A stretch of 37,724 nt of DNA, taken from Candidatus Limnocylindrus sp. GTDB lineage: Bacteria > Chloroflexota > Limnocylindria > Limnocylindrales > Limnocylindraceae. Both the position numbers and the translations under genes were made by a program. Of this stretch, positions 1 through 37,724 are shown piece by piece. Under the pieces are notes generated by a model, which worked only from the letters and a program-made list of their open reading frames with translations, was not told the DNA's origin and ran no database searches. The stretch spans positions 1 through 37,724 of the forward strand of contig JBIIRA010000001.1 in NCBI GenBank assembly GCA_044341795.1, read 5' to 3'. Each line of letters opens with the position of its first letter. The first letter of the stretch is position 1.

Positions 1-167
1 TGTGGTGTGGCGTCAATCCCCCAACCACAACATATGGTGGTGTTACAGGCAAGTGTTACCGCACATGTTGTGGTTTGGCTGCATTTGGCCTTTGTTACAA
101 AATCTGCCGCACGGCTCACGCGTGACCCACGCTCAGGCGGGGCGATCCGGCGGGGGAGGGGGCTTTG

Positions 168-1085
168 TTACAGCCCCGAGTAGGTGTGGAGCCCGGTGAA
201 CCAGAGGTTCCCGGAGTAGGTCAGCAGCACGGCGATGAAGCCGATCACCAAGAGGAGGGCGGCGGGTCGACCCTGCCAGCCGCGCTGGCTGCGGGCGTGC
301 AGGTAGACGGCGTAGATCAGCCAGGTGGCGAGGGCCGAGGTCTCCTTTGGGTCCCAGCCCCAGAAGCGACTCCAGGCGATGGAGGCCCAGATCGACCCAA
401 GGATGAGCATTCCGGCAAAGAGCGGGAAGGCAACAGTGACGGCGCGGAAGGCAACCAGGTCGAGACGCTTTGCTGGCGGCAGCCAACTGTATCGATCGGT
501 GTCGCCTTGGAGCAAGTAGGCGACACCTGCCGCAAAGGCGAAGGCGAAGATGCCGTAGCTGAGCATTGCCATACCGACATGAATGGTGAGGAGAAACGGA
601 TGCTGGAGTGCTGGCACCAGATCAACCACTGCATTCGGCAGTGTTGCCGCATAGGCGAGTAGTGCAAGCGCGATGCCATAGGCGATGGTGCTGAGTGCGG
701 TGAATCGCTGCTTGCGATCAAAGACGATTGCTGCAGCGCAAATGCCGAAGGCGAACGAGATCGTGAACTCGTAGAGATTTCCCCACGGCCCGCGGCCTAC
801 AACGATGGCGCGTGTGATGAGCGCAACGCCAAGTGATCCAGTTGCAATAACGGCGAGTGCCGCTGCGATCGCACTGATCGGACTCGACGATTCGGCGGCG
901 GTCGGCACGCCACCATCAAGTTGCTCGGCGAGGTTGCCGCGCATCGATGCTGCGGCACTCGCGAGTCGCGGAGTAACGGCGCGGTCGCCTTGAGCTACGA
1001 GAACAAGATGTACGACATAGAGGGCGAAGGCACCGACGAGGGCAATGGATCCAACGACGACGAGATAGAAGGAGAGGGTCGCCAC
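168..1085 (-). CDS. ccsA: Cytochrome c biogenesis protein, CcsA/ResC (heme-handling) family
   Basis: The 305-aa polytopic membrane protein carries the tryptophan-rich WWD-type signature 'WSRFWGWDPKETSALATWLIYAVYLH', with the conserved downstream His. It starts at a GTG directly after the TAA of the upstream gene (TAAGTG). Confidence 0.8.
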   Translation of the reverse strand: MATLSFYLVVVGSIALVGAFALYVVHLVLVAQGDRAVTPRLASAAASMRGNLAEQLDGGVPTAAESSSPISAIAAALAVIATGSLGVALITRAIVVGRGPWGNLYEFTISFAFGICAAAIVFDRKQRFTALSTIAYGIALALLAYAATLPNAVVDLVPALQHPFLLTIHVGMAMLSYGIFAFAFAAGVAYLLQGDTDRYSWLPPAKRLDLVAFRAVTVAFPLFAGMLILGSIWASIAWSRFWGWDPKETSALATWLIYAVYLHARSQRGWQGRPAALLLVIGFIAVLLTYSGNLWFTGLHTYSGL

Positions 1086-1565
1086 TTAAGCGCGAGCCGC
1101 GCCGCCAGGAGGCGGTCCAGCGGGGCGCTCCAACGCGATCGGTGTTCGGGCGCGAAGCTCAAGGCCGCAGGCGTCACAGGTACTGCGCTCAGCGATACGA
1201 ACCGCGAGGCAGCTGGGGCAGGCAATCAGGAGCGGCTCGCCGCGGAGTGAACGGGTACTCCCATTCGGATAGATGGCTGCCTCACTGGTGGCGTACGGGC
1301 GCCCGGCGGGGAAGTGCGGTCGCCCATCGGCACCGAGTGGTGCGGGGGTGGGGAGAGGCGCGCCGATCTTCAGCTGTGCTCCGCGCTTGGTGATGCCGAC
1401 CAAGGTCCAGATGCCGCCCGTGGAGAGGAGCCAGAGCAGCACGAGAGGAGCGATAAAGAGCGGGAGGAGGCCGATCAGCGCCGCCCAGTCGGGGGTGACA
1501 AAGGCGGGGACGATCGTGCTGAGCCAGGCGAAGAACCCGGCGATTGCTGCGGCAATTTCACTCAT
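1086..1565 (-). CDS. Hypothetical membrane protein with C-terminal CxxC...CxxC zinc-ribbon
   Basis: The 159-aa protein has two N-terminal hydrophobic helices and a C-terminal 'CPSC...(10)...CDAC' motif. Third-codon positions are GC-rich. An AGGA Shine-Dalgarno sequence lies 8 nt upstream of the ATG. The stop abuts the ccsA-like start. Confidence 0.55.
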   Translation of the reverse strand: MSEIAAAIAGFFAWLSTIVPAFVTPDWAALIGLLPLFIAPLVLLWLLSTGGIWTLVGITKRGAQLKIGAPLPTPAPLGADGRPHFPAGRPYATSEAAIYPNGSTRSLRGEPLLIACPSCLAVRIAERSTCDACGLELRARTPIALERPAGPPPGGAARA

Positions 1566-1574
1566 GGTCAGATC

Positions 1575-2078
1575 CTAGCGGGGGCGCGGCGGACGCGTTG
1601 ACGGGCCGCGTTTCTGCGTCGCCCCACGACCCGGTCGCCAGCGTCGCTCGGGGTCACTCTCATCTTTGCTTGGAGCCGCGCGTCGTGGGCCAGAGCCGCC
1701 GATGCTCGGTGGGCGTCCGCCACTTCCGACCAGCGGCGTACGTGGTGGGCCGCCAATGGCGTCGCGGAAGTAGCGGGCGCTGACCACGGAGGTACCGAGC
1801 GCCGTGCACCGCGCGGCCAACCCACGGTCATCAGTAATGACAACGATGCGGTCCGCTGAGCCAGGGTCTGGGGCACCGATCGCCTCGACGATCTTGTCGT
1901 CGGCTGAGCGGGCACCCCCATCGCGAAAGACCTCGATCGCGACCCCTGGGGTAATCGTCCGGCGCAGCGTCGCCTCGAGGTTGTTGAGGCGCCCCTCATC
2001 CCGGCCGCCGACGAGATTGTTCCCGTCCACCAGCAGGCGCTTCGCGTTGCGAAGAGTGACGCGCTCCTGATCTACCAT
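1575..2078 (-). CDS. NYN/YacP-like PIN-fold domain protein (predicted RNase) with Arg/Gly/Pro-rich tail
   Basis: The N-terminus 'RLLVDGNNLVG' and the later 'IVVITDDRGLAARCTALG..VVSARYF' match the YacP/NYN pattern (LLVDGYN ... T.D..L). The C-terminal ~60 aa are low complexity. An AAGGAG sequence lies 9 nt upstream of the ATG. Confidence 0.6.
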   Translation of the reverse strand: MVDQERVTLRNAKRLLVDGNNLVGGRDEGRLNNLEATLRRTITPGVAIEVFRDGGARSADDKIVEAIGAPDPGSADRIVVITDDRGLAARCTALGTSVVSARYFRDAIGGPPRTPLVGSGGRPPSIGGSGPRRAAPSKDESDPERRWRPGRGATQKRGPSTRPPRPR

Positions 2079-2084
2079 CGCCGC

Positions 2085-2924
2085 ATGCTCCTTTGTGTTG
2101 ACCTTGACGGGGTTGTCTATCGCGGTAGTGAGCCGGTCCCTGGTGTCGGCCCGCTCCTTACTGAACGCGTTGCCGGTGGCGATCGCGTGATCTACGTCAC
2201 CAACAACAGCTTTCTGCGCCGCGTTGAGTATCGCTCACGCATCGAGGCGTGTGGTGCCCCCCTCTCAACGCATGGCATCATCACCGCCGCCTCAGCTGTG
2301 GCACAGCACTTTGTTGAGAAGGGGTATCGCCACATCTTGGTCTACGGAGCAGAGGGTCTCGCCGCCGAGCTGCGCGACGCTGGGCTCGACGCCTGCCGCA
2401 CCGCGGAGTTCGACGGGCCTGAGTCGCTCGCGGTGTGGGGGGTTGATGCGGTGACGGTCGGGCTCGATCGCGAGTCTGACTGGCACGACCTTGCCGTTGC
2501 TACGGACGCCGTGCGCGCTGGTGCCCCACTGATCGTGCCGAACCGCGACGCCAACTACCCCGATCCTGGCCGCCTTGTGCCGGGCACAGGTGCAGCGGTG
2601 GCGGCGCTTGAAGCGGCAACTGGTGTGCGCGCGATGGCAATTGGCAAGCCCGCCCCCGACCTACTGTTGCAAGCGGCGGCGCTCGACGGGAGCGACATTC
2701 GCGACGCGATCATGATTGGCGACTCTCCTGCAACCGATATCGCTGCGGCGAATGCGGCGGGGTGCCGCTCGATTCTGCTGATGACAGGCGTTGGCGCAGG
2801 TGTTGGTGCGGTGCAGATCGGCGACCTGCCCGAGGCGCAACGGCCAACCTGGGTGGCGCGCGACGCAGCGGAGTTGGCGGGGATCCTCGCTACCGCGCCA
2901 GCGAGCGGTGCCGCACGTGGCTAA
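2085..2924 (+). CDS. HAD-superfamily hydrolase, subfamily IIA (NagD-like phosphatase)
   Basis: HAD motif I is 'CVDLDGVVYRG' at residues 4-14, followed by 'IYVTNNS' (motif II). The motif III/IV region is 'GKP...IMIGDSPATDIAAANAAG'. Confidence 0.8.
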   Translation: MLLCVDLDGVVYRGSEPVPGVGPLLTERVAGGDRVIYVTNNSFLRRVEYRSRIEACGAPLSTHGIITAASAVAQHFVEKGYRHILVYGAEGLAAELRDAGLDACRTAEFDGPESLAVWGVDAVTVGLDRESDWHDLAVATDAVRAGAPLIVPNRDANYPDPGRLVPGTGAAVAALEAATGVRAMAIGKPAPDLLLQAAALDGSDIRDAIMIGDSPATDIAAANAAGCRSILLMTGVGAGVGAVQIGDLPEAQRPTWVARDAAELAGILATAPASGAARG

Positions 2925-3918
2925 CAGCTTCCTCGACCTCTGGCGCGCGGCGGGCCGTGAGCGCCACGCAGGGAAGACGGGGTCACTCCCCGCCCCACTC
3001 GATCGCCTGAACGGCGAGATGCTGGCGGCACGTGACGGCGCACACCCTCTCGCATTCCTTACTGGTGCGGAACTCCTCACCTCGTGCACCGATGCCCTCT
3101 CAGGTTCCATCGAGGTCACACCGGGAAGTCTCGTTGGCGGCGAGATTCATGCCCGTCTCCGCGTTCGCGCGACCAAAGAGATCAAGGCGCGCGGGACGCG
3201 CGTTGCGGTAAAGGGATACCTCGTGCGTGAGGTCACGCAATCGCTAACGGAGAAGGACGGCGATCAGGAGCACACCACGACCTGGATCGAGGTGCTCGCC
3301 ACCGAGATCGCGAACGTGCCGCTGATGGAGATTGCCGTGCCCGCAACACTCGCCCCCAATGACGAGATCGACCTCAAGATTCTTGCACCCGCGCCAAAAC
3401 TCGGACCACCCTCCCTTCATCTCGGTGTCTACATGGTGGTGTGGACGCTCCAGGTGGAGTGGGATATCGCCGCAGGAGCAGATGAGCGCGTGGCCGCTGT
3501 GATTGATGTTGCACAGAACCCAGACCTGTTGCGCTCCGGCGTGATGTCGCTCGGGCCGTCGGCAATGATGGCCGCCTGGTCTGAGGGCGAGGTCTCTATG
3601 GATGTGGACCCAGCACCACCGATCGCTCCAGGTGGATCATTGCGCGTCAACGTTCGTTGGCCGAGTGCCTCTGGCGGACGTGGCGCGCGCGTTGAACTCT
3701 ACGCCGAAGTGAGTAAGTCGATACCAGTCAGGATTGCCGCAGCAGAGTTGGCAACAATCGACCTCGCAAAGGGGAGCATCATCACGTTTGAGATTCCGAG
3801 CGATGCACCACCCGTGTTTGACAGCACACAGCTTTCGCTCCGCTATCGCATCCGCGTGTTGATTGATCGTCCGCTGCGCAGCGACCTTGCTGCGGAGCGC
3901 AACGTGGTGATCGGCTAA
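2917..3918 (+). CDS. SpoOM/arrestin-like two-lobed beta-sandwich protein (function unknown)
   Basis: The protein is beta-rich with two repeats of the arrestin-N/SpoOM-like pattern: 'PGSLVGGEIHARLRVRATKEIKARGTRVAVKGY' and 'PGGSLRVNVRWPSASGGRGARVELYAEV'. The start is uncertain. An in-frame GTG at 2917 overlaps the HAD stop, and the ATG at 3019 is the alternative. The track start at 2791 would overlap the HAD gene by 134 nt. Confidence 0.55.
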   Translation: MANSFLDLWRAAGRERHAGKTGSLPAPLDRLNGEMLAARDGAHPLAFLTGAELLTSCTDALSGSIEVTPGSLVGGEIHARLRVRATKEIKARGTRVAVKGYLVREVTQSLTEKDGDQEHTTTWIEVLATEIANVPLMEIAVPATLAPNDEIDLKILAPAPKLGPPSLHLGVYMVVWTLQVEWDIAAGADERVAAVIDVAQNPDLLRSGVMSLGPSAMMAAWSEGEVSMDVDPAPPIAPGGSLRVNVRWPSASGGRGARVELYAEVSKSIPVRIAAAELATIDLAKGSIITFEIPSDAPPVFDSTQLSLRYRIRVLIDRPLRSDLAAERNVVIG

Positions 3919-4550
3919 GCGACGCTGCGCAACGCCGTGACGGCGATGCTCGTACCGAAACCAATAATGAGCATCTGACCAACGATGCGCGTCGCGGTGA
4001 CCGCGCGCTCTGGAAGGATGCGACCCGCAGCCGCACCAATCCCTCCCAACAAGAGTTGCCACGAGAGGCTTGCCCCCGCGGCGCCGAGGGTGAAGGCGAC
4101 GGCGTTGACCGGGTCACTCCCGAGGCCCGGGAGTCCGATGGCGAGCGCCAAGAAGTAGAGGATCGTTGCGGGATTGATGGCGGTGAGAGCGATAAAGCGC
4201 AGGTAGAGCTCGCGCGCACTTCCGCGCACCCGCGGATCGGTGGCGGCATCCGCCCTGGTGCTAGAAGCGCGGAGCGAGAGGAGCCCGCGCACCCCGATCG
4301 AGATCAGAATCCCGCCAGAGAGGACCTGGAGCGGCACGAGGGCGACGGCGAGGAGCTGGTTCAGGAGACCGCCAACCACGAGCGCTAGCGAGCAGAAGAG
4401 GAGGTCAACCGTCGCCGCACCTGCACCAGCGGCAAAACCGCGGCGGAGGCCACCCGTCATCCCCGTCTCAATGATGAGCACGGCGATCACGCCAACAGGG
4501 ACAGCGATTGCGTAGCCTGCGAATACACCCGCGAGCAGTGCGTCAAACAT
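3915..4550 (-). CDS. LysE/RhtB family amino-acid exporter
   Basis: The protein is ~211 aa counted from the internal ATG at 4550 ('MFDALLAGVFAGYAIAVPVGVIAVL...'). This is the typical LysE topology and N-terminus. The upstream 76 codons of the track ORF are Arg/Ser/Pro-rich and run into the divergent gene. Confidence 0.8.
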   Translation of the reverse strand: MFDALLAGVFAGYAIAVPVGVIAVLIIETGMTGGLRRGFAAGAGAATVDLLFCSLALVVGGLLNQLLAVALVPLQVLSGGILISIGVRGLLSLRASSTRADAATDPRVRGSARELYLRFIALTAINPATILYFLALAIGLPGLGSDPVNAVAFTLGAAGASLSWQLLLGGIGAAAGRILPERAVTATRIVGQMLIIGFGTSIAVTALRSVA

Positions 4551-4611
4551 CGGCGCATCATAGAGTAGAGCGGTGACCCGAAGGGGTCCCTGAAGGGAAA
4601 AGGGAGGTTGT

Positions 4612-5544
4612 ATGGCGCGAGTCTTTCTCACCGGCGCAACGGGATTCGTTGGGAGCCACGTGCTGCCAGCACTGCTCAGCGCAGGACACTCTGTTACGGC
4701 ACTCGTCCGCAGCGATGCACGAGCGACAACCCTACTAGCGCGCGTAGCCGCCTCCCCAGGAAAACTAGAAACGCGCATCGGTCACGTCAACGATCGCGCG
4801 TCGCTCGACGCGGCGATGGTCGGCTGCGATGCGGTCGTGCATCTTGTTGCTCTGCCACGCGACTGGAACGACGGCGCCGACCTTGAGCGCGTCAATGCGG
4901 TGGGCACCGCCACCGTCGTCGCGGCTGCGGAAGCGGCCGGCATCAAGCGCTTCATTCATCTCGGTGCACTCGGCGTCCAGGAGCGACCGGAGTTGCACTA
5001 CGCCAGCTCCAAGGCGCGCGGTGAGAGCTTCGTTCGCGCCTCGTCACTCGACTGGACGATCCTCAAGCCGAGCCTGATCTGGGGTGAGCGCGACGGCTTC
5101 TTTAACATCGTCGCGGCACTTGTCAAAATTCCCGCACCCGCTGTGCCAGTTCCTGGCAACGGGAAGAGTCGCTTCCAGCCAGTCTGGGTTGGCGACGTCG
5201 CACGGGCCATCGTGCAGGTGCTCAACACACCGAAGGGGAGCATCATGGCCTCCTTTGAACTGGGTGGTCCGCGCTATTGGACGTATGCCGAGATCACCCG
5301 GGAGGTAGCGCGTGCCCTTGGGAAGCGCCGCATCATCATCCCGATGCCAGTGCCGCTGATCACGCTGGTGGCGCGTATCTCTGAGGCGATTAGACTTCCG
5401 TTCCCCGTTGCAACAGACCAGTTGCGCCAGTTGGCACTAGATAACATCGGCGCGACGGATGCGGTCGAGCGCGAGCTCAGCTTTACCCCAGTCGACATGG
5501 GTGGCCGACTCGGCTACCTGAGGCGCAAGATCAGCAAGCAGTAG
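4612..5544 (+). CDS. NAD(P)-binding atypical SDR (NDUFA9/NmrA-like epimerase-dehydratase fold)
   Basis: The N-terminal Rossmann motif is 'VFLTGATGFVGSHV'. The protein is 310 aa. A GGGAGG Shine-Dalgarno sequence lies upstream of the ATG. Confidence 0.8.
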   Translation: MARVFLTGATGFVGSHVLPALLSAGHSVTALVRSDARATTLLARVAASPGKLETRIGHVNDRASLDAAMVGCDAVVHLVALPRDWNDGADLERVNAVGTATVVAAAEAAGIKRFIHLGALGVQERPELHYASSKARGESFVRASSLDWTILKPSLIWGERDGFFNIVAALVKIPAPAVPVPGNGKSRFQPVWVGDVARAIVQVLNTPKGSIMASFELGGPRYWTYAEITREVARALGKRRIIIPMPVPLITLVARISEAIRLPFPVATDQLRQLALDNIGATDAVERELSFTPVDMGGRLGYLRRKISKQ

Positions 5545-5569
5545 GCGTCAGAGGCGCGAGGAGGATCAG

Positions 5570-7162
5570 ATGAAGATCATCATCACAGCCAAGAGCGCTG
5601 CGGCTAAGGCGGGCGTCCTAGTTACCCCAGTGTTTAGTGATCAGCTTGACGCACCATATCTTCGTGAAGCTGACAGCAAGAGCGGCGGACGCATCGCTGC
5701 ACTTCGTGCCATCGGCGAGGGGACTGGGAGCCGCTATAGCTGCACCCTCACCAGCGCTGGCCGACTCCCTGCCGAGCACCTCCTCTTGGTTGGCGCCGGC
5801 ACCCGCGCCGACTTCGGACGACAGGAGCTGCAGCGCTGGGCCTCGGCGGCAACACGTCGCCTCGCCGGGCGCAAGGTTACGCGACTCGCCATCGATGCCA
5901 CCGGCATCATCGCCGCTTTGACCAGCAACGCACCAGCGCTTCGCGCCGAGGGTGGTGCATCGTTCGGCGCAGGGCTCTCCGCGAGCGCCACAAAGCAGAG
6001 TGATGCTGCAGTGATCGCCGTCGACTTCATTGTGCGCGGCGTGATTGATGGCTCCTTCCATGAAGGTGTCGGCGGAAAGAGCGTCATTGATGCGCAGCCA
6101 GCGGCACTCACCGTGCTCGAGATCATTGTGCCAAGTGGCACGGATCCCGCCACTGCACACGAAGGCGCACGTCGCGCCGAAATCATTGCGAGTGGTGTCG
6201 TGCGTACGCGACGCTGGTCCAACTATCCGGCGAACGAGATGCCACCACTCGGCATTGCGGAGGAGGCGCGTGATCGCGCACGTGCCGTTGGCCTGCGAGC
6301 CACCATCATTACCGCCGCACAGTTGCAGCGCATGGGCGCGGGCATGCTGCTCGCCGTCGGCAAGGGGTCGAAGAATCCGCCGTGCCTTGTGGTGCTCTCC
6401 GGCGGCAAGCCCGGCGCAAAAGACCCGCTCGGCCGACGCCTCGCGATGGTTGGCAAGGGCGTCTGCTTCGATACCGGTGGCATTTCACTGAAGCCACCGG
6501 CCGAGATGGAAGAGATGAAGCACGACAAGAACGGTGCGATCGCCGTGCTTGAAGCCGCAGCAACGATTGCGCAGCTTGACCCGGGTCGCCCGATTCATGC
6601 CGTTGCGGCATGCGTGGAGAACATGCCGGGTGGAAACGCTACGCGGCCAGGAGACGTGGTGACCGCCCTCAACGGGAAGCGTGTTGAGATCACCAACACC
6701 GACGCCGAGGGGCGCCTCATCCTTGGCGACGCGTTGCACTATGCGGAGCGTGAGCTCGGCGCGACGCATCTTGTCGACGTGGCAACGCTGACCGGCATCG
6801 CCTATGCCGCATACGGCGGCGAGATCGCTGCCACCTGCGGCACCGATGCAGGGTTCCTTGACGAGTTCCACCTCGCCGCACGTCGCGCGGGCGAGGTCTA
6901 CTGGCCATATCCGCTGGCAGAGGCCTACGTGAAGAACATGTCGACCTGGTCGGCCGACTTCCAGAATTCGGGCTCACGTGAGGCATCACTGGTTCGTAGC
7001 GGCCTCTTCCTTCGTGAGTTCGTGACGGTGCCATGGGTGCATCTCGACATTGCCGGGACCGCATACCGTCGCAGCGTTGCCCCATTCGCCGGTCGCGGCT
7101 CCACGGGGGCAGCCCACACCTCACTCGTTGAGCTGGCCATGGGGGGTGGCGTCCGTCGCTGA
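5570..7162 (+). CDS. pepA: Leucyl aminopeptidase, M17 family
   Basis: The M17 signature 'NTDAEGRLILGDAL' is present, together with 'VGKGVCFDTGGISLKP' (metal and active-site region). A GAGGAGGA Shine-Dalgarno sequence lies 4 nt upstream of the ATG. Confidence 0.9.
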   Translation: MKIIITAKSAAAKAGVLVTPVFSDQLDAPYLREADSKSGGRIAALRAIGEGTGSRYSCTLTSAGRLPAEHLLLVGAGTRADFGRQELQRWASAATRRLAGRKVTRLAIDATGIIAALTSNAPALRAEGGASFGAGLSASATKQSDAAVIAVDFIVRGVIDGSFHEGVGGKSVIDAQPAALTVLEIIVPSGTDPATAHEGARRAEIIASGVVRTRRWSNYPANEMPPLGIAEEARDRARAVGLRATIITAAQLQRMGAGMLLAVGKGSKNPPCLVVLSGGKPGAKDPLGRRLAMVGKGVCFDTGGISLKPPAEMEEMKHDKNGAIAVLEAAATIAQLDPGRPIHAVAACVENMPGGNATRPGDVVTALNGKRVEITNTDAEGRLILGDALHYAERELGATHLVDVATLTGIAYAAYGGEIAATCGTDAGFLDEFHLAARRAGEVYWPYPLAEAYVKNMSTWSADFQNSGSREASLVRSGLFLREFVTVPWVHLDIAGTAYRRSVAPFAGRGSTGAAHTSLVELAMGGGVRR

Positions 7163-7202
7163 GGCTGATACTCTGCTCCTAGCGGAGGGGAGGAGGTCAC
7201 AG

Positions 7203-8645
7203 ATGGAGCACCCGCCTGCGCAGAAACAACGCACCTGGCACGCCCGACTCGGCGTCTTGCTGACCATCCCACTCCTGATTGTTGGCCTCGGCTTGGCGCA
7301 GGCTGGACCGGTTCGCGGCGACCCTCTGGATGACGCCCTGGCGCAACAGAAGGCGCTCGCCGCGCAACTCGCCGCCCAACAGAAGGCCCTCGACGCACTG
7401 ATCGCCCAACAGGGCGCCCTCACCGCGCAGCTCGCTTCAACAAGTGCCGCCCTCGCAAAGAACACCGCAACGCTGACCAGCATCACAACCCAAGTGGCCC
7501 AGCTCTCAACCGCTGTGGCGCAGGCACAAGTTGGCCTGAACAAACTTAATGCTGCGGTGAATGCACTCGACGCGGAGATCAGTCGGCTGGTGAAGGCACA
7601 ACAGGCGAAAGCCCGTGACCTTGCAGCGCGGCAGGCAATTTTGGCCTCGCGCATTCGCGAGGCGTACATCGTTGACCAGACACCGCCCCTATGGATTTTG
7701 CTCTCTGGACAGAGCTTTACCGACATCCTGCTCGACATCGCCGGGTTCAATGCGCTTGGCGCAGAAGATGTGAAGCTCGCCGACGGCATTAGCCGTGATG
7801 CGGCGCGCCTTGCCGAGATCGAAGACCAGGTACGTGTGAACCGCGCCGAAACGGAGAAGCTGCGCGTTGCTGCTGCAAAGCAGAAGGCGGCGCTCGACAA
7901 GCAGGTATCGCTCCTGAATGCTGCCAAGGCGCGACTCGCCGCTGCGATCGCAGCCCAGACGAAGGCGATTGCCGCACAGAAGGCGGCAATGGACAAGATG
8001 ATTGCTGACAAGAAGAGGCTCGCCACTGCCGTCGCCGCACTCAAAGCGGAAGAGGCGCGCGTCACCGCAACGGTGAATGCGCTCCTCAAGGGCCAGTTCG
8101 GCTCCGGCCTCCCGACCGTCTACAAGGGTGGCTGGACATGGCCGGTCCTGCACAACGGCTCCGGCTTCGTGAAGCCGGTCGGCGGCTCTCGACCATACAT
8201 CTCACAAAAGTTCGGCTGCGTGAGCTGGAAGATTTACCCGAAGAGCTCTACGTGCCCTAAGGCGTATCCGTACCTGCACAATGGTGTGGATATCGCAGCT
8301 GCACCTGGTACGCCACTCTATGCGGCCGCGAGTGGGAAGGTGATGATCGCCGGCATCTGTAGTTACTGCGTCGTGTGGAAGGGGATGCGCCCACTCGCCT
8401 GGATCTGGATCGCTCATACCAAGAGCATGGTTTCGATTTACGGTCACATCGGAGACGGGAAGGTTTCGAGTCAGCCGAAGTGGCGCGTGAAGGCGGGTGA
8501 GTATGTGGCGGCTGGCCAGTTGATTGGCTTTGTTGGCTCAACGGGAAACGTCACCGGACCGCACCTTCATCTCTCGCTCCTACAAAACGGTAAATACGTC
8601 TGTATTCAGAAGTACCTGCCTGGAGGAGCCTGCCCTGCGTACTGA
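7203..8645 (+). CDS. Secreted/membrane-anchored coiled-coil M23 metallopeptidase (EnvC/PcsB-like architecture)
   Basis: The internal ATG at 7203 is preceded by GGAGGAGG. The N-terminal TM/signal segment is '[19 protein letters not shown]'. About 270 aa of Ala/Gln/Lys coiled coil follow. The C-terminal M23 motifs are 'HNGVDIAA' and '[15 protein letters not shown]'. Confidence 0.85.
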
Positions 8646-9927
8646 TCGCACCGTTGCGGTGATCCTTGCCGGCGGCGAGGGGAACCGGCTGGGCGTGCTC
8701 TCGGGGGTTCGCGCAAAGCCCGCCGTACCATTCGGCGGCAAGTATCGAATCATCGACTTCACCCTTTCAAACTGTGTGAATAGCGGCATTGATGACGTAC
8801 TGGTGCTCACGCAGTACAACCCTCGCTCACTCACTGACCACATCGGCCGAGGGCGGGCGTGGGATCTTGATCGCACCATCGGTGGCGTGCGACTCCTGCA
8901 GCCGCAGGTCGGCCGCGGCAACACGGCGAGCTGGTACAGCGGCACGGCGGACGCGGTGCTGCAGAACCTTCGTGAAGTAGTGGCGAGCGGCGCGGAGACG
9001 GTGCTCGTACTTGCCGGCGACCACATCTACAAGATGGATTACGAGCGCCTCCTTACTGCCCACCAACGCAGTGGTGCCGACGTGACCGTCTCAGTACGCG
9101 AGGTGAGCCTCGATGACGCGCGCCGTATGGGGGTCGTTGATACAGACGAGCGGAGTCGCATCACAGGGTTCCAAGAGAAGCCGAAGCGGCCGACTAGTCG
9201 CCTCGCCAGCATGGGGATTTACGCCTTCACCGCCGATGCCTTGGCCGCCTGGCTCGATGAGGCACGCCCCGACTTTGGGGCCTACGTGCTCCCCGCCATG
9301 GTCGCTGGTGGGGCAAAGGTGATGGCCCACCGCTTCCGCGGCTACTGGCAAGACGTGGGGACCCTCCCCGCATACTTCGACGCAAACATGGCGCTCCTTG
9401 AGGCGAAGCCCGAGCTCGACCTCTATGAGCGCGATTGGCTGATCCTCACCCGTTCCGAGGAGCGGGCCCCCGCACGAATCAGCGTCGACGCCCGCGTCGA
9501 GCAGTCGATGATCTCGCACGGCTGTGTGATTGAGGGGATCGTGGAGCGCAGCGTTCTTTCGCCTGGCGTGCATGTTGGCCGCGGTGCGGTCGTGCGCGAC
9601 AGCATCGTGATGTTCGACGCGGTGATTGGGCCTGGCGCCGTGATTGATCACGCGATTATCGACAAAGAGGTGCGCATTGGGCGAGATGCGCAGGTCGGCA
9701 TCGGCGAGTTGCCAGGGGCGCCGAATCGCGCGAACCCCGAGATGCTTGCGACAGGCCTCGTTGTTATTGGCAAACAGGCTGAGGTGCCTAGCGGTGCATC
9801 GGTTGGCCGCAACGTGCTGGTGGATGCTGAGGCGAGCCTGGGCGATTGGTCCGAGAGCGGCACAGTGAAAGCCGGTGCAACGATTAAGGCTGGTCGCACC
9901 TGGAATCAGCGCCGCACGGCGCGATAA
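8635..9927 (+). CDS. glgC: Glucose-1-phosphate adenylyltransferase
   Basis: The motifs '[46 protein letters not shown]' and the C-terminal left-handed beta-helix repeats are diagnostic. The start is ambiguous. GGAGGA (8622-8627) sits 7 nt before an in-frame CTG at 8635. The next canonical start is GTG at 8659, and the track start, TTG at 8524, overlaps the M23 gene by 122 nt. Confidence 0.85.
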
Positions 9928-9931
9928 CCAC

Positions 9932-10441
9932 GTGACACTCCTGAAGGTCGCAGCAATCCCAGCGCTGCTTGAACGGTTCGGTGTTGCGGTTCCTGAGCCG
10001 CACCGACGTGACGACGCAACGGTGTGGGACCTTGAACTTGATGGAGAGCGTCGCCGTGCCTTGCGCCTCTCCCTGATTCACGATGCACGCCCGGGTGGCG
10101 TCATTGTGGTGTGGGCGCACCTGGCGCCGCCACTCGGTGACGGACTGCGCAAGGCATATCGCCGCCTCTTGGAGTGGAACGATAAGTATCTCTTTGCAAA
10201 ATTTGGCATTGCTGAAGATGGCCGACCGGTGCTGAGCATTGAGTTACGCGCTGAGCAGGCAACCGAGAGCGATGTGGTGGAGGCGCTCGCCCGCACAGTT
10301 CTGATCGCCGACCGCCTCCTCGATGAGACCGCCGCGTGGATCTGGATCGGTGGTCGGATCCCAGCCGACGATGGTTCTCCGCGGCGGAACCAGCCCCTCC
10401 TGCGCGCCATCCCCGATCTCGCCGAACGCCTGGAGGGGTAG
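9932..10441 (+). CDS. YbjN-like (type III secretion chaperone-like fold) domain protein, function unknown
   Basis: The protein is ~169 aa from the GTG at 9932, just after the glgC stop. The family call is a weak recognition from overall pattern only ('...LLEWNDKYLFAKFGIAEDGRPVLSIEL...'). Confidence 0.45.
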   Translation: MTLLKVAAIPALLERFGVAVPEPHRRDDATVWDLELDGERRRALRLSLIHDARPGGVIVVWAHLAPPLGDGLRKAYRRLLEWNDKYLFAKFGIAEDGRPVLSIELRAEQATESDVVEALARTVLIADRLLDETAAWIWIGGRIPADDGSPRRNQPLLRAIPDLAERLEG

Positions 10442-10476
10442 CCTCCAACCGCTCGCCGCAGGGCTATGCTTTGCCT

Positions 10477-11547
10477 ATGGCTGAACTTGATCGCCCCACG
10501 CGACCCGTCCCGCGGCCGCTCCCTGCGCTCCTGACTGGCGAGAACGCCGATGTCTACTTCCTGCGCACCGAACGCGTGCTGGCTAGTGATGGGCGTAATC
10601 CTGTCGTCACGATGGAGGTCTTCTGTCGCCGTGCCGGCGCGACCCTCTGCGGCATCGATGAGGCGAAGGGGCTCCTCTCCCTGGCGCTCGAAGCTGATGC
10701 CGCCGCTGGCAACGCAACGGTCTGGGCGCTGAAGGATGGCGATCTGATCGAAGCCAAAGAGGTCGTCTTGCGCATTCGCGCGCCATACCAATCGATCGCC
10801 CGCTTTGAGACCGCTTACCTAGGGATGTTGGCGCACGGAACCGGATGGGCCACCGCAGCAAGCGCCATCGTCGACGCAGCTGCACCAACGCCGGTCATCG
10901 CGTTTGGTGCGCGCCACGTGCATCCAAACATTGCCGATCGTCTCGACTACGCCGCGATCATCGGAGGTGCAACGAGTGCCTCCACAACGGCTGGGAGTTC
11001 GCGCGCCGGGCGGGTGCCTGTGGGCACCATGCCACACGCCCTCGTGCTGATCTACGGCGACACCATTGAAGCGGCACTCGCCTTCGATCGCAACATTGAG
11101 CCTGAGGTCCCACGCATTGTGCTTGTCGACACTTTCCGCGATGAGTCCGAGGAGTCGGCGCGCGTTGCTGCCGCACTCGGGGGCAAACTTGGTGGGGTGC
11201 GGCTCGATCGCGCGAGTGAACTTGGCGGTGTGACCCCTGCTCTCGTCGCAGAGGTGCGCACTGCCCTCGACGCCGCTGGCGCAACGTCGGCGCAGATCGT
11301 CATCTCGGGCGGTCTCTCGCTGGAGCGTATCGCCGAGTTCAAGGCGGCAGGGTCGCCCGTGGACACCTACGCCGTCGGAAGTGCGATCTCGGGCGTCCGG
11401 CCGATCGACTTCACCGCGGACATTCACGAGATCGATGGGCAGCCGATTGGGAAGCGCGGGCGACCGTCGGGCACCACGGCATCACCGCGGCTCCGCGAGG
11501 TGGATCTGGCCGCCTGGCGCGCCGCCCTCACCCCAGCAACGCGCTAG
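10477..11547 (+). CDS. Type II phosphoribosyltransferase, nicotinate PRTase-like
   Basis: The protein is 356 aa from the ATG at 10477 ('MAELDRP'). It contains 'FETAYLGML', 'GTMPHALVLIYGD' and 'VLVDTFRDE', and the C-terminal TIM-barrel part is 'GVRLD...ISGGLS'. This pattern resembles archaeal-type NaPRTase. The family call is made from memory. Confidence 0.6.
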   Translation: MAELDRPTRPVPRPLPALLTGENADVYFLRTERVLASDGRNPVVTMEVFCRRAGATLCGIDEAKGLLSLALEADAAAGNATVWALKDGDLIEAKEVVLRIRAPYQSIARFETAYLGMLAHGTGWATAASAIVDAAAPTPVIAFGARHVHPNIADRLDYAAIIGGATSASTTAGSSRAGRVPVGTMPHALVLIYGDTIEAALAFDRNIEPEVPRIVLVDTFRDESEESARVAAALGGKLGGVRLDRASELGGVTPALVAEVRTALDAAGATSAQIVISGGLSLERIAEFKAAGSPVDTYAVGSAISGVRPIDFTADIHEIDGQPIGKRGRPSGTTASPRLREVDLAAWRAALTPATR

Positions 11548-11556
11548 GATCTGGCG

Positions 11557-14184
11557 ATGAGCCTGACCATAGAGACCCCAGGAGCTGAGGCCCGAGACGT
11601 TCTGACGCAGGTCGAGGCTGCCGCACGCGCGGCCGCCGTCTCCGATGTGCGCTACGCGCTCCGACTCGACCTTGCCACGAACGCGGCAACCTTCCGTGGC
11701 CAGATCGTTACCCGCTTCACTCTTGCCGCCGGGCACACTGGCTCGGTCTTCCTCTGCTTCCGCGGACGCACCATCCACAGCCTCACGCTCAATGGCGTGG
11801 TCGTTGATTCACCCGACTGGAACGGGTATCGCCTCACCTTGCCAGCCGCCCGGCTGAAGGCGGGCGCTGAGAACCTCCTTGAGGTTTCGTATGAGAACGC
11901 CTACGACACCGGTGGCGATGGTGTCTTCCGCTTTATTGACCCCGAAGATCAGGCCGAATACATCTACACGAACTTTGAGCCGTACGAGGCGCACCGCATG
12001 GCGCCGCTTTTCGATCAACCCGACATCAAGGCGAAGCTCTCGTTGACCGTCGCCGCGCCTACTGCGTGGCGCGTCTTCGGCAATGGTGCCGAGACATCGG
12101 CGAGCCCAGAGGGACATAGCGGCACGTTGCATACGTTCGCGGAGACTCCGCCACTTGCGAGCTATCTCTTTAGTTTCGCCGCGGGGCCATTCGTTGGAAA
12201 ACGCTTTGAGGTAGCCGTTCCGGGTCGCGCAGCCCCGGTGCAGGTTGGTCTCTGGTCACGCGGTTCACTGGAGAAGTACCTCTCGTACGATCTCTTCCAA
12301 AAGATGACGAGCCAAGCCTTTACCTACTTCGGTGACCTCTTCGGCCGCGAATACCCGTTTGAGAAACTCGACCACGTCTACTGCCCCGAGTTCAACGTTG
12401 GTGCAATGGAGAACGTGGGACTGATCAGCTACACCGAGCGCTACATCTTCCTCAGCACGCCAACCCCAAGCGATCTGACCGATCTCGCCGAGGTGGTCTT
12501 CCACGAGATCGCCCACATGTGGTTCGGCAACCTGGTCACGATGCGCTGGTGGGACGACCTCTGGCTCAACGAATCCTTCGCCACGTATGCGGCCGCCCTC
12601 TGTCTGACCGAAGGGTCGGAGCACACCACCGCCTGGCAGGAGTTCAACGTGCAGCTCAAGCGCTGGTCGCTGGTTGAAGACGATTCACCAACGACACATC
12701 CGATCGCGGGCACCGTGGCGGACACGGACCAGACCTTCTTGAACTTTGACGGCATCACCTACGGCAAGGGGGGTGCGGTGCTGAAGCAGCTCGGCGCGCG
12801 GCTCGGACGCGCCGGATTCTCTGCAGGCCTTCGCCTCCACTTCCAGCGTCATGCGTTTGGCAACGCCACCCTCGCTGAGTTCCTTGCCTCGCTCGAAGAG
12901 GGGAGCGGCGTCTCACTCGCCGACTGGTCAGCACAGTGGTTGCGCACCAGTGGGCCAAACAGACTCGGTGCGCTTATCACCCCAAGCGCCAACGGCACTA
13001 TTGGGAACTTGACCGTTACCCAAGAGGTGGTCTCAGGCGATAACGTGCTGCGCGAGCACCTGCTGCGTGTTGCACTCCTCTATCCAGGCGATGGGCAGAT
13101 GGTCACCATTGAGCCGCACGAAGCCCTGGTGACGGGGGCGCGCACCGATGTGCCGAGCGCCGCAGGGCGGCCACTCCCACTGGCGGTGATCCCAAACCAC
13201 GATGACCTCGCGGTTGGCAAGCTTGGCCTCGACGAGGCAACACTGCGCTTCGTCGAAACGCGGATGGAGGCCATCCCCGACGGGCTCCTGCGACAACTCA
13301 CTTGGATGGCGATCTACGAGCTCGTGCGCGATGGTCGCTACCCAGCGGCACGCTACGCGCAGCTGCTCATTGATCGGTTGCCACACGAAGTCGACTCCTC
13401 GATTGTGCAGGGCGTCGTCGAGTCAACGATGAGCGGCCTCCTCCTTCGCTACCTCCCTGATGGTGAGCGCGAGCGCTGGGGGAGCCTCATTGTCGATGCT
13501 GCACGAGCACGCCTCGCCCGCGGCGGCAGTGAGGGGATGCGCATTGTCTGGTCGCGCGTCATGGTGATGGCCTCGGTCACGCCCCGTGATGTTGAGGAGA
13601 CTTGGCAGGTGGCTGTGGGCGAGACGCCGCTCGACGGCGTTGAGATTGATCAGGATCACCGTTGGTCGCTGCTCGTACGTGCAGCCTCGTTTGGTGCACC
13701 GAACAGTGCGGAGCGACTTGCAGCAGAGGCGCAGCGCGACCCGAGCGATCGCGGCGAACGTGCACTCCTTGCCGCCGAAGTCGCAACGCCAAACGTTGCC
13801 GCGAAGCGAGCCGCATGGGCGCGCATCCTTCGTTCTGACGGGTACGGCAGCGTGCGCAAGACACTTGCCGCTGCGAGCGGGTTCGCCTGGCCATGGCAGC
13901 ACGAGCTGCTCGCCCCATATGTTGCCCAGATCCCTACGGCGCTCCTCGCCCTCGGGTCAGCGGACGCAACCTTTGCGCGCGACTTGGTCACGCGCAGCGC
14001 CTCCCTCGGACTCTGGGGATCCCCCGCATCCATGCTCACTGCGGTTGATGCACTCCTCGCCAACATCGCCGACCCGGCGCATGGCATTCCGCCTGTAGAT
14101 GCGGCACGGCTGCGACGCTTCGCCCTCTTGGAGCGCGATGGCTTGATCCGCTTCTTGCGTCAGCAGGGCATTAGCGGCAAGTGA
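11557..14184 (+). CDS. pepN: Aminopeptidase N, M1 family
   Basis: The GAMEN exopeptidase motif ('NVGAMENVG') is present. The zinc motif is 'HEIAHMWFGNLVTMRWWDDLWLNESFA' (HExxH-18-E). The protein is 875 aa. Confidence 0.9.
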   Translation: MSLTIETPGAEARDVLTQVEAAARAAAVSDVRYALRLDLATNAATFRGQIVTRFTLAAGHTGSVFLCFRGRTIHSLTLNGVVVDSPDWNGYRLTLPAARLKAGAENLLEVSYENAYDTGGDGVFRFIDPEDQAEYIYTNFEPYEAHRMAPLFDQPDIKAKLSLTVAAPTAWRVFGNGAETSASPEGHSGTLHTFAETPPLASYLFSFAAGPFVGKRFEVAVPGRAAPVQVGLWSRGSLEKYLSYDLFQKMTSQAFTYFGDLFGREYPFEKLDHVYCPEFNVGAMENVGLISYTERYIFLSTPTPSDLTDLAEVVFHEIAHMWFGNLVTMRWWDDLWLNESFATYAAALCLTEGSEHTTAWQEFNVQLKRWSLVEDDSPTTHPIAGTVADTDQTFLNFDGITYGKGGAVLKQLGARLGRAGFSAGLRLHFQRHAFGNATLAEFLASLEEGSGVSLADWSAQWLRTSGPNRLGALITPSANGTIGNLTVTQEVVSGDNVLREHLLRVALLYPGDGQMVTIEPHEALVTGARTDVPSAAGRPLPLAVIPNHDDLAVGKLGLDEATLRFVETRMEAIPDGLLRQLTWMAIYELVRDGRYPAARYAQLLIDRLPHEVDSSIVQGVVESTMSGLLLRYLPDGERERWGSLIVDAARARLARGGSEGMRIVWSRVMVMASVTPRDVEETWQVAVGETPLDGVEIDQDHRWSLLVRAASFGAPNSAERLAAEAQRDPSDRGERALLAAEVATPNVAAKRAAWARILRSDGYGSVRKTLAAASGFAWPWQHELLAPYVAQIPTALLALGSADATFARDLVTRSASLGLWGSPASMLTAVDALLANIADPAHGIPPVDAARLRRFALLERDGLIRFLRQQGISGK

Positions 14185-14858
14185 CCCCCTACCTCTCCGC
14201 CGCCACGAAGGCGGCGACGGCGCGACGCGCACTCCTCTTCCTGGCACTGCTTGGGCTCATCAGTTCAGGAACGATCATGGGCTACTTCTCTGTGCTCGAC
14301 CTCATCGCCATCAACCGCGCCACCGAGGAGGATGCAACGCGCGCATTTGGCACAGTGCGCACTGCCAACACGATCCTGCTCATCGCCATCCCAATCATCT
14401 GGCTCTTTCTGCTTCGTTGGCTGCGCGCCAGCCTACGCAATGCGCATGCGCTGGGCGCCGAGCATCCAGCGGTGGCACTGGCGGGCATCGACCGTGCGGT
14501 TGCCCTCTCGGCGCTCCCAGGGCCGCTCATCGGACAGCCCGGCCGACTCCTGGTTCGGCACATGAGAAGCCTCGCCGAGGCACATGGCGGTACTGGGGCG
14601 TCGCGGCCGAGCGCTGATAACGGTTCGGCTCGCTGGGCTGGTCGCCTCTCTCTCGTTGTTGCCCCACTCTGGATCGGCGGGCTGGTTAGCTCACATACGG
14701 ATCCCGCTGCGATGATCTGGGTGGCTGCAAGTTGGGTCACGGTGAGCGCGGTCGCCGTGCTGCTGCGCCAGGCGATCGCCAAGGTGCAGCTCAGTGAAGA
14801 GCTGCAGAGCGCACTTCTTACGGCGGAACAGCGAGCGCGCACCCGCGTGGGGCGATAA
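14181..14858 (+). CDS. Hypothetical membrane protein (DUF4328-like pattern)
   Basis: The GTG start overlaps the pepN stop (GTGA). The protein has 4-5 hydrophobic helices. 'IPIIWLFLLRWLRASLRNAHALGA' resembles the DUF4328 signature, which is a recognition from memory. Third-codon positions are GC-rich in this frame, whereas the antisense ORF is Arg/Ser/Ala-rich junk. Confidence 0.5.
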   Translation: MTPYLSAATKAATARRALLFLALLGLISSGTIMGYFSVLDLIAINRATEEDATRAFGTVRTANTILLIAIPIIWLFLLRWLRASLRNAHALGAEHPAVALAGIDRAVALSALPGPLIGQPGRLLVRHMRSLAEAHGGTGASRPSADNGSARWAGRLSLVVAPLWIGGLVSSHTDPAAMIWVAASWVTVSAVAVLLRQAIAKVQLSEELQSALLTAEQRARTRVGR

Positions 14859-14866
14859 CAACAGTC

Positions 14867-15613
14867 GTGGCCACTCGCCGACTCCTCCCCAAGAACGAAA
14901 CGATCTTCACTGGCGCGATCGTCGCTAGCGCGCTGATGCTCGCCCTACGCGGTTGGCTCCTCTTTCGCAGTGGCGACAACATCCTGGCGTACGCCGCTGA
15001 CCCAGGTGCGGCGGCAGCAGGCATCCTCGGGGAGCAGCTCGCCCTTGCCGTACTCCGATTGATTGCGGTCGTTCTTGACGTCGCCGCCGGCCTCGCCATC
15101 GTTGGCTGGATAGCGCGCCTACAGCATGAGGAGATCATCTCGGCGGGGGAACGGAGGGTCGCGCTCCTTGTCGGCGCCCTCCCGTGGACCCCACTCCTTC
15201 TAGCCCAATCCATTGCGACACCACCGGTGGCAATCTTGGTATTCGCTGGACATGCCGTGTGGGTCGGACTCGCCGCGGTCATCCTGATGCGTGTGCGCAC
15301 CGCGGGGCTCGTGACCACGGGCGCCTTCGCGCGGGGCGGTGCGGCCGCGACCGCGCTCCTGCTGGCGTGGCTCATCGGTGGCGCTGCAGCGCCGTGGGTC
15401 TATGCGCAACCAGCACTTGGAATTTCTGAAGCCCTCTCTGGCTCCGTGCAGTCGCAGATCCTCGAAGTTGTTCGGGAACAACGTGTGCGCGGCGTCGTCA
15501 TGATCCTGGGGGGCGTGTTGACCATGATCGCTGTACTCCCGCTCATGGGGGCTGTGCGAAGCGGAACGGCAGCCCTCAACGAGCGCCTGCTAAAACTCCG
15601 CGAGGAGAGTTAG
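14867..15613 (+). CDS. Hypothetical polytopic membrane protein
   Basis: The protein is 248 aa with a GTG start 8 nt after the previous stop. It has about six hydrophobic helices. I recognise no family. Confidence 0.5.
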   Translation: MATRRLLPKNETIFTGAIVASALMLALRGWLLFRSGDNILAYAADPGAAAAGILGEQLALAVLRLIAVVLDVAAGLAIVGWIARLQHEEIISAGERRVALLVGALPWTPLLLAQSIATPPVAILVFAGHAVWVGLAAVILMRVRTAGLVTTGAFARGGAAATALLLAWLIGGAAAPWVYAQPALGISEALSGSVQSQILEVVREQRVRGVVMILGGVLTMIAVLPLMGAVRSGTAALNERLLKLREES

Positions 15614-17058
15614 CGGGTTAGTTCGGCGGCTAGCTCCTCAAAGACGCCAAGGTAGTGGTCGGCGTCAGCGGGGGTCATGGCGATGGAGAGCGTCCACTCC
15701 TCATCGCGACCTGGTGTGCTGAAGATCCCACGGTTCATGTTCCAGAGCCATACGAGATCAATGAGCTCCTTCTGCTGGGCGGACTTGTACGAGTCATAGT
15801 CCACCACCTTTGACTGGGCGAAGGTGATGACGCCCTTTGACTCAATCCCCACTGCATAAGCGGCGAGCTTGTAGCGGTCAATGATCCCCTGGGCGCCGTC
15901 AAGGAGCTGATCGTTGAGGCGCCCAAGATGCTTGTAGGCATCTGGCGTCATCACGCGCTCGAGATTGGCACGCGCCGCCGCCATCGCGAGCGGATTGCCG
16001 TTGAACGTGCCCACCATATACACATCACCAGAGTCCACCAGTGACCACATCTCGTCGCTGCCACCAATCGCCCCCGTCGGGATTCCGGCGCCGAGCGCCT
16101 TAGCGAGACAGACGAGGTCGGGCTTGATGCCGAAGAGTTCCGTTGCGCCACCGGCAGCAACGTTGAGACCGGTCTTCACCTCATCAACGATCCAGACAAC
16201 GCCAAACTTCTTGGTGATGCGTCGTACATCTTCGAGATAGCCAGGCTCTGGCAAGATCACGCCGCAGTTCATCATTGCGGCCTCCATGATCAAGCAGGCG
16301 GGGAGACGCCCTTCGCTCTGCAGTGCGGTGAGACGTCGCTCCAGAACACCCGCATCATTGAAGGGAACAGCGGTGGTCATCTGCGTAACGGCGTCGGGGA
16401 TCCCCTTGCCGTAGGCGATCGATGGGTAGTTCTCACGATCCTTACCGTCATAGACCGAGAGGCCGATGTCGACCATCACATAGTCGTGATGGCCGTGATA
16501 GCTGCCGAAGATCTTCATCACACCGTCACGTTGGGTGACAGCACGGGCGAGTCGAATGGCATCCATCGTTGCCTCAGAGCCAGAGTTGACGAAGCGCCAG
16601 CGGGGGAGGCCCCAGCGCGCCGCAAGGAGCTCTGAGACGATGTAAGTGTCTTCGGTCGGCGCGGCGAAGTGTGAGCCGAGTCGAATGCGTCGTTCGACGG
16701 CTTCGGTGATGATCGGATGCGCATGACCCTGCACCATGCTGCCAATGCCATTGTGCACATCGAGGTACTGGTGACCGTCAACATCCCAGACGTACTGCCC
16801 CTGGCCGCGGTCGAGATAGATCGGCCATGGCGCGCGCTTCTGGTAGCTCGACGAGACGCCGCCAACGAGAGAGCGCTTGGCGCGTTCGTAGGCGGCCGCT
16901 GAGCCCTGGGTGCGCGCGTCGAGGCGCTCCGATTCGCGCGCGGTCAGCTCGCGAATTCGGGCAGGGTCAATCTGAGCGGTGGGTCCGACAGGGGGCTCCG
17001 CGCGATGGGGAGCCGGCTTCGTGGTCGGTGCGAGGTGCCGGAGTGGTTCGATCGCCAT
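15610..17058 (-). CDS. Class-III (omega) PLP-dependent aminotransferase / GSA-aminomutase-like
   Basis: 'VNSGSEATMDAIRLAR' and 'WIVDEVKTGLNVAAGGATELFGIKPDLVCLAKALGAGIPTGAIGG' contain the PLP-lysine in the DEVKTG context. A GAAGGA Shine-Dalgarno sequence lies upstream of the ATG at 17058. Confidence 0.85.
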   Translation of the reverse strand: MAIEPLRHLAPTTKPAPHRAEPPVGPTAQIDPARIRELTARESERLDARTQGSAAAYERAKRSLVGGVSSSYQKRAPWPIYLDRGQGQYVWDVDGHQYLDVHNGIGSMVQGHAHPIITEAVERRIRLGSHFAAPTEDTYIVSELLAARWGLPRWRFVNSGSEATMDAIRLARAVTQRDGVMKIFGSYHGHHDYVMVDIGLSVYDGKDRENYPSIAYGKGIPDAVTQMTTAVPFNDAGVLERRLTALQSEGRLPACLIMEAAMMNCGVILPEPGYLEDVRRITKKFGVVWIVDEVKTGLNVAAGGATELFGIKPDLVCLAKALGAGIPTGAIGGSDEMWSLVDSGDVYMVGTFNGNPLAMAAARANLERVMTPDAYKHLGRLNDQLLDGAQGIIDRYKLAAYAVGIESKGVITFAQSKVVDYDSYKSAQQKELIDLVWLWNMNRGIFSTPGRDEEWTLSIAMTPADADHYLGVFEELAAELTR

Positions 17059-17184
17059 CTCAATACATCCTTCTCTGCGGATTCCGCAGTGCGGACCGCT
17101 GTGGGTACGATTCTAGCACCGTAGGGGGGGTAGGGGTACGGATATCGCAGCCCACGAGGGACTTACGCACGAATCGTGCGGGGG

Positions 17185-17820
17185 TTAGCGGGTGGCCAGA
17201 CGCTCCGCTGCGCCGATGGCGACCAGGCTCTTGGCATCGACGATCGCCCCGCGGCGGACCGCCTCAGCCGCCTCGGCAATGGTTAGTCGAACCGCCTCGA
17301 TCGCCTCATCCTCGTCGGGGGTGCGGGCGCCAGGACCTGCCGCCGAGAGTCCCAGGGCGAGGTAGAGCTCCATGCGCTCGCTCGTGAACCCCGGGGCGGT
17401 GAAGAAACTCCGAAGGTGCCGCCAGGTCGTTGCGCGGAGCCCCGTCTCCTCTTCGAGCTCGCGTTCGGCGGCGAGCTGTGGCTCCTCGGTGACGCCGTCA
17501 TGCAGGTCAAGCGTGCCAGCTGGCACCTCAAGGAGCAGCTGCCCGACTGGGGCGCGGAACTGGCGCACAAAGAGCATCTCGCTTGCCGGCGTCACCTCAG
17601 CGTCACTCGGAGCATCAATGGCGAGGATCGCCACGGCACCCGGGTGGCCAACGATGTAGCGCACGTGCTGATCACCGGTGGTGCGCTGCACCGTCGTTCG
17701 GCGCCACTCCATGTACGCCGCCTGCACCACCAGGTCCGAAGCGACGACAACCTCGTTGAGGTCGCCCGGCTCTAGTAGCGCTGTAAGGCGCGCACCAAGA
17801 GCATCATCACCAAATCGCAT
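17185..17820 (-). CDS. Nudix hydrolase (ADP-ribose pyrophosphatase-like)
   Basis: The Nudix box is 'GTLDLHDGVTEEPQLAAERELEEETGL' (Gx5Ex7REUxEExGU). Confidence 0.85.
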   Translation of the reverse strand: MRFGDDALGARLTALLEPGDLNEVVVASDLVVQAAYMEWRRTTVQRTTGDQHVRYIVGHPGAVAILAIDAPSDAEVTPASEMLFVRQFRAPVGQLLLEVPAGTLDLHDGVTEEPQLAAERELEEETGLRATTWRHLRSFFTAPGFTSERMELYLALGLSAAGPGARTPDEDEAIEAVRLTIAEAAEAVRRGAIVDAKSLVAIGAAERLATR

Positions 17821-17834
17821 GCGGCCCCGCCGAT

Positions 17835-18908
17835 CTAGCGGATTGCGGCGCCGGTGGCCGAATCGAAGAGGTGCAACTTCTCGAGCGAAAGGGCGAGCTG
17901 CACCTTGGTGCCGCGCGGCGTCTTGTGCTCGGAGCCGATCAGCGCCAGCACATCGCCACTCTTCGTGGAGAAGTGCAGCAGCTCTTGGGCGCCGAGGTAC
18001 TCAACAACATCTGCCGTGAGTTCAATCTGCGCCGCACCCTTTCCCGCCTTGCCGAACTCGAGGTGCTCTGGTCGGAAGCCGATCGTGACGCTGGTGCGCC
18101 CCTCCAGCGCCTTTGCACGCGCATCACTGATCTCAATGGCGATATCGCCCGTCTTCACGTGGCGGCCGTCAACGGTCGCCTCCAGCAGGTTCATTGCTGG
18201 CGATCCGATGAAGCCGGCGACAAAGCGATTCACTGGCAGGTCGTACAGATCCTGCGGCGTGCCGACCTGCTGCAACTTTCCGTCGCTCATCACGGCAATG
18301 CGCGTCCCCATCGTCATCGCCTCAACCTGATCGTGCGTCACATAGACGACGGTGGTCTTGAGGCGGGCATGTAGGCGGAGAATCTCCGCACGGGTCTGCA
18401 CGCGCAGCTGCGCGTCGAGGTTGGAGAGCGGCTCGTCCATCAGGAAGACGGCTGGCTCGCGGACGATCGCGCGCCCAAGGGCGACGCGCTGACGCTGGCC
18501 GCCGGAGAGCTCCTTCGGCTTACGGGAGAGGAGCTTGGTGAGGTCAAGGATCGCCGCCGCCTCGTTGACGCGGCGCTCGATCTCGCCCTTCTCAATCTTG
18601 CGCAGCTTGAGGCCGAAGGCGAGGTTGTCGCGCACGGTCATATGTGGGTAGAGGGCGTAGCTCTGGAAGACCATGGCAATGTCGCGATCTTTCGGCGCGA
18701 TGTCGTTCACGACCTTGTCGCCAATCAGCAGGGTGCCGTCGCTGATCTCTTCGAGGCCGGCGATCATGCGCAGCGAGGTGGTCTTGCCGCAGCCCGAGGG
18801 GCCCACGAGCACCATGAACTCGCCATCGTTGATCTCAAGGGAGAGATTGTCGACGGCGAGGACCTCGCCGTACTTCTTGGAGACACCCTGGAACGTGACC
18901 GTAGACAT
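17835..18908 (-). CDS. Sugar ABC transporter ATP-binding protein, MalK/UgpC/MsiK type (orphan ATPase)
   Basis: Walker A is 'GPSGCGKTT', the signature is 'LSGGQRQR' and Walker B is 'VFLMDEPLSNLD'. A C-terminal MalK-type regulatory domain is present. GAGGAGG lies 6 nt upstream of the ATG at 18908, and the track start GTG at 18914 abuts the Shine-Dalgarno sequence. No permease or binding-protein genes are adjacent. Confidence 0.9.
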   Translation of the reverse strand: MSTVTFQGVSKKYGEVLAVDNLSLEINDGEFMVLVGPSGCGKTTSLRMIAGLEEISDGTLLIGDKVVNDIAPKDRDIAMVFQSYALYPHMTVRDNLAFGLKLRKIEKGEIERRVNEAAAILDLTKLLSRKPKELSGGQRQRVALGRAIVREPAVFLMDEPLSNLDAQLRVQTRAEILRLHARLKTTVVYVTHDQVEAMTMGTRIAVMSDGKLQQVGTPQDLYDLPVNRFVAGFIGSPAMNLLEATVDGRHVKTGDIAIEISDARAKALEGRTSVTIGFRPEHLEFGKAGKGAAQIELTADVVEYLGAQELLHFSTKSGDVLALIGSEHKTPRGTKVQLALSLEKLHLFDSATGAAIR

Positions 18909-18999
18909 ATGCACCCTCCTCGCTGGCTGGCCCCTCTATGGGAGCATCCCGCCGCGAGGCGAGTCTATCAGCGCGCAGGGGTCAGGGCGGTCGGCGTCG

Positions 19000-20292
19000 C
19001 TACTTCTGGGCGACCCCCGTCGGCATCTCCTTGATCCCCCAGACCGGCCCAAAGAGGAGGGGGACGAAGGCGAAGGTGCCACCGATCCCGGCGATCAGGA
19101 GCGCCTCGCGCAGCCCGAGGTTCGTGCCAATGATCCCACCGAGCAGCGCGCCGATCGGGATGGTGCCCCACACGAACCAGCGCATCGTGGCGTTCATGCG
19201 ACCCGACATCTCAGGCGGCGTCAGGGCCTGGCGCAGGCTCACTTGGTTGATGTTGTACAGGGTGCCCGAGACGGCGGCGGCAAAGAAACCAGCACCGATC
19301 ACGAGGGCATTGAGAAGATCGTCACCAGGCTGGCAGAAGGCGAGTACCGCCACCAGCGGTCCACCCAGCGGGATGGTGAGCACGATGGTGCGACCAACCC
19401 CAAGCCTCTTTGAGATGCGATCCGCGAAGACGGCGCTAATGAGCCCGCCAGCGGATCCAAGTGTTGCCGCAAAACCGATGAGTGCGACGGAGAGTCCGAG
19501 CACGTTATAGGCGAAGAGCATCTCAACAGTCCCAGCAATGCCGCTGAACAGGTTGGAGGTTGCGGTGGCGCCACCGATCGTGCGTAGGGCCGGATGACCG
19601 AACACATATCGAAGGCCGGCAGCGATGTCGGATCGCAGCGAGGCGCGAGGCTTCTTTGATGCGGGCGCCGAGGCGTTGTTCTGCTCCGCTACAAACTCGT
19701 GCTTCGGCTTAATCGTGAACAGGAAGAGCGCCGAGAGCGCAAACGAGAGGGCATCAATCACGACTGCCATCGGCGCCTTCACGATGGCGATCAGCGCGCC
19801 AGCGAGGCTCGGGCCAAAAAGCCCAGCTGCGGATCGACTGATCTCGAGCTTTGAGTTCCCCTCGACGAGATCCTCTTTCGGAATGAGCGACGGGAGGTAG
19901 GCCTGATAGGCGACATCGAAGAAGACGGTGAGTGTGCCGAGCAAGATCCCGACGATCACCAACTGGGGAATCGAGAGGACACCGAGCGCGTAGGAGATGG
20001 GCAGTGTAAGCAACAGCACCGCTCGGCCAAGGTCGGCAGCGATGAGCACACCACGGCGCGGCAGGCGGTCAATGAGCGCACCAACGAGTAGTCCGATGAC
20101 CAAAAAGGGGACGGTGTCGGCGAGATTGATGATAGCGATCTCCATCGGGCCCGCGTTCAGGAGCTGGATGGCAACGATCGGCATCGCCAAGGCGCTGAAG
20201 CTGGAGCCGAGGTGGCTGATCGTTTCGGCGGCCCAGAGACGGACGAAGCCCGGGTCGTTAATCAGTCGACGGCGAGGTGCGGCTGTGGGCAA
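19000..20292 (-). CDS. MFS transporter (MFS_3 / EntS-like pattern)
   Basis: The protein has 12 predicted TM helices and the motif-A-like segment 'GALIDRLPRRGVLIAADLGR'. I place the start at the in-frame TTG at 20292, with GAGGAG 6 nt upstream. The track ORF continues to 20373 only by reading through the tRNA-His gene. Confidence 0.75.
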   Translation of the reverse strand: MPTAAPRRRLINDPGFVRLWAAETISHLGSSFSALAMPIVAIQLLNAGPMEIAIINLADTVPFLVIGLLVGALIDRLPRRGVLIAADLGRAVLLLTLPISYALGVLSIPQLVIVGILLGTLTVFFDVAYQAYLPSLIPKEDLVEGNSKLEISRSAAGLFGPSLAGALIAIVKAPMAVVIDALSFALSALFLFTIKPKHEFVAEQNNASAPASKKPRASLRSDIAAGLRYVFGHPALRTIGGATATSNLFSGIAGTVEMLFAYNVLGLSVALIGFAATLGSAGGLISAVFADRISKRLGVGRTIVLTIPLGGPLVAVLAFCQPGDDLLNALVIGAGFFAAAVSGTLYNINQVSLRQALTPPEMSGRMNATMRWFVWGTIPIGALLGGIIGTNLGLREALLIAGIGGTFAFVPLLFGPVWGIKEMPTGVAQK

Positions 20293-20312
20293 AATGCGCT
20301 CCTCAGGTCTGG

Positions 20313-20388
20313 TGGGGTGGCCAGAGGGAATTGAACCCTCATCTGCGGCTCCACAAACCACGGTCCTAACCATTGAACGATGGCCACC
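20313..20388 (-). tRNA. tRNA-His (anticodon GTG), with encoded G-1 and 3' CCA
   Basis: The minus-strand sequence is GGTGGCCATCGTTCAATGGTTAGGACCGTGGTTTGTGGAGCCGCAGATGAGGGTTCAATTCCCTCTGGCCACCCCA, and it folds by hand. The acceptor stem is GTGGCCA/TGGCCAC and the D stem is GTTC/GGAC. The anticodon stem GTGGT/GCCGC carries the loop TTGTGGA. The T arm is GAGGG-TTCAATT-CCCTC. The extra 5' G pairing with C73 is the histidine identity element. Confidence 0.9.
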
Positions 20389-20487
20389 AAGTCAGCCGCC
20401 ATCTTACCCTGCGAGGCGGGGGGTGGCGCAGGGTAGACTGGGGGTCGGCGCCTTCCCACAAGGGTGGTGCCCGTAGGGAGGGTCAAG

Positions 20488-21174
20488 ATGCAGATTCGAC
20501 GCGCAATGCCCGCCATGGGGCGCATTCCCGCCGCCGAGTACGGCGTGACACTGGGCGACTTCTTCTTTCCCGTCTTCCTCGGCGAGCGCCTCGGCGCCCG
20601 ACTGCAAGGCCTCGCGCTGGCCGTCGTCGGCGCGGCGATCGTGGCCGCCTCCGCCCAGATCGTGATTCCACTCCCTGGCACCCCTGTACCGATCACCGGG
20701 CAGACCTTCGGTGTGCTCTTGGTTGGCGCAGCCCTTGGCGCCCGCCGCGGCCTTGCGTCGATGGCGCTCTATCTCGCCCTCGGCATCCTCGGCGCCCCGA
20801 TCTTTCGCGAAGGGAGTCACGGCATTGAGAAGTTCTTTACCTCTAGTGATGCTGGCCTGTTGCAGTTCGCCCCAACTGGCGGCTACCTCGTTGGCATGCT
20901 CTTCGCCGGATGGATCGTTGGGCGACTCGCTGACCTCGGCTGGGATCGCAGTGTGATCGGCACGATTGCCGCCATGACCATCGGCAGCCTGATCATTTAC
21001 AGCTTCGGCGTGCCGTGGCTCGCCGCCTCAGCGAACCTTGAGATCGGTGTTGCCATTCAAAAGGGGGTCGCCCCATTCCTGCTTGGCGATGCGATCAAGC
21101 TGGCGCTGGCGGCTGCGGTCTTCCCTTCGGCCTGGTGGTACGTGAACCACGGCCGGAGCGACGGTCCACGCTGA
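20488..21174 (+). CDS. bioY: Biotin transporter S-component BioY (solitary)
   Basis: The pattern 'PITGQTFGVLLVGAALGARRG...YLALGILGAPIF...GGYLVGMLFAGWIVG...APFLLGDAIKLALAA' is typical of BioY. A GGGAGGG Shine-Dalgarno sequence lies 6 nt upstream of the ATG at 20488. No bioMN/ecfAT genes are adjacent. Confidence 0.85.
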   Translation: MQIRRAMPAMGRIPAAEYGVTLGDFFFPVFLGERLGARLQGLALAVVGAAIVAASAQIVIPLPGTPVPITGQTFGVLLVGAALGARRGLASMALYLALGILGAPIFREGSHGIEKFFTSSDAGLLQFAPTGGYLVGMLFAGWIVGRLADLGWDRSVIGTIAAMTIGSLIIYSFGVPWLAASANLEIGVAIQKGVAPFLLGDAIKLALAAAVFPSAWWYVNHGRSDGPR

Positions 21175-21193
21175 TTTAACGGCGACGCACCTG

Positions 21194-22729
21194 ATGCGTC
21201 GACCCGTTCGCGCCGCGCTCCTCGCCTTCGACCTCGGGAGCACCTCAGTTAAAGCGCTTCTCCTTGATGCTGAGAGTGGTGCGCCAATTGCCATTGCACG
21301 GCGTGCAACCAGTGGCGGGGCAGATGCGCGTGAACAGGATGCCGACACGTGGTGGGAGGCGATCTGCGCCGCCACCCACGAGGTGATGGCGCTCGCATCG
21401 GCGCAGAGCCCTGATGCGATTGAGGTTCGCGGGATCGGCGTCGATGGCCACGGACCATCGTTAACCCCAGTACGTGCCGATGGGAGCGCCGCTGGTCCGG
21501 CCCTGATGTGGCGCGACCGCCGTTCAGCCGACGACGAGGCCGCACTCGCAAAGATTCTTGGACGTGGCGGATGGCTCCTCGGCGAACTGCCGAAGGCGCG
21601 GTGGCTTATTCGCGAGCGCCCTGCGGTTGCCGCCGCATCCACGTGGCTCCTCTCGTCGTGGGATGCACTCACCCTGCGACTCTCTGGTGAGGCGGTCAGC
21701 GCCTTCTGGGATCCGGCGCGAAGCGTCTCTCCCGCCCAGCGCAGCGCGCTGCTCGCTGCAGGTCTAGATGAGCGAGCACTCCCGCCTGAGGTATTCCCCG
21801 GCACCAGAATCGGCACACTGCTCCCTGGCCCAGCTGCAGATCTCGGCCTCTCCGCCGGCCTGCCGATCGCGGCAGGGATGAACGATGGCCTCGCCGCCGT
21901 TGTTGGCGCTGGTCTCACCGATCCTGGGCTCGGCGTCGATGTGGGTGGCACCGCGGGTGGCGTCGCCGTTGCGGCAACTCCCGTGGAGGCAGCGCGCATC
22001 ACCGCTGCACTCCCTGGCCGCCTCTGGGCAGGACCGACTCCAGCACCGTTCGGCGACGGGGTGATCCTTGGCGGCGCATTCGCAGGTACCGGTCGACTCC
22101 TTGAGTGGGTCGTTACGGAGCTACTCGCCAATGATCCAGCAGCGGCGCCTGCGCGCCGCGCTGAACTCTTCCACGCCGCCGCTGCACTGCCACTCGGCGC
22201 CGATGGACTCATGGCGAAACCAATCTCGAACCTTGGCTGGAGCAGCCCTCGCTCCGCCGAGGATGCATTCGTTGGGCGAACGGATCAGCACCGCGCAGCG
22301 CACCTGGTGCGCGCAGCGATCGAGAGTGGTGCACTTGCCGTCGCGCACCTGCTCGCGCCAGCGATTGAAGCCGGGCTGCAGATCAGCGAGATGCGCCTCT
22401 CGGGTCCAGCAACCGGCGCAGCACCTGGGCCGCTCTCTGGCGGCGAGTCTGTCTCCGCGCCACTGATTCAGCTGCGTGCCGATCTTTTCGGTGTGCCCGT
22501 GGTGATTGGCCAGAACCCCGAGGCATCAGCGGCGGGCGCTGCCGCCCTTGCCGGTGTCGCGGCTGGCACCTTTGCCAACCTTCGCGAAGCCTCACACGCG
22601 GTTGCGACTCCAGCGCATCGCGTGGAGCCCGATCGACGCGCACAGGAACGTGCGCGGGAGCTTCTACAGAAACATGGCGAACTCGCTGCGGCGACAGGGG
22701 AGAGCGGCGCGGGCCGCCGCGAGGACTAA
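21194..22729 (+). CDS. FGGY-family carbohydrate kinase (xylulokinase/glycerol kinase-like)
   Basis: The N-terminal '[17 protein letters not shown]' (actin-fold phosphate-1), '[14 protein letters not shown]' and 'MWRDRRS' are FGGY N-domain motifs. The protein is 511 aa. The large antisense ORF (21028-22212) is compositional junk. Confidence 0.8.
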
Positions 22730-23871
22730 GCCTTCCGCTTTGCCTTCGGAGCAGTCGTAGCAGCCGCCTTCGGCTTCGCCGCGGGCTTCACCTTCGTAGC
22801 AGCCTTAATGGCGCGCGCAATCTCCAGTCGGCCGGCGGCGGTGGTGGCCGCAGCGCCATCGGCGAGTGGGAAGTGGCAGGCTACGCTCACGGTGACATCG
22901 CGTGGCGTGGCGACCAGCTTCGGCTCTTCGGTTGAGCACTTCTCTGGGTTGCCGAGCTGTTCGCGCAACCAGCAGCGTGTGCGGAAGCGGCAGCCCGATG
23001 GTGGCGAGATTGGCGACGGAATTTCGCCCTCAAGAATGAGGCGATCCTTGACGTTATGCGCTTCAACCTTCGGGACCGCCGAGATCAGTGCCACGGTGTA
23101 CGGATGCTGCGGCTTGGTGAAGACGCGATCAACCGGACCAATTTCGACGACCTTGCCGAGATACATGACGGCGACGCGGTCCGAAAAGTAGCCGACAACG
23201 TCAAGGTTATGGCTGATGAAGAGGTAGGTCAGCCCCTTCTCGTTGCGCAGGTCGGTGAGTAGGTTGAGCACCTGGCTCTGAATCGAGACGTCGAGCGCAG
23301 AGACCGGCTCGTCGAGCACGATGAACTCTGGGTTTACCGCAAGGGCGCGGGCGATGCCAATGCGCTGTCGCTGGCCGCCCGAGAACTCATGCGGGTAGCG
23401 CGATGCATAGTTTGGATCGAGGCCGACAAGGTCGAGCACTTCGCGCACGCGCTTCTCGCGGGCGGCATGATCACCAAGCTTGTGGGCGAGGAGGCCCTCT
23501 TCGATCTGGTCACCAATCGGCAGACGCGGGTTTAGCGAGCCGAACGGATCCTGGAAGACGATCTGCATACGCTTGCGCAACGCTCGGCGTTCAGCGACAG
23601 GGAGCTTCTTGATCTCGCGGCCGTCATAGGTGACGGATCCTGCGGTGGCTGGCTGCAGACCGAGCGCCACACGGCCGAGCGTTGTCTTCCCGGAGCCCGA
23701 CTCGCCGACGAGGCTGAGGGTCTCTCCGCGAGTCACCGTGAGGTCAACGCCGTCGACGGCGCGAACCGCGAGCGGCTTGCGAATCAGTGGGATGCCGCCA
23801 CGCACCTGGAAATGGCGCTTCACGCCGACGAGCTTCAGAAGTTCGCGCTTATCTGCAGCCTTACCACTCAT
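22726..23871 (-). CDS. Peptide ABC transporter ATP-binding protein (OppF/DppF-like) with Lys/Ala/Pro-rich C-terminal tail
   Basis: The ATG at 23871 overlaps the upstream stop (ATGA). Walker A is 'GESGSGKTT', the signature is 'FSGGQRQR' and Walker B is '[12 protein letters not shown]'. The oligopeptide C-terminal domain 'CRFRTRC' is present. The tail reads '...[26 protein letters not shown]'. Confidence 0.9.
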
Positions 23872-24905
23872 CGTGCCGCCCCCTTCTTGGCTGGTGCGGT
23901 GCGCTTCCCTGCGGCGGTGCCGTTGAGCACCTCCTTGGTGCGAATGCAGCGAACGAGGCGCCCATCCTTGAGCGGCTCGAGTGGTGGCACGGCGGTGGTA
24001 CATGCGGTAATTGCGTATCGGCAACGTGGGGCGAAGCGGCAGCCGGCGGGGAAGGCGTCAGGCGACGGCACCATGCCGGTGATGGTGTTGAGCTTCTTGC
24101 CACGTGCGGCGAACGAGGGGACTGAGGTCACGAGGTCACGCGTGTAGGGGCTCGCTGGCTCGCGCAGCACGCTGGCGGCCTTGCCCGTCTCAACGATCTG
24201 GCCCGCATACATGACAGCGATGCGGTCGGCCGTCTCGGCTACGACACCAAGGTCGTGGGTGATCAGCAGGAGTGCGGCACCACGCTCGGTAGTGGTGCGG
24301 CGCAACAGGTCAAGTACTTGCGCCTGAATGGTGACGTCGAGGGCGGTGGTCGGCTCGTCGGCAATGATCATGGAGGGCTCTCCCGAGAGGGCCATGGCGA
24401 TCATGGCGCGCTGACGCATGCCACCCGAGAGCTGGTGGGGGTACTGCTTCGCGCGCTGCTCTGGCTGCGAGATCTCGACCTGTTCGAGATAGCCGATCGC
24501 CAACTTGTGCGCCTCTTTCCAGCTCAACTTGCGATGGGCAACGATCACCTCGGCGATCTGCTCACCAATCGTGGTGACTGGGTTGAGAGCCGAGAGTGGC
24601 TCCTGAAAGATCACGCCGATCCCACCGCCACGAATTGGGCGGAGCGCCTCTTCACTCAGGCCAACGAGCTCGCGCCCCTTGAACTTGACCGAGCCCTCGA
24701 TGATCGCTTGCTTGCGGCTGAGGAGTGAAATGATTGCCATCGCCGAGACGGTCTTACCCGACCCCGACTCACCAACAATCGCCAGACACTCACCAGCGGC
24801 GAGGTCAAACGAGACGCCGTCAACGACGCGCAGCGTGCCGCGATGGGTGCGGAACGAGATCGCAAGATCGCGGACGCTCAGCAGTGGTGCTGTTGCCTTG
24901 CTCAT
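23868..24905 (-). CDS. Peptide ABC transporter ATP-binding protein (OppD/DppD-like)
   Basis: Walker A is 'GESGSGKTV', the signature is 'LSGGMRQR' and Walker B is '[12 protein letters not shown]'. The C-terminal 'CRFAPRC' motif is present. The ATG overlaps the permease stop (ATGA). Confidence 0.9.
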
Positions 24906-25834
24906 GCGCGTCGCCCCTCGGGCTCAAGGCTCTCGCGCAGGGCATCGCCCACCATGTTCACGGAGAGGGCTGTGAGGACAATGAAGAGTCCTGGGAATCC
25001 GACCCACCACCAGTTCCCCTGGAGGAAGAACTGCTGCGAGTTGGAGAGCATGTTTCCCCACGTTGGTGTGAGCGGCGATACGCCGAAGCCAAGGTAGCTA
25101 ATGAAGGCCTCGCCGATGATCGCCCCACCAACGGCGAATGGGAATGAGACGACGACCGGGCCAATGGCATTCGGCAAGACGTGGCGCAGGGCGATGCGAA
25201 CAGGTGAGACACCGAGCGCACGCGCTGCTTCGATGAACTCCATCTCGCGTAGTGCAAGAACCTGCCCGCGAACCAACCGCGCGGTGCCCATCCAGCCGAA
25301 CAGCACGAAGACAATGATTACGGTCATCAGGCCTGTGCCACCAAGCTCAGAGATGATGCGCGCGCCAACGATGATCACGAAGAGGCTTGGGATGGCGAGG
25401 AAGACGTCGACGAGGCGCATCAGGAAGCCGTCAAGCTTGCCGCCGAAGTAGCCGGAGATGATGCCGACTAGGGTGCCAATCGCGATGCCGCCAATCGCCG
25501 AGATGAATCCGATGAGGAGAGAGCCCCTGCCGCCGTTGACCGTCAACATGAACACATCAAGCTGCAGCTGGGCTGTTTCACCAAAGATGTGCTCGAGAGA
25601 TGGTGGTCGCCCAAGGAAGACGAACTCGCTTGGTGTTGGGACGCTGAAGCGATCATACGGAGCAATGAACGGACCGACGACGACAAAGAGGACAACGAAA
25701 ATGAGGATTCGTAGGCCCCAGGGTCCCTGGCGACCAGCAAAAAAACGGCGCCGTGCCTGCGCCCATGGGCTTTCAGATACTGCGGCACTCTTTACCGCGA
25801 CGTTCCTATTCTTTGCGTTTGCCTTAGTGGTCAC
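24902..25834 (-). CDS. Peptide ABC transporter permease (OppC/DppC-like)
   Basis: The protein has six TM helices. The EAA-type loop is 'FIEAARALGVSPVRIALRHVLPNA'. The GTG start overlaps the upstream stop (GTGA). Confidence 0.9.
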   Translation of the reverse strand: MTTKANAKNRNVAVKSAAVSESPWAQARRRFFAGRQGPWGLRILIFVVLFVVVGPFIAPYDRFSVPTPSEFVFLGRPPSLEHIFGETAQLQLDVFMLTVNGGRGSLLIGFISAIGGIAIGTLVGIISGYFGGKLDGFLMRLVDVFLAIPSLFVIIVGARIISELGGTGLMTVIIVFVLFGWMGTARLVRGQVLALREMEFIEAARALGVSPVRIALRHVLPNAIGPVVVSFPFAVGGAIIGEAFISYLGFGVSPLTPTWGNMLSNSQQFFLQGNWWWVGFPGLFIVLTALSVNMVGDALRESLEPEGRRA

Positions 25835-26925
25835 AGCCGCACGCGCGGGTCAAGGACTGCGTAGAGGATGTCGGCAACGAGGTTGCCAATGACGACCATC
25901 ACCGAGCCGATGAGCAAGATCGACATGAGAACCGGGTAGTCCAAGTTGTTGGTTGCTTGTAGCGTGAGCCGCCCAATGCCTGGCCACGAGAAGATGGACT
26001 CGGTGATGAGGGCGCCGCCGAAGAGGAAGGGGAGTGCGAGTCCAATGTTGGTGGCAAAGGGCACCAGAGCGGTGCGCAACGCATGGCGCATGAGCACTCG
26101 AGCCCGGGTGAGGCCCTTTGCCCGCGCCGTACGCACGTGCTCCATCGAGAGCGAATCAATCACGCTTGCGCGCACATAGCGCGAATCGCCGGAGAAGCTG
26201 ACGATGACGAGTGTCATAACCGGCAGCACCAGATGCGCGCCGAGATCCAATACGGCAGCGAGTGGGTTACTGGAGAAGTATTGCCAGTAAAGATCGCTCC
26301 CGAACGCCGGGGATTCACGTCCATTCACCATGCCGTCAACCGGCGTGAGGTTCAGCACGATGGCGAATAGGAACATGAGCAGGAATCCCAATAAAAATGT
26401 CGGGAATGTAGAGAGGACGTAGGTGATGGTGGTCACGCCGTTGTCCAATCGGCCGCCGTTGTTTACGCCCGTGTACACCCCCACAATCACCGCAAGCGTG
26501 AGCCAGATCACAATGGAGAGCCCAGCCAGGATCAGGGTGGGGAGTGCCGCACCCGCGATGAGGTAAGCGACAGATTCGCCACTGAAATAGGAGTACCCGA
26601 GTTCGCCATGAATGAGTCCTGTGTAGACGCCGGAGATAGAGGCGGGGAGGAAGCTCGGGAACCCTGTTGGCCCGACCAGCGCGTCGAGCCCATCGGCATC
26701 CCTGCGGCATGCGCCGAGCCAGCGGCAGTACTGCACTGGAACTGGCTGATCCAGCCCGAGCGACTTCAGGTAGCCCTCTTTCTGGGCGGCTGTGTACTTA
26801 GGGTTCAGCGCGAACTTCTGCTCGGGGCCACCAGGGGCCGCGAGGAGAAGAGCGTAGATGAGGACGGTGGAGCCAAGCATGATCGTGACGCCGAGCGCGA
26901 TGCGCTTCAGTGCGTACTTAATCAT
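25831..26925 (-). CDS. Peptide ABC transporter permease (OppB/DppB-like)
   Basis: 'MIKYALKRIA...' is the typical OppB N-terminus. The EAA loop is 'HVRTARAKGLTRARVLMRHALRTALVP'. AAGGAGG lies 5 nt upstream of the ATG at 26925. Confidence 0.9.
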   Translation of the reverse strand: MIKYALKRIALGVTIMLGSTVLIYALLLAAPGGPEQKFALNPKYTAAQKEGYLKSLGLDQPVPVQYCRWLGACRRDADGLDALVGPTGFPSFLPASISGVYTGLIHGELGYSYFSGESVAYLIAGAALPTLILAGLSIVIWLTLAVIVGVYTGVNNGGRLDNGVTTITYVLSTFPTFLLGFLLMFLFAIVLNLTPVDGMVNGRESPAFGSDLYWQYFSSNPLAAVLDLGAHLVLPVMTLVIVSFSGDSRYVRASVIDSLSMEHVRTARAKGLTRARVLMRHALRTALVPFATNIGLALPFLFGGALITESIFSWPGIGRLTLQATNNLDYPVLMSILLIGSVMVVIGNLVADILYAVLDPRVRL

Positions 26926-26997
26926 GCGGCCTCCTTTGTTCGTGCTGGTAGGTCATGCGTCCTACCGGGGGGATAGTAGTGGTGAGTCTGGAGTGAT

Positions 26998-27043
26998 GTG
27001 CGGCCGTCGCAGAACCCCTCTCGGGGTCCCGCGACGGCCGCAC
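26998..27043 (-). terminator. Very stable intercistronic hairpin between the binding-protein gene and the permease genes (attenuator / mRNA-stabilising 3' structure)
   Basis: GTGCGGCCGTCGC (26998-27010) is the perfect reverse complement of GCGACGGCCGCAC (27031-27043). An inner 5-bp stem, ACCCC/GGGGT, carries a TCTC tetraloop. The hairpin begins 25 nt after the binding-protein stop codon. No U-tract follows it. Confidence 0.45.
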
Positions 27044-27068
27044 GCCGAATTCGTTTCGGCTGACCTAC

Positions 27069-28868
27069 TTAGTTCGACGCGACGTCGAGCTCGTAGGCGT
27101 TCCAGAGTGGGCCCCAAGCCGCGTGCTGGGCGTACCCGCTCACGTTCTTCGACACCAGAACGATGTCGAGCCAGTAGTGCAGCGGAATCGTGACCACGTT
27201 CGTGGTCATGATGGTCTGCACTTCAGCCATGAGCGCATCCTGCTCGGCAACGTCGATCGAGGACTTGATGGCCTCGAGCTTCGCGTCAAGCTCTGGGATG
27301 TTCACGTACTGGTCGTTGCCGCCACCTTTCTCGTTGGTCTGTGTCGAGTGGTACGAGTCGTACCCGCTCGGCTCGACCGACGTGATGCCGAAGGCATGCA
27401 GCGCGAAGTCAAACGTGCCGTAGGCCAGGTTGCACTTCGTGCCGGCTGGCGCATCGGTGCGCTGAGCAAAGAGCACAGCGCTTCCAGGGACCGCGTCAAC
27501 AATGGCAGTGATGCCGATCTTCTTCAGGTCTGCTGCAAGCACCTGCAACTTTGCACCGCGGGTCGGCTTCGTCGTGGTGCACATGTCGAGGATTGCCTCG
27601 TCACGGTCACCGTCGCCGTCGACATCCTTGTCGACCGTTCCGTCCTTGTTCGTATCGCTCCAGCCGCCATCGGCCAAGATCTTTGCAGCCTTGGTCAGGT
27701 CATAGGCCTCCACTGCCTGCTCTTCGTAGAAGAAGAAGGCTGGGAGCTCCATGTTTGTTGCCTTGAAACCAACGCCACCCTCGATCTGCTCGAGGTAGCG
27801 GTCTCGATCGACTGCGGCCGAGACGGCTCGCCGGAGCTCAAGGTCAGAGGCTGGGCAACCACCACCGCGCGCTGCGCGATTTGGAAGCACGCCGTCTGGA
27901 TCGGCTTCGGCCGGAGCGCCGTCCGAGCAGATCGTCTTTGAGTGATTTGGACGCAGGAACTCAACCGTGAAGCTTGGGAACGGGCGCTGCGCGTCACCAA
28001 GGTCCTTGGTTGGGGCATACTGCGAACCGTCAAGGTCGGTGACCATGTCGAGCTCACCGGCACGGAACTTCGCAACGCAGGTCTCTGGCGAACCACAGAC
28101 TACGTACTTCACTCGTGCGAGCTTCGACTGGCTTCCGTTGCGAGGGTCCTTCCAGTATGGGTTTCGAACAACCACGGTTTCAACACCTGGGGTTCGGCTC
28201 TCATACTTGAACGCACCGCTCGTTGGAACGTTTGGCAGGTCCTTGGTGCGGTAGCCCGCGCCCAAGAGCATGTCGTTGGAGGTATCGGTGGCAGGGTTGC
28301 CGCCGACCACGGAACCAACAGTGAACTTGCTGAAGTAGTGCTTTGGCGCAAGCGATGGGCCGTACTTCAGGTTCTGGTAGAGCTCGGAGTAGTGCACGGT
28401 CATCGTTGAGCCGTTGCAGACAATCTCCTTGATCTCCTTGGTTCCGAGCTTTGACACGGCAGTGTTCTTCTCATCGAGAATCCACTCACGTGCGTACTGG
28501 AAGTCGGCGCAGGTGAGATCAACACCATCGGACCACTTCCAGGAGCGGAGCTTCCAGGTAACGGTGGCGGCTGCGCCGTCAACGCCTGGAACCTGAATGC
28601 CGCCGTTCTCCTTCGTAGGAATCTCGGTGGCCATCCAAGGCTCGAGCTCAAGCTTGTCATTGAGGCGGAGCAGACCGTCGCTGGTCATGCCGATGACGTT
28701 GCTTGACATCACCGTGCTGTAGTAGAAGGGGTTAAGGCTGTCGACGTCCTGATAGTCACCGATGAGCAACGATGCTCCGGTAACCGTCGAACCGGTCGAA
28801 CCGCCGCATGCCCCAGCGACCATTGCGGCAGCGACCGCAAAGGTTGCGAGTAGCGACCTCTTTCGCAT
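27069..28868 (-). CDS. Peptide/nickel ABC transporter substrate-binding lipoprotein (family 5, OppA/DppA-like)
   Basis: The ATG at 28868 has AGGAGG 7 nt upstream. The lipoprotein signal 'MRKRSLLATFAVAAAMVAGAC' contains a lipobox-like Cys. The protein is ~600 aa, which is typical for SBP family 5. It is the first gene of the five-gene operon. Confidence 0.9.
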   Translation of the reverse strand: MRKRSLLATFAVAAAMVAGACGGSTGSTVTGASLLIGDYQDVDSLNPFYYSTVMSSNVIGMTSDGLLRLNDKLELEPWMATEIPTKENGGIQVPGVDGAAATVTWKLRSWKWSDGVDLTCADFQYAREWILDEKNTAVSKLGTKEIKEIVCNGSTMTVHYSELYQNLKYGPSLAPKHYFSKFTVGSVVGGNPATDTSNDMLLGAGYRTKDLPNVPTSGAFKYESRTPGVETVVVRNPYWKDPRNGSQSKLARVKYVVCGSPETCVAKFRAGELDMVTDLDGSQYAPTKDLGDAQRPFPSFTVEFLRPNHSKTICSDGAPAEADPDGVLPNRAARGGGCPASDLELRRAVSAAVDRDRYLEQIEGGVGFKATNMELPAFFFYEEQAVEAYDLTKAAKILADGGWSDTNKDGTVDKDVDGDGDRDEAILDMCTTTKPTRGAKLQVLAADLKKIGITAIVDAVPGSAVLFAQRTDAPAGTKCNLAYGTFDFALHAFGITSVEPSGYDSYHSTQTNEKGGGNDQYVNIPELDAKLEAIKSSIDVAEQDALMAEVQTIMTTNVVTIPLHYWLDIVLVSKNVSGYAQHAAWGPLWNAYELDVASN

Positions 28869-29011
28869 GTGTTTCCTCCTTATCGGCTGGCCCAACAGGG
28901 CCGCCTTCAGACTTGAAGCGCGATCTGCGCTTGGCGGAATCCTATCCGATGGAGCACGCGCATTACCAGTAGGTAAGCGCAGGGTGGAGCGTGACGGGGG
29001 GAGGGCGATTG

Positions 29012-29668
29012 TTACGGCTGCAGGCGGCGGGTCTCCCAGGGGCCTTCGGGGGTGGATCGGCGGTACTCAAAGCGGTCGTGGAGGCGGTACTCGCCCCCTT
29101 GCCAGAACTCCCACTGTGCAGGGGTGACGCGGTAGCCGCCCCAGTGGGGCGGGAGGCTCGGCAGCGCCTCGGGGGTGGGGGCGTGGCTGGCGGTCGCCGC
29201 GCTCAAGGCGGCTTCGAGTGCAGCACGATCGGCGATCGGCTCCCCCTGGGCGCTCGCCCATGCGCCGAGCTGGCTCTCACGTGGGCGGCTGGCAAAGTAG
29301 GCGGCCGATTCCGCCTCCGAGAGACGGGCCACCGAACCGGAGAGGCGCACCTGTCGCTCCAGGGTCGGCCACCAGAGGGTGAGGGCGGCCGTCGGCCTGG
29401 CCGCTAGGTCGCGACCCTTTCGGCTCTCGTGGTTCGTATAGAAGTCGACCCCCTCGGGGCCGATGCCGCGGATCAAAATCATGCGAACGCTCGGGTTCCC
29501 TGCGCCGTCGGCCGTGGCGAGAGCGGCGGCGAGGGGCTCAGGGACCTGCGCGGCAATGGCCTCGTTGACCCAACGGCGGAACTGGTCGATCGGATCAGGG
29601 AGGAGGTCGTTGGTGTCGAGACGCCCGCGCAGATAGTTTGATCGATCGCCGAGCGGCTGACTGCCCAT
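29012..29668 (-). CDS. pdxH: Pyridoxamine 5'-phosphate oxidase
   Basis: 'LTLWWPTLERQVRLSG', 'YFASRPRESQLGAWAS' and the C-terminal 'WGGYRVTPAQWEFWQGGEYRLHDRFEYRR' are classic PdxH signatures. The start lies 5 nt after the upstream stop. Confidence 0.9.
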   Translation of the reverse strand: MGSQPLGDRSNYLRGRLDTNDLLPDPIDQFRRWVNEAIAAQVPEPLAAALATADGAGNPSVRMILIRGIGPEGVDFYTNHESRKGRDLAARPTAALTLWWPTLERQVRLSGSVARLSEAESAAYFASRPRESQLGAWASAQGEPIADRAALEAALSAATASHAPTPEALPSLPPHWGGYRVTPAQWEFWQGGEYRLHDRFEYRRSTPEGPWETRRLQP

Positions 29669-29673
29669 GCGCG

Positions 29674-30366
29674 TTAGGCGAGCCCGGCCGGCGCCTCAAG
29701 TCGCGACTTAAGGTCGCCGAGGAAGGCGGCGACCAGCGCACCGTCAACGGCACGATGGTCGGCGGAGAGTGTTGCTGTCAGCATCGTGCGCGCCACCACA
29801 GCGCCGTCGCGCACCACGGCGCGCGACTCGCTGCGCCCCGTCGCCAAGATCGCCACCTGCGGCGGCGTGACGATGGCGGTGAACTGCGTCACCGGGAACG
29901 AACCGAGGTTCGAAAGGGTGAAGGTCTGCTCGGTGAATTCTGCAGGACGTAGCTTGCCGATCTTGGTGCGCGCAATGAGGTCACGCAGCTCGGTGGAGAT
30001 GGTGGCGAGATCTTTTGATGCGCAATCAAGGAGTGCGGGCGCAACCAGGCCGTCGGGAATCGCAATTGCGATGCCGATGTTGATCGGCGTGGAGCGCTCA
30101 AGCGCCTCGCCCTCCCACACCGCGTTGAGTGCGGGGTAGGCGCCAAGCGATTGCGCGAGTGCGCGCACCAACCAGGCGGTGAGGGTGACACGATCGTCAC
30201 CGGTACGGCCAGTGTTTAGGGCTTCGTTGGCGGCAACGACCGCATCCATCTCAATGTCCGTTGAGACATAGAAGTGTGGCGCCTTTGATTTGGATTCCAC
30301 CATGCGACGGCTGATCGCCGTGCGCATTGGCGTGAACTCGACGGGCGTTCGCCCTGGCTTCGGCAT
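29674..30366 (-). CDS. 2-oxoacid dehydrogenase E2 acyltransferase, catalytic domain only
   Basis: The 230-aa protein begins right at the catalytic-domain boundary ('VEFTPMRTAISRRMVESKSKAPHFYVS'). The active-site motif is 'SADHRAVDGALVAAFL' (DHRxxDG). No lipoyl domain or subunit-binding domain is present in this ORF. Confidence 0.8.
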   Translation of the reverse strand: MPKPGRTPVEFTPMRTAISRRMVESKSKAPHFYVSTDIEMDAVVAANEALNTGRTGDDRVTLTAWLVRALAQSLGAYPALNAVWEGEALERSTPINIGIAIAIPDGLVAPALLDCASKDLATISTELRDLIARTKIGKLRPAEFTEQTFTLSNLGSFPVTQFTAIVTPPQVAILATGRSESRAVVRDGAVVARTMLTATLSADHRAVDGALVAAFLGDLKSRLEAPAGLA

Positions 30367-30379
30367 GCGCGAGTGCGGC

Positions 30380-30622
30380 TTACTTGCCGTCTTCGACGTA
30401 GGCGATCACGGCACCGACTGCGACTTCGGCGCCTGCGGCGTGCACGATCTCCACAAGGGTTCCAGCCACAGGGGCTTCGAACTCGACGGTGGCCTTCTCG
30501 GTCTCGAGCTCGCCGATTGGCTGACCTGCAGTCACGGTGTCGCCGACCTTCGCCGTCCAGGCGCCGATCTTGCCGACCTCGCTGTCGTAGCCGAGTCGAG
30601 GCATCTCTACTGGTACGCGCAT
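30380..30622 (-). CDS. Stand-alone lipoyl-attachment domain protein
   Basis: The protein is 80 aa from the ATG at 30622, with AAGGAGGG 6 nt upstream. 'VEMPRLGYDSEVGKIGAWTAKVGDTVTAGQPIGELETEKATVEFEAPVAGTLVEI' is a canonical lipoyl domain with the lipoyl-Lys at K43. It ends with a clean TAA 13 nt before the E2 catalytic ORF, which is in a different frame. Confidence 0.8.
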   Translation of the reverse strand: MRVPVEMPRLGYDSEVGKIGAWTAKVGDTVTAGQPIGELETEKATVEFEAPVAGTLVEIVHAAGAEVAVGAVIAYVEDGK

Positions 30623-30709
30623 CGCTTCCCTCCTTCGGCGGGCCACGGGCGGCTCGCACGCTCTTGCCCCCCCACGAGGGGTGGCGTTGGGGTCAGTGTA
30701 GCCCCGCGC

Positions 30710-32023
30710 CTAGCGCTGTGACTCGAAGGCTGGCTCCGCGGGCATCTCTTCGCCGTGATGGATGCGCGTCGCCGTATTCCAGTCGTCGCCAACGTCGGCG
30801 GTCGCCGCCGCCACGAGGCGGAAGGCCCCCGTCACGATGAAGATGCCGACATAGGTGGGGTAGGCGACGGGGAGCAGGGCCAGCACAACCACGCCCGCCA
30901 GCTGGCCAACGGCGAGCGCCCCCGCGGTGGTGGCACCGTACGCCGACTGCGCGCGAATCGATTCACCAGGAGCGGCGAGTCGGAGCACGCGCTCCTGTGC
31001 TGAGAGCATGCCTGCGGCGAAGCCGACGGTGATGACCACGATGACGACGAGCAGTACCAGCGGTGCATACGGATTCCATGGACCGGCGAACGCCGATGAG
31101 GCCATCCCTACGCCGCGGACTACGAGGGAGATGCGATAGAGGCGACTCGCCGAGCCGCGCTCCAACCAGTTGCCAATAAGGATCGCGCCCACGAGTGCAG
31201 CTGCGGAACCGATCGCGGCCATAAGGATGGCGTACGCCGCATCTTGTTTCAGCACGACGATCGCGTACACCGAGAGATATGGTGCGAATCCGGCGCCAAG
31301 GGCCGAGATGATGTTGGTGCGAAGGAAGCGGCGCACTGGTGTGGAGAGTGGACCAGAGCTTGCGGCGCGACCCGCCGATACCGCGCCAGGTCGTGGCAGC
31401 CCCCGCAGTGCGCGCAAGAAGAAGAGGCTGGCGATCAGGCCGCCAACGAATGCGGGCGCGTAGATGAGGACGCCCCAGTCTTGTTCGCCAACGCGAACGA
31501 GGAGTGCCACGGGCACAAGCAGCACCGAGCCGAGTCCGAATTGAATGGCGAGGGCACGCGGGGCAACGAAGCGACGCTCGCGCTCGGGGAGGATGCGGCC
31601 AAACCAGGTCTGCACGTTGGCCCCGGCGATCGCCTGGGCCGTTGCGCCAACGCCGAATCCGATCGCGATCAGTCCGATGCCAGCGAGGGGTGGAAGGAGG
31701 CCAGCGGCAATCGCCACCACGACGGCGATATAGAGGATGGGGCGCAGCAGTGCAGCCGCGCCGATCAGCAGGGTGAGCCGTCGGAGGTCACCGCCGTTCC
31801 GGCGAAGCGCGGCAGGCATGAGGCCCTGCAAGATGCCGCCGACGAAGGGGAAGAGGCCGACCAGCGTCGCCAGTGCTGGTGATGCACCGAGGGTGGTGAT
31901 GAGCGGGATTGAGAGACTGTCGCCGTTCAGGGCGACGGCGATGGCGTCGGAGATGGCGAGCGTGCGGAAGGCGGCGTAGCGGCCGGTGAGGAAGCGCCGC
32001 CAGTCGGCGATCGCCTTACTCAC
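30710..32023 (-). CDS. 12-TM MFS-like membrane protein, unknown substrate
   Basis: The 437-aa protein has about 12 hydrophobic helices arranged 6+6 around a central basic loop ('RALRGLPRPGAVSAGRAASSGP'). The GTG start overlaps the stop of the upstream 430-aa gene (GTGA). Confidence 0.65.
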   Translation of the reverse strand: MSKAIADWRRFLTGRYAAFRTLAISDAIAVALNGDSLSIPLITTLGASPALATLVGLFPFVGGILQGLMPAALRRNGGDLRRLTLLIGAAALLRPILYIAVVVAIAAGLLPPLAGIGLIAIGFGVGATAQAIAGANVQTWFGRILPERERRFVAPRALAIQFGLGSVLLVPVALLVRVGEQDWGVLIYAPAFVGGLIASLFFLRALRGLPRPGAVSAGRAASSGPLSTPVRRFLRTNIISALGAGFAPYLSVYAIVVLKQDAAYAILMAAIGSAAALVGAILIGNWLERGSASRLYRISLVVRGVGMASSAFAGPWNPYAPLVLLVVIVVITVGFAAGMLSAQERVLRLAAPGESIRAQSAYGATTAGALAVGQLAGVVVLALLPVAYPTYVGIFIVTGAFRLVAAATADVGDDWNTATRIHHGEEMPAEPAFESQR

Positions 32024-33312
32024 CGCCCTTGAGCGGCGGAGGTGCTCGCTCGAACCTGCTCCTCAATTCGATCGATCTCGGTGACGATTGCGGCGCGGAG
32101 GGCGTCGAGTTCGTCGCGCGCCTTCTCGGTCGTGGAGTCGATCGCGGTGAGGGTCTTCTTGATCTCCTTGACCGAGTCCAACCGGCTGCGCAGCGCGTCA
32201 ATGGCGTCTTTCACCGCTGAGAGGTCGGCGCCGCTCCCCTCCGACTTGGCGCGGATCAGCGCCGAGATGCGCGCGAGTCGGTACCCAGCTTCGAGAATTG
32301 CAACATCGGGAGCCTCAGGGTCAACCACGCAGTAAACGCCGTTACGACTCATCTTGAATGGCGAGGCACCCGCTGGTGCCGCCGCTTCGCTGAAGACCAT
32401 GAGGGCGATCTCCGCCTTACGATTCTCCCGCGCCTCAGCGAGCTCCTTCTCGATGGCTGGCCCAGTCATGGCCTTGTCTTTGACTTCAACGACGATGCGC
32501 AGCACCGCGGCGGAGGCATCACGGCCATTGATCGTGATGACCGCGTCGCCCTTCTTTGAATCAGGGATGGAGCCAGCAACGCCGCCCGTCCCTTCAATCT
32601 CGTCGTTGGTGGCGCGGAGTAGTTCTGTGTACTCGGCAATAACGCGCGACTCAAAGTCGGCGCCCTTCGCCGTCCCCTTCTTCCGTTCGCCTTTCGCCGC
32701 CTTCTGCGACGCATCAAGCTCAACGATCTTCAGCAACACATCATCAAAGCGCTTGGCGATCTCGGCGCGAAAGCCGCTCAGTGGCGACGCCTCGCGCGTT
32801 GGGTCCAGCAGGTGGGCAAGCTTGCTGGCATCACCATCAAAGTAAGTGCCAAGAATGGTGTTGAGTTTGCCGAGCGCTGAGTCACGACGATTCTCGTCGA
32901 AGAGGTCCTTCGTAAAGAGGGCGAGCTCACCCTTGTCGCCGAGGAAGCGCTCTAGGGTCGCAGGCAGCACACCACCCTCGTTGGCGAAGGTCTTGCGCAG
33001 GATCTCTTCGACCTCAGCGGTCGCCTTCTTGTTTGATTCGCCGGCGTCGGTGAGCAACTTGTCAAAGGCACGACGCACGTGGTCCACATCAATGGAGCCA
33101 CTCGCGCTCTGCAGCGCCATCAAGCCAACACGCATCGCGCGCTCGACTGTTTCGGCACGATCCTCGGGGGTGCGGCTTTCGAGGAAGCCGGCGAGGGCGC
33201 GATCGACCACCTCGAGGGAGGCGATGCGAATACGGTCGCCAACGATCTCAACCTGCGTCGGCTTATTCGCCGAACTGATCGGCACGATCTCAGGAACGCG
33301 CTCACCGCTCAT
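32020..33312 (-). CDS. Hypothetical protein with PD-(D/E)xK nuclease-like core flanked by helical/coiled-coil regions
   Basis: The 430-aa protein is soluble. Residues ~216-308 read 'KGADFESRVIAEYTELL...KKGDAVITI...LRIVVEVKDK...AEIALMVFSE'. This gives E221, D256 and E276-x-K278 in the order and spacing of restriction-endonuclease-fold cores (Mrr-cat / RmuC / DUF2130-type). The last ~70 aa have heptad-like coiled-coil character. The ATG follows the upstream stop with no gap (TAGATG). Confidence 0.6.
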   Translation of the reverse strand: MSGERVPEIVPISSANKPTQVEIVGDRIRIASLEVVDRALAGFLESRTPEDRAETVERAMRVGLMALQSASGSIDVDHVRRAFDKLLTDAGESNKKATAEVEEILRKTFANEGGVLPATLERFLGDKGELALFTKDLFDENRRDSALGKLNTILGTYFDGDASKLAHLLDPTREASPLSGFRAEIAKRFDDVLLKIVELDASQKAAKGERKKGTAKGADFESRVIAEYTELLRATNDEIEGTGGVAGSIPDSKKGDAVITINGRDASAAVLRIVVEVKDKAMTGPAIEKELAEARENRKAEIALMVFSEAAAPAGASPFKMSRNGVYCVVDPEAPDVAILEAGYRLARISALIRAKSEGSGADLSAVKDAIDALRSRLDSVKEIKKTLTAIDSTTEKARDELDALRAAIVTEIDRIEEQVRASTSAAQGR

Positions 33313-33588
33313 CTATCGGAGGGCAATCAGGCCGCAGCCATCACAGAGGGCCACGATGGCGCGCTTCTCGCGGGCGTAGCCCGCGGTGTGGAGCACGCCA
33401 GGGCAGCCGACCGTGCGGCAGCGCCAGGCCCACGCCTCGTCGCCATCGGCACCGTCATAGGGGAGCGCCTCGGCGCTGAGTTTCTCGGCGAGCCCTTCAC
33501 GGGCGCCCAGCGTCACCGCAATCGCAGCGGCACGCTCTGCCTCACTCTCGCGCTTGTAGGGGTACGACTGTGCGACGTTGGTTGGCAT
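33313..33588 (-). CDS. Small zinc-ribbon protein (hypothetical)
   Basis: The 91-aa protein contains 'CRTVGC...H...(22)...CDGC', a four-ligand Zn-ribbon-like arrangement. There is no Shine-Dalgarno sequence. A TATACT hexamer lies 6 nt upstream of the ATG, which suggests a leaderless mRNA. Third-codon positions are GC-rich in this frame. Confidence 0.55.
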   Translation of the reverse strand: MPTNVAQSYPYKRESEAERAAAIAVTLGAREGLAEKLSAEALPYDGADGDEAWAWRCRTVGCPGVLHTAGYAREKRAIVALCDGCGLIALR

Positions 33589-33594
33589 GGGCTG

Positions 33595-33600
33595 AGTATA
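33595..33600 (-). promoter_or_regulatory. Putative -10 hexamer (TATACT) for a leaderless transcript of the Zn-ribbon gene
   Basis: The minus strand reads TATACT-cagccc-ATG, so the hexamer ends 6 nt before the start codon. That would place the transcription start at or next to the A of the ATG. No Shine-Dalgarno sequence is present. Confidence 0.3.
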
Positions 33601-33624
33601 CCGACCGCCGCAGGCGGGAACCCG

Positions 33625-33630
33625 TATGCT
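33625..33630 (+). promoter_or_regulatory. Putative -10 hexamer (TATGCT) for the divergent MFS gene
   Basis: The plus strand reads TATGCT-gcatgg-GTG, where GTG at 33637 is in frame with the MFS ORF. This is the same 6-nt geometry as on the opposite strand. Confidence 0.25.
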
Positions 33631-33648
33631 GCATGGGTGACTGGATCA

Positions 33649-34920
33649 ATGAAGGCCCTGCTCCTCGGTACCCTGACGTTGCGAACCGCAACGGGGACCA
33701 CGGGCGCGCTGCTGATCGTCTGGAACAAGTACCTGAACTCAACTGGTTCCGTGACCATTACCCCGGTAGACCTTGCAACGATCACGCTTGCCTTCTATGT
33801 GACTGAGCTGATCGGCTCGCCGATCTTCGGCATCATTGCCGACCGCATCGGGCGAAAGCCGGTCATGTTGCTCGGGCCACTCTTCGGCCTCGCGGCGGTG
33901 ATCATGACGCCGTTCTCCATGACGATTCCGCTCCTGATCGGCACGCGACTCCTTGAAGGGGCCTCAACGGCGGCGAGCGTTCCTTCAATTCTTTCGTACG
34001 TGGCAGCGAAGACGAGTCATGACGCCAAACTCCGCGGCCGTGTCGTCACCCTCTTCGAAGTGGCAACACTCGGCGGACTCCTCGTTGCGGGAACCGCGCT
34101 GGCCGGCCCACTCTGGGCGATCTTCGGCCCAGCGGCCTTCGCCGTGAATGGTGCGATCTACGTGATCGCACTGCTCTTCTTCGCGTATGGCGTGAAAGAT
34201 GAACATTCCGCACCCCCTCCCCACACCGAGAATCGCCTGCGCAAGTACGTGAAGCTCTTCAGCCAACGCGGAATCCTGCTCTTTGTCCCTACCTGGGTCT
34301 CGATCAACGCCATCATCGGCGTCTGGGTGCCGCAAGGGCTCAACCTGCTGCTCGGTGACGAGACGGTGAATCTCTCTGGTCAGTTCCTGCTGAGTGGGTT
34401 CCCGTTTGTCGTCGTCACCTCAGCCTTCGCCTTCGTTGCGCTGATCGGCGGCGTCGGGCTCTTCTTCTGGGGGAACCGCTTTGCCAACTTCCGCCGCACC
34501 ACCATGCTTCTGCTCGGCCTGATCGCCTTCATCGTGGCGATGGCCGCCATCTTCATCATCAATCGCCTCTCCGGGAACGAACTGCCGTTGATTGCACTCC
34601 TCTTCGTCGTACTCTGCGGCTCGATGTTCTTCATCGCGGGAGCAACGCCAGCGGCGCTCGGCTTCTTGGCCGATGTCTCCGAGCGGTATCACACGGATCG
34701 CAGCGCAGTGATGGGCCTCTACTCCATCTTCCTCGGCCTCGGCCAGGTGATTGGCGTGAAGCTTGCAGGCGATCTGGCGGCCACCTTTGGAGTCGACGGC
34801 TTGGTCTACGCCACGCTCGGATTCCTCGTGGTGGCGGGCACGTTCCTGCTCATTCTGCGCCGAGTCGAGCACGAAATCCTGCTCCCAAGCGCTCCCGGGC
34901 AACACCGCGCGCACGGCTGA
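33649..34920 (+). CDS. MFS transporter
   Basis: MFS motif A is 'GIIADRIGRKPVMLLG', and the protein has 12 TM helices. The ATG at 33649 ('MKALLLG') is used here, with the in-frame GTG at 33637 as an alternative. The track ORF start at 33079 is antisense to the Zn-ribbon and nuclease-like genes. Confidence 0.8.
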   Translation: MKALLLGTLTLRTATGTTGALLIVWNKYLNSTGSVTITPVDLATITLAFYVTELIGSPIFGIIADRIGRKPVMLLGPLFGLAAVIMTPFSMTIPLLIGTRLLEGASTAASVPSILSYVAAKTSHDAKLRGRVVTLFEVATLGGLLVAGTALAGPLWAIFGPAAFAVNGAIYVIALLFFAYGVKDEHSAPPPHTENRLRKYVKLFSQRGILLFVPTWVSINAIIGVWVPQGLNLLLGDETVNLSGQFLLSGFPFVVVTSAFAFVALIGGVGLFFWGNRFANFRRTTMLLLGLIAFIVAMAAIFIINRLSGNELPLIALLFVVLCGSMFFIAGATPAALGFLADVSERYHTDRSAVMGLYSIFLGLGQVIGVKLAGDLAATFGVDGLVYATLGFLVVAGTFLLILRRVEHEILLPSAPGQHRAHG

Positions 34921-34991
34921 CCTGCGCCGATAGAATCTAGGAGACGTGAGGGCGGTTCGCCCGAACGCATCTATCGGAGGGGGGAGACACC

Positions 34992-35846
34992 ATGGCGAAG
35001 GCAACCGTTGCGATCATCACCGACAGCGCATCGGATATTCCACCTGATGCGGCCAAGCGACTCGGCATCACCATCGTGCCGGTCATCGTCTCCTTCGGCT
35101 CTGAGAGCTTCAAGGTGAACGAGGAGCTCTCCATGGATCAGTTCTGGAAGCGACTCACCGCTCCAGGCGCACCGTTCCCAAAGACCGCGGCGCCGCCACC
35201 CGCCGCCTTTACCGCGGCCTACGACAAGGCATTCGCTGGCGGCGCAAAAGAGATCGTCTCGGTGCACGTGGCCTCGAAACTTTCGGCGACGTATCGAAAC
35301 GCCGAGATTGCGGCAGCGGACCATCCGCAGTCGAAGAACATTCATCTCGTTGACACCGCCACGGCATCGGCGGCCGAGGGGCTGCTGGTTGCGCGCGCCT
35401 ATCACCGCGCTGAAGAGGGCTGGAAGGCGCCACAGATTGTGGCTGAGCTCGGTGAGCTCATTCCGAAGACGCACGTGATCTTCTTCCTTGACTCGCTCGA
35501 CTACCTGAAGGCCGGCGGTCGCATTAGCCCAGCGCGAGCGGCGATTGGCGGACTCCTTTCGGTAAAGCCGATCATCGACATCATTGATGGCGAGGTCGTG
35601 ACGCTCGATAAGCCACGAACGTCGGCGAAGGCGCGCGAGCGCTTCATGGAGCTGATCAGCGCAGCACCAATTCAGGAGCTGACCATGCTGCACTCCGAGG
35701 CGCCCGACATTGAGGCGTTCCGCGACGAGGTCTGCGCTCGGTTCCCTGAGATCGCTGCTTTGAAGCCAGGGATCGTTCGAGCTGGTGCGGCCATTGGCCC
35801 ACACACCGGCCCGAAGGGTCTCGGCGTCGCACTGATCCGCGCCTAG
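34992..35846 (+). CDS. DegV family fatty-acid-binding protein
   Basis: 'VAIITDSASDIPPDAAKRLGITIVPV' and 'TAAPPPAAF', plus the overall 284-aa length, are typical of DegV. Confidence 0.85.
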   Translation: MAKATVAIITDSASDIPPDAAKRLGITIVPVIVSFGSESFKVNEELSMDQFWKRLTAPGAPFPKTAAPPPAAFTAAYDKAFAGGAKEIVSVHVASKLSATYRNAEIAAADHPQSKNIHLVDTATASAAEGLLVARAYHRAEEGWKAPQIVAELGELIPKTHVIFFLDSLDYLKAGGRISPARAAIGGLLSVKPIIDIIDGEVVTLDKPRTSAKARERFMELISAAPIQELTMLHSEAPDIEAFRDEVCARFPEIAALKPGIVRAGAAIGPHTGPKGLGVALIRA

Positions 35847-35991
35847 CTACAAACCCTCGCGCCGCCGCTCGGGCGGGAGCGCTCCGCAACCTGCGCGCAA
35901 CACCTTTTTGGGGCGCGTTGTAGGGTTGTCTGGATCGCCGCACGGCGGCCGCCAGGCACCCGCCAGGGCGGCAGAGGAGAGGTACAAAACG

Positions 35992-37242
35992 ATGAGTGGA
36001 CAGAAGAGCGCCTGGGCAGTTGCGCAGCAGCAGTTTGACCTTGCCGCAAAGCGGCTCGGCCTTGACTCCGGCATCGCTGCCGTCTTGCGCGAGCCGCGCC
36101 GACAGCTCACCGTGCACTTCCCTGTGCGCATGGATGACGGCACCACTCGAGTCTTCGAGGGGCACCGCGTGCAGCACAACCTCGGACGCGGTCCAGCGAA
36201 GGGCGGCATCCGCTTCCACCAGGACGTCAACATCGACGAGGTGAAGGCTCTCTCTATGTGGATGTCGTGGAAGTGTGCCGTGATGGATCTTCCCTATGGC
36301 GGCGGCAAGGGTGGCGTCACCGTTGACCCGAAGAAGTTGTCACTCGGCGAACTTGAGCGCCTGACACGACGCTTCACAACCGAAATCGCCGTCATCATTG
36401 GGCCTGAGTCCGATATTCCGGCGCCCGATGTGAACACCAACAGCCAGACGATGGCCTGGATGATGGACACCTATTCGATGCATGTTGGCTACACCGTTCC
36501 TGGTGTCGTCACCGGTAAGCCGATCGCGCTCGGCGGCTCGAAGGGCCGCAACGAGGCGACCGCACGCGGCGCAGTCTTCTGCATTCGCGAAGCGGCGGGC
36601 AAGATCAACCTGAACCTCAAGGGTGCGACGGTCGTGGTGCAGGGGTACGGCAACGCCGGATCCATTGCGGCGCGACTGATCAGCGAGCTCGGCTCAAAGG
36701 TCATCGCCGTCTCCGACAGCAGCGGTGGCATTCACAATCCAGCAGGGCTCGATCTGAACGCAGTTGACGCCCATAAGAAGAAGACCGGGAGCGTCGTTGG
36801 ATTTGCTGGCGCAACGCCGGTGAGCAACCAGGCGATCCTTGAGATCGCCTGCGACGTGCTGATCCCTGCGGCTCTGGAGAATCAGATCACCGCGGAGAAC
36901 GCGGCCAAGATCAAGACCAAGATCGTGGCTGAGGCGGCGAACGGTCCAACGACGCCGGAGGCGGACGACATCTTGTTCGCGAACGGCGCCATGGTGATCC
37001 CTGACATCCTCTGCAACGCAGGTGGTGTGACGGTGAGCTACTTCGAGTGGGTGCAGGACTTGAACCGCGACTTCTGGGAAGAGGAAGAGGTCAACGTTCG
37101 CCTTGAGAAGAAGATGGTTCGCGCCTTCCACGAGGTCTACGACATGGCCCAGAAGGAGAAGAGCCACCTGCGAACGGGTGCGTATCTCCTCTCGGTGCAG
37201 CGTGTTGCCGACGCCATGAAGGTGCGGGGTATCTACCCGTAA
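35992..37242 (+). CDS. gdhA: Glutamate dehydrogenase (Glu/Leu/Phe/Val dehydrogenase family)
   Basis: 'GPAKGGIRFH', 'LSMWMSWKCAVMDLPYGGGKGGV' (catalytic Lys region) and the Rossmann motif 'VVVQGYGNAGS' are present. The ATG at 35992 has GAGGAGAGG upstream. Confidence 0.9.
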   Translation: MSGQKSAWAVAQQQFDLAAKRLGLDSGIAAVLREPRRQLTVHFPVRMDDGTTRVFEGHRVQHNLGRGPAKGGIRFHQDVNIDEVKALSMWMSWKCAVMDLPYGGGKGGVTVDPKKLSLGELERLTRRFTTEIAVIIGPESDIPAPDVNTNSQTMAWMMDTYSMHVGYTVPGVVTGKPIALGGSKGRNEATARGAVFCIREAAGKINLNLKGATVVVQGYGNAGSIAARLISELGSKVIAVSDSSGGIHNPAGLDLNAVDAHKKKTGSVVGFAGATPVSNQAILEIACDVLIPAALENQITAENAAKIKTKIVAEAANGPTTPEADDILFANGAMVIPDILCNAGGVTVSYFEWVQDLNRDFWEEEEVNVRLEKKMVRAFHEVYDMAQKEKSHLRTGAYLLSVQRVADAMKVRGIYP

Positions 37243-37267
37243 ACCCCCTGCGCGCTAGGATGCGCAC

Positions 37268-37724
37268 ATGGCTGGCCTAGACCACGAAGAGCGCTTTCTC
37301 TTTCGCGAGGAGATCCTCGCGCTTGCCGCTGCGCTCACCGAGGGTTCGGCGCTCGATAACGTCGAGGACCTGCTCGTTGACCTGATCACCTCGAGCCACT
37401 TCGACGCCGAGGTGGTCACGCTGGAGCGCTCGTTGCAGGCGATGCTCGGCCAGCGCCAGGGCTCCACCCTGGTGACAGCGCTCACAGCAGCCCCCGAAGT
37501 CTTTGACGAGGTGACAGAGCTACGACTGCCGGCCGAGGTGGTTGATCGCCTCGCTGGGTGGCGCGCTCGCTTCGGCCTCGCCATTGATAACGCGCTCAGC
37601 TTCCTCTCGAACCCCGACGGCATTCAGGGGCACAACTTCACCACGCAAGTCGCACACGCCGACGATCGCCGAACGTTGCAGGGGCGACTCACCTTTGTGC
37701 GCTACAGCAACGAGTCGGAGTTCT
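37268..37724 (+). CDS. Hypothetical protein, 3'-truncated by the window end
   Basis: This ORF is absent from the supplied track because it has no stop in the window. I translated it by hand from the ATG at 37268 and found 152 codons with no stop. The N-terminus is 'MAGLDHEERFLFREEILALAAALTEGS...'. Third-codon positions are GC-rich. AGGA lies 8 nt upstream. The overlapping minus ORF (37255-37623) is Arg/Ser-rich junk. Confidence 0.55.
   Translation, partial: MAGLDHEERFLFREEILALAAALTEGSALDNVEDLLVDLITSSHFDAEVVTLERSLQAMLGQRQGSTLVTALTAAPEVFDEVTELRLPAEVVDRLAGWRARFGLAIDNALSFLSNPDGIQGHNFTTQVAHADDRRTLQGRLTFVRYSNESEF

Follow-up and report, generated by a model that had tools for sequence, protein, structure and literature searches.

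The trio of genes described here lies on the minus strand at positions 30710-33588 of a 37,724-nt stretch of Candidatus Limnocylindrus sp. DNA (contig JBIIRA010000001.1), referred to below as the window, and encodes proteins of 91, 430 and 437 amino acids (Table 1). The stop codon TAG of the 91-aa gene abuts the ATG of the 430-aa gene at 33313/33312, and the GTGA at 32020-32023 holds both the stop of the 430-aa gene and the overlapping start of the 437-aa gene; the three genes and both junctions stand where an earlier note on this DNA had placed them. In relatives, the spacing at these junctions ranges from 0 to ~40 nt as judged from tblastn offsets. Such close packing is not peculiar to the trio, as many neighbouring genes on the same strand of the window overlap by 4 nt or are ≤10 nt apart. 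The Limnocylindrus lineage is reported to have a median genome size of 1.3 Mbp and reduced intergenic spacers (PMC13212565). Judging from pairwise dN/dS values against relatives, which lie between 0.02 and 0.31 (0.02-0.31 for the 91-aa, 0.03-0.15 for the 430-aa and 0.02-0.18 for the 437-aa gene) and are comparable to those of the housekeeping genes for DegV and E2, all three genes are real and under purifying selection.

Table 1 Features of the trio and its upstream region, in window coordinates
Feature	Position	Strand	Basis or description
91-aa gene	33313..33588	-	ORF, ATG start; first of three
430-aa nuclease-fold gene	32020..33312	-	ORF, ATG start; middle of three
N-terminal domain, residues 1-212	32677..33312	-	Short beta-hairpin and long helices; AF2 pLDDT ~65-87
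PD-(D/E)xK core, Mrr-like, residues 216-357	32242..32667	-	AF2 core model, structure matches, invariant residues
C-terminal coiled-coil region, residues 365-427	32032..32220	-	AF2 low-confidence helices 365-390 and 395-427
437-aa membrane-protein gene	30710..32023	-	ORF, GTG start; third of three
TATACT, -10-like hexamer	33595..33600	-	Spacer of 6 nt (cagccc) to the ATG at 33588
Divergent Sugar_tr/MFS_1 gene	33625..34920	+	Pfam Sugar_tr/MFS_1 assigned in relatives

The 6-nt spacer between the TATACT hexamer and the ATG of the 91-aa gene contains no GGAGG-like or other Shine-Dalgarno motif. The arrangement of TCGGTATACT, 6 nt and ATG is essentially invariant in ~37 distinct relatives (71-99% protein identity), whereas the spacer and the remaining intergenic bases vary among the same relatives. 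A consensus scan found no full -35/-10 sigma-70 pair upstream of the 91-aa gene, and no terminator-like site above chance was found within or after the trio. A fixed short distance from the -10 box to the ATG, a spacer free of Shine-Dalgarno motifs and conservation of both in ~37 loci are the sequence hallmarks of a leaderless unit; TATACT is probably the promoter of a leaderless transcript, and the leaderless reading of the 91-aa gene proposed in the earlier note gains strength from this conservation. The divergent Sugar_tr/MFS_1 gene has its own -10-like box, TATGCT (33625-33630), again 6 nt before the start codon, in this case the GTG at 33637.

The 430-aa protein and its family

The N-terminal domain of the 430-aa protein carries the conserved motifs LFDExRRDSAxG and FDGDASKL..LLDPTR..SP..FR, and no sequence match to it was found in Pfam, NCBIfam or the PDB; a fold search with the full-length model likewise returned nothing significant. 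The central region, when modelled separately with AF2, reached a pLDDT of 92.4 and a pTM of 0.87 with the topology a-b-b-b-a-b-b-b-a, and the elements of this core model (H4-23, E29-32, E48-52, E62-69, H75-88 and E93-99) are the same in the full-length model. Residue E221 is placed in alpha1, G255-D256 at beta2 and E276-x-K278 in beta3; in the full-length model G255-D256 comes ahead of strand 257-261, and strand 271-278 contains E276-V-K278. E221, G255-D256, E276 and K278, the motif residues that had been read from the sequence at the outset, are all present and do not vary among 20 homologues that are at least 44% identical. When 41 diverse sequences down to ~26% identity are compared, G255, D256, E276 and K278 are still invariant, but E221 is not. 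R298 and further core residues are also invariant in the family.

Structural comparison of the core points in the same direction. Among the BFVD models it matched Mrr-type endonuclease domains with E values of 1.4e-4 to 1.1e-3, probabilities of 0.96-1.00 and TM scores of 0.5-0.67; six matches fell at E<1e-3, Mrr-domain proteins (E 1.4e-4 to 8.5e-4) among them. The PDB top list consists almost entirely of nucleases of the restriction-endonuclease fold (DdmD, EcoT38I, PaqCI, Cap4, CinB, McrC and NucS), though the individual PDB matches are non-significant (best probability 0.90, E 0.018, TM 0.47). The earlier note's proposal of a PD-(D/E)xK fold is supported; the core fold, the placement of the conserved D and ExK, and the structural similarity to known members all agree with those of the PD-(D/E)xK superfamily. 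Taken together, the model and the conservation of D256, E276 and K278 support a restriction-endonuclease core in the 430-aa protein with catalytic residues in canonical positions, from which a nuclease activity may be predicted. More than half of the modelled protein is helical or coiled coil. The C-terminal coiled coil, to which Pfam returned only spurious coiled-coil matches (Med9 and NPV_P10), probably mediates oligomerisation.

Sequence searches retrieved 2932 cluster representatives at E<1e-3, of which 611 were found at E<1e-30 (this count of ~2900 refers to clusters at 50% identity). The window protein scores only 16.3 bits (E 0.006) against Pfam DUF2130 (PF09903) and so misses the gathering threshold of 26.7, and any DUF2130 match at all is seen in just 4 of 20 close family members; distant Baekduia-type homologues, however, pass the gathering score with 30.5-33.6 bits. 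An hhalign comparison of the 430-aa family with DUF2130-passing proteins gave 99.85% and an E value of 1.3e-30 over 397 columns, that is, over the full length, with the C-terminal coiled-coil region aligned and conserved. By these profile comparisons the 430-aa protein falls in a large bacterial family that lacks annotation and is a distant relative of Pfam DUF2130/COG4487, a group catalogued among the PD-(D/E)XK families without known function (PMC3424549). DUF2130 is one of the users of this fold that the earlier note had named.

With DUF2130/COG4487, which belongs to the PD-(D/E)XK clan, the protein shares a KGxxFE ... GD ... ExK core flanked by a long coiled-coil or helical region. It differs in that it and most of its family score under the Pfam threshold, and in that the Pfam model, which spans part of the protein, leaves out the N-terminal domain of ~210 residues and the motifs conserved there. 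The best structural matches of the core, the Mrr-type or type IV restriction endonuclease domains (Mrr_cat-like, predicted in giant-virus proteins), have the same a-b-b-b-a-b core with D...ExK, but at 9-17% sequence identity, without an Mrr Pfam match and with other flanking domains; a domain for methylation sensing or DNA recognition is also lacking in the 430-aa protein, as is a restriction-modification context. RmuC resembles it in overall logic only, as a coiled coil fused to a PD-(D/E)xK domain and encoded by a chromosomal, non-mobile gene. No Pfam match to RmuC (PF02646) was found even at E≤1, the N-terminal membrane helix of RmuC is missing, and the coiled coil is C-terminal, which makes the domain order different. 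MFS transporters have been noted in RmuC neighbourhoods (PMC3424549).

Partner proteins and genomic neighbourhoods

In the 91-aa protein the C-x4-C...H...C-x2-C pattern that had been noticed from the sequence is present as C57-x4-C62, H67 and C82-x2-C85 and does not vary among 13 homologues with identities down to 55%; the N-terminal NVAQSYPY is likewise invariant. Only 36 homologues were found, all of them Limnocylindrus-like and at least 54% identical. The Cys-rich half has a weak, sub-threshold match to DUF6510 (PF20120; best 20.5 against a cut-off of 26.4 bits), and the protein is a probable, lineage-restricted Zn-ribbon. At the locus of its most divergent homologue, L147, the next gene upstream on the same strand is an orthologue of the Sugar_tr/MFS_1 gene (40.5% identity, E 1e-89), a neighbour that the 91-aa gene keeps there; this homologue adjoins an MFS gene other than that of the trio and an unrelated membrane protein, but no nuclease.

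The hydropathy profile of the 437-aa protein contains ~12 hydrophobic segments divided by an Arg-rich central loop, as the 6+6 transmembrane topology suggested earlier would have it. It scores 18.6 bits against MFS_1 (PF07690) and its orthologues reach at best 28.8 bits, covering profile positions 18-346 of 347, all below the cut-off of 33.4; no sequence relative was found in the PDB. By these profiles it looks like a polytopic, divergent MFS-like transporter with ~6+6 transmembrane segments.

The genes flanking the trio are housekeeping genes, as first stated. The order of the trio is kept in all Limnocylindrus-level loci, where the whole neighbourhood is syntenic, and the operon is conserved across ~40 Limnocylindrus species-level genomes; in every such locus long enough to show them, the 430-aa gene has the same position and the same housekeeping flanks. 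Beyond this clade the arrangement disappears. Neither the 91-aa nor the 437-aa gene lies beside the nuclease gene in any of 44 sister-lineage loci, nor in the other non-Limnocylindrus loci tested, and a small Cys-motif ORF upstream of the nuclease gene, which looks spurious, was seen in 1 of 87 non-Limnocylindrus loci. The trio is thus restricted to Limnocylindrus-level relatives, and the locus belongs to the core genome and is no variable island.

A different neighbour is seen in sister Limnocylindrales, where 27 of 44 loci have a Ku gene downstream of the 430-aa homologue and on its strand (directly adjacent in ~13), with LigD following in 17 of the 44; no other neighbour cluster is common to more than eight of these loci. 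An accessory end-processing nuclease would be expected in such a position, upstream of Ku and usually then LigD. In fold and family, the 430-aa protein has no relation to PolX or the phosphoesterase domain of LigD. Noncanonical PolX exonucleases have been linked to Ku/LigD by neighbourhood (PMC9226535). Conserved Ku/LigD adjacency is found only around the sister-lineage homologues: neither the window nor, within 5 kb, any of the tested Limnocylindrus-level loci contains a Ku or LigD gene, and the Ku linkage is missing from basal sister loci and from actinobacterial members. Since the linkage is seen in only one order, and there in one large subclade, it may partly reflect inherited synteny.

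In the P0338-like clade, an SMC_N/AAA_23 ATPase gene, whose product weakly resembles LmuB/mad3/PDC-S06, and a gene for a ~127-aa protein lie upstream of the homologue in at least 11 loci; genes for ARPP-1 and HTH-WYL-WCX regulators are found in other loci, and a PLD-helicase and a UvrD-PDDEXK gene also lie near the homologue in this clade. A weakly LmuB/mad3-like ATPase and a small protein encoded ahead of the homologue resemble SMC-type defence systems (Lamassu LmuB/LmuA and MADS mad3), but no tested family member matches LmuA, the gene order and the small partner differ, and the trio of the window has no adjoining SMC-like gene. This SMC-like/WYL context fits defence as well as repair. PADLOC-DB v2 models matched neither the 91-aa nor the 430-aa protein and matched the 437-aa protein only through SngB at E 0.037; among distant family members, P0338, P0112, P0176 and P0359 gave no match either. 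The PADLOC search of the trio, one of the checks that the earlier note had proposed, thus returned no defence system.

A proposed core nuclease with lineage-specific neighbours

We consider it somewhat probable that the locus encodes a core nuclease of Mrr-like fold for DNA breaks or ends within a leaderless operon with lineage-specific neighbours. The 430-aa protein would be a metal-dependent PD-(D/E)xK nuclease with a role in repair or recombination at breaks or ends of chromosomal DNA, and not part of a mobile defence island; the DNA-end substrate is what we infer from the contexts of relatives, which make the role in repair or defence suggested earlier plausible. Its gene is, by synteny and dN/dS, a core gene of the genome-reduced freshwater Limnocylindrus under purifying selection, and the Zn-ribbon and MFS-like proteins look like operon neighbours specific to this lineage, whose genome is highly compacted. 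The three genes would be co-transcribed from the conserved -10 box as a leaderless mRNA, and termination-reinitiation at the abutting and overlapping junctions may translate the nuclease and MFS-like ORFs; both the leaderless transcription and the translational coupling are suggested by the sequence features. A functional partnership with the nuclease, especially of the Zn-ribbon, is possible, since the operon is conserved across so many Limnocylindrus species. A bolder extension, which we regard as tentative and rather doubtful, would make the whole family a dedicated double-strand-break end-processing factor, serving as a Ku-LigD accessory in soil Limnocylindrales, coupled to SMC/Rad50-like ATPases in another clade and kept as a core gene, with a lineage-specific Zn-ribbon adaptor, in the minimal genome of Limnocylindrus, from which much of the other DNA repair has been lost.

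The conserved operon order, the abutting or overlapping junctions, the purifying selection on all three genes and the single promoter-like element ahead of them would also suit a real three-component module, in which a Zn-ribbon adaptor or regulator, a nuclease and a 12-TM anchor or sensor form an uncharacterised defence, abortive-infection or membrane-coupled repair system, and so would the nuclease relatives found with SMC-like ATPases resembling LmuB/mad3. We judge this unlikely. Since these genomes keep the housekeeping flanks in synteny just as well, conservation of the trio is uninformative, and close packing is genome-wide; both partners are missing from all 44 sister-lineage loci and the other non-Limnocylindrus loci, the one small Cys-motif ORF seen outside the genus seems spurious, the deepest 91-aa homologue adjoins no nuclease, PADLOC gave no match, and the locus is core and no variable island. 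The single functional module of the earlier note is thus unsupported, its partners being confined to a genus-level Limnocylindrus clade.

It is similarly improbable that the family is an anti-phage or anti-plasmid effector nuclease with sensor or ATPase partners that vary by lineage, the Limnocylindrus copy being domesticated or an orphan remnant. The P0338-like gene after its ATPase, near ARPP-1, WYL, PLD-helicase and UvrD-PDDEXK genes, and defence nucleases such as DdmD, Cap4, McrC and Avs3 among the best PDB structural neighbours would fit such a role; however, none of the family members tested matches a PADLOC model, the contexts examined are mostly those of chromosomal housekeeping genes or of Ku-LigD, and in Limnocylindrus, with its 1.3-Mbp genome, the gene belongs to the core, is present in one copy and is strongly constrained. 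An inactive 430-aa protein, for example a DNA-binding scaffold that combines a structural or regulatory coiled coil with a degenerate endonuclease fold, appears less probable still. Its largely helical or coiled-coil make-up, the weak PDB matches and the listing of DUF2130 without shown activity (PMC3424549) would be compatible with it, but the full catalytic set of D256, E276 and K278 is invariant family-wide, as are G255, R298 and further residues of the core, and conservation of this kind is to be expected of an active site instead of a degenerate fold. If none of these readings holds, the trio would simply be core genes with no relation to one another that genome reduction has brought side by side.

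Accounts of bacterial NHEJ usually present it as the work of two proteins, Ku and the multifunctional LigD, and its dedicated end-processing nucleases are poorly defined. Since it lies upstream of Ku-LigD in one order and beside SMC-like ATPases elsewhere, the family of the 430-aa protein is a concrete, testable candidate for such end processing, and the core-nuclease reading, if true, would offer a first clue to the function of the DUF2130/COG4487 group. That -10 boxes are conserved back to back at start codons suggests that leaderless expression may be routine in this uncultured lineage, which bears on gene calling. Limnocylindrus is one of the most abundant freshwater Chloroflexota, and its 1.3-Mbp genome is reported to have lost base-excision-repair genes; that the gene is kept under strong constraint in a reduced genome with such a loss points to an indispensable repair activity.

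Fold and family of the 430-aa protein

Across 20 homologues of the 430-aa protein, the residues E221, G255-D256, E276 and K278 do not vary; in a 41-sequence alignment reaching down to ~26% identity, all of them but E221 are still invariant. In the full-length model, which is of moderate quality (pLDDT 69.8, with core residues 218-357 at 78-90), the predicted topology is α(218-234)-β(238-241)-β(257-261)-β(271-278)-α(284-297)-β(302-308), which places E221 in α1, D256 at the beginning of β2, and both E276 and K278 within β3. A Foldseek search with this model gave no significant match, the signal being diluted by its long helices, and the fold searches rest instead on a model of the core domain (residues 210-360), built with 41 diverse sequences (pLDDT 92.4, pTM 0.87). 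The best PDB matches of the core model are almost all restriction-endonuclease-fold nucleases, none of them individually significant (best match E 0.018, probability 0.90, TM 0.47); these nucleases are the DdmD nuclease domain, EcoT38I, PaqCI, Cap4, CinB, McrC, Avs3, NucS, BbvCI and PspGI. Among predicted viral structures it has six matches at E<1e-3, four of them with a probability of 1.00 and a TM of 0.58-0.67, including a protein labelled "Restriction endonuclease type IV Mrr domain". Taken together, the core model, these nuclease-fold matches and the invariant D256, E276 and K278 support a predicted PD-(D/E)xK nuclease fold.

At the family level, the Pfam scan gave a sub-threshold match to DUF2130 (16.3 vs 26.7 bits, residues 220-405), while NCBIfam, PADLOC and PDB sequence searches with the 430-aa protein returned nothing and a PDB sequence-profile search with the nuclease family returned coiled-coil noise only. 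Membership of RmuC was rejected, there being no match in the Pfam scan. An exhaustive profile search retrieved 2932 cluster representatives with E<1e-3, 611 of which also have E<1e-30; most representatives are 400-450 aa long, and distant members retain a KGxxFE...GDxVVT...RxVxExK core. Of the branches recovered, that of Baekduia and relatives (Actinomycetota) is the most distant; it scores above the DUF2130 gathering cut-off (30.5-33.6 bits) and aligns with the Limnocylindria family over 397 columns (99.85% probability, E 1.3e-30), an alignment that takes in both the N-terminal domain and the coiled coil at the C-terminus. Judged by sequence, the 430-aa protein is a divergent DUF2130 relative left unannotated by Pfam. 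A published catalogue lists DUF2130/COG4487 among the PD-(D/E)XK families to which no function is assigned (PMC3424549). Both the fold call and the mention of DUF2130 in the earlier note are therefore right. No relative was found for the N-terminal domain of ~210 residues, nor any description of the family in the literature on Ku/LigD-associated uncharacterised nucleases.

Neighbours of the nuclease relatives

The neighbour evidence relies on tblastn and public gene calls; GC3-based gene callers, which at 64% GC picked antisense ORFs, were used qualitatively only. In 27 of the 44 sister genome loci from other Limnocylindrales (L001, L004, L049-L088, L118 and L119), Ku lies downstream of the homologue on the same strand. 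It adjoins the homologue directly (~70-160 nt) in about 13 of the 27, an S8 peptidase sits between the two in 11 sister loci, and LigD then follows in 17. No other neighbour cluster is common to more than eight sister loci, so Ku stands out by a wide margin as the most persistent one. In a neighbour-joining tree the Ku-linked loci make up one large subclade with few losses and the basal sister loci are without Ku, so that inherited synteny could explain part of this pattern. Neither Ku nor LigD was found in the window.

A different setting recurs in the clade of homologues resembling P0338, where at least 11 metagenomic loci carry, directly upstream of the nuclease gene, an SMC_N/AAA_23 ATPase (~814 aa) followed by a ~127-aa protein without a family. 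The ATPase shows weak similarity to LmuB, mad3 and Rad50, and the cluster may be an undescribed SMC-type DNA-targeting system. Genes for ARPP-1 (PF20208) and an HTH-WYL-WCX regulator occur at other loci of this clade, one of which has genes for RNase T and UvrD-PDDEXK close by as well. Actinobacterial family members stand alone amid metabolic or housekeeping genes. Proteins linked to DNA ends and breaks recur among the relatives' neighbours (Ku, LigD, SMC/Rad50-like ATPases), a theme compatible with repair and conflict alike.

Gene packing, putative promoter elements and the two adjoining proteins

The packing, junctions and motifs of the trio are all where the earlier note had placed them, and the motifs are also conserved: the stop TAG of the 91-aa gene abuts the ATG of the 430-aa gene, whose own stop overlaps the start of the 437-aa gene in a GTGA. 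The 91-aa, 430-aa and 437-aa genes have pairwise dN/dS values of 0.02-0.31, 0.03-0.15 and 0.02-0.18, respectively, which resemble those of the housekeeping neighbours DegV and E2 and indicate that all three are real coding genes. Junction spacing in relatives ranges from 0 to ~40 nt, and therefore exact stop/start coupling is not strictly conserved. Many other same-strand junctions of the window (63.7% GC) have 4-nt overlaps or gaps of ≤10 nt. For the Limnocylindraceae, a 2026 study reports a median genome of 1.3 Mbp with 63% GC, shortened intergenic spacers, a small number of sigma factors and widespread loss of genes for base-excision repair (PMC13212565). Tight packing is thus the norm in the window and the lineage and no evidence for functional coupling. 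The close homologues come from Candidatus Limnocylindrus/Aquidulcis MAGs, freshwater Chloroflexota of the class Limnocylindria, and every public copy is labelled "hypothetical protein".

Locations of the features discussed
Feature	Location	Strand	Remark
91-aa gene	window 33313-33588	-	ORF
430-aa gene	window 32020-33312	-	ORF, ATG start
437-aa gene	window 30710-32023	-	ORF, GTG start
-10-like TATACT	window 33595-33600	-	6 nt before ATG 33588 of 91-aa gene
-10-like TATGCT	window 33625-33630	+	6 nt before GTG 33637 of divergent MFS gene
Intergenic region	window 33589-33636		48 nt
Divergent Sugar_tr/MFS gene	window 33637-34920	+	start uncertain: public calls ATG 33649 (423 aa) or further upstream (437 aa)
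2-oxoacid_dh catalytic-domain protein, 217-231 aa	window 29674-30366	-	also in L005, L007, L146
Lipoyl (Biotin_lipoyl) domain protein, 74-88 aa	window 30380-30646	-	also in L005, L007, L146
SMC-type cluster, P0338-like clade	L091 2115-8303		also in L095, L099, L100, L102, L104, L107, L108, L110, L131, L139, L143
91-aa homologue with Sugar_tr-type MFS orthologue	L147 1-2402

Ahead of the 91-aa gene, TCGGTATACT followed by 6 nt and ATG is essentially invariant in ~37 distinct relatives, and there is no Shine-Dalgarno motif between the TATACT and the start. Among the same relatives the spacer sequence and the remaining intergenic bases differ. This pattern fits TATACT as the −10 box of a leaderless transcript. 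The intergenic region holds two such boxes back to back; this layout is kept in relatives, where the divergent MFS gene has TATCGT, 7 nt and then ATG, so both genes are probably leaderless. A consensus sigma-70 scan of 30500-33900 found no -35/-10 pair, and terminator-like matches in or after the trio lie inside genes, none above chance level. Transcription of the trio may therefore run on into the lipoyl/E2 genes, as would suit an operon that arose through compaction. The E2 component of 2-oxoacid dehydrogenase itself appears split into two genes, a split kept across Limnocylindrus relatives; no peripheral-subunit-binding domain was called in these genes in the window, L005, L007 or L146.

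Thirteen homologues of the 91-aa protein all share C57, C62, H67, C82 and C85. Only 36 homologues are detectable, all of the Limnocylindrus lineage, and the Cys-rich half weakly resembles DUF6510, likewise uncharacterised, on which literature searches found no papers. No homologue departs from the N-terminal octapeptide NVAQSYPY (residues 4-11), not even the one with 53% identity, and most of the protein is less conserved; the octapeptide may be a motif with a function, or the nucleotide sequence itself may be under constraint where a leaderless mRNA begins. In the locus L147, the most divergent 91-aa homologue (53% identity) lies 48 nt downstream of the orthologue of the Sugar_tr-type MFS in the same direction, with a GATACT box, 7 nt and then a GTG start, and a hydrophobic AzlC-like gene overlaps its 3' end by 25 nt. 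This arrangement suggests that the 91-aa protein may be tied to the Sugar_tr-type MFS gene rather than to the nuclease. The 437-aa protein has MFS_1 matches that are sub-threshold yet span nearly the whole profile, and ~12 TM segments; it looks like a divergent MFS transporter, and a PDB phmmer search with it found nothing. Neither it nor the other two proteins of the trio reached a family threshold in Pfam, NCBIfam or PADLOC scans.

Competing readings of the trio

The earlier note had suggested that the trio could be a nucleic-acid-targeting module with a membrane-associated component. In a tblastn search over 88 loci, the 91-aa and 437-aa partners flank the nuclease gene in every long-enough Limnocylindrus-level locus (≥73% identity). 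However, the housekeeping flanks are equally conserved in the same genomes, so this synteny is uninformative on function. The flanks are housekeeping genes, as the earlier note had said: one side carries DegV, glutamate dehydrogenase, pantoate ligase and the divergent Sugar_tr/MFS gene, while the genes on the other are those for the lipoyl domain, the 2-oxoacid dehydrogenase catalytic domain, PNPOx and a peptide ABC transporter. Neither partner occurs within 5 kb of the nuclease homologue in any of the 44 sister loci (42-48% identity), and the remaining non-Limnocylindrus loci (metagenomes, other phyla) likewise yielded neither. A small Cys-motif ORF lies upstream in 1 of 87 non-Limnocylindrus loci and is apparently spurious. 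We accordingly rejected both a small Zn-binding partner as a general family feature and the MFS-like 437-aa gene as a family partner. The most divergent 91-aa homologue, P0154 (53% identity), adjoins no nuclease gene; on one side it has the orthologue of the window's divergent Sugar_tr-type MFS gene, on the other an unrelated protein that is hydrophobic. This single data point argues against an obligate Zn-ribbon/nuclease pair. A real Zn-ribbon/nuclease/membrane module of three genes, unsupported beyond genus-level synteny, is unlikely.

That the 430-aa protein is a defence effector also strikes us as improbable. The SMC-type clusters and the DNA-end theme would suit conflict as well as repair; no PADLOC model matched any of the three proteins. 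A non-catalytic scaffold we regard as very unlikely; G255, D256, E276 and K278 do not vary among the 41 aligned sequences. We lean, with slightly better than even confidence, towards a PD-(D/E)xK nuclease that is encoded by a core gene, depends on metal and acts at breaks or ends of DNA, its gene being transcribed together with two lineage-specific neighbours from a promoter of the leaderless type. The Ku-LigD and SMC-ATPase linkages of the relatives are the most interesting lead, and they make the 430-aa family a testable candidate accessory nuclease in bacterial double-strand-break repair.
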